A DNA stretch of 64,000 nucleotides from Chloroflexota bacterium (lineage in GTDB: Bacteria > Chloroflexota > Dehalococcoidia > UBA2979), in NCBI GenBank assembly GCA_947479915.1, contig CANKAU010000001.1, positions 21,957 through 85,956 of the forward strand. Direction: 5' to 3'. This document shows positions 1 to 64,000 of this stretch, in pieces. Below the pieces are notes generated by a model. It saw only the letters and a program-made list of their open reading frames with translations, ran no database searches and was not told the origin of the DNA. Within the stretch, counting starts at the first letter, position 1. Each line of letters starts with the position of its first letter. The position numbers and the translations under genes were made by a program.

Positions 1-921
1 GACGATGGCGTGCGGTGAGTACGTGTACCCCTTCGCCTCGCGGATGTTCATGGTGATCCGCGAGTGGAACGACCCGCCGAGCAGCGAGTTCGTGACCTCG
101 AGCGCCACATAGTCCGGGTGCGTCGGATCCGGAACGCTGCGGCCCACATACACCGTGGACTGCTCCGCTCCCGGCCGGTCGACGAGGTGCAGGCTGCGTG
201 CCGCCGCAGGCGTCGGGCGGTTCGTCGAGGCTGCCGGGCCGGGCGTCCAGTTCTCGAACGCCGCGCGCCACGCCGCGACTGTCGCGTCCTCGTCGAACAG
301 GCCGCCGACCAGCAGCAGCGCCCGCTGCGCACCGACCTGCGACTCCCAGAACGCGCGCGCCATCGCCGCGTTGAAGGTATCGAAGGCGCTTGCCTCCGGG
401 ATCACGCGGCCGTACGGGTGGTCGCCGTACACCGCGGCGCGGAATGCGGCGAACGTGACGTATTGCGGCTGCGCCAGCGCGAGGTCGAGGCCACGGCGCA
501 GGTCGTTCAGCAGGCGCTCCGCCTCCGACTCCGGGAACCGCGGCGTGCGGGCCACCTCGGCCAGCAGCGCGATCGCCTCGGGCGCGCGCTCCGCGAGCAC
601 CTCCGTGCGGAGCACGGTCGTGTGCTCGTCGGCGTCGACGGTGAGTCGCCCGCCGAAGCCCGCGAGGGCGTCCGCGAACGCCGAGGCATCGCGCGCCTCG
701 GTGCCCTCGCGCAGGTAGTCGTGCACGAAGCGGTCAAGCCACGCCTGTCCCTTCGGGACGTCGGCTGATCCGGTGCGCAGCACGAGGCGCACGGAGGCCA
801 TGGGCACGGCGCCCGCCTGCACGAACGTGGCGCGCATCCCGTTAGCGAGACGCTGCTGGTTGCGCGGGAGGATCGTCGCGGTCGGCGGAGGGCCGAGGAC
901 GGGGCGAGGGTGCGTGGTCAT
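1..921 (-). CDS. M16-family peptidase, probable non-catalytic partner subunit (3' end runs off the window)
   Basis: Absent from the ORF track because it is truncated. My translation from ATG 921-919 (ATGA overlap with the stop of the upstream M16 gene) stays open to position 1: MTTHPRPVLGPPPTATILPRNQQRLANGMRATFVQ...GGSFHSRITMNIREAKGYTYSPHAIV. It looks M16-like, but the HxxEH site is replaced (FVHDYLREG). Confidence 0.75.
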   Translation of the reverse strand, partial: MTTHPRPVLGPPPTATILPRNQQRLANGMRATFVQAGAVPMASVRLVLRTGSADVPKGQAWLDRFVHDYLREGTEARDASAFADALAGFGGRLTVDADEHTTVLRTEVLAERAPEAIALLAEVARTPRFPESEAERLLNDLRRGLDLALAQPQYVTFAAFRAAVYGDHPYGRVIPEASAFDTFNAAMARAFWESQVGAQRALLLVGGLFDEDATVAAWRAAFENWTPGPAASTNRPTPAAARSLHLVDRPGAEQSTVYVGRSVPDPTHPDYVALEVTNSLLGGSFHSRITMNIREAKGYTYSPHAIV

Positions 922-2234
922 TCGGCGACTCCCGGCTCGACGACGAGCACTGTGCGGTTGGAGGTGCGCAGGTACTCGCGTGCGGTCTCCATCATCAGGT
1001 CCGGCGTGACCGCCGCGAACCGCTGCTCGATGGTGTTCACCTGCGCGGCGTCGTCCTCGAACAGCTCGAACGAGGCAAGGAGGTCGGCGCGGCCGAAGCC
1101 CGGGTAGTACTGGTCGTTGATCGTCTCGTACAACGAGGCGCGTGCCTTCACGAGCGCACGGTCGAGGACAGCCTGCGACAGCGGTTCGGTGCGCACGCGC
1201 TCGATCACCGCGTCGATCGCCTCGAGGATTTGGTCGGTGGTGACGTCCCGGTCGTGGATCAACTCGGCGGTCCACAGCAGCGGGGTCTGGCCGTTGTGCA
1301 TGTGGCCGAGGAAGTTGATGCCGCCGTCGATGCCGCCCGCGTACCCGCGACGGCTCACGATCTCCTGGTACAGGAGCGAGTCGTCACCCTGCAGCAGCAC
1401 CTGGTCCAGCAGGCCCAGCGCGTAGTACTCGCGCGATCCGCGCTCCGGCACGTGGTACGAGATCGCCAGCGCCGGCTTGTTCGCGAGCGCGTCGAGGTGG
1501 GAGACGCGGCGCTCTTCCTCCTGCCGCGGCTCGTCGATCGCGGCGGGCGCGGGACGCGGAGCGGCGGGGATCTCCTCGAAGTAGCGACGGATCAGCTCCA
1601 TCGCCTGCGCCTCTTGCACGTCACCGACGACGACGAGGACGGCGTTTGCGGGCGAATAGTAGGAATTGAAGAAGGACTGCACGTCCTCGAGGCTCGCGGC
1701 GTCGAGGTCGGCCATGTCGCCGTACCCGTTGTGGCTGTTGTGCCAGTTGGTGAACGCCGCCGCCTGCATGTCGATCCACGGGAAGGAGCCGTAGGGGCGA
1801 TTGAGGACGTTGACGCGGATCTCGTTCTTCACCACGTCCCGCTGGTTGTCGAGCTCCGCTTGCGTGATGACGGGGCCGCGCATGCGGTCAGCCTCCATCC
1901 ACAGCGCGAGGTCGAGGGTGTGCGCGGGCATCGCTTCGAAGTAGTTGGTGTAGTCGTACCTCGTGGAACCGTTGAGGTTGCCGCCGTTCGCCTGAACGAG
2001 AGCGGCGATCTCCATCTTCGCCATCGACTCGGAGCCCTGGAACATCAGGTGCTCGAAGAGATGGGCGAAGCCGGTGCGGCCGCGCGGTTCGAGGCGCATG
2101 CCAACGTGGTAGTAGACCGCGACGCAGATGATGGGGGCGGAATGATCCGCCGACAGCACGACGCGCAGCCCGTTCGCCAGCGTGTGCCGCTGGACGGGGA
2201 GTTGCAGGTCGAAGGCACGTTCACGAGTCGTCAC
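918..2234 (-). CDS. M16-family zinc metallopeptidase (insulinase/pitrilysin-like), catalytic subunit
   Basis: 438-aa ORF with the inverted zinc motif HxxEH (GFAHLFEHLMFQGS) near the N-terminus. GTG start at 2234 with GGGAG 7 nt upstream. Its stop overlaps the start of the downstream M16 partner. Confidence 0.9.
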   Translation of the reverse strand: MTTRERAFDLQLPVQRHTLANGLRVVLSADHSAPIICVAVYYHVGMRLEPRGRTGFAHLFEHLMFQGSESMAKMEIAALVQANGGNLNGSTRYDYTNYFEAMPAHTLDLALWMEADRMRGPVITQAELDNQRDVVKNEIRVNVLNRPYGSFPWIDMQAAAFTNWHNSHNGYGDMADLDAASLEDVQSFFNSYYSPANAVLVVVGDVQEAQAMELIRRYFEEIPAAPRPAPAAIDEPRQEEERRVSHLDALANKPALAISYHVPERGSREYYALGLLDQVLLQGDDSLLYQEIVSRRGYAGGIDGGINFLGHMHNGQTPLLWTAELIHDRDVTTDQILEAIDAVIERVRTEPLSQAVLDRALVKARASLYETINDQYYPGFGRADLLASFELFEDDAAQVNTIEQRFAAVTPDLMMETAREYLRTSNRTVLVVEPGVAE

Positions 2235-2343
2235 GCGAGGGCTCCCGCCGGTGCTTCGGCGCCGATCGCTCGAAGGGCATCCATCGTAGCGTGGGCCGCG
2301 CGCGCCGGGTCAACCGCGCGTGCGCAGGCGCGTGTCAAGGGGC

Positions 2344-3288
2344 CTAGCGCGCTGGCGCTTCGAGCGCGCGCTTGATCGCGGTCTCAAGCTCCGCGCGCGG
2401 CACGAACGCCTCGAACCGCCCGGCGATCGCGCCAGTGCTGTCGATGACGAATGTCCACTCGTCGGTGCGCAGTCCCCACTCCTTGAGCAGCGGCGATCGT
2501 TGCGCGCGCTTCAAGTCGCCGTTGATCTCGTGCGGGTTCTGGAACAGATCGACGTGCGCGAAGTCCACGCGGTCGCCGTACAGCTTCACGAGGTCCGAGG
2601 CATCCTCGACCTGTGGCCCGCAGAGCGGCGTGGTGCAGAACGCGGGGCTCGCGAAGATCACGACCATCGGCCGGTGCGCCGCGAGGCTGTCCGCGATGCG
2701 GTGCTGGTACAGCGCCGGATCCGGCGCGCTGCCCGAGGTGAGACGGTCGAGCGAAGACACGTCCGAGGCGATGCGGCTCTTGCTCCTCGGTGCGCTCGCG
2801 CCGACCACCGGCGCGGTCGCGCGCTCGGCGACCGTGACCGGGATCGCGACGCGCGCGATGGTACCGTCCGGTCGCGGTACGGCGGCGGTGAGCGTCCACT
2901 TCCCGGCGCGATCGAAGGTGAACGGGGCGGTGTATAGGCCGCGAATGCCGTCCGGGAACGCGAAGAACTTCGCCTCCACCTGCTGCGAGGGCGCCTCGGA
3001 CGCCGCGCTCCCCGGGCGTCGCGATTCGAGCGCGACGATGGGGAAGCGGATCAGCCCGGTGCGATCGTTGAGCGCCACGGCCACGCGGAACGTCCCGACG
3101 CCGAGGTCCGGCGTGCCGAGGATCGCAGTGATGCCGGAGGCCTCGTCACGGAACGTGGGGTACGCGCTCCCCAGCGGGTCGTTCGGCTTCGACAGCCCGA
3201 GCGCACTGCATCCCGCCAGCACGACGCCGACGAGGATGGTCGAGGCGACGAGGAGCATCGATCGCGCCGACGGCAGCGGGCGGGTCAT
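2344..3288 (-). CDS. Lipoprotein with a C-terminal thioredoxin-fold domain (CxxxxC)
   Basis: 314-aa ORF. Signal peptide plus lipobox (VGVVLAGC). A beta-rich N-terminal region is followed by a redoxin-like segment, VVIFASPAFCTTPLCGP. ATGA overlap with the upstream gene at 3285-3288. Confidence 0.7.
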   Translation of the reverse strand: MTRPLPSARSMLLVASTILVGVVLAGCSALGLSKPNDPLGSAYPTFRDEASGITAILGTPDLGVGTFRVAVALNDRTGLIRFPIVALESRRPGSAASEAPSQQVEAKFFAFPDGIRGLYTAPFTFDRAGKWTLTAAVPRPDGTIARVAIPVTVAERATAPVVGASAPRSKSRIASDVSSLDRLTSGSAPDPALYQHRIADSLAAHRPMVVIFASPAFCTTPLCGPQVEDASDLVKLYGDRVDFAHVDLFQNPHEINGDLKRAQRSPLLKEWGLRTDEWTFVIDSTGAIAGRFEAFVPRAELETAIKRALEAPAR

Positions 3289-4445
3289 GAGCCCGCCGTG
3301 TAGATGCCGAAGGTGAGTGCGTACATCGCGAAGTCCATGGAGTTCGACCGCAGCTTCAGTTCATGGTCGGCCAGCGCGGGCAGGATCGCCAGCGAGTACA
3401 TCCGCGGCTCCTGCACCTTCACGATGCTCCGCCCCCCGGCGTCGAAGGTGATGTCCAGCCCGGCCTCGTCCCGGCGCAGAGGGCGACCGTCGATCTCTAC
3501 GATCACCTCGTACGCCGCGCCGGTGAGGCGCGGCTGCATGACCGCGTTCACACTGCGCGCGTGGAACGCGAACGCCAGGTAGTCCTCCAGGTTCTGCGTG
3601 GCGCGCGCGTGGACGATCGCCTCGCGTTCGTTCGTCCAGCGGCCCTGCAGGTACCACACGTCGGCGGCGCGCGGCCCCGTTCCGTCCGAGTAGTCCTGCA
3701 CCAGGTCCGGGCCCTTGTAGTACGCGTTCTGCGCCGCGTACGCGCCGCGCGGGTGGAAGTTGCGCTCGTAGCCGCCGTACAGCTCGCGCGTGATGCTGGT
3801 CGCCTTCGGGTCGCGCGACGGCTCCGGTAGGCCGCCAGAGGGGATTGCACTCACGTCGTGGCCGGCGGCGGTGAGTGCCTCGCGGATCGCGCGCTCGGTG
3901 CCTTCGTAGTTGCCCTCGCCGGTGTGCGTGAACCGCACCTGCCCGTCCGCGGTCACCAGGTACTTCGCCGGCCAGGCGTTGTTTTCGAATGCGTCCCACG
4001 TCTTCATCTCGTTGTCGAGCGCGACCGGGTAGGTGATGCCGTTCGCCTCGACGGCGCGGCGCACGTTGCCGGCGTCGTGCTCGAAGTCGAACTCGGGCGC
4101 GTGCACGCCGATGATCGTGAGTCCGGCGGCGGCGTAGCGCGCGTGCCACTGCTTCAGGTACGGCAACGTGCGGATGCAGTTCACGCAGGTGTACGTCCAG
4201 AAGTCGACGAGGACCACGCGCTTCTCGGCGCGCAGCGCCGCCAGCGTGAGGGGCGCGCTGTTTGTCCACTCGGTCAGCCCGGCAAGCTCCGGGGCCGGGT
4301 GGCCGCCCGCGCTGGCGCCCCCCCCGCCGATTGGGGTGGGGCCGCCGGGACGTGGCGTGCACGCGATCAGGCTCGCCCCGAGCACGGCCATCGCCGCGAG
4401 CGCAGCCACGGCGGCCCAGCGCGAGGGCAGGGGACGTCGGGGCAT
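3285..4445 (-). CDS. Secreted or membrane-anchored thioredoxin-like protein with a DipZ-C-terminal-like domain
   Basis: Only the C-terminal 386 aa of the 722-aa track ORF. Start set at ATG 4445 (MPRRPLPSRWAAVAALAAMAVLGASLIAC). CxxC redox motif DFWTYTCVNCIRTLPYL. The rest of the track ORF is antisense to the gene at 4560-5147. Confidence 0.8.
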   Translation of the reverse strand: MPRRPLPSRWAAVAALAAMAVLGASLIACTPRPGGPTPIGGGGASAGGHPAPELAGLTEWTNSAPLTLAALRAEKRVVLVDFWTYTCVNCIRTLPYLKQWHARYAAAGLTIIGVHAPEFDFEHDAGNVRRAVEANGITYPVALDNEMKTWDAFENNAWPAKYLVTADGQVRFTHTGEGNYEGTERAIREALTAAGHDVSAIPSGGLPEPSRDPKATSITRELYGGYERNFHPRGAYAAQNAYYKGPDLVQDYSDGTGPRAADVWYLQGRWTNEREAIVHARATQNLEDYLAFAFHARSVNAVMQPRLTGAAYEVIVEIDGRPLRRDEAGLDITFDAGGRSIVKVQEPRMYSLAILPALADHELKLRSNSMDFAMYALTFGIYTAGS

Positions 4446-4559
4446 CGGTCGACCTTCCGTGGCGTGGTGGTCGCTCGATGGTACGTGATCCTCGGGCCCC
4501 GGCGAGCCGGAAGGGTACGGTCGGCCCGCGAGATTGCGTCGGCTGCTATTCTCCCCGCC

Positions 4560-5147
4560 ATGCGCATCGGACTCATCACTGACACCCATCAACCCAACGA
4601 CCAGCGGACGCTGTGGCCGGAGGTCGTGGAGGCCTTCAAGGACTGCGACCTGATCATGCACGGGGGGGACATCGTCCACCCCATGGTCCTCGACTGGCTG
4701 GAGGCGATCGCGCCCACGATCGCGTGCCGCGGCAACAACGACGTCGGCTGGGACGACCCCCGCATGGAGGAGATCGTCCGCATCGAGGTCGAAGGCGTGA
4801 AGATCGCGATGGTGCACGCGATGGAGCCCGAGAACCGGCCCATCGAGGTGCTGCGACGCCTCTACCTGGAGGACGTGCACGCCGACATCATCGTGACCGG
4901 CGACACGCACTTCGAGCGGATCGACTTCCGCGAGGGCGTGCTGCAGGTGAACTCCGGCAGCGCGACGCTCCCGCACCTGTGGTCGACCCGCCTGGGCACG
5001 GTCGGGTTCATCGAGATCAAAGACGGCCGGGTCGAGGCGTACATCAAGAAGCTCGGTGAGACCGAGGGGCGTCGCAACCCCGGCATTGAGTACAGCTACA
5101 CGCCGGAGACCGGCGTCATCAAGCACGAGCCCGCGCCGACGGCCTAG
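4560..5147 (+). CDS. Metallophosphoesterase, YfcE/MJ0936 family
   Basis: 195 aa from ATG 4560 (MRIGLITDTH). Calcineurin-like phosphoesterase motifs in order: DTH, HGGD, RGNND, VTGDTH. Confidence 0.8.
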   Translation: MRIGLITDTHQPNDQRTLWPEVVEAFKDCDLIMHGGDIVHPMVLDWLEAIAPTIACRGNNDVGWDDPRMEEIVRIEVEGVKIAMVHAMEPENRPIEVLRRLYLEDVHADIIVTGDTHFERIDFREGVLQVNSGSATLPHLWSTRLGTVGFIEIKDGRVEAYIKKLGETEGRRNPGIEYSYTPETGVIKHEPAPTA

Positions 5148-5175
5148 CCGCGGCGAGATCACGAACGGACGCCCG

Positions 5176-6051
5176 ATGAAGCCCCGCGAGCGACTGCAGT
5201 ACAGCGCGATGCCCGATCGCGAGCCGCTGCGGCTCCCGGACGGGGCGCGGATCGTGGTCTGGCCGATCGTGAACGTTGAGAACTGGGACATCGAAGGTCC
5301 CATGCCCCGCACGGTGCTGCCGCCGCCGATGGGCGGCACACTGCTGCCCGACCTGCCGAACTGGGCGTGGCAGGAGTACGGGATGCGCGTGGGCTTCTGG
5401 CGCCTGCTGGACGCCCTCCAGAGCCGCGACATCAAGGCGACGCTGTCGATCAACGGCTCGGTCTGCGATGTCTACCCGCGCCTCGCGGGCGCCGCGCACG
5501 AGGCCGGCTGGGAGTTCATGGGCCACTCGCAGGTCCAGCGCCCCATGCACCTCGTCGAGGATCAGCGCGCCGCCATCCGCGAGTGCGTGGAGTCGATCAC
5601 CCGGCTCACGGGGAAGCGACCGCGCGGTTGGCTTGGCCCGGGCCTCACGGAGACGTTCGACACGCCGGATCACCTCGCCGCGGAGGGGTTCGAGTACATC
5701 GCCGACTGGGTGATGGACGACCAGCCGCAGGAAATCGCCACGACCCACGGGCCGCTGGTTACGCTCCCGTACAGTGTGGAACTGAACGACATTCCGATGA
5801 TGATGGTGCAGCACCACACGGCCCGCGAGCTCTACGACCGCACCATGGACCAGTTCACCCGGCTCTACGCGGAGGGCGAGCAGTCCGCTCGGATCATGGG
5901 CATCGCCGTGCACCCGTACATCACCGGCGTGCCCCACCGGATCGGCTACTTCGAGCGGCTGCTGGACGAGATCAAGCAGCAGCCCGGCGTGCTGTTCTGG
6001 ACGGGTGACCAGATCCTCGACTGGTACCGGGGCGAGCGCCCGGCGCGTTGA
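5176..6051 (+). CDS. Polysaccharide deacetylase-family protein (PuuE/allantoinase-like)
   Basis: 291 aa from ATG 5176 (MKPRERLQYSAMPDREPL...). The layout is typical of NodB-fold or PuuE-type deacetylases (VNVENWD..., SINGSV..., WEFMGHS..., LPYSVELNDIP). The assignment rests on overall resemblance only. Confidence 0.7.
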   Translation: MKPRERLQYSAMPDREPLRLPDGARIVVWPIVNVENWDIEGPMPRTVLPPPMGGTLLPDLPNWAWQEYGMRVGFWRLLDALQSRDIKATLSINGSVCDVYPRLAGAAHEAGWEFMGHSQVQRPMHLVEDQRAAIRECVESITRLTGKRPRGWLGPGLTETFDTPDHLAAEGFEYIADWVMDDQPQEIATTHGPLVTLPYSVELNDIPMMMVQHHTARELYDRTMDQFTRLYAEGEQSARIMGIAVHPYITGVPHRIGYFERLLDEIKQQPGVLFWTGDQILDWYRGERPAR

Positions 6052-7049
6052 CCGTGGTCCGGTATATCCCGACCGACCCCTTCGCTCCGCGGCTGACCGA
6101 TGCACCGGGCGAGCGCTACGTCCTCGCGATCGACATCGGCGGCACCGGCATGCGAGTCGCCGTCGTGGACCGCGGCGGGTGGTCGCTCGCCCGCGCCCGC
6201 ATCCCGACGCAGCCTCAATGGGGCCTGATCGACGCTACGGCACGCCTCGAAGCACTCATGCGCGAAGTGATGTTCGAGGTGGGCGAGGTCGAGATCGGCG
6301 CCATCGGCATCTCCACTGCTGGCCCGGTGGATCCGACCACCGGCATCTACCGTCATCCGCCGAACCTCCCCGGCTGGCACGGGCTGTCGATGATCCCCGC
6401 GCTCGCGGCATCCTTCGGGCTGCCCGTGGTGCTCGGGCACGACGCGACGCTCGCCGCGCTCGCAGAAACGCGCTTCGGCACCCATCGAGGCGCGCGGGAC
6501 CTCGTCTACCTCACGCTCAGCACCGGCATCGGCGCGGGGATCGTGGCCGGCGGGCGGCCCGTCACCGGCAGCACGGGCGGTGCAGGCGAGGCGGGCCACC
6601 TCATCGTCCAGCCCGGCGGCCCCTCCTGCGGCGCGGGCTGCCGAGGTTGCCTGGAGGGCGTCGCCAGCGGATCCGCGATCGCCCGCGCGGCCTCCGAGGC
6701 GCCGGCGGGCGGGTTGGAGACCTCGCTGACCGCTGACGCTGACGCCGCAGCGGTGTTTGCGGCGGCGGAGGTGGGCGACGCCGTCGCGCGGGAGATCGTC
6801 GGGGCCGCCATCGAGGGCATCGCCACCGGCCTCGCGGGACTGCTCGCGCTGCTCGATCCCGAGGCGATCGTGGTCGGCGGGGGGCTCGTCGCGGGCCTCG
6901 ACTCGTGGTGGGACGCGCTCCTGGACCGGACGCGCGAGATCGCGCTGCCGCGTTACGGGGACGGCGTGCCGGTCGAGCGGACGACGCTGGGCGACGATGC
7001 GAGCCTGCTCGGGGCGTCGCTGATCGCGTTCGAGGCCGTCGGCGGGTAG
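6048..7049 (+). CDS. ROK-family sugar kinase (glucokinase-like)
   Basis: 333-aa ORF. N-terminal ATP-binding motif LAIDIGGTGMRVAVVD and ROK cysteine motif SCGAGCRGCLEGVASG. Start is ambiguous (TTG 6048 or GTG 6054) and overlaps the preceding stop. Confidence 0.8.
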   Translation: MTVVRYIPTDPFAPRLTDAPGERYVLAIDIGGTGMRVAVVDRGGWSLARARIPTQPQWGLIDATARLEALMREVMFEVGEVEIGAIGISTAGPVDPTTGIYRHPPNLPGWHGLSMIPALAASFGLPVVLGHDATLAALAETRFGTHRGARDLVYLTLSTGIGAGIVAGGRPVTGSTGGAGEAGHLIVQPGGPSCGAGCRGCLEGVASGSAIARAASEAPAGGLETSLTADADAAAVFAAAEVGDAVAREIVGAAIEGIATGLAGLLALLDPEAIVVGGGLVAGLDSWWDALLDRTREIALPRYGDGVPVERTTLGDDASLLGASLIAFEAVGG

Positions 7050-7058
7050 CCTGTAGAC

Positions 7059-8663
7059 ATGATCTATGCGGAGAACGTCTCGCGCTCCTTCGGGGGCGAC
7101 CATGTGCTGCGTGACATCTCGTTCGCCATCGGCGACGGGGAGCGCGTCGGGCTGGTCGGCCCGAACGGTGCCGGCAAGTCCACCCTGATGCGCCTCATCG
7201 CCGGCGATGACGAGCCGGACGAGGGGCGCGCCGGGGTCCGCGGCGGCGACTTCGAGTTCCACCGCCAAGAGGCGAACCTCGACGAGCGCCACACGCTGGT
7301 CGAGGAGATGTGGACCGCGTTCCCCGAGGCGCGCGCGATCGAGCGCGAGCTGGAGGAGGTCGCGGCCGCGATCGAGAGCGGCGAGGGTGACCTCGACGAG
7401 CTGATCGAGCGCCAGACGCACCTCTTCGAGCGCTTCGAGGCGCTGGACGGCTATCGCATCGACCGCCGCATCGGCCGCGTCTTGGACGGCCTCGGCTTCG
7501 CGTTGGACGACCGCACGAAGCGCTGCGGCCAGTTCTCCGGTGGCTGGCGCATGCGCATCGGCCTCGCGAAGGTGCTGGTGCACCGCCCGCCGAACATCAT
7601 GCTCGACGAGCCGACCAACCACCTCGACGTCGCGGCACGCGACTGGCTCGCGCTCGAGCTCGCCGAGTACAAGGGCGCCGTGCTGCTGGTCACGCACGAC
7701 TCCGAGTTCCACGACGTGGTCGTGAACCGGATCCTCGAGCTGCGCGACGGCCGCGTGGACTCCTATAGCGGCAACTTCTCCGACTACCAGCGCCAGAAGG
7801 CCGAGCGCATCTCCCAGCAGCAGCGCGCCGCCGCGCGCCAGGAGCGCGAGATCACGAAGCAGACGCGCTTCATCGAGCGCTTCGGTGCGAAGGCGACGAA
7901 GGCGACCGCCGTGAAGTCCCGCGAGAAGCAGCTCGCGCGCATCGAGCGCGTCGAGGTGCAGCGCGACGAGCGCGAGGTCGGCTTCCAGTTGCAGGCCTCG
8001 GGCCGCACGGAGCTCGACGTGCTCAACGCCCAGCACATCGCCATGACCTTCGGCGACCACGTGGTGCTGATCGACGCGAACCTCGAGGTCGAGCGCGGCC
8101 AGAAGGTCGTACTCCTCGGCCCGAACGGCAGCGGGAAGTCCACGCTACTGAAGATCATCGCGGGGAAGCAGCAGCCGACGCAGGGCGTGGTGAACTGGTC
8201 ACAGCGCGTGCGCCTCGGCTACTACGACCAGCACCAGGACGAGGCGCTGCTGGCGGAGCGCACCATGCTGGACGAGGTGCGCGCGGTCGCGGGTGATCAG
8301 CCCGATGTCGCGCTGCGCTCGATCCTCGGACGCTTCCTGTTCCGCGGCGACGACGTGTTCAAGCCGATCTCGGTGCTGTCCGGTGGAGAGCGCAGCCGCG
8401 TCGCACTGGCCAAGTTCCTCATCGAGCCGTCCAACGTCCTGCTGCTGGACGAGCCGACCAACCACCTCGATGCTGCCACGCGCCGCAAGCTGGTCGAGGC
8501 GCTCGAGTCCTACGACGGCACGATCATCTGCGCCAGCCACGACCCCGCCATCCTCGAGCGGGTCGCCACGCGCGTGTACCAGATCGAGGGCGGCGAGTGC
8601 CGCGAGCTCGAGGAGTACCGCCGCGAGCCGGGCGAGAAGCGCAAGAAGGCCCGCGTCCAGTAG
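7059..8663 (+). CDS. ABC-F family ATPase (tandem ABC domains, no transmembrane domain)
   Basis: 534 aa. Two Walker A motifs (GPNGAGKSTL, GPNGSGKSTL), two ABC signatures (LSGGWRMR, LSGGERSR), and a charged inter-domain linker. Confidence 0.9.
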   Translation: MIYAENVSRSFGGDHVLRDISFAIGDGERVGLVGPNGAGKSTLMRLIAGDDEPDEGRAGVRGGDFEFHRQEANLDERHTLVEEMWTAFPEARAIERELEEVAAAIESGEGDLDELIERQTHLFERFEALDGYRIDRRIGRVLDGLGFALDDRTKRCGQFSGGWRMRIGLAKVLVHRPPNIMLDEPTNHLDVAARDWLALELAEYKGAVLLVTHDSEFHDVVVNRILELRDGRVDSYSGNFSDYQRQKAERISQQQRAAARQEREITKQTRFIERFGAKATKATAVKSREKQLARIERVEVQRDEREVGFQLQASGRTELDVLNAQHIAMTFGDHVVLIDANLEVERGQKVVLLGPNGSGKSTLLKIIAGKQQPTQGVVNWSQRVRLGYYDQHQDEALLAERTMLDEVRAVAGDQPDVALRSILGRFLFRGDDVFKPISVLSGGERSRVALAKFLIEPSNVLLLDEPTNHLDAATRRKLVEALESYDGTIICASHDPAILERVATRVYQIEGGECRELEEYRREPGEKRKKARVQ

Positions 8664-8853
8664 CCCCGGCCGTCGGCCCTCGACCGTCGAGGTGCGCGGA
8701 GACTCGTTCACGCTCGCACCGAGGCACCGTATCGGACGACCGAAGTCTGACAGCGCTGGCGCGTGCTTCGCGACGACGTGAGGGCGAGCGGGTGCCGCGA
8801 ACGCACCGGAATCGATGACTCGGGAGCGCGAAAGGCGGAGCCCTAGCATCCCA

Positions 8854-8878
8854 ACCCTCCCGCGCCGGGAGGGGCAGG
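8854..8878 (+). repeat. GC-rich hairpin motif (ccctccc-gcgcc-gggaggg + gcagg); second copy at 60441-60465 in opposite orientation
   Basis: accctcccgcgccgggaggggcagg here versus the reverse complement of 60441-60465, cccctcccgcgccgggaggggcagg (24/25 identical). It lies 5 nt downstream of the stop of the minus-strand gene at 8883-10184, so it may also act as a terminator. Confidence 0.6.
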
Positions 8879-8882
8879 AGGG

Positions 8883-10184
8883 CTACTCGACGACCTCGAT
8901 GGTCGCGTAGCCGCCGGGGGCGATCGTCTTCCACCACGTGAACGCTTCGTCGCTGGTCGCGAACCAGATATCGCGATGCTCCGCGCCCACACCGCCGCCG
9001 GTGTCCATACAGGTGAAGGTCGTCTCGCTGGGGTCGCCGATGACGCGGAACTTCTGCCCGAAGTTCACCCCCGCGCAGGACGCCGCGCCGCGGTGGACGA
9101 TCTGTCCGTTGCGCATGGGGCCGCAGAACCCGCCGCCGTCGCCCGCGCCGCCGCCGGAGGTCTGCGTGCAGTAGTAATAGGTGAGCGGCACGGTCAGGGC
9201 GCGGGCTGGCTTCACCACCGGGTTCGCCGGGGCAGGTGCCGGATCCGGCGCGCTGATGCTGCGCCGGATGAAGACGATCGAGGTCGGGCGGAGCGTCGAA
9301 CGGTTCAGCGTGTTCACCCACTCGGGCGCGCCCGGGATGTAGGTCAGCCAGCGCTGCGTGGACACGTCCAGAGCCATGACCACGTCCACGGCGAACGGCT
9401 GCGCCTTGATAAGTGTCGGCACGTCGTTCGTCCCGGCCACACCCAGAACGAGCCCATCGCGCGCCGGCGTCGCGAAGGCCCTCGCGGTGCCGGTCGCGTT
9501 CGGGACGGCGCCAGCCTGGACCAGCGGCGCGATGTCGGACGGCCCGAGAGTGCCCGCTCGACGAACCATGACCACCATGTCAGCACGGAGCGTCGTGTCG
9601 TCCAGCGTGTTCACGATCGAGGGCGCGCCCGGGATGTACGTGAGGTACTTCTGCGTCGCCGGGTCGATCGCGGAGATGCCGGCGACCGGGAACGTCTGGG
9701 CGGCGGCGACTGCCCGCGGCGACGAGGTATTGGCGACCCCGAAAGTGAGCCCGCCGGGCGGTGGAGCCTCGAACGGGCCGAGGGTCGTGGGCGCCGCCGG
9801 GGGTGGCGGGGGGGCTGGAGTGCTCGGCGTGGCGGGGATGGCGGGAGTGGCGGGGTCCGGGACTGAGGTCAGGAAGCGCGCCGCGACCCAGCCTGTGCCG
9901 GATGTCGTGCGGACCTGCTGCCAGTCGATGCCGTCCGCGTTCACGGTGCCCGGTACGAGGGTGACGACGATCCCGTCGCCGAGGCAGGTGATGAGGGCTC
10001 CGGAGAGGGCGGGAGCCTGCCGCATGTTCAGGCAATCGCCGTCGGCAGTGATCCTCGCGCTCGCCGCTTCTGCCGTGGAGGAGAAGGCGAGCGTTGCGAG
10101 GATGGCGAGCGCGGCAGCGACGGCAGGGAGAACCGGACGCGAACCAACGACCCGGAGGAGCGACGTATGTCGTCTCTTCGGCAT
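8883..10184 (-). CDS. Secreted cell-wall-associated protein: SH3b domain, Pro-rich linker, two copies of an unassigned ~66-aa module, C-terminal 3D (DPBB-fold) domain
   Basis: 433 aa. Signal peptide ...AFSSTAEAASA. SH3b-like CLNMRQAPALSGALITCLGDG...WQQVRTTSGTGWVAARFL. Internal repeat (see findings). C-terminus YYYCTQTSGG...FTCMDTGGGVGAEHRDIWF is typical of 3D/MltA-like domains. Confidence 0.8.
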   Translation of the reverse strand: MPKRRHTSLLRVVGSRPVLPAVAAALAILATLAFSSTAEAASARITADGDCLNMRQAPALSGALITCLGDGIVVTLVPGTVNADGIDWQQVRTTSGTGWVAARFLTSVPDPATPAIPATPSTPAPPPPPAAPTTLGPFEAPPPGGLTFGVANTSSPRAVAAAQTFPVAGISAIDPATQKYLTYIPGAPSIVNTLDDTTLRADMVVMVRRAGTLGPSDIAPLVQAGAVPNATGTARAFATPARDGLVLGVAGTNDVPTLIKAQPFAVDVVMALDVSTQRWLTYIPGAPEWVNTLNRSTLRPTSIVFIRRSISAPDPAPAPANPVVKPARALTVPLTYYYCTQTSGGGAGDGGGFCGPMRNGQIVHRGAASCAGVNFGQKFRVIGDPSETTFTCMDTGGGVGAEHRDIWFATSDEAFTWWKTIAPGGYATIEVVE

Positions 10185-10190
10185 GTGAAA

Positions 10191-10221
10191 ACGGTAGCAA
10201 GCCCTTTGCGGGGCCTGTCAA
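10191..10221 (-). promoter_or_regulatory. Candidate promoter (TTGACA - 19 nt - TACCGT) placing the transcription start site at or near the ATG of the SH3b gene
   Basis: Minus-strand reading: TTGACAggccccgcaaagggcttgcTACCGTtttcacATG. The -10 box is 6 nt from the start codon and there is no SD. The spacer is longer than optimal. Confidence 0.35.
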
Positions 10222-10316
10222 ACCTCCGGCGGGCTTGACGCAAGACCGGTTCACCGGGGCCGGATGCGCCTCTCCGCCCGTCTTGGCGAGCGCGACGCAC
10301 GATTGTGCGCCTGCTG

Positions 10317-11039
10317 CTACAACCCGGTTCGGGCGGCCAGAAGACCCAGCGCGAGGGTCACAGCCGTCGCTGCGAGCCAGCGAAGGGGCTCCTCCCACGA
10401 GGCCAGCAGGAGGTCGGCCCGGTCGCCTCGCTCGTCAGCGTTCCGGTTCCGCCGGAGGGCGCGAGCGGCCGTGCTGAGCGATCGTTGGGCGAGGCTCAGG
10501 CAGGTCATCGACAGCGCGAGGAGCACGCATGCGAGGCCGATGCGCTCCGCCTGCGCCCAGTAGCCGACGACGACGGGGAACGCTCCCCAGGAGAGCGCGA
10601 AGCCCACGTCGCTGTGCACCCACCTCGGCCGCTCCGTCGCGTAGCCGACTACGAGGGCGATCGCGAGGAGGGCCCACATGACCACCCAGCCGGAGATGAC
10701 GGCCGCCCCGACCACTGCGAGCGCGAGGCTCCCCGCCAGCGCGGCGCTCGCCGTGCCGATGAGCCACCCACCCGCAATCGAGGTGCGCAGTGGCCGCCCG
10801 TTCCACTCGTCCAGCGCGTGCGCGGCGATCCCCGTCCCGAGGAAGAAGGCGAGCAGCGTCCCGGCGAGGCGGTCGACGGCCAGCGTCGGGGCGAGGGTCG
10901 CGCCGATCACCACGAACGAGAGATGCCAGGCCGTGTAGGGCAGGTGGAGCACGGCCAGGACATCTCGTCGGAGCCCGTCCTCGGCTCCGACGTAGAACGC
11001 GGGCTGCAATGGGAACGCACGGACGATGCGACGCGTCAT
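10317..11039 (-). CDS. Polytopic integral membrane protein, family not recognised
   Basis: 240 aa from ATG 11039 (ATGA overlap with the upstream methyltransferase stop). About 6-7 hydrophobic helices. The remainder of the 472-aa track ORF is Arg/Pro-rich and overlaps the methyltransferase gene. Confidence 0.6.
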   Translation of the reverse strand: MTRRIVRAFPLQPAFYVGAEDGLRRDVLAVLHLPYTAWHLSFVVIGATLAPTLAVDRLAGTLLAFFLGTGIAAHALDEWNGRPLRTSIAGGWLIGTASAALAGSLALAVVGAAVISGWVVMWALLAIALVVGYATERPRWVHSDVGFALSWGAFPVVVGYWAQAERIGLACVLLALSMTCLSLAQRSLSTAARALRRNRNADERGDRADLLLASWEEPLRWLAATAVTLALGLLAARTGL

Positions 11040-11818
11040 CGTCGCCGCCCCCACATCAGCAGCCCCCCGCCGAGGGAGCGCCGCGCCACTCGGACGGCCT
11101 CGAACCCAGCGGCCTCCCACATCGTGACGAGTGCCGCCTCGGGGTGCCGCCGGTGAAACGCGTCGATGTTTGGGCCGAGGAAGCGACCCACGCGCGTCCA
11201 ACCCAGCCCGGCGATCAGCCCCGAAGCGGGGAGCACGAGCCTTGTGTAGAGCACCCACAGCGGACCAGCGATCCCACGCGGGCGACCGAACTCGACCATC
11301 CCGACGACGCCGCCCGGCCGGACGACACGCGCAACCTCGCGCAGGGTCTCCAGCGGGTCGGGGACGTAGCGCAGGAGATAGCCGAACGTCGCGCCCTCGA
11401 ACGATCCGTCCGCGAAGGGGAGCGTCTGGCCGACCCCCTGCACGGCGGAGGCGCGCGATGCGATGGCCCCGGCGAGCATCTCCGGATTGAGGTCCAGCGC
11501 CACGACCTGATGCCCGCGCCGCTGGAGCTCGCGCGTGATGAGCCCGGTGCCCGCGGCGATATCGAGCACGGCACCGCCTCGAGGCGCGGGGAGGCGCGCC
11601 ACCATCTCGCGCCGCCAGTACGCGTCCTGCCCCATGCTGAGGATGGCCGCCCACCGCTCGTAGTTCCGGGCGATGCTCGGGAACAGACCAATGGCGTCCC
11701 GCGTTGGCTCTGGGAGGGTCTGCTTCAGGGGGCACCTCGTTTCAGCCTCTCCACCGTGGGAGACGGCCGCGGTGCCTGCGGTTACCGCGGCTGCGATCTC
11801 ATCCCGACTCGGTAGCAA
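11036..11818 (-). CDS. Class I SAM-dependent methyltransferase, UbiE/MenG-like
   Basis: 260-aa ORF. N-terminal UbiE-type FPSIARNYERWAAILSMGQDAYWRR, then SAM motif I VLDIAAGTGLITREL and VVALDLNPEML. The TTG start at 11818 is uncertain. Confidence 0.8.
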   Translation of the reverse strand: MLPSRDEIAAAVTAGTAAVSHGGEAETRCPLKQTLPEPTRDAIGLFPSIARNYERWAAILSMGQDAYWRREMVARLPAPRGGAVLDIAAGTGLITRELQRRGHQVVALDLNPEMLAGAIASRASAVQGVGQTLPFADGSFEGATFGYLLRYVPDPLETLREVARVVRPGGVVGMVEFGRPRGIAGPLWVLYTRLVLPASGLIAGLGWTRVGRFLGPNIDAFHRRHPEAALVTMWEAAGFEAVRVARRSLGGGLLMWGRRR

Positions 11819-11848
11819 CTTGGGCTGCGGCCGCCTGACTCCGGGATG

Positions 11849-11877
11849 TTGTTCACGAGATCAGAGCCGGGTACGAT
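11849..11877 (+). promoter_or_regulatory. Candidate sigma-70-type promoter upstream of tRNA-Phe (TTGTTC - 17 nt - TACGAT)
   Basis: The hexamers and 17-nt spacer were read directly. It sits about 85 nt upstream of the mature tRNA 5' end, so the assignment is tentative. Confidence 0.3.
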
Positions 11878-11964
11878 GCCCGGACTGTCGGACATCGCGA
11901 TTCTTCCGAACGCGGTGGCCGACGAATCTGGGCTGCCGTTCCCGGCGTTCAGGTTCAGGTTCGG

Positions 11965-12040
11965 GCCGAGGTAGCTCAGTTGGTAGAGCACACGACTGAA
12001 AATCGTGGTGTCGCCGGTTCGATCCCGGCCCTCGGCACCA
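11965..12040 (+). tRNA. tRNA-Phe (anticodon GAA), CCA encoded
   Basis: Cloverleaf folded by hand. Acceptor gccgagg/cctcggc, D arm gctc-agttggta-gagc, anticodon loop cuGAAaa, T arm gccgg-ttcgatc-ccggc, discriminator A, then CCA. Confidence 0.95.
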
Positions 12041-12089
12041 GCCACACCGCCCCTCTGCTGAGTCAGAGTATTCGTGACGGGGGAGCGCG

Positions 12090-12932
12090 ATGACCCTCAT
12101 CTTCGTGGCCGGATCGGCTCCCTCTGCGGGAGCGTCCACCGTGGCCGTGGGCATCGCTCATCGCCTCGCCTACGCCGGGCACCGCGTCACCATCGAGCGC
12201 CTCGCGGGCGACGCCCGTGCGTCCGAGGATGCCGCCGCGTTCGCTGCGTTGGAGTTCGCCACGAGCAGCGGCACCCCGCTGGATGCGCCGCCCGAGGATG
12301 CCGCGGGCACCATCACCATCCTCGAAGCTCCCGTCGGAGCCGACGCCGCCGCACTCGCGGCGAGCTCGGGCGCTCGGCTGGTCGTGGTCGGGCCTGCCAG
12401 TGCGGCTGTCCCTGCTGGCGCCACGCTCATCGTGAACCACGCCGACAGCACCGGCCTCCGCGCGCTGGGCGAGGATCGCCTGCTCGCCGCGCCGACGGTC
12501 CGCCAGCTCATCGCCGCCAGTGGCGCACAGGTGCTGACGCGCTCGCGGGATGGCGAGGCGGCCGTGTGCGAGCACCTGGTCATCGGCGCGATCTCGCACG
12601 ACTCCGCCGACACCTACTTCAACCGCTTCCCCCGCCGCGCGGTCATCGCGCGCGCCGAGAAGGTCGACCTCGCCCTCGCGGCGATGCTGACGCGGTCCGA
12701 GTGCCTGATCCTCACCGGTGGGCACGAGCCCAGCCCCTACGTCCTCGACCGCGCGGCCTCCACCCGCGAGACGACCCTCCTGCTGGCTCCCGGCGGCACC
12801 GTGGAGACGATGCGTGACCTGGAAGGCACCTTCGGCACCGCGCCGTTCTCCGGCGAGGCGAAGGTGGAGCGCATCGGTGGCCTGATGCGCGTCGCGATCG
12901 ACGAAGCGACGCTGGCGGCGCTCGCAGGCTAG
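12090..12932 (+). CDS. DRTGG-domain protein resembling the N-terminal regulatory module of phosphotransacetylase (no PTA catalytic domain)
   Basis: 280 aa. DRTGG-type core ECLILTGGHEPSPYVLD. The N-terminal DTBS-like fold has a degenerate P-loop (FVAGSAPSAGASTVAVGIA). GGGGGAG lies upstream of the ATG. Confidence 0.6.
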   Translation: MTLIFVAGSAPSAGASTVAVGIAHRLAYAGHRVTIERLAGDARASEDAAAFAALEFATSSGTPLDAPPEDAAGTITILEAPVGADAAALAASSGARLVVVGPASAAVPAGATLIVNHADSTGLRALGEDRLLAAPTVRQLIAASGAQVLTRSRDGEAAVCEHLVIGAISHDSADTYFNRFPRRAVIARAEKVDLALAAMLTRSECLILTGGHEPSPYVLDRAASTRETTLLLAPGGTVETMRDLEGTFGTAPFSGEAKVERIGGLMRVAIDEATLAALAG

Positions 12933-13068
12933 TCCTGCTGCCTCGAACGGCGCGTTCGGAGACCCCCGAAACGGGCGGGCCCGCCGACCGGTATCATCGA
13001 ATGATGGATCTCAACACCGGCTTCCTCATCGGGCGTGTCCGCGGTATCGCGATTCGAGTCCACTGGTC

Positions 13069-14124
13069 GTGGCTCGTGTCTTTGCGCTGGTCACGTGGAA
13101 CCTGCAGGGCAGCGTGCTGCCGGATCTGGTGCCCGGATGGAGCCCCGCGGCGCGCTGGGCCGCCGGTGTCGTTTCGGCGCTCGTCTTCTTCATCTCGGTG
13201 CTGCTGCACGAGCTCTCGCACGCGTTCGTCGCACTCCACTACAAGATGAGCGTCCCCTCGATCACGCTCTTCATCTTCGGTGGGGTCTCGAACATCGAGG
13301 GTGAGATGCGGACGCCCGGGCAGGAGTTCCGCATCGCGGTGGTGGGACCGTTGACCTCGCTGGCGCTCGGCCTGCTGCTTGGCGGGGTCTGGCTCGCGAT
13401 GCCCGGCGACATCGGGCGCATCATCATGTACCTCGCAGCGGTCAACATCATCCTCGGCGTCTTCAACCTCGTGCCGGGCTTCCCGCTGGACGGCGGACGC
13501 GTGCTGCGGGCGATCATCTGGGCATCCTCGGGGGACATCACGAAGTCCACCCGCGTAGCGTCGCGCGTGGGTACGGCGGTGGCGTGGGGCATGATCGCGC
13601 TGGGCGTGTACAGCGCGCTGATGGGGAACCTCGGCGGGCTCTGGTACGTGCTGATCGGCCTCTTCCTCAAGACCGCCTCCGACAACGCCTACGGCCAGAT
13701 GGTGCTGGAGCGCGCCCTTGAGGGCGTCTTCGTGCGCGACGTCATGCGCGAGGCGCCCGCGCCCGTGGAGCCGCAGAGCAACCTGAAGCGCGTCGTCGAG
13801 GATCGCGTGATCGGCCGCGGTGAGCGCTCGATCTTCGTGGGCGGCGAGGGACGCGTGCTCGGCCTGTTCACGATCGCCGATCTGGCGGCGATTCCCGTCG
13901 ATCAACTGCCCTCGATGACGGCGGGCGAGATCATGATTCCCGCGGAGCGGGTGGTGACGGTGCAGCCGGGTACGCCGCTGCTGGAAGCCACCCGCGCGAT
14001 GACGGAGCGCGACATTCACCAGGTGCCAGTGGTCGAGGATGGCCGGATGGTCGGTGTCCTGAGCCGCGGCGATGTGCTGCAGCAGCTCGAGGTGCGACAG
14101 CGCTTCGGGCGCTCGGACGGGTAG
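13069..14124 (+). CDS. Site-2 protease family (M50) metalloprotease with tandem CBS domains; the 5' end appears frameshifted
   Basis: HExxH (LLHELSHAF), the second M50 motif (NLVPGFPLDGGRVL) and a C-terminal CBS pair. The canonical M50 N-terminus (FLIGRVRGIAIRVHWSWLV) is encoded by ORF 13001-13249 in another frame (see finding). Confidence 0.85.
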   Translation: MARVFALVTWNLQGSVLPDLVPGWSPAARWAAGVVSALVFFISVLLHELSHAFVALHYKMSVPSITLFIFGGVSNIEGEMRTPGQEFRIAVVGPLTSLALGLLLGGVWLAMPGDIGRIIMYLAAVNIILGVFNLVPGFPLDGGRVLRAIIWASSGDITKSTRVASRVGTAVAWGMIALGVYSALMGNLGGLWYVLIGLFLKTASDNAYGQMVLERALEGVFVRDVMREAPAPVEPQSNLKRVVEDRVIGRGERSIFVGGEGRVLGLFTIADLAAIPVDQLPSMTAGEIMIPAERVVTVQPGTPLLEATRAMTERDIHQVPVVEDGRMVGVLSRGDVLQQLEVRQRFGRSDG

Positions 14125-14130
14125 TCCCGG

Positions 14131-16356
14131 CTAGGCGGACGGCTCGGAGGCGGGCTCCAGCCGTGCGAACGACTGCAGCATCTTCTTCACGCCCTGTCCC
14201 TGGAACGCGACCGTGACCTGCATGTCACCGGGCACCACCTGGCAGCCGATGACGGTGCCGACCCCGAACGTGTTGTGGCGCACGCGCTCGCCGGGAGCGA
14301 AGGCACGCACCTCGGTCTGATCGTCGTCGCGGCGCGCGGCCGCGGCAGCGCGCAGTCCTCGACTGTCCGAGGTACCCCAGGTGTCCGCCTCGCGCTTGGG
14401 GCTGGCACCAACAGGTGACACGACATCCTCGTCCGGAAGGTCGCGCAGGAAGCGCGACGCGGGATTGCCGCGCACCTGTCCGAACATGAAGCGACGGCGC
14501 GCGCGGGTGAGGTAGAGGCGCTCCCGGGCGCGGGTGATGCCCACGTAGCAGAGCCGGCGCTCCTCCTCCATCTGCGCGGGGTCGTCCAGCGCGCGGATGT
14601 GGGGCAGCAGGCCCTCCTCCATCCCCGGCATGAACACCACGTCGTATTCGAGGCCCTTAGCGGAGTGCAGGGTGATCAGCGTGACGGCGTCCGGCTGGTC
14701 CGACTCCGGGTCGTCCACGTCCGAGACGAGCGCGACCTCCTCGAGGAACGCCGCGAGCGAGGACTCTTCCTCGACCTCCTCGTACTGGGCGGCGACGGAG
14801 CGGAGCTCCTGCACGTTCTCCCAGCGGACGTCGGCGTGCTCGCGGTCGGTCTTCGTCAGGTGCGCGCGATAGTCGACCTGCCCGAGCAGGCGGTCGAGGA
14901 GCTGCGCCACGGTCATGTTGTCGCGCTGCGCGCTCAGGCTCTCGACGATCTCGAGGAAGCCCTGCAGCGCGCCTCGTGTGCGGGTGGCCAGCTCGGGCAC
15001 ACCGTTGCCCAGCGGGCCATACGCGGCGCGATGCGCCACAGCGAGGACCGAGATGCCCATCTCCGCGGACGCCGCGATCAGGTCGTTCACGGTCTTCTCG
15101 CCGATGCCTCGCGTCGGCACGTTCACGATCCGGTCGAAGGCCACCGTGTCGTACTCGTTGTGCACGATGCGCAGGTACGCGATCAGGTCGCGCACCTCGC
15201 GGCGGTCGTAGAAGCGCGTTCCGCCGACGATGCGGTACTTCACGCCCTGTGCGATGAACGCCTCTTCAATCGCGCGCGACTGGGCGTTCGTTCGGTACAT
15301 CACTGCGATGTCCGAGGTCTGGTAGCGGTCGCCGCGGAGCAGTCGCTTCACCTCGCCGGCGATGAAGAGCGCTTCCTCCTCGCCGTAGGTCGCCTCGTAC
15401 TCGACCACGCGCTCGCCGTCGGGGTTCGAGGTCCACAGGTTCTTCTCGGGGCGTCCCTCGGCCTTCGCGATGATCGAGTGGGCCACGCGCAGAATGTGCC
15501 CGGTCGAGCGGTAGTTCTGTTCGAGGAGCACGACCGTCGCGCCCGGGAAGTCGTGCTCGAAGTCGAGCAGGTTGCGGATATCCGCCGCTCGCCAGGAGTA
15601 GATCGACTGGTCGGGGTCGCCCACGACGGTGAGGTTCTGGTGTACCGACGAGAACGCGCGCGCCAGTTGGTACTGGACGAGGTTGGTGTCCTGGAACTCG
15701 TCCACCAGCGTGTGCAGGTAGCGCTCCGCATAGCGCTGCTGGATCTCCGGGTGCGCCTCGAACATCTCGAGCGTGCGCCCGAGGAGGTCATCGAAGTCGA
15801 CGGCACCGGAGCGGCGCAGGGCGGCCTCGTACCGCTCGTAGACGCGCCCGACGATCTCCTCGAAGTAGTTGTCTACGGATCGCCCGAACGAGGCGGCGTT
15901 GCGGCGCTCGTTCTTCGCCGACGAGATCGCGGACAGCACCGCGCGAGGCGTGAAGCGCTTCTGGTCGATGTCGAGTTCCGCCTCGATCGAGCGGATCAGC
16001 GCCATCTGGTCGTCGGTGTCGTAGATCACGAAGTCGCGCGACAGGCCGATCGCCTCGCCCTCGCGGCGGAGCAGGCGCGCGCAGATCGAGTGGAAGGTAC
16101 CCATCGACAGCGAGGCTGCCCCCGCACCGAGCAGCACGTCGATGCGCTCCCGCATCTCCTTCGCGGCCTTGTTCGTGAACGTCACGGCCAGGATCCGCCA
16201 CGCCGGCACGCCGCGTTCCTGGACGAGGTGCGCGATCCGGTGCGTGATGACGCGTGTCTTCCCGGAACCGGGGCCCGCGAGGATCATCAGCGGCCCGGTT
16301 TCCACCTGGACGGCGCGTGCCTGGGCCTCGTTCAACGTGTCGGTCAGGGATGTCAT
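14131..16356 (-). CDS. pcrA: ATP-dependent DNA helicase PcrA/UvrD
   Basis: Start set at ATG 16356 (MTSLTDTLNEAQARAV). Walker A AGPGSGKTRV, helicase motifs (VDEFQDTN, TLHSAKGLEYD, VGITRA) and a C-terminal Tudor-like tail. Confidence 0.9.
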   Translation of the reverse strand: MTSLTDTLNEAQARAVQVETGPLMILAGPGSGKTRVITHRIAHLVQERGVPAWRILAVTFTNKAAKEMRERIDVLLGAGAASLSMGTFHSICARLLRREGEAIGLSRDFVIYDTDDQMALIRSIEAELDIDQKRFTPRAVLSAISSAKNERRNAASFGRSVDNYFEEIVGRVYERYEAALRRSGAVDFDDLLGRTLEMFEAHPEIQQRYAERYLHTLVDEFQDTNLVQYQLARAFSSVHQNLTVVGDPDQSIYSWRAADIRNLLDFEHDFPGATVVLLEQNYRSTGHILRVAHSIIAKAEGRPEKNLWTSNPDGERVVEYEATYGEEEALFIAGEVKRLLRGDRYQTSDIAVMYRTNAQSRAIEEAFIAQGVKYRIVGGTRFYDRREVRDLIAYLRIVHNEYDTVAFDRIVNVPTRGIGEKTVNDLIAASAEMGISVLAVAHRAAYGPLGNGVPELATRTRGALQGFLEIVESLSAQRDNMTVAQLLDRLLGQVDYRAHLTKTDREHADVRWENVQELRSVAAQYEEVEEESSLAAFLEEVALVSDVDDPESDQPDAVTLITLHSAKGLEYDVVFMPGMEEGLLPHIRALDDPAQMEEERRLCYVGITRARERLYLTRARRRFMFGQVRGNPASRFLRDLPDEDVVSPVGASPKREADTWGTSDSRGLRAAAAARRDDDQTEVRAFAPGERVRHNTFGVGTVIGCQVVPGDMQVTVAFQGQGVKKMLQSFARLEPASEPSA

Positions 16357-16362
16357 GGCTCG

Positions 16363-16368
16363 ATTGTA
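16363..16368 (-). promoter_or_regulatory. -10 box TACAAT located 6 nt upstream of the pcrA ATG (possible leaderless transcript)
   Basis: Minus-strand reading: cccccaTACAATcgagccATG. No SD is present. Confidence 0.4.
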
Positions 16369-16533
16369 TGGGGGCATCGCGGCAAGGGGCCGGGCGCGAG
16401 GCGCGGGTCGTGAGTGGCTGATCAACGCACCTATCCACAATCGTGCGATTGAACTGCCTCGACTCCCGCGGGCGTCGAGGGCGACCCGAGGGAGCGCGCG
16501 TGCTAGCGTGATGCCGGTACGGGAGGGTCACCA

Positions 16534-17211
16534 ATGGACGTGCTGTTGGGCTGGCCGGGTGGCAGCTGGCAAGCGACCGCCCGCCTCTTCGGCGGGTTGA
16601 TGTCGGCGTATCTGCTCATCATCTGGCTTGCCTCGATCTTCTGGGTCTACCGGGACATCCGCTCCCGCACCACGGATCCGATCTCGCACCTGATCAGCGT
16701 CGCGATCGCTGTCGTGTTTCCGATCGTCGGGCTGCCGATCTATTTGATCCTGCGCCCCGCGGACACGCTGACCGCGGCGTATGACCGCCAGCTCGAGCAG
16801 GAAGCGCTGCTCTCCGAGCTCCAGAATGTCAGCGCCTGCCCGAACTGCCGTCGCCCGGTGCAGGACGAGTTCACCGTCTGCGCGTTCTGCGCGACGCCGG
16901 TGAAGCAGGGCTGCTCCCGTTGCGGGCGTCAGCTCCGGCTCTCGTGGCGCTACTGCCCGTACTGCTCCACGCCGCGCGCGCAGCATCAGCCGTCCGCCGA
17001 AACCCGCTACGCCGCCGAGGATCCCTCGCCGCCGCTCGCGCAGCGGGTGTCCGCCTCGCGCGACGCCGCCGTCGAGGCGATTCGACGCGCAGCCGGGGGC
17101 AGCACGCCGCCGGACGTCGACGACCAGGGGGCACCGCGCCCGCGCCGCGCCCCGCGGCCGGACCAGGGTGGCCAGCCGCCCCGCCCGCGTCCTCGCACTG
17201 ACGACCGCTAG
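16534..17211 (+). CDS. Membrane protein with a PLDc_N-like N-terminal helix pair, a double zinc-ribbon and a Pro/Arg-rich tail
   Basis: 225 aa. Hydrophobic segments (LLIIWLASIFWVY, VAIAVVFPIVGLPIYLIL), then CPNCRR...CAFC...CSRCG...CPYC. GGGAGGG SD 6 nt before the ATG. Confidence 0.6.
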   Translation: MDVLLGWPGGSWQATARLFGGLMSAYLLIIWLASIFWVYRDIRSRTTDPISHLISVAIAVVFPIVGLPIYLILRPADTLTAAYDRQLEQEALLSELQNVSACPNCRRPVQDEFTVCAFCATPVKQGCSRCGRQLRLSWRYCPYCSTPRAQHQPSAETRYAAEDPSPPLAQRVSASRDAAVEAIRRAAGGSTPPDVDDQGAPRPRRAPRPDQGGQPPRPRPRTDDR

Positions 17212-17266
17212 GCAGCGCCGGCCACACCACAGCGCGGCACGACGCGCTGAGAGAACGCAGACATGC

Positions 17267-17295
17267 AGAAGGGCCGCCCACTGGGCGGCCCTTCT
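17267..17295. terminator. Perfect 12-13 bp GC-rich hairpin between convergent genes (candidate bidirectional terminator)
   Basis: agaagggccgcc-cac-t-gggcggcccttct, read directly. It lies between the stops at 17211 (+) and 17319 (-). Confidence 0.6.
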
Positions 17296-17318
17296 GGTGC
17301 ACGCGATGCGCGCGACGG

Positions 17319-17939
17319 TTACGCGAGGGCTTCCTCGATGAGGGCGCGGAACTCGCTGAGCTCGGCGTCGCGCCAGTCCTCAGCGTGGTCCCACGTGAGG
17401 AGCTGGTACTTGGCGCGGGCCTCTTCGTAGGCGGGGGTGTCGCGCTCGACGCCCTCCATCACCTTGCGGAGGGCCGGCATCTCGGCGTTGGCGCGGTCGG
17501 CGCGCTCGATCCAGTGGCCGAGGTAGTTGTGGTTGCCGTCGTAGAAGACCACGGTCGGGACGGACTCGAACTCACCGTCCTTCAGGAACTCGGCCATGAT
17601 GTCCTTGTTGAGGTCGCGCAGGAAGAAGCGCGTCTCCATGCCGGTCAGCTCGCCGATGCGCGCGACGACGGGCAGCCCGCGCCAGACGTCCGGGCACCAG
17701 TCCTCGCCGATGACCAGCACCTTGACGCCCTTGGAGGCGACGAGGGCCTTCACGGCCTCGATGTCGGCCATGTCCGGCACCCACTCGTCGTAGTGGCGCT
17801 GGAAGGTTTCCTTGTTCTTCTCGATCGCGGCCATCCAGGCGGCGAAGGAGGGCATGCCCTCCTTGAAGCGCTCGGGGGTGACGACGGAGTTCGCCGGCGG
17901 CGGCGTCAACTTCGCGAGGATCGTGGAGGCAGCGGTCAT
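17319..17939 (-). CDS. Thioredoxin-fold family protein
   Basis: 206 aa from ATG 17939 (AGGTGA SD 7 nt upstream). Core VLVIGEDWCPDVWRGLPVV...VPTVVFYD is typical of thioredoxin-like proteins with a single Cys. The upstream 285 aa of the track ORF are Arg/Pro-rich and antisense to the mazG region. Confidence 0.7.
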   Translation of the reverse strand: MTAASTILAKLTPPPANSVVTPERFKEGMPSFAAWMAAIEKNKETFQRHYDEWVPDMADIEAVKALVASKGVKVLVIGEDWCPDVWRGLPVVARIGELTGMETRFFLRDLNKDIMAEFLKDGEFESVPTVVFYDGNHNYLGHWIERADRANAEMPALRKVMEGVERDTPAYEEARAKYQLLTWDHAEDWRDAELSEFRALIEEALA

Positions 17940-18079
17940 ATCGGTCTCACCTGTTTCCAGCATTGCGGGCGGTCTTATCTCACGCCCCGGCGCCGCGGGG
18001 TGCGGCGCGTGCCCGGAGGGCATCGGCGGGGTGGTGGTGTGGTGACACAGTACCACGCGACCGCGAGGCACAGGATTTT

Positions 18080-19135
18080 CTATCGCGCCTCGGAAGTCGG
18101 AGCATCTGACGCGGCCGGAACGTCGAGGGCACCCCATGTCGCGCGGTGCGCCCCCTGTGGAAGCGCGTCGATCTCGACGCCCGTGTTGCGGGCGCTCGCC
18201 TCGAGGTCCGCGAAGGCGGCGGTGAAGCGCTGGGCAGCTTCGCGCAGCGCTTCCTCCGCGTTCAGGTCGGCTGCTTCCGCCACGCGCACGGCTGCGACGA
18301 GCAGCGCCAGCGGGTCGCCCGCTTCGATTGCCGCATGGGCCGCATCGAGGGGGCGCGCGGGGGCGTCCGCGAGGCCGGCACGCCGGGCGCGCGAGAGCAG
18401 CGACTGGACGCGCTGGAGCGCCGGCGCTGCCTTCGGTACGGAGTCGAGGGCGCCCGGGGGCGGGGCGTCGGCGGCGGCACCATCGGCCTCCCGTTCGGCG
18501 CGCTTGATCGCCTCCCAGCGGTCCAGGAGCTCCTCGTTCGAGCCGGCCTCTTCGTCGCCGAAGACGTGCGGGTGGCGGCGGACGAACTTCGCGTGGGCGT
18601 AGGCGGCCACGTCCTCCGCGGTGAAGCGCCCCGCCTGCTGGGCGAGCGCGGTCTGCATGAAGAGGTGCGCCATCAGGTCGCCCAGCTCCTCGCGCATCCC
18701 GGCGGCATCGTCGCGGTCGATCGCGTCGACGAGCTCGTAGGCCTCTTCGAGGAGGTAGCGGCGCAGGGTCTGCGGCGTCTGATCGCGATCCCACGGGCAG
18801 CCGTCCGGCGCGAACAGCCGCTCCATCACACCGCGCAGTCCGGCGATTGAGGCGCGGTCATCCTCCGGTGCCAGGCAGGGCAGATGCCACGCGTCGGCAT
18901 CGAGGGGCAGCGCCGCGACCGGCGTTACCTCGACGTTGCCCTGACGCAGGATGCGAGCCGCCGTCGCGGGCGCGTACCGCAGGCGCACGAGGGGCCGCGC
19001 CGCCTCGAACTGCGGCGCGAGCACCAGCAGGCCACGAGCGGCGTCGAAGCGCGGGTGCGCGGGGTCGAAGGCCTGCACCTCGTGGGGGGCGAGGCCGAGC
19101 GCGGCGGTCACGGCGTCGAGCGAGGGGGTGGGCAT
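18080..19135 (-). CDS. mazG: MazG-family nucleoside triphosphate pyrophosphohydrolase with an N-terminal ~110-aa extension
   Basis: 351 aa. MazG signatures CPWDRDQTPQTLRRYLLEEAYELVDAI and EELGDLMAHL, plus a second MazG repeat (RHPHVFGD...). Confidence 0.85.
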   Translation of the reverse strand: MPTPSLDAVTAALGLAPHEVQAFDPAHPRFDAARGLLVLAPQFEAARPLVRLRYAPATAARILRQGNVEVTPVAALPLDADAWHLPCLAPEDDRASIAGLRGVMERLFAPDGCPWDRDQTPQTLRRYLLEEAYELVDAIDRDDAAGMREELGDLMAHLFMQTALAQQAGRFTAEDVAAYAHAKFVRRHPHVFGDEEAGSNEELLDRWEAIKRAEREADGAAADAPPPGALDSVPKAAPALQRVQSLLSRARRAGLADAPARPLDAAHAAIEAGDPLALLVAAVRVAEAADLNAEEALREAAQRFTAAFADLEASARNTGVEIDALPQGAHRATWGALDVPAASDAPTSEAR

Positions 19136-19179
19136 GGCCCGAGTATACCGGCCCGCCCGGACGCACCTACACTGGCGGC

Positions 19180-19959
19180 ATGTACGCAGCTCGCTGGCTC
19201 GCCTCCGCCGCTTTCCTCGTGTGCATCCCCGTGTTCCTGCTGCTCAGCAACGTGCGGATCGCGGCGACCGAGGAGGCCGTCTTCCACTACGGCTTCTCTG
19301 CGTACAACGTTCCGGCGGTCACCGGGCTGGAGCGCTCGCAACTGGATCGCGCAGCGCACGAGATCGTCCTCTATTTCACCTCGGGCGACCCCACGTCGCT
19401 CCTCGACATCCGCGTGACCACGCCGGGTGGTGACTCGCAGCCGCTCTACAACGAGCGCGAGATCATCCACATGCGCGACGTGAAGCAGATGTTCCAGTTC
19501 TTCTTCCGCATGCACGAGGTCGCGTTCGCCTACATCGTGGTCTACGTCGCGGGCGTGTACCTGTGGAGCCGCGAGCAGTCGCTGCGCCGCCTCGCGCGGC
19601 AGGGGGTGACCGCCGGGATCGTCACGGCCGTCGCGCTGGGCCTCGGCGCGGTCGCGATGCTGATCGGCTTCGACCAGCTGTTTGTCGCGTTCCACGTCCT
19701 GTCGTTCTCGAACGACTTCTGGCAGCTCGACCCGGCGACGGACCGCCTCGTGCAGATGTTCCCGCTGAATTTCTGGTTCGACGTCTCCATCGGCGTCGGC
19801 GTGCTCACGATCGTCGAGGGCGGCCTGATCGCGCTCGCGGGCTACGCCTACCTCGAGTGGAGCGAGCGGCGCGCCGAGCGCCGTCGTCGCGCCCGCCAGC
19901 GCGCGCGCGCCGAGGCCGAGGGCATCATCGTCACTCCGGAGGCGCCGAGCACGCCGTAG
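19180..19959 (+). CDS. Integral membrane protein, TIGR01906/DUF1461-like
   Basis: 259 aa from ATG 19180 (MYAARWLASAAFLVCIPVFLLL). Four hydrophobic helices with an extracytoplasmic loop, and a family-typical ...FHVLSFSNDFWQLDP... segment. Confidence 0.6.
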   Translation: MYAARWLASAAFLVCIPVFLLLSNVRIAATEEAVFHYGFSAYNVPAVTGLERSQLDRAAHEIVLYFTSGDPTSLLDIRVTTPGGDSQPLYNEREIIHMRDVKQMFQFFFRMHEVAFAYIVVYVAGVYLWSREQSLRRLARQGVTAGIVTAVALGLGAVAMLIGFDQLFVAFHVLSFSNDFWQLDPATDRLVQMFPLNFWFDVSIGVGVLTIVEGGLIALAGYAYLEWSERRAERRRRARQRARAEAEGIIVTPEAPSTP

Positions 19960-19968
19960 CGGGCGGCG

Positions 19969-20439
19969 CTAGAACCCGTCCCAGCCCGGCATCGCCGCCG
20001 CCTGCCGCACCCAGTCCGCGAACTGAGCCTCGTCGAGCGCGCCCTCGCGGACGTCGAGGTAGCGGGTGCCCTCGACCTTCGATGCGCCGGGAGGCGACGG
20101 GTCGAGATCAGTGCCGCGGAAGAACGCGACCCGGATGAACTGCGCGTAGCAGTGGAGGCTCAGGAACCAGCCCTTCCCCTCGACGCCGTAGAACGGCGAG
20201 TTCCAGCGCACGGCCTTCCGCACCCGCGGCACGTGGACCTCGATCAGCGCGTCGAGGCGACGACCGGTGTCGTGCTTCCACTCGAGCATCGCGGCGAGGT
20301 ACGCCTGCGCCGGCGCGTCACCGTCGCCCTTGGGGATCTGCGGGTTGCCGCCGGAGAGGAGCGGCGGCTCGGCCGATCGCAGCGTTGCGGGCTTGCGCGC
20401 GCTCCTGGGCCCTTGCGGTCGAGGGGGTTCGCCGGTCAT
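19969..20439 (-). CDS. DUF1801 (YdhG-like) domain protein
   Basis: 156 aa with a typical ...RKAVRWNSPFYGVEGKGWFLSLHCYAQFIRVAFFRG... core. Confidence 0.6.
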   Translation of the reverse strand: MTGEPPRPQGPRSARKPATLRSAEPPLLSGGNPQIPKGDGDAPAQAYLAAMLEWKHDTGRRLDALIEVHVPRVRKAVRWNSPFYGVEGKGWFLSLHCYAQFIRVAFFRGTDLDPSPPGASKVEGTRYLDVREGALDEAQFADWVRQAAAMPGWDGF

Positions 20440-20511
20440 GGGTCTCCCCGATCCGGTTCTCGTGGCCCGCAGGTCTGCCGCGGGCGGCGCGGATATCCCG
20501 CCTCGAGCCTG

Positions 20512-20832
20512 CTACAGATCGTCGTCCCAGTTGTTGACGCCGCCGTGGTCGCCCGCGTGGCTGTGACCGCCCGGGCCGTGACTGTGGCCGTGGTCGCCCA
20601 TGCCGTCATCGAAGTGATCCTCGGCGCCGTCGAGGAAGTCCTCGGCCTCGCCTTCGCCCAGCTCGGCGATCGGGCGCACGCCACGGATGACGTTCAGGCG
20701 GTTGATGGTCTTGCGGGCGGTGCTCTTCGACTTGCAAGAGGGGCACGGGGCCACGTCGTCGCGCGTCGCGATCGAGCGGCGCAGCTCGAAGCGGTGGCCG
20801 CACTTCTTGCAGTTGTAGTCGTAGCTCGGCAT
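20512..20832 (-). CDS. FmdB-family putative regulatory zinc-ribbon protein with an acidic His/Gly-rich tail
   Basis: 106 aa from ATG 20832: MPSYDYNCKKCGHRFE...APCPSCKS (CxxC...CxxC), then a tail GMGDHGHSHGPGGHSHAGDHGG. Confidence 0.75.
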   Translation of the reverse strand: MPSYDYNCKKCGHRFELRRSIATRDDVAPCPSCKSKSTARKTINRLNVIRGVRPIAELGEGEAEDFLDGAEDHFDDGMGDHGHSHGPGGHSHAGDHGGVNNWDDDL

Positions 20833-20935
20833 CGGTCGTGTCCTCGTCGGAATCGCTGAAACGGGCCTCCCGAGGTTTGCTCGAGAGGCCCGCAGGTCTG
20901 GCATCGGCGGCGCGGCTATCCCGCGCGTGAGCCGA

Positions 20936-22468
20936 TTAGTCGAGGTAGTCCTTGAGCTTCTTGGAGCGCGTGGGGTGGCGCAGCTTGCGGAGCGCCTTCG
21001 CCTCGATCTGACGGATGCGCTCGCGCGTCACGTTGAACTCGCGGCCGACCTCCTCGAGGGTGCGCGAGCGGCCGTCTTCCAGGCCGAAGCGCAGCTCCAG
21101 CACCTTCCGCTCGCGCGGGGTGAGGCTGGAGAGCACGTCCATCACCTGCTCCTTGAGCAGCTGGTGGGACGCGGCATCCGAGGGCGCCAGCGCGGACGGG
21201 TCCTCCAGGAAGTCACCGAGGTGGGAGTCCTCCTCTTCACCGATCGGCGTCTCCAGCGACACCGGCTCCTGCGAGACCTTCATGATCTCGCGGACGCGGT
21301 CGGCCGGAAGCTCCAGCTCCTTGCCGATCTCCTCGGGGGTCGGCTCGCGGCCGAACTCCTGGACGAGGCGGCGCTGGATGCGGACGAGCTTGTTGATCGT
21401 CTCCACCATGTGCACGGGGATACGGATCGTTCGAGCCTGATCCGCGATTGCTCGCGTGATCGCCTGCCGGATCCACCACGTGGCGTAGGTGGAGAACTTG
21501 AAGCCCTTGCGGTAGTCGAACTTCTCCACCGCACGGATCAGGCCGATGTTGCCTTCCTGGATCAGGTCCAGGAGCGACATGCCACGGCCGATGTACTTCT
21601 TGGCGACCGATACCACGAGGCGCAGGTTCGCCTCCGTCAGCTGTCGCTCGGAACGGCGTCCGTCGTAGATGAGCTTCTCGAAGTAGTACTGGAGGCCGCC
21701 GCCGTGCTGCTCCTGCAGCTTCTCGGCGAGGTTGCGCGCGGGCGGGAAGACCTTGCCCTCGGTGCCCGCGATGTCAGCGGCCCAGCGGACGTGCTCCGGC
21801 CGCATGATGTGGGTGATGATCGAGTGACGGATCAGCGCAGCGTGCGCGCGCTCCTCGTCCCACTTCATCTCCTTCATCAGCGCCTTGTGCATCGCCTCGT
21901 CCAGGTCGCCGTCCAGCGTGCGGCGGAACATCGCGTCCGCGATGCGCTCCGACACCGACTGGCGCGGCAGGTCGAGGTGGCGCGAGACGGCCTGGTAGAC
22001 GGGCCGGTCGTGGTGGAACTGCCGCAGCAGCTCTACGAACACCTCGCCCCAGGTCGGCTCCTCGCCGTTCTCCTCGCGGTAGTCCTCGAGGATCTGCTCG
22101 ACGTGCAGCCATTCCTCGATGGCGCGGGAGAGGCGCTTCTCGTCGTCTGCGGTCAGCAGCGAGACCTTGCCGATCTCGCGCAGGTACATGCGCACCGGGT
22201 CGTCGATGCCGGCGACCTCGTCCACGATGCGGCGGGCGGCGTCCACGACGCCCCCGGCCTCGCGGCCCGCGATCGGGTCGATGCGGACGGTGATGCCGTT
22301 CTCGGACAGCTGCGAGATGACCGAGGAGAGCTTCTCAGCGCTGACCTCCGCGTCCGGGATCGCCTCCAGCACGTCCTCCGCGCTCACCGAGCCGGAGCGA
22401 CGCCCCTTGTTCAGCAGCGCTTCAAGGCCGGCATCCGCGATGCTGGTGTCTTCAAAGGCCTGTGTCAT
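20936..22468 (-). CDS. rpoD: Primary RNA polymerase sigma factor (sigma-70 group 1)
   Basis: 510 aa. Region 2 [40 protein letters not shown], region 3/4 and the C-terminal [13 protein letters not shown]. The start overlaps the dnaG stop by 4 nt. Confidence 0.95.
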
Positions 22469-24393
22469 GCGATTCCCCTCTCACCCGGGTCGCCGTCGTC
22501 TGCCGATCGGCGCCCGGTCGCTATCTGATACGCGCGCGTCAGCTCTCGCTGCCGCTGGATCGTTTGCGTGAACTCATCGGTCGCGCTGTCGAGGTCCTCG
22601 ACCGCGCCGTCCTCCTCGAAAGCCCCGCCAGGCGTGACCGGCACGCCGAGGCGTGCCGCCCGCAGGGACTGTGCCTGCTCCACGGCGGTCAAGCGCAGCC
22701 GCGCCGCCGCCCGACCCAGCCGCAGGCGCTGGGCCATGTCATCCACCATCGGCCCGATGTGCTTCGGGTCGTAGTCCGGAAGGGCGCTCGCCATGAGGAA
22801 CGTGTAGCGCTCGCGGATGGACTCATCGAACTCGTCGAGGCGTTCCTCGAAGTCGACGCTTTCCGCCCATGCGGCGAAGAGCGCCCGGTTCACTGAGTCC
22901 TCGAACGTGTCGTGGTCCAGCGCGACACCGGCACCGCGCGCCTCGCGGCGCTGCACGAGGAGGCGCAGCAACTGCGTCTCGCCGTCGGGCGGGGCGGCTG
23001 GCTGCTTCTTCGCCGCAGCCACCTCGCGCGGTGTCGCCACGGGGCGAGGTCGCCCTGCGGCACGCTGCGCGAGGAGGTTGAGCACCGTGCGCTCGTCGAC
23101 CTGTCCAATGCGAGCGAGCCGCTGGACATAATGTGACTTCACGACCGGGTCGGCCATCGCCGCGATCGTCGGCAGCAGAGCCTCGACGGCGCGGGAGCGG
23201 GAGCGCGGGTCGGCGGCGTCCGTGGCGCGCGTGACCGCGACGAACAGGTGGTCGGCTACCGGCAGCGCCTCGCGGATCAGCGCGCGCAGCGCCTCCGGGT
23301 CGCGCCGCACGAGGCTGTCGGGGTCGTCGCCAGCGGGGAGCGTGGTCACGCGGATGTCCGCCTGCAGCACGTCCTGGTAGGTCACCAGCCCGCGCCAGTC
23401 GATCGTCGCGACCGTCGCGTGATCCGCGACCCCGGCGGCCACCTCGACGCCGCGCAGCGCGGCCTCGGAGCCGGCATTGTCGGCGTCCAGCGCGAGCACG
23501 ACGTTCTGCGTGTACCGCTTGAGCAGCGTCATCTGCTTCTCGGTGATTGAGGTGCCGTTCGAGGCGACCACGTTCTCGATGCCGAACTGGTGCGCCGCGA
23601 TCACGTCCATGTAGCCCTCGACGACGACCGCCTGGTCGAGGCGACGGCAGGCGTCGGCGGCGCGGTCGAGGCCGTAGAGGTTCGCGCTCTTGTCGAAGAG
23701 CGGCGTCTGCGGCGTGTTCAGGTACTTCGGCTCGTCGTCGGGGCGCATCGCGCGCGCGCCGAAACCGATCAGGCGGCGTCGGGCGTCCCGTGTCGGGAAG
23801 ATCAGCCGGTCGCGGAAGCGGTCGTACAGCCCCCGGTCGCCCTCCAGCGCGAGTCCCGCCTCGACGAGGTCGGCGGCGGTGAACCCGCGCGCTACGAGGT
23901 GGTCGACGAGCCCGTTCCACCCGGCGGGGGCATAGCCGAGCTGCCAGGTGGAGATCGTCGCCTCGTCCAGTCCGCGGCGGGCGGCGTATTCGCGCGCATC
24001 GGCGCCGTCCGGGCCCGCGAGGGCAGCCTGGAAGAACACCGCGGCAGCCTCGTTCGCGGCGAGGAGACGGGCGTGCTGCTCGCGCTCCTCGGCCTCGCGA
24101 GGGCTGGGCGGACGCAGCTCCACGCCGGCGCGCTCCGCGCAAAGGCGCAGCGCCTCCTTGAAGTCGAGACCTTCCTTGCGGCGGACGAACTCGATCACGT
24201 CGCCGCCCGTGGAGCATGCGCCGAAGCAGTGCCAGGTCCCGCGCTCGGGGTCGACGTTGAAGGACGGCGTCTTCTCGGAATGGAACGGGCAGCGAGCCTT
24301 CCACGTCCGGCCCGCCTTCTTCAGGTCGGGAGCGTACGCGCGTACGGTCTCGACGATGTCGAGCCGGGCCTTCACGTCGTCAATGGTGCTCAT
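22465..24393 (-). CDS. dnaG: DNA primase
   Basis: 642 aa. Zinc finger [13 protein letters not shown]...[16 protein letters not shown], a TOPRIM domain (VVEGYMDV...LALDADNAG) and a C-terminal DnaB-binding region. Confidence 0.95.
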
Positions 24394-24483
24394 CTACTGA
24401 GTTAGACACCGAAATCCACGAATGGTTACGGGCTGATGCGCCGGATCGCGACTTTCTTCGCTCCGGAGGGCGAAATCCGCCCC

Positions 24484-24903
24484 CTAGGGCTGCGCCATCG
24501 GGAAGACGGGCGGCGGCGGCGTCGGGGGACGCTGGCGGATGCGCTCGGCGAGGCTCGCCTCCCGCTCGACGATGCCATCCACGAGCGCCTTCGCCGAGGA
24601 GACGTCGGCGTCGTCGGCCTCGAGGTAGCGACGGCTGCGGTAGCTGGCTCCGGCAAGGGCGTGCACGACCTGCGGCGGCAGCGGACGGCCGGCTGCCGGA
24701 GCGGTAGCCGCCTCCGTGCGCACCTCGGCGTTCTCGCGCTGCTCGATCTCGGCGAGGGCGGCGAGCGCCTGCACGATCGTCTGTCCCCCGCCGAGGTCCG
24801 CGCCGAAGTCGTGCTCCGTCAGACCCTCGAGGGCGCCGAGCAGCGCGCGGCGGGACTCGTCGAGGCGGGCGCGGAGGGCGTCGCGAAGCGCGGCGTCGAG
24901 CAT
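24484..24903 (-). CDS. Hypothetical protein (helical; possibly DinB-like)
   Basis: 139 aa from ATG 24903 (MLDAALRDALRARLDESRRALLGALEGLTEHDF...). The upstream part of the 397-aa track ORF is Arg-rich and overlaps the next gene. Function is not supported by any motif. Confidence 0.45.
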   Translation of the reverse strand: MLDAALRDALRARLDESRRALLGALEGLTEHDFGADLGGGQTIVQALAALAEIEQRENAEVRTEAATAPAAGRPLPPQVVHALAGASYRSRRYLEADDADVSSAKALVDGIVEREASLAERIRQRPPTPPPPVFPMAQP

Positions 24904-24917
24904 CAGGCCTCCTCGGC

Positions 24918-25967
24918 CTAGCGGGGGTAAACGTCGTCGGCGAGGACGTCGTCGTGGATGGCGTCGCTGGAGAGTCGCACGGTGATCCGCGTGAGGTCGA
25001 CCTGTTTCAGGTCGGGGAACGGGACGTCCAGCGCCTTGCCCGGCTCGATGATCGCCTCGCGCGCCTCGCGACCGAGGAGCGTGGTGCTCGGGAGCGGCTC
25101 GCGCACGGTCAGGTTGAACGTGCCACGGACGGGGATCGGGCTGTCGTTCTGCACGGTCACCACGAGGTGTCGGTCGTCCCCGGCGGCGACCGCCTTCGTG
25201 ATCCCGAGGTTGTTCGGACGATCCGGCTCGATGATCCCGGTCCACGTGTTGTTGTCGATCTTCGCCTCGCGGTTCGCGGGCTCGGTCTGCACCGTCAGCG
25301 TGAGGCGCGCACGCAGCTGGACGTACTCGCCGGGCACGGTCACCTCGACGCGCTCCCTGGCGCGTAGCGGCTCGCCGGCCTTCGTCTCGATGACCACCGG
25401 CGCGCCGTCGTTGACTGCGACCAGCAGCGGCGTCGGCAGGTCGCCCGGCCCGTCGTTCACGATCACGGCGACCAGTCGGTTGTTGCGGCTCGACGCGGCT
25501 TCGATGCGCAGGTCGGGCAGATCCACGGGCCGCTGTGCGCTCACCGGCGGTGGTGGCGCTGCGTTCTTCGCGTCCATGATCACGGCGAGGCGGCCCGCAT
25601 CCCGCACGCCCTCGACGGCGTCGGCGGGCACCCATCCCACGACGTCCGGCGCGCTGGCGAGGCTGATCACGAGCCACGAGCTGTCCACCGACCGGCCGAG
25701 GACGAGCACGCTGCCGCCCGCTGGCAGCCGCGACACGATGCCCGTGTCCGGCGCGGGGCCCTCGCGCAGCTCGATGGCGCGGCGGAGTGACAGCGGGACC
25801 GGCGTCGCGGTCGCGGAGGTACTGGAGGGGAGCGAGATGTTGATGCCGCTGCGCCGGGCCAACAGCGCGGCGGCCGTCGCCGTCAGCGTCGCGATCACGA
25901 CGACTGCGATCACGATGCCCATGATTCGGAAGGTGCGCCGATCGCCTGCAGGGGATGGCTCTAGCAT
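24918..25967 (-). CDS. Single-pass membrane protein with an SH3b-like domain and two CARDB/Ig-like beta modules
   Basis: 349 aa from ATG 25967. TM segment IMGIVIAVVVIATLTATAAALLA. SH3-like IELREGPAPDTGIVSRLPAGGSVLVLGRS...WLV...GWVPADAV. Then two similar beta-rich modules (RLVAVIVNDGPGDL..., HLVVTVQNDSPIPV...). Confidence 0.6.
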   Translation of the reverse strand: MLEPSPAGDRRTFRIMGIVIAVVVIATLTATAAALLARRSGINISLPSSTSATATPVPLSLRRAIELREGPAPDTGIVSRLPAGGSVLVLGRSVDSSWLVISLASAPDVVGWVPADAVEGVRDAGRLAVIMDAKNAAPPPPVSAQRPVDLPDLRIEAASSRNNRLVAVIVNDGPGDLPTPLLVAVNDGAPVVIETKAGEPLRARERVEVTVPGEYVQLRARLTLTVQTEPANREAKIDNNTWTGIIEPDRPNNLGITKAVAAGDDRHLVVTVQNDSPIPVRGTFNLTVREPLPSTTLLGREAREAIIEPGKALDVPFPDLKQVDLTRITVRLSSDAIHDDVLADDVYPR

Positions 25968-26076
25968 CGCCCGAACCTCGAGGTAGCGCGTGGCCTGCCA
26001 GTCGTGCGAAAGCCCGCGGTGATCCTCATGCGGGCATTCTGCGCGAAGCGGGCCATCTCGTCTCGCACGGGGCCGG

Positions 26077-27129
26077 TCATCGGGTGGGTCCGGCGACCAG
26101 CCCGAGGGTGTGCGCGCGCTTCGCCGCGTAGCCATCGGTCATGCCCGAGACGTAGTCGGCTGCGCGACGCCACGGCGGGTCGTCCGCGAGCGCGAAGCCG
26201 GGGATGCGATCGGGGTGCGCCACGTAGTAGTGGAACAGCGCCTCGACGACCTCCTGCCCGCGGCGCGCCTCGCGCAGCGTGGACTCGTCGAGGTAGACGC
26301 GCTGGAACATGAACTCGCGCAGGGTGTCCGTCGCCTCCAGCACGCGCTCGCCGAGCTGGATCGTCGGGTGATCGGTCTCGAACGTCTCGGCCGAGGCGAG
26401 CACGCAGTCCATGACCAGCGTCTCGATGCGCCGGGAGTGCGAGTCACCCAGGATCTCGTGCACCTGCTTCGGCAGCACGGCCTCGGAGACGAGTCCGGCG
26501 CGGATCGCGTCCTGGATGTCGTGGTTGAGGTAGGCGATGGAGTCGGCCAGCTTCACGATCTGGCCCTCGAGGGTGCTGGAGAAGCCCCAGGCCTCCGCTG
26601 CGACGGACTCGCGCGTCTTCGAGTGCTTCAGGATGCCCTCGCGCGTCTCGGCCGTGAGGTTCAGGCCCCGCCCGCCGTTTTCGAGGAACTCCACGATGCG
26701 CAAGGACTGCTCGTTGTGGCGAAAGCCGTCGGGCAGCAGGCTCGCGAGGGTCTCCTCGCCGGCGTGGCCGAACGGCGTGTGGCCGAGGTCATGGCCCCAC
26801 GCGACCGCCTCCGTCAGGTCCTCGTTCAGGTTCAGGGCGCGCGCGATCGTGCGGGCGACCTGCTGGACCTCGATCGTGTGGGTCATCCGGGTCACCACGT
26901 GATCGGAGTCCGGGTGCACGAAGACCTGGGTCTTGTGTTTCAGCCGCCGGAAGGCGCGGGTGTGGATGATGCGGTCGCGGTCGACCTGGAAGGCCAGTCT
27001 TAGCGGATCCGGCTCCTCCGGGCGGTCGCGACCGGCCGAGGTGGCCTCGCGGGCGGCGAGGGGCGAGAGGGCGGCCTCGTGCGCCTCGACGGGGGCACGG
27101 AAGCGGGCGAACGTGTCTCGCAGGGCCAT
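26077..27129 (-). CDS. dgt: dGTP triphosphohydrolase-like HD-domain protein
   Basis: 350 aa from ATG 27129. RDRIIHTRAFRRLKHKTQVF, HD motif THTIEV...HDLGHTPFGHAGE and C-terminal YVSGMTD. The remaining ~1000 aa of the track ORF are antisense to ppdK. Confidence 0.85.
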   Translation of the reverse strand: MALRDTFARFRAPVEAHEAALSPLAAREATSAGRDRPEEPDPLRLAFQVDRDRIIHTRAFRRLKHKTQVFVHPDSDHVVTRMTHTIEVQQVARTIARALNLNEDLTEAVAWGHDLGHTPFGHAGEETLASLLPDGFRHNEQSLRIVEFLENGGRGLNLTAETREGILKHSKTRESVAAEAWGFSSTLEGQIVKLADSIAYLNHDIQDAIRAGLVSEAVLPKQVHEILGDSHSRRIETLVMDCVLASAETFETDHPTIQLGERVLEATDTLREFMFQRVYLDESTLREARRGQEVVEALFHYYVAHPDRIPGFALADDPPWRRAADYVSGMTDGYAAKRAHTLGLVAGPTR

Positions 27130-27136
27130 GAGGCCA

Positions 27137-27142
27137 AGTGTG
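27137..27142 (-). promoter_or_regulatory. -10-like box CACACT 7 nt upstream of the dgt ATG (possible leaderless transcript)
   Basis: Minus-strand reading: gcgCACACTtggcctcATG. No SD. A weak hexamer. Confidence 0.25.
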
Positions 27143-27363
27143 CGCCCTCGACTCACCGGAGGCCACCTCCCTGAGATGCGGTCGATAGGCGGGATGGGTG
27201 GGGCGGAAGCGAAATCGCTCGTATACTTTCGCGGTTGGCGCACTCGTGGGCGGGGGTCCCCTGCGAGGAGCGCGCGCGAGTTCCCCACAGCCGGCCACCT
27301 GACCGATCGGCGTTGCAGGACGCGGACGGCTGCGGCTTTGGCTCCCGGAATGGAAGGTGCCCG

Positions 27364-30093
27364 ATGACCACAGCCTCGAAGCCCGCCGCCGAGCCCCAGT
27401 TCACCGACGGCATGGTGCATTTCTTCGGTGACGGCGGTGGTCACGACTCCCGCGCGCTGCGCGACCTTCTCGGTGGGAAGGGCGCCGGCCTCGCGGAGAT
27501 GAGCAGCCTCGGCATCCCGGTCCCGCCCGGATTCACGATTACGACCGAGGTATGCAACGCGTTCTACGCGCTCGGACGGAAGTTCCCCGAGGGCCTGCGC
27601 TCGCTCGTGGAGACGAACCTGAAGCTCATCGAGGAGCGCGTCGGCACGAAGTTCGGCGACCCGTCGAACCCGTTGCTGGTGTCCGTACGCTCGGGCGCAC
27701 GCGTGTCGATGCCCGGCATGATGGACACGATCCTCAACCTCGGCCTCAACGACGCCACAGCCGAGGGGCTTGCGACCCGCTCCGGCAACGCGCGCTTCGC
27801 CTACGACTCGTACCGCCGCTTCGTGCAGATGTACGGCGACGTCGTCCTCGGCGTGGCGAAGCAGTCCGAGACCGACCACGACCCGTTCGAGGTGATCCTC
27901 AACGCGAAGAAGCGCGACCGTGGCGTCCAGGTGGACACCGAGCTCGACGCGACCGCCCTCAAGGAGCTGGTCGCGGAGTTCAAGGCGCTCGTGCTGGAGC
28001 GCACCGGCAGCCCCTTCCCGGACGACCCGACCGAGCAGCTGTGGGGGGCCATCGGCGCGGTGTTCAACTCGTGGGAGACGCCGCGTGCGGCGATCTACCG
28101 CCAGATGCACGGCTACCCCGACACGTGGGGCACGGCCGTCAACGTGCAGGCGATGGTCTTCGGCAACCTGGGCGACCACTGCGCCACCGGCGTGCTCTTC
28201 ACGCGCGACCCTTCCGCGGGCGACCGCTACATCTTCGGTGAGTTCCTGGTGAACGCTCAGGGCGAGGACGTCGTGGCGGGCACGCGCACGCCCCAGCCGA
28301 TCACGAAGGCCGCGCGCCGCGCGGATGGCCCGCCGTCCCTCGAAGAGTCGATGCCCGCCGCGTACGCGGATCTCGCGAAGGCGTGCGACACGCTGGAGCG
28401 GCACTTCCGCGACATGCAGGACATCGAGTTCACGATCCAGCAGGGGCGCCTGTGGGTGCTCCAGACACGCAACGGTCAGCGCGGTGGCCGCGCGATGGTG
28501 AAGATCGCCGTCGACATGGTCGACGAGGGTCTGCTCACCTCGAACGAGGCGATCTTGCGCGTCGACCCGGAGCAGCTGAACGAGCTGCTGCACCCCGTCT
28601 TCAAGCCCGGCGCCGCGCGCGAGGTGATCGCGACCGGTCTCGCCGCCTCGCCGGGTGCCGCCGTCGGTAAGGTTGTCTTCACCCCCGGTGATGCAGTGCA
28701 GTGGGCCGCGCGCGGCGAGGACGTGATCCTCGTGCGCGACGAGACCAGCCCCGAGGACATCGAGGGCATGAAGGACGCGCGGGCGATCGTCACGGCGCGC
28801 GGAGGCATGACCTCGCACGCCGCGGTCGTGGCGCGCGGCATGGGCAAGTGCTGCATCACCGGCTGCAGCACGCTGCAGCTCGACTACGCGCACCGCGAGT
28901 TCACGGTCACTGTGCCAGGACGCGGCGACGTCGTGGTCCGTGAGGGTGACGTGCTGAGCGTGGACGGGACCACCGGCGAGGTGATGATCGGCGCGCTCCC
29001 GCTCGCGGAGGCCGTCTTCCCGCCGGAGTACGACCGCCTGATGGAGTGGGTGGACGCCGCGCGCACCCTCAAGGTACGCGCCAACGCCGACACGCCCGAA
29101 GACGCCGAGCGCGCCCGATCGTTCGGCGCGGAGGGCATCGGCCTGTGCCGCACGGAGCACATGTTCTTCGGCGCTGATCGCATCCTCGCGGTGCGGGAGA
29201 TGATCCTCTCTCAGACCGAGACGGAGCGACGCGCGGCGCTGGAGAAGATCCTGCCGTTCCAGCGCACCGACTTCCACGGCATCCTGAAGGCGATGGCCGG
29301 TCTGCCCGTGACCATCCGCCTCCTCGACCCGCCGCTGCACGAGTTCCTGCCGCACACCGCGCAGGAGATCTCCGAGCTCGCCCACGCGCTGGGCCTGCGC
29401 AGTGCCGACGTGGAGCGCCGCGTCGAGGGCCTGCGGGAGTTCAACCCGATGCTGGGCCACCGCGGCGTGCGCCTCGCGATCACGTACCCCGAAATCTACG
29501 AGGTACAGGTGCGCGCGATCATGGAGGCCGCCTGCGACCTCCGCAACGAGGGCATCAACGTTGAGCCCGAGATCATGATCCCGCTGGTCGGCATCGAGGC
29601 CGAGCTCATGGAGCTCCGCCAGTTGACCGAGGAGACCGCGGAGCAGGTGCTCAAGGAGCGGGACTGCAAGATCCCGTACACCGTGGGCACGATGATCGAG
29701 TTGCCTCGCGCGTGCGTGGTGGCGGACCGCATCGCCCAGCACGCGGACTTCTTCTCGTTCGGCACGAACGACCTGACGCAGACGACCTTCGGTCTCTCGC
29801 GCGATGACGCCGGGCGCTTCCTGCCCGCGTACATCAAGCAGCACGTGCTGGAGCGCGACCCGTTCGTCGAGCTCGACCGCGAGGGCGTCGGCGGGCTGAT
29901 CAAGATGGCGATCGCCAAGGGGCGTGGCGTGAAGCCCGACCTGAAGGTCGGCATCTGCGGCGAGCACGGCGGCAACCCGCCGTCCGTCGCGTTCTGCCAC
30001 GAGGCCGGCCTGAACTACGTCTCCTGCAGCCCCTACCGGGTGCCGATTGCCCGCCTCGCAGCGGCGCAGGCGGCGCTCGCGCAGACGCGGTAG
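27364..30093 (+). CDS. ppdK: Pyruvate, phosphate dikinase
   Basis: 909 aa from ATG 27364 (GGAAGGTG SD 4 nt upstream). ATP-grasp N-terminus (LLGGKGAGLAEM), phospho-His loop GGMTSHAAVVARGMGKCCITG and a PEP/pyruvate TIM barrel (FFSFGTNDLTQ, CGEHGG). Confidence 0.95.
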   Translation: MTTASKPAAEPQFTDGMVHFFGDGGGHDSRALRDLLGGKGAGLAEMSSLGIPVPPGFTITTEVCNAFYALGRKFPEGLRSLVETNLKLIEERVGTKFGDPSNPLLVSVRSGARVSMPGMMDTILNLGLNDATAEGLATRSGNARFAYDSYRRFVQMYGDVVLGVAKQSETDHDPFEVILNAKKRDRGVQVDTELDATALKELVAEFKALVLERTGSPFPDDPTEQLWGAIGAVFNSWETPRAAIYRQMHGYPDTWGTAVNVQAMVFGNLGDHCATGVLFTRDPSAGDRYIFGEFLVNAQGEDVVAGTRTPQPITKAARRADGPPSLEESMPAAYADLAKACDTLERHFRDMQDIEFTIQQGRLWVLQTRNGQRGGRAMVKIAVDMVDEGLLTSNEAILRVDPEQLNELLHPVFKPGAAREVIATGLAASPGAAVGKVVFTPGDAVQWAARGEDVILVRDETSPEDIEGMKDARAIVTARGGMTSHAAVVARGMGKCCITGCSTLQLDYAHREFTVTVPGRGDVVVREGDVLSVDGTTGEVMIGALPLAEAVFPPEYDRLMEWVDAARTLKVRANADTPEDAERARSFGAEGIGLCRTEHMFFGADRILAVREMILSQTETERRAALEKILPFQRTDFHGILKAMAGLPVTIRLLDPPLHEFLPHTAQEISELAHALGLRSADVERRVEGLREFNPMLGHRGVRLAITYPEIYEVQVRAIMEAACDLRNEGINVEPEIMIPLVGIEAELMELRQLTEETAEQVLKERDCKIPYTVGTMIELPRACVVADRIAQHADFFSFGTNDLTQTTFGLSRDDAGRFLPAYIKQHVLERDPFVELDREGVGGLIKMAIAKGRGVKPDLKVGICGEHGGNPPSVAFCHEAGLNYVSCSPYRVPIARLAAAQAALAQTR

Positions 30094-30127
30094 GCCGGAC
30101 GCGATCATCGAGGTGAGTCGCACCGCC

Positions 30128-31006
30128 GTGGCTTCGCTGTTGCGTGCCGCGTGGGTGGTGGCGCTGATCTTCGGGGCGCTCGCTGTGGGCGCCCTTGGGG
30201 CACGTGGTGCCTCGGCCCAGCCTCAGCAGGTGGCGATCACAGCGGTGGACCTGGGCGGGCGGGTCATGCCGTTCGAGCAGTTCCGCGCCGAGGCTCACGC
30301 GGGCTGTCCCGGCGATGCCAGCTCGCCGCCCGTGCCCCACCTCCACACGAAGAGCGGCGGCCCCGCGGTCGCCATCGACCTGACCGAGGTCGCCGATCCG
30401 GCGCCTGGGGGATGTGGCTTCGGCATCGTGGTGCAGGGTGCGCCGAACAGCGCGCCGATCGGCCTGGTGAACGTCGATGCCGCAGCCCTCGCGCGGTGGA
30501 CCGCCCGCACGGGCATCGAGGTGGTGAGCGTGTCGGCGGCGGTACCGGCGAACGCCCCGGCCACCCCCACACGGCCCGCAGCCACCGCGCCCACGACGCT
30601 GCTCTCCAGTCCGGAACGGCCGCCCGAGGACACCTCGAGGCTGTCGACGCGAGCACGCGTGCTGATCGTGGTGCCGCTGACGCTGCTCCTCGGCGCGGGG
30701 CTGGCGTACTACATGACACGCCACACGGAGCCGGTGCGCGCAAGTACCTGGACGCCATCGACGCGCGTTGAGATGGTCGAGCCGACCGCTGACGGCGGGC
30801 TGTTGAGCGCCCGTCTTTCGCGGGGCCACGCGGGTCTGCTCGCCGCCCCCGATCCGCAGGCGGTTGAGGTCGAGCCGGACGCGGTAGACGAGCCCGATGC
30901 CGAAGGCGCGCCGGCGGTCGCAGTCCTCGATCGGACCGATGACGCCGGCGCACACGCGCCCGAGGACGACGGCGTCGGGCCTGGCTCGCCGCGCGACGCG
31001 GACTAG
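30128..31006 (+). CDS. Hypothetical secreted/single-pass membrane protein with an acidic C-terminal tail
   Basis: GTG 30128 is preferred (GAGGTGA SD about 9 nt upstream; N-terminus MASLLRAAWVVALIFGALAVGALGARGASAQ looks like a signal peptide). There is a second TM (VLIVVPLTLLLGAGLAYYM). No family was recognised. The track start at 30047 overlaps ppdK. Confidence 0.45.
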   Translation: MASLLRAAWVVALIFGALAVGALGARGASAQPQQVAITAVDLGGRVMPFEQFRAEAHAGCPGDASSPPVPHLHTKSGGPAVAIDLTEVADPAPGGCGFGIVVQGAPNSAPIGLVNVDAAALARWTARTGIEVVSVSAAVPANAPATPTRPAATAPTTLLSSPERPPEDTSRLSTRARVLIVVPLTLLLGAGLAYYMTRHTEPVRASTWTPSTRVEMVEPTADGGLLSARLSRGHAGLLAAPDPQAVEVEPDAVDEPDAEGAPAVAVLDRTDDAGAHAPEDDGVGPGSPRDAD

Positions 31007-31009
31007 CCG

Positions 31010-32848
31010 CTATTCGACGGTGACGGTCTTCGCGAGGTTGCGCGGCTGGTCGACGTCCGCGCCGCGGCTCGTCGCGATGTAGTACGCGAGCAGTTGGAGC
31101 GGCACCACCGTCACGATCGGCGCGAGCAGCGGATCGACCTCGGGCAGTTCGATGATGTCGTTGGCGATGCCGACGAGGCTGTGGTCACCGCGCGAGACAA
31201 CGGCGATCACCTGCCCACGGCGTGCGCGCACCTGCTCGATGTTCGAGCGCATCTTGTCGAAGACCTCGTCGCGCGGGGCAATCGCCAGCGTCGGCATGTT
31301 CTCGTCGATCAGCGCGATCGGGCCGTGCTTCATCTCGCCGGCGGCATAGCCCTCGGCGTGGATGTAGGAGACTTCCTTCAGCTTGAGCGCCCCCTCGAGG
31401 GCAATCGGATAGCCGAGGCCGCGACCGAGGAACAGGAAGTCCTCGTGATTCGCGTAGCGGCCCGCGAGCTCCTCGATCTGCGGCGCCAGCTCCAGCACCT
31501 CGCCGATCGCTGCCGGCAGATGCAGTGCGGCCTCGATCTGCTGCGCCTCGACGGCCGGGTCGAGCGTGCCACGCAGCCGTCCGAGGTGCAGCGCGAGGCC
31601 GTGGAGCAGGAGCATGGAAGCGAGCATCGTCTTCGTGCTCGCAACGGCGATCTCCGGGCCCACGCGCAGCAGGATCGTGCCGTCGGCGACGCGCGTGGTC
31701 TGCGCGCCGGGCGTGTTGCAGAGCGTGATCTGCAGACAGCCCGCGCGTCGCGCCTCGTCCATGGCGGCCAGCGTGTCGACCGTTTCCCCGGACTGCGCGA
31801 TCGAGACGACGAGCGTGTTCTCATCGAGAACCGGCTGCCGGTAGCGGAACTCCGCGGAGTTATCGACCTCGGCGGGGAGCCGTGCGAAGCGCTCGAAGTA
31901 GTGCCGTCCGACCATCGCCGAGTGCATCGAGGTGCCCATGCCGATCAGGACGACTCGCGTGAACGACCGGGCGCGGGCCTCGTCGATCGGCAGGCCCTCG
32001 AACTCCACGCGCGCGGGGCGGGTGAGGTAGCGACCACGGATCGCATCGAGCGCTGCGTCGGGCTGCTCGAAGATCTCCTTCAGCATGAAGTGCTTGTACG
32101 GCCCCTTCACGGCGGCGACCGGGTCGTAGGGCAGCACCTCGACGCGCTTGGTGATCGCGGCGCCCTCGGCGTCGGTGTACGCGACGCTGTCGGCGCGCAC
32201 GTCGGCGAACTCGCCCGGCTCGAGGAACGTGACGCGGCGCGTGTGTGGCAGCAGGGCGCTGAGATCTGATGCGAGCAGGTGCTCGCCGTCGCCCACGCCG
32301 ATCACGATGCCCCCGGCGTTCCCAACACGCGCGGCGACCAGGCGTCCCGGCTCGTTCCGCGAGATCGCGACGATCGAGTAGGCGCCCTGCGCCTCGCGCA
32401 CCACGGCCCGCAGCGCCACGATGAGATCGTCGCCGGCCTCCAGGCGGGTCGCGATCATGTGCGCGAGCACCTCGGTGTCAGTGTCGGAGAGAAACGGGCC
32501 ACGCCCGTAGCGCAGCCGAAGATCCTCGAAGTTCTCGACGATGCCGTTGTGGACCACGGCGACGGTGCCGTCCGGATCGAGGTGCGGATGTGCGTTGCGG
32601 TCGCTCGGCTCGCCGTGGGTGGCCCACCGCGTGTGGCCGATGCCCGCGACGGCCGGGGGCAGGGTGCCCTCGACTCGCTGGAGCAGGGCGTCGAGCTTGC
32701 CCGTCGCTCGGGCAACGAAGAGTTGCTGGTGATCGTCGAAGAGGGCGACGCCGGCGGAGTCATATCCGCGGTACTCGAGGCGACGCAGGCCTTCAAGGAC
32801 GATCGGTCCAGCCGGACGCTGTCCGGTGTAACCGACGATGCCACACAT
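31010..32848 (-). CDS. glmS: Glutamine--fructose-6-phosphate aminotransferase (isomerizing)
   Basis: 612 aa from ATG 32848 (AGGAG SD). N-terminal nucleophile MCGIVGY, two SIS domains, and C-terminal ...DVDQPRNLAKTVTVE. Confidence 0.95.
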   Translation of the reverse strand: MCGIVGYTGQRPAGPIVLEGLRRLEYRGYDSAGVALFDDHQQLFVARATGKLDALLQRVEGTLPPAVAGIGHTRWATHGEPSDRNAHPHLDPDGTVAVVHNGIVENFEDLRLRYGRGPFLSDTDTEVLAHMIATRLEAGDDLIVALRAVVREAQGAYSIVAISRNEPGRLVAARVGNAGGIVIGVGDGEHLLASDLSALLPHTRRVTFLEPGEFADVRADSVAYTDAEGAAITKRVEVLPYDPVAAVKGPYKHFMLKEIFEQPDAALDAIRGRYLTRPARVEFEGLPIDEARARSFTRVVLIGMGTSMHSAMVGRHYFERFARLPAEVDNSAEFRYRQPVLDENTLVVSIAQSGETVDTLAAMDEARRAGCLQITLCNTPGAQTTRVADGTILLRVGPEIAVASTKTMLASMLLLHGLALHLGRLRGTLDPAVEAQQIEAALHLPAAIGEVLELAPQIEELAGRYANHEDFLFLGRGLGYPIALEGALKLKEVSYIHAEGYAAGEMKHGPIALIDENMPTLAIAPRDEVFDKMRSNIEQVRARRGQVIAVVSRGDHSLVGIANDIIELPEVDPLLAPIVTVVPLQLLAYYIATSRGADVDQPRNLAKTVTVE

Positions 32849-32919
32849 AGGGTGCTCCTGCCGCGCCCGCCTGCGTCCAGTGTACGCGGGGTGCGGCGAA
32901 CGGCGCCATGCGCTGGGGG

Positions 32920-33690
32920 CTACGCGGTCGGAGGCTCCTCGGTCGGCGCGTCGTCGTCCTCGTGGCGCGGCGCGCGCGAGGGGCGCTCGCGCGCCTCGCG
33001 CAGGACGACCACGGTGTCCTCGGTGTCGGCACCGTAAGCGCCGCGGTGGCTCTCCGGGAGCATCGAGGCGATGCGGCGCATCAGTCGGTCGGTCTCCACC
33101 TCGGGCGAACCGCCACCCTCGGAGGGTGCGGGGATCGTGAACGGCTCGCCGAATTCCACGCGGATCGCGGGACGTCTGCGGAACAGCCACGCCCAGAACA
33201 CGCCGGGAAGCGGCACGTTGGTCCCGGTGATCGCGATCGGCACGACGAGCGCCTTCGACATCTGGGCCACCACCGCCGCGCCGGGCAATGCGGGCCGAAG
33301 CTGCGTCGCCGCACCGCTGCGCTTGCCTCGCGTGCCCTCGGGGAATATGAGGACGGCCTCGTCGTTGCGGAGCAGGTTGCGCGCGACGCGGAGCGCGCCC
33401 ATGTCGGCGGAGAAGCGGCGCACCGGGAACGCACCGTAGGCGTGGAAGAACCAGCCGATCAGCGGGATTTCGAACAACTCGCGCTTGGCCATGGGATGCA
33501 CGCGGCGAGTGACGCACGCCGCGACCAGCGGCGGGTCGAGCAGGTGCACGTGATTCGCCACGAGGATCAGCGGGCCGCCGGTCGGGACGCGCTCAAGCCC
33601 GACGACCTCGAGGCGCGAAAGCGACCGCACCACCAGCCGGGTGAAGGCGGTGCAGATGGCGTAGACGATCGCAGAGAGGCGGGCGCGCAT
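32920..33690 (-). CDS. plsC: 1-acyl-sn-glycerol-3-phosphate acyltransferase
   Basis: 256 aa with the acyltransferase motifs NHVHLLDP (HX4D) and IFPEGTRG. Confidence 0.85.
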   Translation of the reverse strand: MRARLSAIVYAICTAFTRLVVRSLSRLEVVGLERVPTGGPLILVANHVHLLDPPLVAACVTRRVHPMAKRELFEIPLIGWFFHAYGAFPVRRFSADMGALRVARNLLRNDEAVLIFPEGTRGKRSGAATQLRPALPGAAVVAQMSKALVVPIAITGTNVPLPGVFWAWLFRRRPAIRVEFGEPFTIPAPSEGGGSPEVETDRLMRRIASMLPESHRGAYGADTEDTVVVLREARERPSRAPRHEDDDAPTEEPPTA

Positions 33691-33727
33691 GGTCTCAGCC
33701 TACCTCGACTCGTCGGTCGTGCGGCGG

Positions 33728-34426
33728 CTAGGCCCCGGGATTGACGCGCCGGTACAGCTCGGCGCACTGCGCGACGACCTCGTCGATGCCGATCGCGTCG
33801 GTGTCGATGACCAGCGCGCCTTCGGCGGCCTGTTCGCGCTTCACGGCGCGGTGGCCGGTGTTGTCCAGCTCGTCGCGGCGACGAGTCGCGGCCAGCACCG
33901 TCTCGAACGTGGAGTCGCGGCCCTCGACCTGCTCTTCGCCGAGACGGCGCCGCGCGCGGATCTCGGTCGACGCGTCGAGGAACACCTTCGTCCGCGCCTC
34001 GACGAGGACGCGCGTGCCGATGTCGCGTCCCGCCATGACCACGGGCTCGCGGCCGGCGATCGCGCGCTGACGGCGCACGAGCTCGTGCCGCACGTCCTCG
34101 ATGCGCGAGATGAGCGACACGGTCTGCTCGATGACCGCGGTGCGGAGGTTCGGCGTGACATCGACGGCGGAGAGCAGGATGCGCGGGTCGTTCGGCTCGG
34201 GCCAGCGGACGTCGAGGTCGAGGTGGTTCACCAGTTCGGTGACGGCTGCCTCGTCCTCGGGGTTCACGCCGGCGTCCAGCACCGAGAGCGTGCAGGCGCG
34301 GTACATGAGGCCGGTGTCGAAGAAGCCAAGGTGCAGGAGGTCCGCCAGCGCGCGTCCGACGACGCTCTTGCCGGAGGCCGTCGGGCCGTCAATCGCGATG
34401 CAGCGTTGCAGTGCGTCGTCGATGAT
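33728..34426 (-). CDS. cmk: Cytidylate kinase (start codon apparently non-canonical)
   Basis: The track ORF starts at Met 34306, but the P-loop IAIDGPTASGKSVVGRALA is encoded upstream in the same frame. An in-frame TGA at 34469-34471 leaves no ATG/GTG/TTG before it. GGAGG (34433-34437) - 6 nt - ATC (34424-34426) is the best start. Confidence 0.8.
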   Translation of the reverse strand: MIDDALQRCIAIDGPTASGKSVVGRALADLLHLGFFDTGLMYRACTLSVLDAGVNPEDEAAVTELVNHLDLDVRWPEPNDPRILLSAVDVTPNLRTAVIEQTVSLISRIEDVRHELVRRQRAIAGREPVVMAGRDIGTRVLVEARTKVFLDASTEIRARRRLGEEQVEGRDSTFETVLAATRRRDELDNTGHRAVKREQAAEGALVIDTDAIGIDEVVAQCAELYRRVNPGA

Positions 34427-34493
34427 CGTGATCCTCCACCCACCCGGACGTCGCCGGGGTTCGGAGGATCATAGGCAGCACAGATCGCTGACG

Positions 34494-35234
34494 CTAGGCC
34501 TCGTTCTGGGGGCCGAGCCCGACCAGCGCCCGCAGCGCTGCGAGTTCTTGCGGCGTGACCACGCGCGAGGCGCCCGGCGCGAGGTCATCGAGGCTCACCG
34601 GACCGAAGGCGGTGCGGCGGAGCCGCGCGACGTGGTGCCCGACCGCCTCGAACATGCGGCGCACCTGGCGGTTGCGCCCTTCGTGAATCACGACGCGGAG
34701 GTTCGTGGGCGGAGTGTCACCGGGCAGCTGCTCGACGACCGCAGGGGCGGTCATGCCGTCCTCCAGCATCACGCCCTGTCGCAGCCGCTGCAGTGCGCCG
34801 TCGGCGACCTGGCCGTCCACGCTCGCCTCGTAGGTCTTCATCACCTCGTAGCGCGGGTGGGTGAGGCGGTGCGCCAGTTCGCCCTCGGTGGTGAGCAGCA
34901 GCAGCCCCGAGGTATCGCGATCCAGGCGGCCGACGTAGCGGAGGTGCGGCGGCGGGTCGTGCAGGATGTCGAAGACGGTCTGCCGCCCGCGATCGTCGAC
35001 CGCGGTGACCACGATGCCCGTCGGCTTGTTGAGGACGATCGTCACATCGTCCGGCTCGAGGCGGATGCGTTCACCGTCGACCTCGATGCGCTGGGTGTCG
35101 GGGTCTGCGCGCGTGCCGAGGATCGCGACGATTCCGTCCACTGTGACGCGGCCCGCCGCGATGACGAGCTCAGCGCTACGGCGGCTGCCGTAGCCGGATC
35201 GAGCGAGGAGTTTCTGGAGACGTTCTGCTGGCAC
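34494..35234 (-). CDS. rluB: Pseudouridine synthase, RsuA/RluB family (S4 domain + catalytic domain)
   Basis: 246 aa. S4 RLQKLLARSGYGSRRSAELVIAAGRVTVDG and catalytic GRLDRDTSGLLLLT. GTG start 12 nt after the stop of the upstream small ORF. Confidence 0.85.
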   Translation of the reverse strand: MPAERLQKLLARSGYGSRRSAELVIAAGRVTVDGIVAILGTRADPDTQRIEVDGERIRLEPDDVTIVLNKPTGIVVTAVDDRGRQTVFDILHDPPPHLRYVGRLDRDTSGLLLLTTEGELAHRLTHPRYEVMKTYEASVDGQVADGALQRLRQGVMLEDGMTAPAVVEQLPGDTPPTNLRVVIHEGRNRQVRRMFEAVGHHVARLRRTAFGPVSLDDLAPGASRVVTPQELAALRALVGLGPQNEA

Positions 35235-35246
35235 GGTGGGCTCGCG

Positions 35247-35522
35247 CTACGCTCGGCGACGGATCCGCTCGACCACAGTGACCTCGGTCACCACGGTGCG
35301 GATGATGGCCTCCGGGCCACGGGGGTTCGAGGTTGCGCCCATGTGTTCGGCGGCGCTCATCGCGATCTCGCGCACCGCGCGCTCCGCGGCGAGCGTGGCG
35401 ACGAGGGCGGCTGCGGAGCCCGCGATGATCGGCAGGGCACGGCGCACCATGGCGTCGCGGATCTGCTCGACGCGAGTCGCGGGGAGCGGCGAGCCAACGC
35501 GTACAGGGTGCAGAACGGTCAT
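35247..35522 (-). CDS. Hypothetical small protein (91 aa)
   Basis: ATG 35522 is preceded by GGAG with an 8-nt spacer. Composition is unbiased, unlike antisense ORFs, and it is tightly linked to rluB. No family was recognised. Confidence 0.35.
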   Translation of the reverse strand: MTVLHPVRVGSPLPATRVEQIRDAMVRRALPIIAGSAAALVATLAAERAVREIAMSAAEHMGATSNPRGPEAIIRTVVTEVTVVERIRRRA

Positions 35523-35628
35523 CGGGATCACTCCGGGTGCGGGACAGTCGCGTCAGCGTACAGGAAGCGCGCGGCGGCGCGCCACCGTGCGCGCACGCGC
35601 GTGTTCGCGATGTCACACGCCCGTGATG

Positions 35629-36447
35629 TCACTCGCCGCGCGCCCGCCGCGTTTCCACGTCGCTCGTGAGGTCGAGAGGCTGCGCATCCTGACCGTGGGC
35701 GTCCACGATGCGGCCGGGCAGCGCGTGCATGCGGCCGTCGGCGAACGCCTGCAGTGCCGAGACCAGCAGCGGCGCTTCGTAAGCCATCTGCGCCTCGCGG
35801 ATGCGGGCGAACAGCGCGCTTGCCTCGATCGCCGTGCCGTCGAGGGTCGCCGGATCGCCGAGCGCGTTCCAGAGTGCGTCGTACTCGCCGCCCCGGATCG
35901 CGTAGCGACAGAACGCCGCGACCGGGCCCGCGTCAACCTCCGGGATCGCGAGGTGGATCATCGCGCCGCTCTCGCTCGCGCCCGTGCGGATCAGATGACG
36001 GATGACCTCGCGCCACGTGCCGGCCGGGCCGCCGGGGAGCGCGGGGTGCAGGTTGAGGATCGGGTGCTGGGACACGAAGGGCGGCGTGAAGATCAGCATG
36101 TAGCCGGCGAGGACGCCGATCTCCGCAGCGTGATGATCGACGAGCCGCGCCACCTCGTGATCGAAGTCGTCGCGCCACTCCGGCAGCGGCTCGTTGGGCT
36201 TCGAGCGCGCACCGCCATGCTCGCGGCGGAAGCGCACCGACGACAGCGTCACAAGCGGCGCGCCCGTGTCACGCACGAGGTCGAAGAACTGATCGGTGGC
36301 GATGTCCTCGCCCTGCTCGCGGTTGCAGAAGACGTGCGCGAATCGCGCGTCCAGCGTGCCGGTGTCGATCGCGTTCCGCACGGCGAGGAACATGCCGCGC
36401 GACCCGGCGCCACGCGCCGTCGTGTACCAGCCGACCCCCAGCGTCAT
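35629..36447 (-). CDS. Formyltransferase-fold protein (PurN-like catalytic core)
   Basis: 272 aa. The PurN-like catalytic triad context is conserved: ILNLHPALPG (Asn/His) and HLAIPEVDAGPV (Asp). It has an extra C-terminal ~80 aa. Confidence 0.65.
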   Translation of the reverse strand: MTLGVGWYTTARGAGSRGMFLAVRNAIDTGTLDARFAHVFCNREQGEDIATDQFFDLVRDTGAPLVTLSSVRFRREHGGARSKPNEPLPEWRDDFDHEVARLVDHHAAEIGVLAGYMLIFTPPFVSQHPILNLHPALPGGPAGTWREVIRHLIRTGASESGAMIHLAIPEVDAGPVAAFCRYAIRGGEYDALWNALGDPATLDGTAIEASALFARIREAQMAYEAPLLVSALQAFADGRMHALPGRIVDAHGQDAQPLDLTSDVETRRARGE

Positions 36448-36460
36448 CGGGAGGCCTGCG

Positions 36461-36706
36461 TCACGCGTTGCCGCCCGCGCCCTGGCGTAGCGTCTCGATG
36501 CGCTGCTCGACCGCGCCGAGGAGCGCCTGGCAGCGCTGCGCGAGCGCCATGCCTTCCTCGTATAGCGCGAGCGACTGCTCCAGCGTCAGCCCACCGCTCT
36601 CCAACTGCTGCGAGACCGCCTCGAGGCGTGCATAGAGCGTCTCGAAGCCCTCGTCTGGGAGGTCGAGCATCGGCTGGGCGGCGTCGGGTGCAGGGCGATT
36701 GGTCAT
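36461..36706 (-). CDS. xseB: Exodeoxyribonuclease VII small subunit
   Basis: 81 aa. FETLYARLEAVSQQLESGGLTLEQSLALYEEGMALAQRCQALL is a typical XseB helical hairpin. 4-nt overlap with xseA. Confidence 0.85.
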   Translation of the reverse strand: MTNRPAPDAAQPMLDLPDEGFETLYARLEAVSQQLESGGLTLEQSLALYEEGMALAQRCQALLGAVEQRIETLRQGAGGNA

Positions 36707-37911
36707 GGGTTCGACTCTACACGCGCGGCGTGGCTACCGTCGCTCCAGCGCACCTCGATCGCGTCGCCCGGAGCGACCTCGGACGCGCGCGAGGCGGGGG
36801 TGCCGTCCGCCCGCGACACGAGCGCGTAGCCGCGATCCAGCGTCGCGCTCGGCGAGAGCGCTTGCAGGCGGTGGGCCGTGCCCGCGATGCGCTCGCGAGC
36901 CTCGGATGTGGTGCGCAGCAGGTAATGGCGCAGCGCATCGGCGTGCAGCGCCACGCGGCGGTGCAGCGGCGCGGTGTCGGGGAGCCGCCGCGCCATCACC
37001 TGCGTCGTGCGATCGACGGACTCGCGTGCCGAGGCGACCGCGCGCGCGATGCGCACGTCGTGCCTCGCACGTACGGCGTCGACGCGTCGCAGGATGTCGA
37101 GGCGATCCGGCGCGACCATCTCGGCGGCCGCAGACGGCGTAGGCGCGCGCACGTCCGCGACGAGGTCCGCGAGCGTGACGTCGGTCTCGTGACCGACCGC
37201 GGAGACCACGGGCACCGGACAGCCGAAGATCGCCCGGACCACGGGCTCCTCGTTGAAGGCGGAGAGGTCATCGTTCGCCCCGCCGCCGCGACCGACGATC
37301 AGCACGTCCGGCCAGCGATCCGCACGGCCTCGCAGCGGGGCGATGTCGCGCACCGCCTCCGCGACCGACACAGCGGCCTCATCGCCCTGCACGACGGCCG
37401 GACGGAACACGATCGTCGCGAGGGGCCAGCGGCGTTCGAGCACCGTCTGGATGTCGTGGAAGGCTGCACCTCGAGCGCTGGTGACAACGCCGATGCGCCG
37501 AGGGAAGCGCGGCAGCGCGCGCTTGCGAGCGACCTCGAACAGGCCTTCGGCCTCGAAGCGGGCCTTGCGCCGCTCGAACTCGGCCTGCTGCGCGCCCACA
37601 CCGGCGGGCTGCACGAAGTCGATCATCAGCTGCACGTCGCCGCGCGCCTCGTAGATCGTGATCGCGCCGTGCGCGATCAGGGACGCGCCGTTCTTCACGA
37701 GGCCGCGCTGGCTGACGTTCTGGCTGCGAAAGAACACGCACCGGAGCTGGCCGCCCGCGTCCTTCAGCGTGAAGTAGAGATGGCCCGAGGATGCCGCCGT
37801 GAGGTTCGAGACCTCGCCGCCGACCCACAGGTCGGACAGCACCTGGTCGTGCGCGACCAGTTCACGCAGGTAGCGAACCACCTGCCAGACGGGACGGACC
37901 TCGGTCGCCAT
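36703..37911 (-). CDS. xseA: Exodeoxyribonuclease VII large subunit
   Basis: 402 aa. N-terminal OB fold (LWVGGEVSNL...SGHLYFTLKD) and catalytic core (IGVVTS..GAA..D, RGGG). Confidence 0.9.
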   Translation of the reverse strand: MATEVRPVWQVVRYLRELVAHDQVLSDLWVGGEVSNLTAASSGHLYFTLKDAGGQLRCVFFRSQNVSQRGLVKNGASLIAHGAITIYEARGDVQLMIDFVQPAGVGAQQAEFERRKARFEAEGLFEVARKRALPRFPRRIGVVTSARGAAFHDIQTVLERRWPLATIVFRPAVVQGDEAAVSVAEAVRDIAPLRGRADRWPDVLIVGRGGGANDDLSAFNEEPVVRAIFGCPVPVVSAVGHETDVTLADLVADVRAPTPSAAAEMVAPDRLDILRRVDAVRARHDVRIARAVASARESVDRTTQVMARRLPDTAPLHRRVALHADALRHYLLRTTSEARERIAGTAHRLQALSPSATLDRGYALVSRADGTPASRASEVAPGDAIEVRWSDGSHAARVESNP

Positions 37912-37960
37912 GCGTGGGGCTCCCCGGGGGGCGATCGAAGCGGCCGCCGCGATCGCGTGT

Positions 37961-37991
37961 CGCGGCCCCGCCGGGGAGGGGCGGGGCCGCG
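37961..37991 (-). terminator. 12-bp all-GC hairpin just downstream of efp (candidate terminator/attenuator before xseA)
   Basis: cgcggccccgcc-ggggagg-ggcggggccgcg, read directly. It lies 14 nt after the efp stop. Confidence 0.5.
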
Positions 37992-38004
37992 GTGCTGTGC
38001 GTGC

Positions 38005-38568
38005 TTACGCGGTCTTGGTGCGCTCCAGGTAGCGGCCGTCGGAGGTCGACACCTTGATCGTGTCGCCGGGGTTCATGAACAGCGGCACGTTCACAACCAG
38101 GCCGGTCTCCATCGTCGCCGGCTTCGTCGCGCCGGTCGCGGTGTCGCCCTTCACGCCCGGGTCGGACGAGGCGATCACGAGCTCCACAGCGGCCGGGAGC
38201 TCGACACCGAGCGCCTCGTCACCGAAGAGCATCACCTGCACCTCGTCGCTCTCCTTCATGTAGGGGAGGGCGTCTTCGATGATGCGGGTCGGGACCATGA
38301 TCTGCTCGAAGGTCTCGGTGTTCATCATGGTGTGGTTGTCCGCGTCGCCGTACAGGTACTGCATGCGGCGGCGCTCGACGCGCGCGACCGGTAGCTTCTC
38401 CCCGGCGTTGAACGAGCGCTCCGTGATGTGCCCCGCGCGCAGGTCGCGCAGCTTCACGTGGTACACGGCAGACTTCTTCGTCTTGACGTGCTGGACTTCC
38501 TCGATGCGGTACAGTCCGCCATCGATCTCGACCGAGGCGCCCTTCTTCATTTCCGAGGTTGAGATCAC
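38005..38568 (-). CDS. efp: Translation elongation factor P
   Basis: 187 aa. GTG start with AAGGAG 6 nt upstream, and the SD overlaps the pepP stop. KPATMETGLVVNVPLFMNPGDTIKVSTSDGRYLER. Confidence 0.95.
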   Translation of the reverse strand: MISTSEMKKGASVEIDGGLYRIEEVQHVKTKKSAVYHVKLRDLRAGHITERSFNAGEKLPVARVERRRMQYLYGDADNHTMMNTETFEQIMVPTRIIEDALPYMKESDEVQVMLFGDEALGVELPAAVELVIASSDPGVKGDTATGATKPATMETGLVVNVPLFMNPGDTIKVSTSDGRYLERTKTA

Positions 38569-38578
38569 AGGCGGCTCC

Positions 38579-39715
38579 TTAGCGAACGAACTGCAAATCG
38601 AGCTTCGGCGCGGTGGAGATCGATCGCAGCCGACCGTTCTCCATCACGCACTGGTCTTCAATACGCACCCCGCCCCACCCGGGGACGTAGATGCCGGGCT
38701 CCACGGTCACCACGTGCCCGTCTGCGAGCACGTGATCCGAGGCAGGCGCCAGTCGAGGATCCTCGTGGATCTCGAGGCCGACGCCGTGGCCAAGGCCGTG
38801 GCCGAAGTGCTCGGCGTGCCCGGCACGGGCGATCACCTCGGCGGCGATCGCGTGTGCCTGCGCGCCGGTCATCCCGGCCTCGATGCGTTCCTCGGCCATG
38901 GTCTGCGCGGTCAGTACGATGTCATAGACCCGCGCAAAGCGCTCGTCCGCCTCGCCGAGGAAGATGGTACGCGTCAGGTCGGAACAATAGCCATCCACGA
39001 CCACGCCCAGGTCCATGACCACGCCGGTGCCCGCCTCGAGCGGCGCGTCGGCAGCACGCCAGTGCGGCAGCGACCCGTGCGTGCCTCCCGCGATGATCGT
39101 GCTGAACGACAGTTCTTCGGCGCCGTGCGTCAGCGCGTACTCCTGCACCAGCCACGCCAGTTGGCGTTCCGTCATGCCGGGCTCGGCGCGCTCCGCGGCG
39201 TGGAGGAACGCCGCGTCGCCGAGGTGCACCGCGCGCGTCAGCGCATCCAGTTCGCCCGGCTCCTTCACCATCCGCAGATCCTCGATCGCGCGGGGGGCGG
39301 GGACGAGCGTGGGACGTGAGACGGCGGGCAGCTCCGCGATCGCGCGTGTCCAGCCCTCCAGCGCGGCGACCGTGACATGCGCCGGCTCGAAGCCCAGCCG
39401 CACGCCAAAGAGGCCTTCGAGGATCGCCGGGGTGACGCCGGTATTCGCGCCGGCGACCCGCACGAGGTCATAGCCGGGGCATTCGCGCCCGACCTGCTCC
39501 CAGTAGCGTGAGTCTGTCGCGAACCGTGCCTCGGTGCGGGTGACGAGCGCGACGCCGGCGCTGCCCGTAAAGCCGCTGATCCACCGCCGGTTCGCCGGGG
39601 TCGTGACGAGCAGCGCGTCGATGCCACCCGGCGCGAGTGCCTCGAAGCGCGCGCGGAGGCGGTCGAGGCGTGCCGCGGTCGGCGGTGTTGCCGAGGGCGC
39701 GGACGTTGAGGTCAC
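38579..39715 (-). CDS. pepP: Xaa-Pro aminopeptidase (M24B)
   Basis: 378 aa from GTG 39715 (GTGA overlap with the aroQ stop). Creatinase-like N domain plus M24 metal ligands ([39 protein letters not shown]). Confidence 0.85.
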
Positions 39716-40158
39716 GCGCCGTTGCTCTCGGTCAGGCGGCCGTACAGCAGGTCGATCGCCGCGAGGTACCCGCGCCAGCCGAAGCCGACGATGCAGCCCC
39801 ACGCGACCGGGGAGATGTACGAGTGGTGCCGGAACTCCTCGCGCTTGAAGACGTTGGAGAGGTGCACCTCGACGGTGGGGATCTGGACGCCGCTGATTGC
39901 ATCCGGAATGGCGACGGAGGTGTGGGTGTAGCCACCGGCGTTGAGGATCAGGCCATCCCAGCCTCGGTGGGCCTGGATGATGTCCACCAGCTCGCCCTCG
40001 TGGTTGCTCTGGGCGAACTCCACCTCGATGCCGAGCGACTCCGCGCGATTGCGCACGAGCAACTCGATGTCGGCCAGCGTCTCGCGCCCGTACACCTCGG
40101 GCTCGCGCAGGCCGAGCAGATTCAGGTTCGGTCCGTTGAGGACGAGCACGCGCATCAC
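39712..40158 (-). CDS. aroQ: Type II 3-dehydroquinate dehydratase
   Basis: 148 aa. [23 protein letters not shown]...[10 protein letters not shown]...[13 protein letters not shown]. Confidence 0.95.
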
Positions 40159-40266
40159 GCATCTCCTTCGTCGGGCGAAGCGCAGGATACCTGCGCCGCC
40201 CGATCCCGACCTCCGGGCAGCAGGTTCTGCGTGCGATGGTACCGGACGCGCTGGTTCCGGGCGCGG

Positions 40267-41280
40267 CTACCCCGCGTGCCCACGGCGGTGCTCCACGCTT
40301 CGCGCGCGATCGAGGGCATCGCCCACGAACTCCGCCTTCCGGCGGTGTGCGACGGTCGTGTAGATCTGCGTCGTGTCGGGCGAGGAGTGCCCGAGCAGGT
40401 GCTGGACCACGCGCAGGTCGGCGCCGCCCTCGATCATGTGCGTCGCGAACGAGTGGCGGAGCAGGTGCGGGTGCACGCCCTGTCGCAGCGCCGCCTGCAG
40501 CCCCGCGTTGCGCACGATCGTCTGGATGGAACGCGCGGTCAGGCGTCCACCGGCGCGGTTGAGGAACAGCGCCGTCTCCGCGCCCGTCGCGAGGTGCGGC
40601 CGGGCATCCTCGAGGTAGGTGCGGATCGCGGCGCGCGCCGGCTCGCCATAGAGGCAGATGCGGGTCTTGTCGCCCTTGCCGGTGACGCGCACCTGCAGGT
40701 TCGTCAGGTCCAGGTCGCGCGTGTCCAGGTTGCTGACCTCGCTGACGCGCAGCCCTGCACCCCACAGCAGTTCGAGGATCGCGTGGTCGCGCAGTCCCCC
40801 GACGGTGTCGAGGTCCGGCGCGCCGACCAGCCGCTGTGCCTCCTCGACGTCGAGGAAGTGGGGCAGGCGGCGGCCCTTCTTCGGGTAGCGCAGCCGCAGC
40901 ATCGAGTCGCCGGGCCGAGCGCGAAGCTTCACGTCGTTCGCGTCGAGCCACGCGTAGAACCCGCGGATCGTGGTCGCGCGGCGCCTGATTGACCCCTCGG
41001 CGAGGTGGATGTCCGCGAGCCGCGAGAGGTAGGAGCGCCCGTCCGACCGCCCCGCCGCGAGGAAGTCGACCCCCTTGGGCGCGAGAAAGCGCAGGTAGTC
41101 CTCGAGGTCCGTCCGGTAGTTGCGGATCGTGTACTCGGAGCGCCGCCGGACGTCGTTGAGCTGCGTCAGGTACGCGGCGAGCGCCTCGGCCGCCTCGGGC
41201 GCGATCTCGGGCAGCGGCTCGGGCTCAGCCTTCGCGCGGCGCGGCTTCGCGGCGGCGCGTGGCTTCTCGGCGGTGGTCAT
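40267..41280 (-). CDS. Tyrosine recombinase, XerC/XerD family
   Basis: 337 aa. SAM-like N domain and a catalytic domain with R...HxxR...Y (LRHSFATHMIEGGADLRVVQHLLGHSSPDTTQIYT). Both flanks are housekeeping genes. Confidence 0.85.
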   Translation of the reverse strand: MTTAEKPRAAAKPRRAKAEPEPLPEIAPEAAEALAAYLTQLNDVRRRSEYTIRNYRTDLEDYLRFLAPKGVDFLAAGRSDGRSYLSRLADIHLAEGSIRRRATTIRGFYAWLDANDVKLRARPGDSMLRLRYPKKGRRLPHFLDVEEAQRLVGAPDLDTVGGLRDHAILELLWGAGLRVSEVSNLDTRDLDLTNLQVRVTGKGDKTRICLYGEPARAAIRTYLEDARPHLATGAETALFLNRAGGRLTARSIQTIVRNAGLQAALRQGVHPHLLRHSFATHMIEGGADLRVVQHLLGHSSPDTTQIYTTVAHRRKAEFVGDALDRARSVEHRRGHAG

Positions 41281-41350
41281 CGGCGTGCCTCAGGTGTCCC
41301 CGCCCGAGTACGACATAATCAGGATAGCAGATGTGCGATCGGGGTCTACC

Positions 41351-42349
41351 ATGCGCGGCGTGAAAGACAAGTTGCTGGTCTTCCTCGCGCTCTTGCTCGT
41401 CGGTTGCGGTCGCGGCGGCGATTCCGTTTCCTCAAGCGCTGGATCGCCGACGGCGATGCTTACCGCCGTCGGTGCTACGACGGACACCGGTGGGCGGACC
41501 TCGACGGCGACGGCCGTCTCGACGCCTCCCGCACCCGCGTCCGCGACGCCCACGCCCGCCGCTTCGGCCACGGCCGTTCGTCCGCGTCAACCGTCGAACC
41601 AGGTGCTGGATTCGGGTGTGCCGTCACCCGTCACGGCGACGCGGAGGCGAGGTGACCCTCTGCCTCCGTGGACCGTCAATCCCACGCAGTCGAGATTCAC
41701 CTGGGACGCGGGCTCGGTCCTCGCTTATCGGGCTCCGACGACCGCGGATTTCCCCGCAGGGCACCAACCGGACTGGTTGGATCCGCTCTCGGTCCCATGC
41801 GCCTCAGAGTCGGACGGCCGCGCCTTGATGCCCGCCCCTCGAAATGTCACGTGCTTCGATGAGTTCCTGAAGAGGCAGCGCGCGAGCGACTCGGCGTTGG
41901 CATACTTCCGCGCGACCTCGGAGACCCTGCAACGGTTCGAGGAGCGAGGGCGCGTAGACACCGGGACGTCGTTCAACCCGTGGTGCTGCCTGGCGGATAT
42001 GCCCGGCGGGATCGCGCAGGCGGTGTTTCTGAACGTCGCTGACGCACCTGACGGCTTGCGGTTCGTGTCGGACTACCTGCTTGGGGCAGAACTGCGCCGA
42101 TGGCTGGCGCATCCCGCATATCTCGCCGTGCGTACACCCGGCGTTGATGAGGAATTGCCCTTCGGGCTCGAGACAGCGATCGAGCCCAGCACCGCCGGGC
42201 CGGGTGCCGAACAACGCTTCATCGTGAGTGACACCCTGCAGGGATGCCGCGCTTGCCCGCGGCCCGCGCGGCTCCGCGTGATGCTGACGTTCGACGCGAC
42301 GGGGCGCTATGTGCGCTGGGAACTGCTGCCGCCGGAGCTGCTGCGCTAG
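41351..42349 (+). CDS. Hypothetical lipoprotein
   Basis: 332 aa from ATG 41351. Lipobox LLLVGCG, a Thr/Ala/Pro-rich linker, then a globular domain with no recognised family. Its stop overlaps the topA stop. Confidence 0.55.
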   Translation: MRGVKDKLLVFLALLLVGCGRGGDSVSSSAGSPTAMLTAVGATTDTGGRTSTATAVSTPPAPASATPTPAASATAVRPRQPSNQVLDSGVPSPVTATRRRGDPLPPWTVNPTQSRFTWDAGSVLAYRAPTTADFPAGHQPDWLDPLSVPCASESDGRALMPAPRNVTCFDEFLKRQRASDSALAYFRATSETLQRFEERGRVDTGTSFNPWCCLADMPGGIAQAVFLNVADAPDGLRFVSDYLLGAELRRWLAHPAYLAVRTPGVDEELPFGLETAIEPSTAGPGAEQRFIVSDTLQGCRACPRPARLRVMLTFDATGRYVRWELLPPELLR

Positions 42350-45132
42350 CTCGCGCGCCTCGTCCGGGGGGTGGTGCCGCGTGTGGACTTCGTGGCGCGG
42401 CGCGCGGGGGCACGCTTCGCGCTCGCGGGCTTGGGAGCGCGCGGGTCCTTGCCTTCGGCGCGCAGCTTCTCCTCGCGGCCCGCGATGAGGTCGAGGGCGT
42501 CCTGCAGCGTCAGCGTCTTCGGGTCGCGGCCCTTCGGCAGCGATGCGTTGACCACGCCGTCCGTGACGTAGGGGCCGAACTTGCCGCTGCGCACGGTGAT
42601 GCTCGCCTTGCTGTCGGGATGCTCGCCGATCTCGACCGCGGTGCTCTGCGCGGTGCGACGGCCGAACTGCCTCGGCTGGGCGAGGACCTTCAGCGCCTCC
42701 TCCAGCGTGAGCGTCTTCATCGCGAAGTGACCGCCCTCGAGGCTGCGGCTGTCCTTGCCCGCGCGCACGTAGGGGCCGTTGGGGCCGTCCTGCACCGTGA
42801 CGTCCTCGCCGCTCTCCGGGTGCTTGCCCAGCACCTTCGGGAACGACAGCAGCAGCAGCGCGTCGTCGAGGGTCACAGACTCCATCGACATCTCGTCCTC
42901 CCAGAGGGAGGCGCGACGCGGCTTGTCCTTGCTCTTCGGCGCGGGATCCTCGCCGAGCTGGACGTAGGGGCCGTAGCGGCCGGTCTTCAGGTACACGGGG
43001 CTGTTCGTCTGCGGGTCGATGCCGAGCACGCGGTCACCAAGGCGCTCCTCGTGGAGCAGACGCATCGCGTCCTCCACGGTCACCTCGTCCGGGGCGACGC
43101 TCTCCGGCAGCGACGCGCGCTCCTCGCCGTCCCCGATCTGCAGGTAGGGGCCGTAGCGCCCGACGCGCACCGCGATGTCATGGCCCTCGGCGTCCTGCCC
43201 GATCGTGACCGAGGACACGGCGCGCGCGTCGATGTCTTCCCAGCCGTTGTCGATCGTCTTGTGCAGGCCGTTGTGAGCCAGGGGCTCGGTGGGCGGCGCG
43301 CCCGGGTCGCCGAAGTACAGCGCCCGCAGCCACGGCTTCGGGTCGCGCTCGCCGTCCGCGATCTCGTCGAGGCGCTCCTCCATGCGAGCGGTGAAGCCGA
43401 GGTCGACGAGGTCGGGGAAGTGCTGCTCCAGCAGGTTCACCACCGCGAAGGCGACGAACGTGGGCACCAGCGCGCTGCCGCGCTTCCACACGTAGCCGCG
43501 GTCCTGGATCGTCTGGAGGATCGAGGCATAGGTGGACGGGCGGCCGATGCCGCGCTCCTCCAGCTCACGGATCAGGCTCGCCTCGGTCCAGCGGGCGGGC
43601 GGCTGCGTCTCGTGGCCCTTGGCCTCGAGGCTGCGCGGGGCGAGCTCCTGGCCCACGCGCAGCGGCGGCAGCACGCGCTCCTGATCCTCGATCTCCGCGT
43701 CCGGGTCGTCCGAGCCCTCGACGTAGGCGCGCAGGAAGCCGGGGAAGGTGATGACCTTGCCGGCGGTCTGGAACGTCGCCTGACCGTCGGGGCCGGCGTC
43801 CGCGGTGAGGCGCACCTGTGTCCTCAACCCGGCGGCGTCCTTCATCTGCGACGCGACGGTGCGCTTCCACACCAGCTCGTACAGGCGCAGGGCGTCGGCA
43901 TCGAGTTCGCCGCGCAGGCTCTCCGGTGTGCGGAAGATGTCGCCAGCGGGGCGGATCGCCTCGTGCGCTTCCTGAGCGGCCTTGCCGCTCGCGTAGCGTC
44001 GAGGCTGCTCCGGGACGTACTCGTCGCCGTACAGCGAGGCGGCCTGCCGGCGCGCGGCGTCCAGCGCCTGCTGCGACAGATTGGTGCTGTCGGTTCGCAT
44101 GTAGGTGATGTAGCCGTTCTCGTAGAGACGCTGGGCCACCTGCATGGTGCGCTGCGCGGTGTAGCGGAGCTGGCGCGCCGCCTCCTGCTGGATCGTCGAA
44201 GTGATGAAGGGCGCGGGCGGGCGCTGCGTGAACGGGCGCTCGTTGACCTCAGACACCACGAACGTCGATGACTGGAGGCGATCAGCGACGGCGCGCGCGG
44301 CGGCCTCGTCCAGCAGGCGCACGTTGTCGCCCGCGAGCTTGCCGGTCTCCGGATCGAAGTCCCGGCCGCTGGCCACTCGACGCCCGCCGAGGTCGGCGAG
44401 GCGCGCGCCTACGGTCGCTGCCTCGGCACCGGGCTCTCGCGTGGCAAGCGTCGCGTCGACGTCCCAGAAGGAGGCGGAAGTGAAGCGCATGCGGGCGCGC
44501 TCGCGGTCGACGATGACGCGGACGGCGACGGACTGCACGCGGCCGGCGGACAGCCTCGGCGCGACCTTCTTCCAGAGGACGGGCGAGACCTCGTAGCCGA
44601 ACAGCCGGTCGAGGATGCGCCGCGCCTCCTGCGCCTTCACGAGGTCGAAGTCCACGTCGCGCGGGTGCGAGATGGCCTCTTCGATGGCGGCGCGGGTGAT
44701 CTCGTGGAACACCATGCGGCGGACGGGGACGCGCGGCTTCAGCACCTGCAGCAGGTGCCACGCGATCGCCTCGCCCTCGCGGTCCTCATCTGTTGCGAGG
44801 TAGAGCTCGTCGGCGTCCTTCAAGAGGGCCCGGAGCTTGGTCACCTGCGCGGTCTTGTCGGGAGGAATGACGTACAGCGGCTCGAAGTCGGCATCGATGT
44901 TCACGCCGAGGCGCGCCCAGGCCTGCTTCTTGTATTCCTTCGGGATCTGCGCCGCGGAGGAAGGCAGGTCGCGGATATGCCCGATGGACGATTCCACCAT
45001 GTAGTCGGGGCCGAGGTACTGCGAGATCGTGCGGGCCTTTGCGGGGGACTCCACGATCACGAGACGCTTCAGCCCGTCTCCGGTGGAGCGGGCCGCTCGA
45101 CGGCGAGGGGTGCTGGCCGCGTCTGTCGTCAT
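42346..45132 (-). CDS. topA: DNA topoisomerase I (type IA), actinobacterial-type C-terminus
   Basis: 928 aa. TOPRIM (LVIVESPAKARTI), active-site Tyr (YITYMRTDST), four C-terminal GxxGPY repeats without Cys4 zinc fingers, and a Lys/Arg-rich tail. Confidence 0.95.
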   Translation of the reverse strand: MTTDAASTPRRRAARSTGDGLKRLVIVESPAKARTISQYLGPDYMVESSIGHIRDLPSSAAQIPKEYKKQAWARLGVNIDADFEPLYVIPPDKTAQVTKLRALLKDADELYLATDEDREGEAIAWHLLQVLKPRVPVRRMVFHEITRAAIEEAISHPRDVDFDLVKAQEARRILDRLFGYEVSPVLWKKVAPRLSAGRVQSVAVRVIVDRERARMRFTSASFWDVDATLATREPGAEAATVGARLADLGGRRVASGRDFDPETGKLAGDNVRLLDEAAARAVADRLQSSTFVVSEVNERPFTQRPPAPFITSTIQQEAARQLRYTAQRTMQVAQRLYENGYITYMRTDSTNLSQQALDAARRQAASLYGDEYVPEQPRRYASGKAAQEAHEAIRPAGDIFRTPESLRGELDADALRLYELVWKRTVASQMKDAAGLRTQVRLTADAGPDGQATFQTAGKVITFPGFLRAYVEGSDDPDAEIEDQERVLPPLRVGQELAPRSLEAKGHETQPPARWTEASLIRELEERGIGRPSTYASILQTIQDRGYVWKRGSALVPTFVAFAVVNLLEQHFPDLVDLGFTARMEERLDEIADGERDPKPWLRALYFGDPGAPPTEPLAHNGLHKTIDNGWEDIDARAVSSVTIGQDAEGHDIAVRVGRYGPYLQIGDGEERASLPESVAPDEVTVEDAMRLLHEERLGDRVLGIDPQTNSPVYLKTGRYGPYVQLGEDPAPKSKDKPRRASLWEDEMSMESVTLDDALLLLSFPKVLGKHPESGEDVTVQDGPNGPYVRAGKDSRSLEGGHFAMKTLTLEEALKVLAQPRQFGRRTAQSTAVEIGEHPDSKASITVRSGKFGPYVTDGVVNASLPKGRDPKTLTLQDALDLIAGREEKLRAEGKDPRAPKPASAKRAPARRATKSTRGTTPRTRRAS

Positions 45133-46328
45133 CTTGTCGTCCCGTGGGCGCCCGTCGCGCTGGTCCCGGTGGCTTCGTCAGTGCCGTAGTCGGCGGCGTC
45201 TTCACGCACCCGGACGAACTGCATCCCGCCCAGATCGCGGACGAGACCCTTCAATTCAAGAAGAGCGAGCGTACCGGACGCAACCGAGGGTGCCAAACCG
45301 CTCCTACGTGCGACAACGTCGATGTGCTGCGGCTCGCGGCTCAGAGCGCGCATCAGGGCTTGCTCGTCCGGGGTGTCCGGCGGGGCGGCGCGCCCGAAGT
45401 CCATCTGCGCCCCGAGCTGCGTCAGGTTGAGTGCCTCGAGGATGTCGTTCGCCGACATGACGGGCGTTGCGCCGTCCTTGATCAGCCCGAGGGGGCCGCG
45501 CGACTGCGGCGAGAAGATAGAACCGGGTACCGCGAACAGCTCCCGGTTCTGCTCCGTGGCGAACTTCGCGGTGATCATCGCGCCGGACTGGAAGTCACCC
45601 TCGACGACGAGCGTGCCCAGCGAGACGCCGGTCAGGATGCGGTTTCGTCGAGGGAAGAAGTCGGCGCGGGGCTTCGTGCCGAGGGGGTAGTCGGTGACGA
45701 CCGCGCCGCGCTCGGCGATCTCATCCGCGAGGCGGCGGTTCTCGGGCGGGTACGTGGTGTCGAGGCCGTTCGCGACGGCGGCGACCGTGCGGCCGTTGCT
45801 GTCCAGCGCCGTCCGGTGCGCGATGGTGTCGACGCCACGTGCGAGGCCGGAGACCACGGTCACCCCGGTGCCCGCGAGGCCCCTCGACAGCTCGGCGGTC
45901 GCCTGGCGGCCGTACGCGGTGGCGCGGCGGGTGCCGACCACGGCAACGCTCCACTCGTCCTCGGGCCGCCATTCGCCACGGACGTAAAGCACCGGCGGCG
46001 CGTCATCGATCTCGCCGAGGCGGCTCGGGTAGCCCGGGGCACCCAGCGCGAGCGCCGTCACGCCAGCCTGCGCGAGGCGCTCCATCTCCGCGTCCGGGTC
46101 GATCTCCTGCTGCGCGCGGACCACCTCGGTCGCTGTTCGGGCATCTAGGCCGGCGGCGGCGAGGTCGGCGTGGCTGGCGCGCCACGCGTGCTCCATGTCC
46201 GGGAAGTAGGCGTCGAGGATGCCGAAGCGCATGCTCCCCAGCCGGTGAACTCGGTGGAGCGCGACGCGATAGCGCAGGTCGGCGGGAGTCTGGTCAATCA
46301 CGGGCGGTAGGTTAGGCTCCGCGCGCAA
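45129..46328 (-). CDS. dprA: DNA-processing protein DprA
   Basis: 399 aa. Rossmann-like core GTRRATAYG...VVSGLARGVDTIAH...AVPG and a C-terminal wHTH. Confidence 0.9.
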   Translation of the reverse strand: MRAEPNLPPVIDQTPADLRYRVALHRVHRLGSMRFGILDAYFPDMEHAWRASHADLAAAGLDARTATEVVRAQQEIDPDAEMERLAQAGVTALALGAPGYPSRLGEIDDAPPVLYVRGEWRPEDEWSVAVVGTRRATAYGRQATAELSRGLAGTGVTVVSGLARGVDTIAHRTALDSNGRTVAAVANGLDTTYPPENRRLADEIAERGAVVTDYPLGTKPRADFFPRRNRILTGVSLGTLVVEGDFQSGAMITAKFATEQNRELFAVPGSIFSPQSRGPLGLIKDGATPVMSANDILEALNLTQLGAQMDFGRAAPPDTPDEQALMRALSREPQHIDVVARRSGLAPSVASGTLALLELKGLVRDLGGMQFVRVREDAADYGTDEATGTSATGAHGTTR

Positions 46329-46370
46329 CCCCGGCCACCGCCCGACCGCACGGGGCCGCGGTCGAGGTCC

Positions 46371-47690
46371 CTACGGGGCCTCGACCGCGGTGCTGTTCAC
46401 AGCGGTGCCGGGAGGCAGTCGGAGCACCCGGACACGCTTGATGCGCCGGCCCAGGATGCTGAGGACGCGGAACTCCAGGTGCGGGACGTCATCCTCCTCA
46501 CCATCCACGTCCAGCGCGCGCGCCACGACCTCGTCGCCCGGAACGGCGAGGCGGCCGAGCGAGGTGACGATGAGCCCTCCGACGGTGTCGAAGTCCTCCG
46601 CGACGATCTCTGACTCAAAGAGGTGATTCAGCTCGTCGATGGTGAGGCTGGCGTCGACGATCGCCTCGGCGGGGGAGACCTGCTCCACCTCGGTCGCCGG
46701 GGCGTCGTATTCGTCCGTGATCTCGCCGACGATCTCCTCGATCAGATCTTCCACGGTGATGACACCGGCCGTCCCGCCGTACTCGTCGACCACGATCGCG
46801 AGGTGTACCTGCGCTCGTCGCAGATCGGTCAGCAGTTCATCGGCACGGCGCGTCTCGGGCACGAGATAGGGCGGACGGGCCACCTCGACCAACCGGGGCG
46901 CGATGTTTCCACTAGAGACATAACCAAGCAGGTCTTTGGCGTAGACGACGCCGACGACCGTATCCAGCGTCTCCTCGTACAGCGGGATGCGGCTGTAGCC
47001 GCTGCTCGCCACGACCTTCATCGCCTCGCCGAAAGTCGCAGCGACGGGGAGCGCGGTCACGTCCGTGCGGGGTGTCATCAGCTCACGGGCGGTGTGGTTG
47101 GACAGTTCGAGGGCGGCACGCATCATGCGGCGCTCCTCGAGCATGGCGTCGTCTTCCTCGTCCGTGGCTTCGAGGAGGCCGATGAGTTCCTCGGCGGGGT
47201 CGATCTCATCGCCGACGTTGCGTCGATTCAGCGCCCGCAGCGTGATGACCACCGGCAGTGCGACCGCGACCGCGATCGGCGTGAAGAGCACCTGGAGCAC
47301 GCGGGAGGGGCCGTCGAGGCGCGCAGCCGCCACGTCGGCATCGGAGCGCGCGGTGCGTCGGGCAGCCGCCCGCAGCGCGCCCAGCCCCGCGACCACCCCA
47401 ACTGCGGCGATGACCTCGTTCAGTCCGAGGCTGCCGCTTACCAGCGCGAAGACGCCGAGGGTGGCACCAACGGTCGAGATCGTCACGCCGGTGCGCAGCG
47501 CACGCGAGGCGCGCTGGCGGACCGAGACGTATTCGCGCAGAAGGCTGCTGAGGCCGGCGTCGGCGTCACGGGTGACGCGACGCCTCGCGAGCTGGATCAC
47601 CACCGCCTCGGCGGCAGTCAGCAGCACGAGCAGCACGATGCTGCCCGCGAGGATCATGATCGGGAGAACGAGGGTGGTATCCAAAATCAC
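46371..47690 (-). CDS. CNNM/DUF21-CBS-CorC_HlyC family membrane protein (putative divalent-cation efflux; annotated as a hemolysin family)
   Basis: 439 aa with an N-terminal 4-TM DUF21, a CBS pair and a C-terminal CorC_HlyC-like domain. Confidence 0.85.
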
Positions 47691-47711
47691 GCGGCATGTC
47701 GGCGCGATCGC

Positions 47712-49133
47712 CTAGGCCGGGTGACCTCCTTCGCCTGCGCCGCCCGTGCCGCGTTCGCGCGCCGGCACGCCGATGACTGTCGCTCCCGCGGGCACGTCGT
47801 GCGTGACGACCGCGCCGGCGCCCGTCCGCGCACCGGCGCCGAGCGTGACCGGCGCGACCATCACCGTGTCGCTGCCGAGGTGCACACCATCACCGATCAC
47901 GGTGCGGTGCTTCTCGACGCCGTCGTAGTTTGCGGTGATCGAGCCGGCGCCCACGTTGACGTCACTGCCGACCTCCGCGTCGCCGAGGTACGAAAAGTGT
48001 CCGACGGCCGTGCGCTCGCCGACCCGCGAGGCCTTCACCTCGGCGTAGTTGCCGAGATGGACGTCGCGCTCAAGCGTGGAGCCGGGGCGAACGTGGCAGT
48101 AGGGGCCAACGGTGACGCCCTCGGCGAGTCTCGAGCCCTCGAGCGTCGAGCCGCCGATCTCGCAGCGGTCGCCGACGACCATGTCGCGCAGGATCGCGTT
48201 GGGCCCGATACGACAGCCGCTGCCGATCACCGTGGTGCCGAGGAGGTGTGTGCCGGGCAGGATCACCGTGTCGCCCGCGACCTGCACGCGCGCGTCGATG
48301 TAGATCGTCGCGGGATCCATCAGCGTCACGCCATCGCGCATCAACCGGTCGCGCACGCGGTCGCGAAGGATGCGATCGGCCTGTGCGAGCTGCAGCCGGT
48401 CGCCGACTTGCGCTACCTCGATTGCCTCGGTGACCTGGTATGCCTCGACGCCGCCGCGGTCGACCGCGTGCGCGACGAGGTCACCGAGCGAGTCGGTGTT
48501 CGCGTTCGGTTCGAGGCCCGCGAGCGTCTCCCAGAGCCACGTGGCGTCCGCGGCGTACAGGCCGGCGTTCACCTCGGGCTGACCGCGCATCGCGGCGGAC
48601 AGGTCGCGTTCGCGGATGATCCCCTGCACGAGCCCGTTGCGGCGGAGGATGCGCCCGAAGCCGTGCGGGTCGGTGAGGTAGGCGGTCAGGAACGTCAACA
48701 CGCGCGACTCGCCGAGGTGGCGGCCCGCGAGCTCGCGGAGCGTACGCGTACTGATCAGCGGCATGTCCGCGCGCAGGATGAGCACGTTGCGATGCGCGCC
48801 CGTCGCCTCGCGTGCGCGGAGTGCGGCGTTCGCGGAGCCCTCGGCGTCCTGCGCGTCGACGATTTCGACGCCGTCGCCGACCGCCGCAGCAAGCGCGTCT
48901 CGCGGTGCACCCGCGACGACGACGATGTGGTCACAGCCAGCCTCGCGGAGCAGATCGCACACCAGCCGTACCATCGGCACGCCGGCGACCTCGTGCAGCA
49001 CGGTGGGAGTGGCGGACTGCATGCGTGAAGCGTCGCCCGGCGCGAGCACGAGGGCGGTCCACCCAGCAAGTGAAGTGACGGCGTTGGTCTTGGGGGATGA
49101 GAGGGGCGGTGCGCCGGGGCTGCGGGTGGTCAT
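47712..49133 (-). CDS. glmU: Bifunctional GlmU-like protein (sugar-nucleotidyltransferase N domain + left-handed beta-helix acetyltransferase)
   Basis: 473 aa. The C-terminal hexapeptide-repeat domain is canonical (...NYDGVEKHRTVIGDGVHLGSDT...). The N-terminal signature diverges from consensus (LAPGDASRM...TPTVLH versus LAAGKGTRM...PKVLH). Confidence 0.75.
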   Translation of the reverse strand: MTTRSPGAPPLSSPKTNAVTSLAGWTALVLAPGDASRMQSATPTVLHEVAGVPMVRLVCDLLREAGCDHIVVVAGAPRDALAAAVGDGVEIVDAQDAEGSANAALRAREATGAHRNVLILRADMPLISTRTLRELAGRHLGESRVLTFLTAYLTDPHGFGRILRRNGLVQGIIRERDLSAAMRGQPEVNAGLYAADATWLWETLAGLEPNANTDSLGDLVAHAVDRGGVEAYQVTEAIEVAQVGDRLQLAQADRILRDRVRDRLMRDGVTLMDPATIYIDARVQVAGDTVILPGTHLLGTTVIGSGCRIGPNAILRDMVVGDRCEIGGSTLEGSRLAEGVTVGPYCHVRPGSTLERDVHLGNYAEVKASRVGERTAVGHFSYLGDAEVGSDVNVGAGSITANYDGVEKHRTVIGDGVHLGSDTVMVAPVTLGAGARTGAGAVVTHDVPAGATVIGVPARERGTGGAGEGGHPA

Positions 49134-49213
49134 CGCGTTGAGCGCCGTCCCACGCCCTGTGCTCCCGGGGAGCGTACTCTCGATCGAGTCTCTGATTGAG
49201 GCGGGGTCTCAAA

Positions 49214-49242
49214 TTGACCCCCTCTGGAGGCCATTCTACACT
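49214..49242 (+). promoter_or_regulatory. Candidate sigma-70 promoter of the alaS operon (TTGACC - 17 nt - TACACT)
   Basis: Hexamers at 49214-49219 and 49237-49242 with an exact 17-nt spacer. They lie about 50 nt upstream of the GTG at 49294. Confidence 0.45.
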
Positions 49243-49293
49243 CGCCCCACAGCCGACCTCCAGCATACGGATCCCCGGAAAGAGCGCGCCCCC

Positions 49294-51993
49294 GTGACGA
49301 TCGACGAGCTCCGGCGAGCGTTCCTCGCATACTTCGAGGCACGCGGCCACCGTCGCATCCCCTCGTCCTCCCTCGTTCCGCACGGCGACCCCACGCTGCT
49401 GTTCACGACGGCCGGCATGGTGCAGTTCAAGCCCTACTTCATGGGCCTGGAAGAGCCGCCGGCACGCCGGCTCACCTCGATCCAGCGCTGCTTCCGCACC
49501 ACGGACGTCGAGGTGGTCGGCGACGAGAACCACCTCACGCTGTTCGAGATGCTGGGCAACTTCTCGGTCGGCGACTACTTCAAGCCCGAGGTGATCCCGT
49601 GGGCGTGGGAGTTCCTGACCGGGATCCTCGAGATCCCGAAGGAGCGTCTCTGGGCGACCGTCTTCACCGACGACGACGAGTCCGCCGCGATCTGGGCGTC
49701 CCTTGGCGTCCCGCAGGAGCGCATCCTGCGCTACACCGCCGAGCAGGGGAACTGGTGGGGTCCGCCGGGCGACACCGGCCCGATGGGGCCGTGCTCGGAG
49801 ATGCATTACGACTGGGGCAAGACCCCCGGCTGTGCCGACTGCGAGCGCGACACCTGTCACCCGGACGTGGGGTGCGGACGGTTCCTGGAGATCTGGAATC
49901 TCGTCTTCATGTCGTACTACCGCGAGGAGGACGGGTCGCAGACCAACCTCCCCGCCGCGAACATCGACACCGGCGCGGGCCTTGAGCGCCTCGCGTCAGT
50001 GGTGCAGAACGTGCGCGCTGTGTACGAGACCGACGAGCTGCGCGGCGTCCTCGGTGCGGCCGAGCGCGTCACTGGTCGCGTCTATGAGCCGGACGAGAAC
50101 CCCGAGGTTGCCCGCGGCCTCCGCGCGATCACGGAGCACTCCCGCGCGCTCGCGTTCCTCGTGACGGACGGCGTGCTACCGAGCAACGAGGGGCGCGGCT
50201 ACGTGCTGCGTCGCCTGCTCCGCCGTGCGGTCTATTTCGGCCATCGTCTTGGCGTGCGCGAGCCGTTCCTTGAGCGGGTCGTGGACGCTGCGATCGATCA
50301 CTCGATGGCGGCACACCCGAGCCTCGGCGAGCAGCGCGACTTCATCTGCCGCATCGCCCGCATCGAGGAGGCGCGCTTCCAGGCGACCCTCGACCGTGGT
50401 CTCGCGCTCCTCGACGAGGTCGTGACGCGCGAGGCTTCCTCGAAGCGCATCCCCGGTCGCGACATGTTCACGCTGTACGACACGCACGGGCTCCCGCCGG
50501 AGCTGACCCTCGAGGTCGCGCAGGGACTCGGTTACGAGGTTGACCGTGCGGGCTTCGACGAGGAGATGGAGAAGCAGCGCGAGCGCTCCAAGGGCGAAGA
50601 GACCTTCGGCGGCGCTCAGGACGACCGTGCGCTGCGCTATGCCGCGATCGCCGCGCCGACCGAGTTCGTCGGCTACACCAATACCGAGGTCACCACGACG
50701 GTCACGCACCTCGTGCGCCATGTCGTCACGCACCTCACGACGCACGACGCCAGCGTCAGCGAGCTGAACGAGGGCGACGAGGGCGAGATCGTGATCGCGC
50801 AAACGCCGTTCTACCCGGAGGGCGGCGGCCAGGTCGGCGACCACGGGGAGATCGAGACGGAGACCGGTCGCTTCCAGGTCACGGACACGCACCGCTACGG
50901 CGAGACGATCGTCCAGATCGGCCGCGTCGTCGCCGGCAGCATTGCGATGGGTGCCTCGGCGACCGCGGTGATCGATGGTGTGCGGCGGCAGGACACGGCG
51001 CGCAACCACACCGGCACCCACCTGCTGCACGCCGCGCTGCGCAGCACGCTGGGCACCCACGTGCGACAGGCCGGTTCGTACGTCGGCCCCGACCGTCTGC
51101 GCTTCGACTACACGCACCCGGAGTCGCCCTCCGACGAGCAACTCACCGACATCCAGCGCATCGTGAACTCGAAGATCCGCGCGGACATCGAGAGCGCGAC
51201 ATTCGAGCTCGACTACGACGAGGCGATCGAGCGCGGCGCGATCGCGTTTTTCGAGGATCGCTACACCTCGCGCGTGCGCATGGTGGAGTACTGCGACTCG
51301 CGCGGCCACGCCCCCGGCGCGCACACCATGGAGTGCTACAGCCGCGAGCTCTGCGGCGGCACGCACCTCCACTCGACCGGGCAGGTCGGCATGCTCTTGA
51401 TCGTCTCCGACAGCAGCATCGGGGCCGGCCTTCGCCGCATCGAGGCGCTGACGGGCGTTGAGGCCGAGCGCTACCTCGAGGAGCGCACCGGCATGGTGAA
51501 CACGCTCGCGCGGCACTTCCGCACGCCGCCCGCGCAGGTGCTCGAACGCATCGCCACGCTCGAGGAGCAATTGGCGACGGACCGCCGTCGCCTGGAACAG
51601 GCCGAGCGTCGCGCCTCGGCGGGTGCGGCGGACAGCCTCGCCGACAACGCCGAGACGATCGGTGGGGTGCAGGTGCTGGTCGCCCGCGTGCAAGTGGAGT
51701 CTGCGGACGCGCTGCGCCCGATGGCCGAGCGTCTGCGCGACCGCCTCGGATCCGCGTTCATTGCGTTGGCAGCCGATATCGAAGGACGTCCCGCGTTCCT
51801 CGTCGCGGCCAGCGACGACGTGGTCGCGCGCGGCTTGAGCGCGGCGGACGTCGTGAAACTCGCCGCCGGGATCGCGGGCGGCGGCGGCGGTGGACGCCCC
51901 CAGATCGCTCAGGCCGGCGGCAAGGACGCCTCGAAGATCGACGAGGCGCTGGCGGCGGCGCTGCAGGCGGCGACGGACCGTCTGTCCTCGTAG
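49294..51993 (+). CDS. alaS: Alanine--tRNA ligase
   Basis: 899 aa from GTG 49294 (VTIDELRRAFLAYFEARGH). Class II motifs (FTTAGMVQFKPYF), editing domain HxxxH/CxxxH (HTGTHLLH, CGGTHL) and a C-terminal DHHA1 domain. Confidence 0.95.
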   Translation: MTIDELRRAFLAYFEARGHRRIPSSSLVPHGDPTLLFTTAGMVQFKPYFMGLEEPPARRLTSIQRCFRTTDVEVVGDENHLTLFEMLGNFSVGDYFKPEVIPWAWEFLTGILEIPKERLWATVFTDDDESAAIWASLGVPQERILRYTAEQGNWWGPPGDTGPMGPCSEMHYDWGKTPGCADCERDTCHPDVGCGRFLEIWNLVFMSYYREEDGSQTNLPAANIDTGAGLERLASVVQNVRAVYETDELRGVLGAAERVTGRVYEPDENPEVARGLRAITEHSRALAFLVTDGVLPSNEGRGYVLRRLLRRAVYFGHRLGVREPFLERVVDAAIDHSMAAHPSLGEQRDFICRIARIEEARFQATLDRGLALLDEVVTREASSKRIPGRDMFTLYDTHGLPPELTLEVAQGLGYEVDRAGFDEEMEKQRERSKGEETFGGAQDDRALRYAAIAAPTEFVGYTNTEVTTTVTHLVRHVVTHLTTHDASVSELNEGDEGEIVIAQTPFYPEGGGQVGDHGEIETETGRFQVTDTHRYGETIVQIGRVVAGSIAMGASATAVIDGVRRQDTARNHTGTHLLHAALRSTLGTHVRQAGSYVGPDRLRFDYTHPESPSDEQLTDIQRIVNSKIRADIESATFELDYDEAIERGAIAFFEDRYTSRVRMVEYCDSRGHAPGAHTMECYSRELCGGTHLHSTGQVGMLLIVSDSSIGAGLRRIEALTGVEAERYLEERTGMVNTLARHFRTPPAQVLERIATLEEQLATDRRRLEQAERRASAGAADSLADNAETIGGVQVLVARVQVESADALRPMAERLRDRLGSAFIALAADIEGRPAFLVAASDDVVARGLSAADVVKLAAGIAGGGGGGRPQIAQAGGKDASKIDEALAAALQAATDRLSS

Positions 51994-52024
51994 TCCTCGC
52001 GATCACGATGATGCCGGTGTGCGC

Positions 52025-52486
52025 ATGAGGTGGCTGGCGGTGGATGCCGGGCTCGCGCGCGTGGGCCTTGCGATCTGCGACCCTGACGAACGCCTCGCCG
52101 TGCCACTCGAAGTGATCCCCGCGGGCGTGGCGTTCCCTGCGATCCGCACGATCGTGTCGCGCGACGGCGTGCAGGGTGTTGTCCTCGGCCTGCCGCTGAC
52201 ACCGCGTGGCCTCGAGGAGGAATCGGCACGCATGGCGCGGAAGCTCGGCGACCGCATCGAACGCAGCCTCGGCTTACCGGTAGAGTACGAGGATGAACGA
52301 TTCACCTCGGTGGAGGCGGAACGCCTGGATGCCCGCGCGCAGTCGCCGCGTGGATCCGGCTCCCGGCACTCATCGGATGACCTCGCCGCGGTGCTGATCC
52401 TCGAGCAGTTCCTCGCCCGTCGCCGCACCGAGGCGCGCGCGCACGCGGCCGACGCGGCCGAGGACGGCGGGCGCACCGATGCCTAA
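52025..52486 (+). CDS. ruvX: Holliday-junction resolvase-like / pre-16S rRNA nuclease YqgF
   Basis: 153 aa from ATG 52025. MRWLAVDAGLARVGLAICD...VVLGLPL...YEDERFTS. Confidence 0.85.
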   Translation: MRWLAVDAGLARVGLAICDPDERLAVPLEVIPAGVAFPAIRTIVSRDGVQGVVLGLPLTPRGLEEESARMARKLGDRIERSLGLPVEYEDERFTSVEAERLDARAQSPRGSGSRHSSDDLAAVLILEQFLARRRTEARAHAADAAEDGGRTDA

Positions 52487-53576
52487 GCCGTCGCGCCTGT
52501 CCGCCGCGCTCGCGATCTACGCCGCGATCATCCTCGTCGGCCTCGCCGTCGCGCTGCGCGGCGTGCCGGGCGTGCTCGCGAGCGACGTGCGCGATCGCGT
52601 CCCGCCGAGGAGCGCGGTCCCGGCGAACGGTACGACCACGATCGAGTTGCCGCAGGGCTCGAACGCCGAGCAGATCGTCGAACAGCTGGAGAAGGCGGGC
52701 GTCGTCCGCGACGGCAAGGCGCTGCGCGCGCTCCTCGACTTCGCGGGGCTGTCCTCGAAGCTGCAGGCGGGGCGGTACCGCTTCACAGCGGATCTGCCGC
52801 CCGCCGAGATCGCGCGCCTCCTTGCAGGGGGACCGAACCGCCCGCAGGTAATCACCCTGCGCGAGGGCTTGCGCAACGAGGAGATCGGCGACGCGCTCCA
52901 GAAGGAGGGCGTCGTCAGTCCCGCCGACTGGGACGCCGCGCTCACCACACCTCGACAGGCCGTGTTCCTCGAGAGCCGCCCCACCGGGATGAGCTTGCTC
53001 GGCTACCTGCTGCCCGCGACCTACGCGTTCGATGAGAAGACGACCGGTAACAGCATGGTGCAGTCGATGCTCGATGCCTTCGGGAAGCAGGTCACACCCG
53101 AAATGATCGCCGCGGGCAAGAACCGAGGCATGACGCTCCACCAGGTCATCACGCTCGCCTCGATCGTTGAGCGCGAGGCGGCGAACGCCGGCGAACGCCC
53201 GCTGATCGCGGCGGTGTTCATCAACCGGCTCACGCAGAATGTGCCGCTTCAGGCGGATCCCACGGTGCAGTTCGCGGTCTCGCGGGTGCCGGGCAACGTG
53301 GAGAAGTTCGGCTATTGGAAGAAGAACCTGCAGGACGCAGACCTCGCGCTGAACTCGCCGTACAACACGTACCTCAACCGCGGGCTGCCGCCCGGTCCGA
53401 TCGCCAACCCCGGCATCGACTCCATCAAGGCAGTAGTCAACCCGGCGCCGGTCAACTATCTGTACTTCGTCGCATCACCGGCATGCGACGGCACGCACCA
53501 GTTCGCCGCGACGCTGGCGCAGCACAACGCCAACGTGGCGCAGTTCAACGCATCGCAGTGCGCGAAGGGCAACTGA
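52479..53576 (+). CDS. mltG: Endolytic murein transglycosylase MltG (YceG-like)
   Basis: 365 aa. N-terminal TM, a LysM-like subdomain and the catalytic segment ITLASIVEREA...QADPTVQF...YNTY...GLPPGPIANPG. Confidence 0.85.
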   Translation: MPKPSRLSAALAIYAAIILVGLAVALRGVPGVLASDVRDRVPPRSAVPANGTTTIELPQGSNAEQIVEQLEKAGVVRDGKALRALLDFAGLSSKLQAGRYRFTADLPPAEIARLLAGGPNRPQVITLREGLRNEEIGDALQKEGVVSPADWDAALTTPRQAVFLESRPTGMSLLGYLLPATYAFDEKTTGNSMVQSMLDAFGKQVTPEMIAAGKNRGMTLHQVITLASIVEREAANAGERPLIAAVFINRLTQNVPLQADPTVQFAVSRVPGNVEKFGYWKKNLQDADLALNSPYNTYLNRGLPPGPIANPGIDSIKAVVNPAPVNYLYFVASPACDGTHQFAATLAQHNANVAQFNASQCAKGN

Positions 53577-53577
53577 C

Positions 53578-54432
53578 ATGACCCGCACCCTCTGCCTCCT
53601 CGGCCACCCCGTCGCTCACTCGATCTCACCGCGGTTCCAGCAGGCCGCGCTCGACGCGCTCGGCATCGATGCGAAGTACGAGGCCTGGGACACGGCACCC
53701 GAGGATCTCCCCGCGACGATCGAGCGCATCCGCTCCGGCGACGTCATCGGCTGCAACGTCACGGTGCCGCACAAGGTCGCCGCGATGCGCCTCGTCGACC
53801 GTCCGGACGCGATGGTCGAGCGCGTTGGCGCACTCAACACGATCATCAACCGCGGCGGACTGCTCCACGCGACGAACACGGATGTCGCCGGCATCACCGG
53901 CGCGCTGCGCGAGGCGGGCATCGAGGCCGGTGGCAAGGACGTCGTGCTCCTCGGCGCCGGGGGTGCGGCGCGCGCCGTCGTCGTGGCGATGCGCACGGCC
54001 GGCGCCAAGCGCATCACCATCGCCAACCGCACCGAGGCCAAAGCGCACGCACTCGCGGAGGTCGGCGGTCCCGACCTCGACATGCGGTATGCGCCGCTGG
54101 ACGCCGCTGACCCGACGTTCCGCCGCGCCGTCAGCGAAGCGCAGATCGTCATCCAGTCGACCTCGATGGGCATGCTCCACGGTCCGGACGAGACTGGCAC
54201 TCCCGTCCCGACCGAGCTGTTCTCGCCGGGGCAGGTGGCCTTCGACCTCGTCTATGTGCCGGAGGAGACGCCCTTCCTGCGCGCGGCCGCCGCGGGCGGC
54301 GCGACTACGGTGGGCGGGCTGATGATGCTCATCCACCAGGGTGCCGAGGCGTTCCGGCTGTGGCTGGGCCAGGAGCCGCCGATCGACGTGATGGTGAAGG
54401 CCGCCCGGCAGGCGCTGGCCGAGCGGGGCTAA
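53578..54432 (+). CDS. aroE: Shikimate dehydrogenase
   Basis: 284 aa. LLGHPVAHSISPRFQQAA, NVTVPHK, NTD, and the NADP motif LLGAGGAARA. Confidence 0.9.
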   Translation: MTRTLCLLGHPVAHSISPRFQQAALDALGIDAKYEAWDTAPEDLPATIERIRSGDVIGCNVTVPHKVAAMRLVDRPDAMVERVGALNTIINRGGLLHATNTDVAGITGALREAGIEAGGKDVVLLGAGGAARAVVVAMRTAGAKRITIANRTEAKAHALAEVGGPDLDMRYAPLDAADPTFRRAVSEAQIVIQSTSMGMLHGPDETGTPVPTELFSPGQVAFDLVYVPEETPFLRAAAAGGATTVGGLMMLIHQGAEAFRLWLGQEPPIDVMVKAARQALAERG

Positions 54433-54525
54433 CGCCTCGACCGCCCGCCCCTCGACGGGCGGGACGCGGCACCCGACACTGGGACGACGCGCCGCACCGG
54501 GCGGCGGATGACGCGAGGAGCGCGG

Positions 54526-55179
54526 ATGGGCCTCGGCTTCGCCATCGTGATCTGCCTCGCGATCTTCCTGATCGTCGGGTTCATGGTGCTCCAGGCGCGC
54601 TTCGCGGCGCGCCAGTGGCGTCGCGTGATCGCGGCCGGCGACATGGGCGCGCTCGCCGAGCTCCTCGACCAGACATTCGAGGCGTGGCGGAACAGCCGTC
54701 CGCCCCGCGGCCTCGCGCCGGCCGACTGGCGCGCGATGCACACCGCCGCGCTGATCGCTGCCGACCGCGAGCGTGCTCGCGTGTCGCTCCTCGCGGAGCC
54801 GGACGTGCGCGTGGTGCAGGGGCAGCGCGTGGAGGTGGGCACCGCGCAGGACGTGGCTCGCCGCGCCGCCGTGCGCATGGTGGAGCGCCTGATGTATGAA
54901 GTACCGCACGTCTCCTTCACCGCGGTGCAGGTGGATGTGCACACGGAGTACCGTTCCGCGGACGGCACCGTGACGAACCCCTGTCTGCTCAGCACCCGGG
55001 CCACCCGCGAGGTCGCCTCGTGGTCGGACTGGAGCGCGGCCGGGGACGCGTCTGTGCTGCTGGCGGAATGGGACACGCGCGAGGCTGCCCCGGGCGCGCC
55101 GGTCGACCCCTCGGTCGACGCGCTGCTCGACAGTCCCGAGGTTGATCCGACTGAAGTGATCCGGGAGCGTCGTTCATGA
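54526..55179 (+). CDS. Hypothetical N-terminally anchored membrane protein embedded in the shikimate operon
   Basis: ATG 54526 is preferred (GAGGAG SD 5 nt upstream). N-terminal TM segment MGLGFAIVICLAIFLIVGFMVL. 4-nt overlap with the aroC start. No family was recognised. Confidence 0.5.
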   Translation: MGLGFAIVICLAIFLIVGFMVLQARFAARQWRRVIAAGDMGALAELLDQTFEAWRNSRPPRGLAPADWRAMHTAALIAADRERARVSLLAEPDVRVVQGQRVEVGTAQDVARRAAVRMVERLMYEVPHVSFTAVQVDVHTEYRSADGTVTNPCLLSTRATREVASWSDWSAAGDASVLLAEWDTREAAPGAPVDPSVDALLDSPEVDPTEVIRERRS

Positions 55180-56357
55180 CCGATTTCCGTTGGCTGACCG
55201 CAGGCGAGTCGCACGGCAAGGGCCTCGCGGCGATCGTCGAGGGCGTCCCTGCCGGGCTCACCATGAGCGAGGCGGTCATCGCGTCCGACCTTCGGCGGCG
55301 TCAGGGCGGCTACGGTCGCGGCCGTCGCCAGCAGATCGAGACGGACCACGCTGAATTGCTGTCGGGCGTGCGCCATGGCAAGACCATGGGTTCGCCGATC
55401 GCGATGACGATCGTGAACAAGGACTTCGAGAACCAGGGCTGGCGCGTCCGCATGGCCACGGACCCCGTCGAGGAAGAAGTGGAGCGCGTCACGCTGCTCC
55501 GTCCCGGCCACGCGGACCTCGCCGGCACACAGAAGTACGGCTTTGATGACGTCCGTCCGATCCTCGAACGATCGAGCGCGCGCGAAACGACCGCGCGGGT
55601 CGCGGTGGGCGCGATCGCCCGCGCGCTGATCGGCGCGATCGGGATCAGCGTGCACTCGCACACGCTGTCCGTCGGGCCCGTACACGCCGAGGTGCCGGAT
55701 CGCATCGACTGGGACGCGGTGGACGCCTCGCCCATGCGCGTCGCCGACAAGTCCGTCGAGCAAGCGATGATCGATGAGGTCGACAAGACCCGCGAAGCGC
55801 TGGACACCGTGGGTGGGGTGTTCGAGGTGCGCGCCTCCGGCGTGCCGTTCGGCCTCGGCAGCCACGTGCACTGGGATCGCAAGCTCGATGGTCGGCTGGC
55901 GCAGGCGATCATGTCGATCAACGCCGTGAAGGCGTGCGAGATCGGCGAGGGCGTCGCCGGTGCCGGGTCACGCGGGTCACAGGTGCAGGACATCATCCTG
56001 CCGTCGTCCGCATGGGAGCGCCGCCAGTGGGAGCGCGCCACCAACCGCGCCGGCGGCCTCGAGGGTGGCATGACGAACGGCGAAGACATCGTGGTGCGCG
56101 GCTTCCTCAAGCCGATCTCCACCGTCCCGCAGCGCCTGCCCACCGCCGACCTGCTGACGGGCGAGGAGACGCAGTCGTTCTACGAGCGCTCTGACGTCGC
56201 GGTCGTCCCGGCGGGCGGGGTCGTCGGTGAGGCGATGGTCGCCATCGTGCTCGCCGGCGCCGTCCTCGAGAAGTTCGGCGGCGACAGCATCGACGAGCTG
56301 CGCCGCAACTTCGAGGCGTTCCAGGCCACCGTGGGTCCGCGGGAGCCGCGCTCGTGA
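55176..56357 (+). CDS. aroC: Chorismate synthase
   Basis: 393 aa. FRWLTAGESHGKGL, RRQGGYGRGRRQ, LLRPGHADL and ERSSARETTARVA. Confidence 0.95.
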   Translation: MTDFRWLTAGESHGKGLAAIVEGVPAGLTMSEAVIASDLRRRQGGYGRGRRQQIETDHAELLSGVRHGKTMGSPIAMTIVNKDFENQGWRVRMATDPVEEEVERVTLLRPGHADLAGTQKYGFDDVRPILERSSARETTARVAVGAIARALIGAIGISVHSHTLSVGPVHAEVPDRIDWDAVDASPMRVADKSVEQAMIDEVDKTREALDTVGGVFEVRASGVPFGLGSHVHWDRKLDGRLAQAIMSINAVKACEIGEGVAGAGSRGSQVQDIILPSSAWERRQWERATNRAGGLEGGMTNGEDIVVRGFLKPISTVPQRLPTADLLTGEETQSFYERSDVAVVPAGGVVGEAMVAIVLAGAVLEKFGGDSIDELRRNFEAFQATVGPREPRS

Positions 56358-58066
56358 GTGACGCCGCGAAGTCCGCACCGCCGCAGCAGATCGTCCTCGT
56401 CGGGCTTTCCGGCGTGGGCAAGACGACCATCGGACAGGCGCTCGCGGAGCGCCTCGGCTGGCCGTTTCTCGACACCGACGACCTCGTCCTGAAGCGCGAG
56501 GGGCGTACTGCCGCTGCGCTGATCATCGAGCGCGGCGAGCCGGAGTTCCGGCGCGTCGAGGAGATGATCGTCGCCGAGGCGGCGAAGCAGACCCCGGCGG
56601 TCATTGCGACCGGCGGCGGCGTGATCCTCTCCCCGGGCAACCGCCGCGCGCTTGGTGAGCGCGGATTCATCGTGTACCTCGACGCCACGCCGAGCGAGAT
56701 CGCGCGCCGCCTGCCGAAGGACGGTCAGCCCGTGCGCCCGCTGGTGGACGGTGACCTTGAACGACGCCTGCGCGACCTCGATGGCGACCGTCGCCAGTAC
56801 TACAACCACGCCGACCTCTGGGTGCCGGTGATGGGCAGCGCCGCCGACCTCGACCAGACGCGCGATCGCGCCGTGGCGCGCATCCTGGGCGCGTGGGCGA
56901 CGGACGCGGCCGAGCTGATGGCGAAGCCGCGCCGCCTCGAACGCCTCGGCAGCGCCGAGCCCGCCCGCGGTCCAGCCGCGCTCGTGGACACCGGCGTCGA
57001 GCGCTACCCGATCTGGGTCGCCCCCGGGGAGCTGCGACGCCTGCCCGACCGCCTGCAGCAGATCGGCCTCGGCGGGCGCCGCGTGTTCCTGGTCTCCGAC
57101 ACCAACGTCATGGAGGCCCACGGCCGTACCGTCGCCGAGGTCCTCGACACGGCGGGCATCGCCGGCGCGTCCTACGTCATCCCCGCGGGCGAGGCGTCGA
57201 AGACGCAGCGCATGGCGGCGGAGCTGTACCGCTGGCTCGCTGCCGAGCGCGCCGAGCGCCGTGACGTGATCCTGGCGCTGGGCGGCGGCGTGGTCGGCGA
57301 CCTCGCGGGCTATGTCGCTGCGACCTACCTCCGAGGCATGCCGTTCGTGCAGCTGCCCACGTCCGTCCTCGCGATGAACGACGCCGCGATCGGCGGCAAG
57401 GTCGCCGTCGATCTGCCCGAGGGCAAGAACCTCGTCGGTGCGTTCCACCAGCCGGCGGCCGTGCTGTCGGACGTGAGCGTCCTGGGCACGCTCCCGCGTC
57501 GCATGCACATCGAGGGCTTCGCCGAGGTCATCAAGCACGCGTTCATCCTCGACCCCGGCCTCCTCGACACGCTCGAGGCGAACGCGCGCAGTCTTGCGTC
57601 AGGCACCGCGGACCCGGAGCTGATGGCGCATGTGATCGGGCGCTCGTCGCACCTCAAAGGCCTGATCGTCTCCAGCGACCCGCAGGAGCGCGGCATCCGT
57701 GCGATCCTCAACTACGGCCACACGATTGGCCACGCGATCGAGCAGTCGACCGGGTACACCGAGTACATGCACGGCGAGGCCGTCGCCATCGGCATGATGG
57801 GGGCGGGTCGTATCGCCGTTGAGCTCGGGCTCCTCGATGCCGCCGTCGTCGACCGACAGTCCGATCTGCTGCGCTCGTTTGGCCTGCCGCTGGTGGCGCC
57901 GGGCATGAACGTTCGCGCCGTCCTCGAAGCGATGATGCGCGACAAGAAGGTCGAGCAGGGCAAGCTGCGCTTCGTGCTGCTCGAGGATGTCGGCCGCGCG
58001 ATCGTGCGTGGCGACGTGCCCGAGGATCTCGTCTCGCGCACCGTGCAACAGCTCGCGCGCGGCTAG
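56354..58066 (+). CDS. aroKB: Bifunctional shikimate kinase / 3-dehydroquinate synthase (AroK-AroB fusion)
   Basis: 570 aa. N-terminal AroK (VLVGLSGVGKTTIGQALA...FLDTDD, ATGGGV). C-terminal AroB (ALGGGVVGDLAGYVAA, LPTSVLAMNDAAIGGK, NYGHTIGHAIE...HGEAVAIGM). Confidence 0.9.
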   Translation: MSDAAKSAPPQQIVLVGLSGVGKTTIGQALAERLGWPFLDTDDLVLKREGRTAAALIIERGEPEFRRVEEMIVAEAAKQTPAVIATGGGVILSPGNRRALGERGFIVYLDATPSEIARRLPKDGQPVRPLVDGDLERRLRDLDGDRRQYYNHADLWVPVMGSAADLDQTRDRAVARILGAWATDAAELMAKPRRLERLGSAEPARGPAALVDTGVERYPIWVAPGELRRLPDRLQQIGLGGRRVFLVSDTNVMEAHGRTVAEVLDTAGIAGASYVIPAGEASKTQRMAAELYRWLAAERAERRDVILALGGGVVGDLAGYVAATYLRGMPFVQLPTSVLAMNDAAIGGKVAVDLPEGKNLVGAFHQPAAVLSDVSVLGTLPRRMHIEGFAEVIKHAFILDPGLLDTLEANARSLASGTADPELMAHVIGRSSHLKGLIVSSDPQERGIRAILNYGHTIGHAIEQSTGYTEYMHGEAVAIGMMGAGRIAVELGLLDAAVVDRQSDLLRSFGLPLVAPGMNVRAVLEAMMRDKKVEQGKLRFVLLEDVGRAIVRGDVPEDLVSRTVQQLARG

Positions 58067-58078
58067 CGAGGAACCTCG

Positions 58079-58366
58079 ATGCCCCCGTCACGCCGTCGAC
58101 AGGTCGTCGCGCTCGCGAAGGGCCGCGTGCAGGGCGTGGGCTATCGCGCGTTCTGCGCGCACGAGGCCACACGCATGGGCATCACCGGCTACGCGAAGAA
58201 CCTGCCCGACGGTCGCGTCGAGGTGGTCGCCGAGGGCGACGAGTCCACGCTGCGCCAGTTCGTCGAGCGCCTCCGGGAGGGCCCGTCGACTGGTCGCGTG
58301 ACCGACGTCGCCTTCCGCTGGGAGACGCCAACGGATGCTTTCCAAGGCTTCGAGGCTGTGATCTAG
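58079..58366 (+). CDS. acyP: Acylphosphatase
   Basis: 95 aa. GRVQGVGYRAF...GYAKNLPDGRVEVVAEG. Confidence 0.85.
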   Translation: MPPSRRRQVVALAKGRVQGVGYRAFCAHEATRMGITGYAKNLPDGRVEVVAEGDESTLRQFVERLREGPSTGRVTDVAFRWETPTDAFQGFEAVI

Positions 58367-58376
58367 CGGGCTAGAT

Positions 58377-58393
58377 GCGCGGGATACCCGCGC
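58377..58393. terminator. Short GC hairpin between convergent acyP and mobB
   Basis: gcgcggg-ata-cccgcgc, a 7-bp stem read directly. A weak candidate. Confidence 0.3.
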
Positions 58394-58424
58394 TGCCTGT
58401 GCCAGACCTAGGGGCTTGGACGGC

Positions 58425-58946
58425 TTAGCGACCGAACAGCCGCCCCCACCATCCTCGTCGCGGCTCCACCACCGGCGTCAGCGCGGCCGGAGCGGGTGTG
58501 CGCTCGATCCCCAGCACGGCTCGCTCCACGAGGTCCACGAGGCCGCTCGTTTCCCCGGGGCCGAGGCGCGCGAACGTCGACTCGATGTCCTCGGACGCGA
58601 CGGTGGCGAAGACGTCCGTTCGAGGTGCCTCGCCGCGCGGCGCCAGGGCGATCGCGGGGTAGGCGGCGTCCTCGGGGGCGTCGAAGTCTTCGGCGAGGAT
58701 GATGCCGACGCTCGGGTCGATCGAGGGGATCACGGACTGCAGGCGCGCGAGCGACGGGGCGCCCTCGACGCCGGGGGGAAGCGTGACGCGGCCGCCGTTC
58801 GAGAGCACCGCGACGGTGGCGTCGCCGCGTCGAGGTGCCACGGTGGCGACGCGATGCCCGCGCGAGCGGAGCGCCTCGCCGAGCGAGACGATGAGCAGCG
58901 TCTTCCCCGATCCGGGCGCGCCGACGATGCGCAGCACCGGCACCAT
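58425..58946 (-). CDS. mobB: Molybdopterin-guanine dinucleotide biosynthesis adaptor protein MobB
   Basis: 173 aa from ATG 58946. MVPVLRIVGAPGSGKTLLIVSL (P-loop). It lies 8 nt downstream of the moeA stop. Confidence 0.8.
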   Translation of the reverse strand: MVPVLRIVGAPGSGKTLLIVSLGEALRSRGHRVATVAPRRGDATVAVLSNGGRVTLPPGVEGAPSLARLQSVIPSIDPSVGIILAEDFDAPEDAAYPAIALAPRGEAPRTDVFATVASEDIESTFARLGPGETSGLVDLVERAVLGIERTPAPAALTPVVEPRRGWWGRLFGR

Positions 58947-58954
58947 CGAGGGCG

Positions 58955-60346
58955 CTACGACTGGCCGGGCTGGCGTGGCGGCGACTCGCGGTCGACCAGG
59001 AGCACCTCGCACGTCTCGCCGGGGGCGATGACGTCCTGATCCTCGGGGCAGATCGCGTAGGCGTTCGCGAGGGACATGCTGGTCAGCACGCCAGAGCCCT
59101 GCGGGCCGGTGAGTCGCACCGTCCAGCGGCCCTCGGCGTCCTGCGCGGCGTGGCAGCGCGCGTAGAAGCGGCGGCCGTCCGTGTTGCGGATCGGGTCGAG
59201 GGCGACCGCCTGCACGGTGGGGCGTCGCCACGCCTCGGCGTCGTGTTCGAGGCGGCCGAGCATCTTGTAGATCGCGGCGCGGCCGAACAGCTCGAACGTC
59301 ATCATCGCGCTCACGGGGTTGCCCGGCAGGCCGAGGTGCGGGACGCGCCGACCGTTCGGGGCGTTGAAGCGACCGAAGGCGAGCGGCTTGCCCGGCTTCA
59401 TGAGCACCGTCCAGAAGCCGACTTCGCCCTCTGCGGCGAGCACCGTCTTCACGACGTCGAAGTCGCCGCGCGAGACGCCCGCGCTGGTGACCAGCAGGTC
59501 CGCGTCCGCGAGTCCCTCGTGGATGCGCGCGGTCAGCGCCTCGACGGTGTCGAGTGCGACGTCGAGGATGCGCGGGACGCCGCCGAAGGCGCGCACCTGC
59601 GCGGCCAGCGAGAAGGCGTTGGCGTCGTAGATCTTGCCGGGCACCAGCGGCTGGCCGGGGCGCAGCAGCTCGTCGCCCGTGGACAGCACGGCGACGATCG
59701 GACGGCGGTGCGCCATCACGCGGTCGACGCCGATCGAGGCGAGCACGCCGATCTGCGCCGGGCCGATCACCGTGCCCGCGCGCAGCACTACCTCGCCCGC
59801 GCGGACGTCCTCGCCCGCCGCGCGCACGTTCGCGCCGACCGAGGCCTGCACGTCGATGCGCACGAGGTCACGCGGGGCGTTCTGCCAGTCGCCCTGCTGG
59901 TACTTGGCGTCGGCCTTCGTCCAGTCGTACTCGTCGGTCTCCTCGAACGGGACGACGGCGTCCGTGCCGGGGGGCATGGGCGCGCCGGTCATGATGCGCA
60001 CGGTCTCGCCGGGCGCGACCTCGCGGTCGAAGACGGCGCCCGCGGGGAGGTAGCCGATGACCTTCAGTTCGAGGGGGGAGTCGTAGGTGGCGCCGGTTGT
60101 GTCGCTGGCATGCAGCGCGTAGCCGTCCATGCCGGTGTTCGCGAGCGGCGGGATGTTGAACGTGGCGCTCACGTCCTGCGCCAGCACGAGGCCCTGCGCG
60201 TCGCCCAGCAGCGTCTCCACCGCCGGCAGCACGGAGAACACCTCGAGGATCCGCGCGCGGGCTTCCTCGACGGAGATCATGTTGTCGGGCAGGATGCTGC
60301 GCGTGCCGGTCTTCGTGGCGGAGTAGGTGTGCTCTTCGTTCGTCAT
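58955..60346 (-). CDS. moeA: Molybdopterin molybdenumtransferase
   Basis: 463 aa from ATG 60346. PPLANTGMDGYAL, STGDEL and SAGVSRGDFD. Confidence 0.9.
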   Translation of the reverse strand: MTNEEHTYSATKTGTRSILPDNMISVEEARARILEVFSVLPAVETLLGDAQGLVLAQDVSATFNIPPLANTGMDGYALHASDTTGATYDSPLELKVIGYLPAGAVFDREVAPGETVRIMTGAPMPPGTDAVVPFEETDEYDWTKADAKYQQGDWQNAPRDLVRIDVQASVGANVRAAGEDVRAGEVVLRAGTVIGPAQIGVLASIGVDRVMAHRRPIVAVLSTGDELLRPGQPLVPGKIYDANAFSLAAQVRAFGGVPRILDVALDTVEALTARIHEGLADADLLVTSAGVSRGDFDVVKTVLAAEGEVGFWTVLMKPGKPLAFGRFNAPNGRRVPHLGLPGNPVSAMMTFELFGRAAIYKMLGRLEHDAEAWRRPTVQAVALDPIRNTDGRRFYARCHAAQDAEGRWTVRLTGPQGSGVLTSMSLANAYAICPEDQDVIAPGETCEVLLVDRESPPRQPGQS

Positions 60347-60353
60347 GCGCGTG

Positions 60354-60359
60354 ATCTTA
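60354..60359 (-). promoter_or_regulatory. -10 box TAAGAT 7 nt upstream of the moeA ATG (possible leaderless transcript)
   Basis: Minus-strand reading: cggTAAGATcacgcgcATG. No SD. Confidence 0.35.
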
Positions 60360-60440
60360 CCGCGCGCCGCGCCGGAGTCGCCTGCGCGTGCAGGACGGTG
60401 ACGCCGAGGACGGTCAAGGCGTTTGCGGGGGCGGCCCACC

Positions 60441-60465
60441 CCTGCCCCTCCCGGCGCGGGAGGGG
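60441..60465 (-). repeat. Second copy of the GC-rich hairpin motif seen at 8854-8878
   Basis: The reverse complement reads cccctcccgcgccgggaggggcagg, 24/25 identical to 8854-8878. Hairpin cccctccc-gcgcc-gggagggg. Confidence 0.6.
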
Positions 60466-60536
60466 ATGAGAAGCGAGGGCTTCGCCCTCGCGCTCCCCCG
60501 GGACAGCGCGGCGCCCTGCGCGCGCCTGGGGAAGAT

Positions 60537-60628
60537 CCTCACCCTGCCCTCTCCCCAAGCGGGGAGAGGGTTCTGAATCGCGTTCCGGTGCCCTCTCCCG
60601 GTTTTGGGAGAGGGCAGGGGTGAGGGCC
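60537..60628. repeat. Nested palindromic REP/MITE-like element (two hairpins bracketed by ~19-nt inverted repeats)
   Basis: Outer inverted repeat: cctcaccctgccctctcc (60537-60554) versus ggagagggcaggggtgagg (60608-60626). Inner hairpins: ccctctcccc-aagc-ggggagaggg (60547-60570) and tgccctctccc-ggtttt-gggagagggca (60589-60616). Confidence 0.65.
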
Positions 60629-60642
60629 TCTGCGTCGCGTTC

Positions 60643-60891
60643 CTACGCCAGGTTCACCGACAGGCACGTCGTCGTGCGCTGCACGCCCTCGACCGTCGCC
60701 ACCTCGCTGGTGATCGCCTTGCCGAGGTGGTCGAGGTCTTCCGCTTCGAGCTGGACGATGACGTCGTAGGGGCCCGTGACGGTGTCCACGGCGGTGATCT
60801 TGCCGAAGGCGGACTTGATGTGGCGCACCGCGTCGCCGACCATCTTCGTCGCGCCGACCTCGGTCTCGATCAGTACGTAGCCTCGAATCAT
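60643..60891 (-). CDS. Stand-alone Lrp/AsnC-type ligand-binding (RAM) domain protein, no HTH
   Basis: 82 aa from ATG 60891 with AGGAGG SD 7 nt upstream. MIRGYVLIETEVGATKMVGDAVRHI...VDTVTGPYDVIVQLEAEDLDHL. Confidence 0.75.
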   Translation of the reverse strand: MIRGYVLIETEVGATKMVGDAVRHIKSAFGKITAVDTVTGPYDVIVQLEAEDLDHLGKAITSEVATVEGVQRTTTCLSVNLA

Positions 60892-61066
60892 CGCCCTGCC
60901 TCCTTCGATGCGTCCCGCCCTGTCGAGGCGGATCGTATCCCCGGCGGGCGCCGCCGCACCGGGACGTTCGGCCCGGATCCTGTGGGAGAATGGCCCGCCA
61001 GCCAGTACGCACGACCGCCGATGCGCGTGACCCCGGGACGGCCCCGGTGCGCGGACGGGAGCGCCC

Positions 61067-61942
61067 GTGGACAGCCTGCTCGCCGCGTGGGAGCCCGCCG
61101 CCGACCCGGCGCCGGGCCAGCGCACGTTCGAGGTGGTGCGGGACGCGCTGCTCGCCTCGCCGGCGCTGTCCGCGCGCAACGTCCGCGTCTACCTGCACGG
61201 CGCCCACGCCGGTGACACCGTGACCCGCGCCGATGAGCCCGTGGACGTGGTCATCGAGAGCGGGACGTCCTACCTCGCCGGGTTCACGCCGCACGTCAGC
61301 GACCTCGCCCGACAGAGCATCGAGGGCTCGCTGGGCGCGGGCTCGTGGGACTACTGGGAGTACCGCGGCGAGGTGCAGTCGGCGCTGCGCGAGGCGTTCC
61401 CCGGCGCGGTGCGCGACGGCGAGCACGCGCTGCGCGTGATGCACACCTCGCTGTCGGTGTCGCATCCCACCCCGCCCGCGCAGGTGATCGTGGCGCTGCC
61501 GTACCGGCACTACAGCGGGCTGGGCGGCTGGACCGCCGGCATCACCTACTTCACGCGCAGCTTCGACCAGGTGGTGCAGTACCCGCGGCTGCATCGCGAC
61601 AACGGCGCGCTGAAGGACCGCGAGACGGAGGGCCGCTACAAGGCGACGGTGCGCATGGCGAAGCAGATGCGCGACTACCTGCAGGACGTGCTCGCGCTGG
61701 AGCGCGGCCGCGTGCCGTCGTACTTCCTCGAATGCCTGCTGTGGAACGTCCCGGCGAGGAAGTACGCGGATCCGGATCCCGGCCCCCGCATGCACGAGGT
61801 GGTGGGCTACCTGGAGGGCGCGTACCTCCCGGCCTTCGAGCAGCAGCACATGATCGAAGCGCTCTTCGGCGGCTCCGCCTCCCAGTGGACCACCTCGGAC
61901 GCCCGCCTGTTCATCGACGCGGCGTCGCGGTGGTTGGGGTAG
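61067..61942 (+). CDS. Nucleotidyltransferase-fold protein resembling SMODS/CD-NTase-like enzymes, catalytic motif apparently degenerate
   Basis: 291 aa. GTG start with GGGAG 5 nt upstream. VYLHGAHAGDTVTRADEPVDVVIE sits in the position of the hG[GS]...DxD motif. The later blocks YPRLHRDNGALKDRETEGRYKATVRMAKQMRD and PSYFLECLLWNVP are typical of this family. Confidence 0.6.
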   Translation: MDSLLAAWEPAADPAPGQRTFEVVRDALLASPALSARNVRVYLHGAHAGDTVTRADEPVDVVIESGTSYLAGFTPHVSDLARQSIEGSLGAGSWDYWEYRGEVQSALREAFPGAVRDGEHALRVMHTSLSVSHPTPPAQVIVALPYRHYSGLGGWTAGITYFTRSFDQVVQYPRLHRDNGALKDRETEGRYKATVRMAKQMRDYLQDVLALERGRVPSYFLECLLWNVPARKYADPDPGPRMHEVVGYLEGAYLPAFEQQHMIEALFGGSASQWTTSDARLFIDAASRWLG

Positions 61943-61945
61943 GGG

Positions 61946-62119
61946 CTACCGACCGCGCTGGCGGTACAAGAAGGCAGACAGCGAGAGAATCCCCCCAACA
62001 CCCGGAAGGGCGACGACACCGAGGTAGCCGCAGCCGATCAAAATGACGACCACGACGGCGGTGCCCGACAGCAAGTCGGGCATCACGGTCTCGCTCGTCG
62101 CCTTCCAGGTAGGAAGCAT
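61946..62119 (-). CDS. Possible small hydrophobic (2-TM hairpin) protein downstream of the TIR-like gene
   Basis: 57 aa from ATG 62119, 8 nt after the upstream stop: MLPTWKATSETVMPDLLSGTAVVVVILIGCGYLGVVALPGVGGILSLSAFLYRQRGR. No clear SD. Coding status is uncertain. Confidence 0.3.
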   Translation of the reverse strand: MLPTWKATSETVMPDLLSGTAVVVVILIGCGYLGVVALPGVGGILSLSAFLYRQRGR

Positions 62120-62126
62120 CAGGTCG

Positions 62127-63257
62127 TTAGTCCGCCGCCGAGACCATGCGGATCGCACCGAGTTGGATCAGTTCACGGAGCAGTTGCATCGCCGTCGCAT
62201 CAAGGTGGTCGCGATCGAACTCGATCCAACCGAGGTCGCTAAAGTCGCTCGGGAAGCTCACGCCTCGTTCCTTGAAGATCACAACCTTGCGCCCATAGAG
62301 CAGAGAAGCCGCCCCCAGTTCGTAGATCACATTCTGGCTGGGGCGGTACACGGTCTGCCCGCTCTCGTCCTTGAACTCTTCGTCAGCGGTGAAGATGAAG
62401 ATGCCGGCCGAGCAGGCCTGCATCACATCGGCCACCTTCTGTGAAATCGGACGGCCCGCGTTCGGTTCTTGCACGGCAACGATGAACGGAACGCGCCACT
62501 CGTTGAGGATCTTCTGCAACTGGTCGAGAGGCTCGTGCCGCTTCCCGTGCGCCACGAACATCTGCACCGGCGGGGCGCTGGTGCGCTTCGGGCTCGGAGT
62601 TGCGTCAGCATCCGGACGCCTCTCCACGCCTCCCCCTGCAAACAGCGATGCAAGATCGACCGGTACGGCTTCCTCGGTGGTTCCCTCGCCTCCCTGCTCA
62701 GCGGGTTCTTCCGCCGGCTGGGTCGCCCCCCCGGTCGTGATGATGTAGTTCGACCCACGGATCTCCTGGAGGTACCCGACGTCCCTCGCGGTGGACGTGA
62801 AGAGGGTCGCGACCTCTGCGGACCACGACGGGTCGATGTTGAAGGGCGCGCGCTCGATCGTGTTCTTGAGGAACTGCGGCTCGGGAAGCTTGCTGTTCGC
62901 GAAGTGGTTCAGCAACTGCTCGAAGATCGGTACGTTCCGCATCGAGCGCCGGCGCGCCTCGATCGCCTCCACCTCGTTTCGGGGGGCCGTCAGCGACCGA
63001 CCGAGTTCCGTGAGGGAAATCTCCTCGGAGTTGTAGTTCCCCTCGGTGAGACCGTAGCGGTACGAGGACATGATGCTGTCGCGGAAACCGCTGCTGTTCG
63101 GACTCCAACCCGTCGCGTTCGCGAGCAACAGGCGATTCATGGGCCGTCCAGCGTTGGTGTCGCGAATCGCCTGAGCGATCGTGGAAGCCTCTGCCAGGGT
63201 CTTCGGGGGATGCGGGCGTGCCGGCCCGCGCGCCGGCCTCGAAGGTTCGTTGGTCAC
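62127..63257 (-). CDS. TIR-like (CAP12/PycTIR-type, COG4271-like) domain protein with an unassigned twin wHTH-like N-terminal region
   Basis: GTG 63257 is preferred (AAGGAG at 63266-63271, 8-nt spacer). The track start at 63266 overlaps the SD. C-terminal blocks are MFVAHGKRHE, AGIFIFTADEE, SQNVIYELGAASLLYGRKVVIF and FPSDFSDLGWIEFD. GC is about 10 points below the flanks. Confidence 0.75.
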   Translation of the reverse strand: MTNEPSRPARGPARPHPPKTLAEASTIAQAIRDTNAGRPMNRLLLANATGWSPNSSGFRDSIMSSYRYGLTEGNYNSEEISLTELGRSLTAPRNEVEAIEARRRSMRNVPIFEQLLNHFANSKLPEPQFLKNTIERAPFNIDPSWSAEVATLFTSTARDVGYLQEIRGSNYIITTGGATQPAEEPAEQGGEGTTEEAVPVDLASLFAGGGVERRPDADATPSPKRTSAPPVQMFVAHGKRHEPLDQLQKILNEWRVPFIVAVQEPNAGRPISQKVADVMQACSAGIFIFTADEEFKDESGQTVYRPSQNVIYELGAASLLYGRKVVIFKERGVSFPSDFSDLGWIEFDRDHLDATAMQLLRELIQLGAIRMVSAAD

Positions 63258-63368
63258 TGAATACACTCCTTACATCTGACTGTACGTATCCCTCTACAGA
63301 CCGTAGCGAGTCAAATCACGTGATGTTCGGAACCGAATGACCTTCTGACCTCTAACCCCATCTCCCGC

Positions 63369-63374
63369 TAAACT
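63369..63374 (+). promoter_or_regulatory. -10 box TAAACT 6 nt upstream of the pheS ATG (possible leaderless transcript), with cTGACC about 18 nt upstream
   Basis: ttCTGACCtctaaccccatctcccgcTAAACTccccgcATG. No SD. Confidence 0.4.
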
Positions 63375-63380
63375 CCCCGC

Positions 63381-64000
63381 ATGACCTCGACGACTCTCGA
63401 CACGGTGGCGGCGGTGGAGGCGGAGGCGCGCGCGCGGCTCGCCGAGGCGGCTGACGAGGCCGCGCTGGAGGCGTGGCGGCTCGGCGTCCTCGGACGGTCG
63501 GGGTCGCTGACCGGCGTGCTGCGAGGCCTGGGCGCACTGCCCGAGGACGAGCGCCGCGCCGTGGGCGCTGCCGCGAACATCGCGAAGCAGGCGCTGGAGG
63601 CGGCCCTGGACGCCCGGCGCGAGGAGCTGCGTCGCGCGGCCCTCGGCAGCATGGAGGCGCTGGACGTCACGCTGCCCGGCCGCCCGGTGCGCCGCGGCGG
63701 GCTGCACCCCGTCACGCAGGTGCGCCGCGAGATCCTCGACATCTTCGCGCGCCTCGGCTTCGCGACGGTCGAGGGCCCCGAGGTGGAGCTGGACGAGTAC
63801 AACTTCGGCCGGCTGCGCATCCCGGAGCACCACCCCGCGCGCGACATGTGGGACACGTTCTGGTTCGAGCGCGAGCAGGCCACCGACCCGGCCATGCTCC
63901 TGCGAACGCACACCAGCCCCATGCAGATCCGGTTCATCGAGCAGCACGAGCCGCCGATCCGCATCGCCGTGCCGGGCCGCTGCTACCGCTACGAGGCCAC
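63381..64000 (+). CDS. pheS: Phenylalanine--tRNA ligase alpha subunit (3' end runs off the window)
   Basis: Absent from the track because it is truncated. My translation from ATG 63381: MTSTTLDTVAAVEAEARARLAEA...LHPVTQVRREILDIFARLGFATVEGPEVELDEYNFGRLRIPEHHPARDMWDTFW...LLRTHTSPMQIR...PGRCYRYEA. Confidence 0.9.
   Translation, partial: MTSTTLDTVAAVEAEARARLAEAADEAALEAWRLGVLGRSGSLTGVLRGLGALPEDERRAVGAAANIAKQALEAALDARREELRRAALGSMEALDVTLPGRPVRRGGLHPVTQVRREILDIFARLGFATVEGPEVELDEYNFGRLRIPEHHPARDMWDTFWFEREQATDPAMLLRTHTSPMQIRFIEQHEPPIRIAVPGRCYRYEA

What the first reader, a model, noticed from the sequence alone, without database searches (positions are those of the whole stretch)
61946..63380. Low-GC islet upstream of pheS carrying a CAP12/PycTIR-type TIR-like gene with no cyclase or known sensor domain: candidate stand-alone defence module
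The minus-strand ORF at 62127-63257 ends in a ~140-aa domain: VQMFVAHGKRHEPLDQLQKILNEWRVPFIVAVQEPNAGRPISQKVADVMQACSAGIFIFTADEEF...RPSQNVIYELGAASLLYGRKVVIFKERGVSFPSDFSDLGWIEFD. This follows, block for block, the signature I know for the TIR-like nucleotide-binding domain of CBASS Cap12 and Pycsar PycTIR effectors (Pfam PF10137 / COG4271). The matching blocks are hFIVHG, a hydrophobic strand ending in DD/DE, QNVIFELGyF with the catalytic-type Glu, and PSDLxG. In those systems the domain is an NAD-degrading suicide effector triggered by a cyclic nucleotide made by a neighbouring cyclase. Here I find no co-oriented cyclase and no SAVED, STING or cNMP-binding domain. The gene sits with a tiny hydrophobic ORF in about 1.4 kb of lower-GC DNA. 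My 60-nt hand counts give mostly 52-68% GC in the coding part and 45-52% in the upstream spacer, against 70-77% in the flanking housekeeping genes. That contrast suggests horizontally acquired cargo inserted between a resident gene and pheS.
Basis: partly seen in the sequence, partly recalled or inferred. Interest (0 to 1): 0.8.

Follow-up and report, generated by a model that had tools for sequence, protein, structure and literature searches.

The report
Stand-alone TIR gene in an acquired islet

Summary
The minus-strand ORF 62127-63257 (376 aa) ends in a PF10137 TIR domain (E 9e-18). The gene and a conserved 57-aa two-helix membrane ORF lie in a 1406-bp segment (61943-63348). This is the lowest-GC stretch of the window (62.7% vs 70.2%, z = -4.8; GC3 81% vs 91-97%). 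Two close relatives lack the segment: one has different cargo there, the other only 313 bp.

It is vertically inherited. It lacks two of its three catalytic acidic residues. It is never found beside the 80 TIR homologues examined. A CBASS pairing is therefore unlikely.

The N-terminal 170 aa fold confidently into two winged-helix-like units, with no Pfam or significant PDB match. The architecture is widespread (about 1,300 clusters at 50% identity, bacteria and archaea) and has no conserved partner gene.

Best reading: a self-contained sensor-plus-TIR NADase defence protein. Enzyme activity, trigger and defence role are inferred, not shown. It is a new variant of a known kind, of moderate interest.

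The parts
61943..63348 (.). Variable islet (1406 bp) between the stop codon of the CD-NTase-like gene and 32 nt upstream of pheS.
   Evidence: Homology to L093 (about 94% nt) and L091 (about 87-89% nt) stops at 61939-61942 and resumes at 63349. L093 has a different 1360-bp cargo there and L091 only 313 bp. It is the lowest-GC 1.4-kb stretch in the window, z = -4.8. No flanking direct or inverted repeats were found.
62127..63257 (-). Gene for a 376-aa winged-helix-like + TIR (PF10137) protein. An alternative GTG start lies at 63266.
   Evidence: ORF list. SD AAGGAG lies 8 nt before GTG 63257. More than 1,400 full-length homologues were found, 49-62% identical among the best 120. The AF2 model has pLDDT 86.8.
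62742..63215 (-). N-terminal module (aa 15-172): two winged-helix-like units. This is the presumed sensor or assembly domain.
   Evidence: AF2 pLDDT is 93-98. There is no Pfam or PADLOC match. The best Foldseek PDB E-value is 1.5e-2, and the weak hits are mostly winged-helix proteins: SelB, FokI/N.BspD6I recognition domain, MarR/IclR, ScpB. The domain occurs in 1,337 clusters at 50% identity.
62571..62741 (-). Acidic, variable, disordered linker (aa 173-229).
   Evidence: pLDDT is below 50-60. The columns are unconserved. Median net charge is -6.5.
62154..62570 (-). TIR domain (aa 230-368), Cap12/PycTIR type.
   Evidence: PF10137 E 9.2e-18. Foldseek top hits are TIR-STING 9lmq and 7un8, E 4e-5 to 5e-4, then SARM1 and DNPH1. 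The profile hits Cap12 in PDB sequences. PADLOC PDC-S35 E 1.7e-18 on this half only.
62319..62321 (-). Codon of the presumed catalytic Glu (E313 in 376-aa numbering; NVIYELG).
   Evidence: It aligns with SfSTING E84 and is invariant in 54 homologues.
62244..62246 (-). Codon of D338 (FPSDF), the equivalent of SfSTING D110, which completes the partner TIR's active site.
   Evidence: Alignment, role in SfSTING, invariant in the family.
61946..62119 (-). Small ORF, 57 aa, with two hydrophobic helices. It starts 7 nt after the TIR stop codon.
   Evidence: It is conserved downstream of TIR homologues in L003 (Gemmatimonadetes), L004 and L045 (Dehalococcoidia), with 13 invariant positions. It is absent from most other loci. 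It has no family match.
63258..63348 (-). Islet-specific 5' region of the TIR gene (about 50% GC), presumably its promoter.
   Evidence: It lies inside the variable segment. GC is 50%. No sigma-70 consensus match was found.
61067..61942 (+). Adjacent context, not part of the islet: a resident CD-NTase (CdnE)-like gene, convergent with the islet operon, with a degenerate active site.
   Evidence: PADLOC Cyclase E 1.5e-51. PDB 6E0K E 2e-29. GS/DxD/D are replaced by GA/PxD/Q. It keeps its position in L091 and L093 without the TIR gene. Its dS equals that of the flanks and dN/dS is 0.25-0.32.

Best explanation
Window 61943-63348 is a horizontally acquired 1.4-kb islet. It sits in a variable slot between pheS and a vertically inherited, probably inactive CD-NTase-like gene.

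The islet encodes a two-gene minus-strand operon. The first gene gives a 376-aa protein built of three parts:
- a tandem winged-helix-like N-terminal module;
- an acidic flexible linker;
- a Cap12/PycTIR-type TIR domain with an intact NADase signature (N309, E313, D338).

The second gene gives a 57-aa two-helix membrane protein, which is present only in a subclade of the family.

The most likely working model is a self-contained, cyclase-independent sensor-effector. The N-terminal module recognises an infection cue, either a nucleic acid or a phage protein. That drives self-association, which brings TIR domains together so that D338 of one completes the E313 site of another, as in TIR-STING filaments. 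NAD+ is then hydrolysed and the infected cell stops growing.

Shown here: domain identity, conservation of the catalytic residues, stand-alone distribution, the presence/absence polymorphism and the compositional deviation of the islet.

Inferred: NADase activity, activation by assembly, the nature of the trigger, and the defence role.
For: **TIR identity and fold.**

**Active site.** The equivalents of SfSTING N80, E84 and D110 are invariant in 54 homologues.

**N-terminal module.** It is confidently folded (pLDDT 93-98), conserved, and resembles winged-helix proteins.

**No partner gene.**
- There is no conserved neighbour in 80 loci from bacteria and archaea.
- No homologue of the window's cyclase was found in any of them.

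**Islet.**
- It is absent from L091 and replaced by other cargo in L093, a relative with about 94% nt identity.
- It is the lowest-GC stretch of the window and has low GC3.
- In the NJ tree the window's protein groups with Dehalococcoidia, Gemmatimonadetes and Longimicrobiales sequences, not with the two relatives that hold a homologue in the same slot.

**Neighbourhoods.** Some homologues lie next to MADS, AriA/GajA/PtuA-type ATPases, a type IIG R-M enzyme, DUF3800, NYN, integrases and transposases.

**Candidate list.** The C-terminal half matches PADLOC's phage-defence candidate PDC-S35.
Against: - There is no experimental evidence for NADase activity or phage protection in this family.
- Neighbourhoods are heterogeneous, and many immediate neighbours are housekeeping genes.
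- The excess of PADLOC hits near the gene over genes 5.5-8 kb away is modest and was not formally tested: 176 families in 140 proteins against 80 in 113.
- The N-terminal module is not basic (median net charge -2), so nucleic-acid binding is not supported by charge.
- The family is absent from the phage and plasmid collections.
- Some family members have TIR-like domains without the Glu. This shows the architecture can exist without catalysis.
Confidence: 0.55

Rival explanations
1. A split, convergently arranged CBASS. The adjacent CdnE-like protein (61067-61942) makes a cyclic oligonucleotide that activates the TIR protein. The slot next to the cyclase would then hold exchangeable effectors: TIR plus the small membrane protein here, and a TM/TPR-like protein in L093.
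For: - The two genes are immediate neighbours: their stop codons are 3 nt apart.
- The neighbour is a clear CD-NTase homologue.
- PF10137 TIRs are known CBASS and Pycsar effectors (Pfam description).
- The cargo next to the cyclase differs between strains, as CBASS effectors do.
Against: - The cyclase lacks canonical catalytic residues: GS>GA, DxD>PxD, and the third D>Q (E in its relatives). A 29%-identical homologue, P0127, keeps all of them.
- L091 keeps the cyclase with no effector beside it.
- None of the 80 TIR-homologue loci contains a homologue of this cyclase.
- L052 and L059 carry a TIR homologue in the same slot without any cyclase.
- The TIR protein has no SAVED, STING or cNMP-binding domain.
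- The genes are convergent and differ in composition: GC3 97% against 81%.
Confidence: 0.07
2. Not an immune protein. One version: a ligand-responsive regulator, in which the TIR-like Rossmannoid domain binds a nucleotide and the winged-helix module binds DNA. Another version: a nucleotide N-glycosidase of the DNPH1/MilB/BcmB kind acting in nucleotide metabolism.
For: - The N-terminal fold is the one used by many transcription factors.
- Foldseek also returns DNPH1 and the CMP N-glycosidase BcmB, with TM 0.6-0.65 on the target.
- Many homologues sit among housekeeping genes.
- Glu-less variants of the architecture exist.
- Sources name the family only 'predicted nucleotide-binding protein'.
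Against: - The family-specific Pfam model and the best structural and sequence matches are the NADase TIRs of Cap12.
- The catalytic Glu and the trans-acting Asp are invariant in the main family.
- The distribution is patchy and crosses phyla. Strains about 94% identical differ in presence, and the composition is foreign. This is atypical of a core regulator.
- The N-terminal module is not basic.
- No conserved operator was found upstream.
Confidence: 0.2
3. A two-gene addiction or toxin module. The TIR protein and the 57-aa membrane protein would form a toxin-antitoxin-like or toxin-plus-membrane-effector pair that maintains the islet.
For: The small ORF follows the TIR gene after 7 nt. It is conserved with the TIR gene in four loci from two phyla.
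Against: Most TIR homologues lack the small ORF, including L001 and L002 at 58-59% identity. It is therefore accessory. It matches no known antitoxin or toxin family.
Confidence: 0.1

Closest known systems
Cap12 / TIR-STING of CBASS (SfSTING, PDB 7UN8; 9LMQ)
   Same: It has the same TIR subfamily (PF10137). It is the best structural and sequence match in the PDB. The equivalents of N80, E84 and D110 are conserved. The likely activation logic is also shared: TIR-TIR assembly completes the active site.
   Different: There is no STING domain. The sensor is N-terminal and winged-helix-like, whereas STING is C-terminal. No active CD-NTase partner co-occurs.
PycTIR of Pycsar, and TIR-SAVED of CBASS / type III CRISPR
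   Same: Both use a PF10137-type or related TIR as an NAD-depleting effector (Pfam description; own knowledge).
   Different: Those effectors are paired with a cyclase and carry a cyclic-nucleotide sensor (a cNMP-sensing region or SAVED). Neither is present here.
PADLOC phage-defence candidate PDC-S35 (untested candidate)
   Same: Five PDC-S35 models match the C-terminal half, aa 222-370, with E from 1.7e-18 to 9e-12. It is a candidate centred on the same TIR type.
   Different: Only the TIR half of the models aligns (model positions about 107-254 of 264). The 170-aa N-terminal module matches no PADLOC model. PDC-S35 itself has no demonstrated function as far as I know.
Single-protein TIR defences such as SpbK of ICEBs1, and TIR-bearing Avs/NLR-like proteins (own knowledge; the PMC11984713 abstract is listed)
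   Same: The concept is the same: one polypeptide with a sensing part and a TIR NADase, with no second-messenger step.
   Different: The TIR subfamilies and sensor domains differ. No sequence relationship was detected here.
ThsB of Thoeris
   Same: It is a bacterial TIR involved in phage defence.
   Different: ThsB belongs to PF08937 and makes a signal for a ThsA-type effector. No such effector is a conserved neighbour here. A systematic screen for TIR signalling systems explicitly set aside stand-alone TIR proteins like this one as likely NAD+ depleters.

Membership tests
PF10137 CAP12/PycTIR-type TIR domain | Score above the Pfam gathering threshold | tested here: met
   64.8 bits against a cut-off of 24.7, E 9.2e-18, covering 117 of 119 model positions.
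PF10137 CAP12/PycTIR-type TIR domain | TIR (flavodoxin-like) fold | tested here: met
   In the AF2 model the TIR half has pLDDT of about 90. The Foldseek top hits are TIR-STING, then SARM1 and other TIRs.
PF10137 CAP12/PycTIR-type TIR domain | Catalytic Glu in helix alpha-C, plus the Asn and the trans-acting Asp of SfSTING | tested here: met
   E313, N309 and D338 align with E84, N80 and D110 and are invariant in the family.
PF10137 CAP12/PycTIR-type TIR domain | NAD+ glycohydrolase activity | not testable with these tools
   This needs a biochemical assay.
CBASS (cyclase + Cap12-like effector) | Catalytically competent CD-NTase in the same operon | tested here: not met
   A CD-NTase homologue is adjacent, but it is convergent. 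Its catalytic residues GS/DxD/D are replaced by GA/PxD/Q.
CBASS (cyclase + Cap12-like effector) | Effector carries a cyclic-oligonucleotide sensor (STING, SAVED or similar) | tested here: not met
   The N-terminal module has no Pfam or PADLOC match and folds as winged helices.
CBASS (cyclase + Cap12-like effector) | Cyclase and effector co-occur across genomes | tested here: not met
   0 of 80 TIR loci hold a homologue of the cyclase. L091 and L093 keep the cyclase without the TIR gene. The tblastn search used one query, so very distant CD-NTases could have been missed. However, no conserved neighbour of any kind was found.
Pycsar | Adjacent pyrimidine cyclase (PycC) partnering the TIR effector | tested here: not met
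   The one adjacent cyclase-type gene is a CD-NTase homologue, not an adenylate/guanylate-cyclase-type PycC. No recurrent partner gene was found across 80 loci.
Thoeris | ThsB-type TIR with a neighbouring ThsA-type effector (SIR2, SLOG, Macro or TM) | tested here: not met
   The TIR is PF10137, not PF08937. There is no conserved effector neighbour. The 57-aa membrane ORF occurs in only 4 loci and has no ligand-binding domain.
PADLOC PDC-S35 candidate | Full-length match to the candidate's models | tested here: inconclusive
   Strong matches (E 1.7e-18) cover only the C-terminal TIR part of the models. The N-terminal parts do not align.

The most novel reading that the evidence does not exclude
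The tandem winged-helix module would be a new kind of direct infection sensor, for a nucleic acid or a phage protein. It would license TIR assembly without any second messenger. That would define a one-protein TIR immune system spread across many uncultured bacterial and archaeal lineages: about 1,300 clusters at 50% identity, including Bathyarchaeia, Nitrososphaerota and Thermoplasmata.

In this lineage the gene sits in a recombination hotspot (pheS|AsnC) that has taken up distinct alleles of the same family at least three times, beside a domesticated, catalytically dead CD-NTase.
Probability: 0.3. Interest if true: 0.65.

Novelty: new variant of a known kind. Interest (0 to 1): 0.45.

Why it matters
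TIR NADases are central effectors of immunity in bacteria, plants and animals. The characterised PF10137 TIRs all wait for a cyclic nucleotide made by a partner cyclase.

Here the same TIR type is fused to an undescribed, highly conserved winged-helix module and has no partner gene. If the family is immune, it would show how this TIR subfamily can be triggered directly. It would also extend TIR-based defence to many archaeal and uncultured bacterial groups.

The locus offers a natural presence/absence comparison between near-identical strains. It also shows a CD-NTase homologue that has lost its catalytic residues yet remains under purifying selection.

The practical lesson for annotation is that a TIR gene lying next to a CD-NTase-like gene should not be called CBASS on adjacency alone.

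Tried and rejected
- **Insertion scars.** I looked for direct or inverted repeats at the islet borders. Only short chance-level matches turned up, none at 61943/63348. No tRNA gene lies nearby.
- **Known RNAs.** None in or around the islet. The only hits are sub-threshold matches to a hairpin repeat at 60536-60626, outside the islet.
- **Promoter and terminator consensus.** No sigma-70-like site. One weak terminator-like site lies inside the small ORF.
- **N-terminal module.** No match in Pfam at E up to 10, in PADLOC, in PDB sequences by phmmer with the whole protein or by the whole-protein family profile, or significantly in PDB or viral fold libraries. It is therefore named by fold only.
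- **Upstream palindrome.** The 10-bp palindrome ATCACGTGAT (63315-63324) was considered as an operator. It is not conserved upstream of homologues and is near chance expectation.
- **Phage or plasmid carriage.** No full-length homologue was found. Four plasmids gave only distant TIR-domain hits.
- **Other effectors on the same sensor.** I asked whether the N-terminal module is a promiscuous sensor fused to many effectors. Among the 150 best representatives it is joined only to TIR-like domains (PF10137, Glu-less variants, DUF7226), and one member has a weak AAA_assoc_C match; the remaining members look like fragments.
- **First tree discarded.** A first NJ tree used wrongly picked ORFs for seven loci. 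It was redone with BLAST-selected ORFs.
Full report
**1. What is there**

The region 61.9-63.4 kb holds a minus-strand ORF, 62127-63266 (379 aa from the first GTG).
AAGGAG lies 8 nt upstream of it.
- Homologues conserve the segment 'RPHPP...' ahead of the internal Met that automatic callers chose for a 337-aa product.
- Seven nucleotides after the stop codon, a 57-aa ORF (61946-62119) with two hydrophobic helices follows on the same strand.
- The stop codon of this small ORF lies 3 nt from the stop codon of a convergent + strand ORF (61067-61942). pheS starts at 63381.

**2. The TIR call is right**

- Pfam gives PF10137 (CAP12/Pycsar effector TIR) at E 9.2e-18, 64.8 bits against a cut-off of 24.7, covering nearly the whole model.
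- An AlphaFold model built on 54 homologues has mean pLDDT 86.8.
- Its best PDB matches are the TIR domains of TIR-STING (9LMQ, 7UN8; E 4e-5 to 5e-4). SARM1, other TIRs and the related DNPH1/BcmB glycosidases follow.
- A profile of the family finds only Cap12 among PDB sequences. It aligns family RPSQNVIYELG and FPSDF with SfSTING KPRDNVVFEFG and LPTDL.
- Family N309, E313 and D338 therefore correspond to N80, the catalytic E84, and D110, which reaches into the partner TIR's active site (PMC9402430).
- All three are invariant in 54 homologues.

**3. The protein is not sensor-less**

- Residues 15-172 are as conserved as the TIR domain. They fold with pLDDT 93-98 into two helix-helix-helix-hairpin units.
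- No Pfam, PADLOC, PDB-sequence or significant fold match exists.
- The weak fold hits (E >= 1.5e-2) are mostly winged-helix proteins: the SelB RNA-binding domain, the FokI/N.BspD6I recognition domains (TM on query 0.42-0.49), MarR/IclR regulators and ScpB.
- I therefore call it a tandem winged-helix-like module of unknown ligand.
- It is not basic (median net charge -2), so nucleic-acid binding is a guess.
- An acidic, variable, disordered linker (aa 173-229) joins the two halves.

**4. The family**

- The word-index search found 1,494 proteins. The best 120 are nearly all full length at 49-62% identity.
- An exhaustive search with the N-terminal module alone found 1,337 clusters at 50% identity.
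- Eighty genomic loci were fetched. They come from Dehalococcoidia and other Chloroflexota, Gemmatimonadota, Acidobacteriota, Actinomycetota, Alphaproteobacteria, Patescibacteria, and the archaeal groups Bathyarchaeia, Nitrososphaerota and Thermoplasmata.
- Among the best 150 representatives the module is joined only to TIR-like domains: PF10137, a few variants lacking the Glu, and a second TIR-like type (DUF7226). One member has a weak AAA_assoc_C match, and the remaining members look like fragments.
- No neighbouring gene recurs beyond within-clade synteny.
- The small membrane ORF is found only with the closest clade. There it is conserved at protein level in L003, L004 and L045.
- The gene is therefore a stand-alone unit, with an optional small partner.

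**5.

ORF 61067-61942 is a CD-NTase of the CdnE type:
- PADLOC 'Cyclase' E 1.5e-51;
- PDB 6E0K E 2e-29 and EfCdnE/ClCdnE about 1e-18;
- NCBIfam DS2_2 anti-phage nucleotidyltransferase E 1e-37, below its cut-off. That model derives from the cGAS-like gene of the three-gene system DS-2;
- Pfam CD_NTase_C.

So 'no cyclase' is not literally true. Five observations argue that it is not the TIR's partner.

(a) The active site is degenerate. GS becomes GA. The DxD motif becomes PxD. The third Asp is Q here and in P0121, and E in P0122-P0125. The 29%-identical P0127 and the solved CdnEs keep GS, DxD and D.

(b) The gene is vertically inherited with its flanks.
- It keeps its position after AsnC and MoeA in L093 (GCA_037141655.1, Chloroflexota) and in L091 (GCA_009692765.1, Dehalococcoidia).
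- Its dS equals that of MoeA and AsnC: 0.12 against 0.13-0.16 for L093, and 0.30 against 0.35-0.51 for L091.
- Its dN/dS is 0.25-0.32.

(c) Those two relatives have no TIR gene.

(d) None of the 80 TIR loci holds a homologue of the cyclase. L052 and L059 carry a TIR homologue in the same pheS|AsnC slot with no cyclase.

(e) The two genes are convergent and differ in composition: GC3 97% against 81%.

**6. The islet**

- DNA homology with L093 (about 94%) and L091 (about 87%) ends at the cyclase stop codon (61939-61942) and resumes at 63349, 32 nt before pheS.
- The intervening 1406 bp is replaced in L093 by 1360 bp encoding a TM/TPR-like protein. In L091 it is only 313 bp.
- The islet has 62.7% GC against 70.2% for the window. 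It is the lowest 1.4-kb stretch in 64 kb (z = -4.8). Its two genes have GC3 81-83% against 91-97% for their neighbours.
- No flanking repeats, tRNA gene, integrase or known RNA marks the borders.
- In a neighbour-joining tree the window's protein groups with sequences from other Dehalococcoidia, Gemmatimonadetes and Longimicrobiales (54-60% identity).
- The two homologues in the same slot are more distant from it (50% and 40%) and from each other (37%). MoeA next door is 62-64% identical to its counterparts in L052 and L059.
- The slot is therefore a variable locus. It has either captured different alleles of this family more than once, or has held a fast-evolving copy that was lost in some lineages. 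The tree is only NJ on 354 columns, and the L059 sequence is spliced across a frameshift, so I do not decide between the two.

**7. Is it defence?**

This is inference. The arguments for it:
- the effector type;
- the intact catalytic signature;
- the strain-level presence/absence;
- the foreign composition;
- the cross-phylum tree;
- the match of the TIR half to PADLOC's candidate PDC-S35;
- a minority of homologues lying next to MADS genes, AriA/GajA/PtuA/Old-type ATPases, a type IIG R-M enzyme, DUF3800, NYN, integrases and transposases.

As a rough control, genes 5.5-8 kb away gave fewer PADLOC family hits: 80 families in 113 proteins, against 176 in 140. This comparison is crude. Many neighbours are plain housekeeping genes, such as Cpn60, ThiC and EF-G. 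A recent systematic screen for TIR signalling systems explicitly discarded stand-alone TIR proteins. I found no paper on this architecture.

**8. Mechanism proposed**

By analogy with TIR-STING, filament formation lets D110 of one TIR complete the E84 site of another. I propose that the winged-helix module binds an infection-specific ligand and multimerises. The flexible linker then lets the TIR domains pack, and NAD+ is hydrolysed.
- Shown: the architecture and the conserved residues.
- Inferred: everything dynamic.
- The 57-aa membrane protein is accessory. Its role (membrane anchoring, a second effector, or a modulator) is open.

**9. Verdict**

It is correct on the TIR type, on the islet and on the stand-alone nature of the gene. 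It is wrong that no cyclase-like gene is present, and it overlooked the N-terminal module.
- This is a new variant of a known kind: a PF10137 TIR effector on an undescribed sensor module, without a cyclase.
- Interest is moderate. The family is large, uncharacterised and easy to test, but single-protein TIR defences are an established concept.

Noticed in passing
window 61067-61942 (+): A CdnE-like CD-NTase homologue whose catalytic GS/DxD/D residues are replaced by GA/PxD/Q. It is vertically inherited next to AsnC and MoeA in at least three related genomes and is under purifying selection (dN/dS 0.25-0.32). It may be a domesticated or inactive CD-NTase with an unknown role.
   Followed up: partly
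window 60535-60628: A 90-nt near-perfect hairpin repeat (predicted dG -73 kcal/mol) between MoeA and AsnC. Copies at about 75% identity lie in L091 (three places) and L093. It gives a spurious sub-threshold Rfam mir-2545 hit. It looks like a REP/MITE-type element of this lineage.
   Followed up: partly
L093 3716-5074; L091 8886-9186; L052 5916-7443: The slot between pheS and AsnC holds different cargo in each relative. L093 has a TM plus TPR-like protein. L091 has almost nothing. L052 has ArsR, AHSA1-like and RibD_C-like genes plus a TIR homologue. This marks a gene-exchange hotspot amid housekeeping genes.
   Followed up: partly
L059 7941-9055: The TIR homologue in the same slot of this Dehalococcoidaceae MAG is split into two overlapping frames (7941-8438 and 8348-9055). 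This is either a frameshifted pseudogene or an assembly error.
   Followed up: no
proteins P0210, P0224, P0234 and P0216, P0218, P0248, P0250: The same N-terminal module also occurs with TIR-like domains that lack the catalytic Glu. It also occurs with a second TIR-like domain type (Pfam DUF7226, motif NVLFELG).
   Followed up: partly
window 63315-63324: A perfect 10-bp palindrome, ATCACGTGAT, lies 58-67 nt upstream of the TIR start codon, inside the islet-specific region. It is not conserved upstream of homologues and is near chance expectation.
   Followed up: yes
window 61940-61948: The stop codons of the convergent cyclase-like gene and the small ORF are only 3 nt apart, with no terminator between them. 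Transcripts of the two units could therefore overlap.
   Followed up: no
L001, L002, L045, about 30-70 nt upstream of the TIR start: Three of the closest homologues share an upstream motif: GGTATATTGTCTG(C/A)CAATA in L001 and L002, and a more diverged form (GGTATCCTCTCTGCCAATA) in L045. In L001 and L002 it contains the inverted repeat TATTG-N5-CAATA, which could be a conserved promoter or operator. It is not evident in the window's own upstream region.
   Followed up: no
window 56354-58066 (+): Shikimate kinase and 3-dehydroquinate synthase are fused in one 570-aa ORF. The fusion is conserved in relative L091 (573 aa).
   Followed up: no
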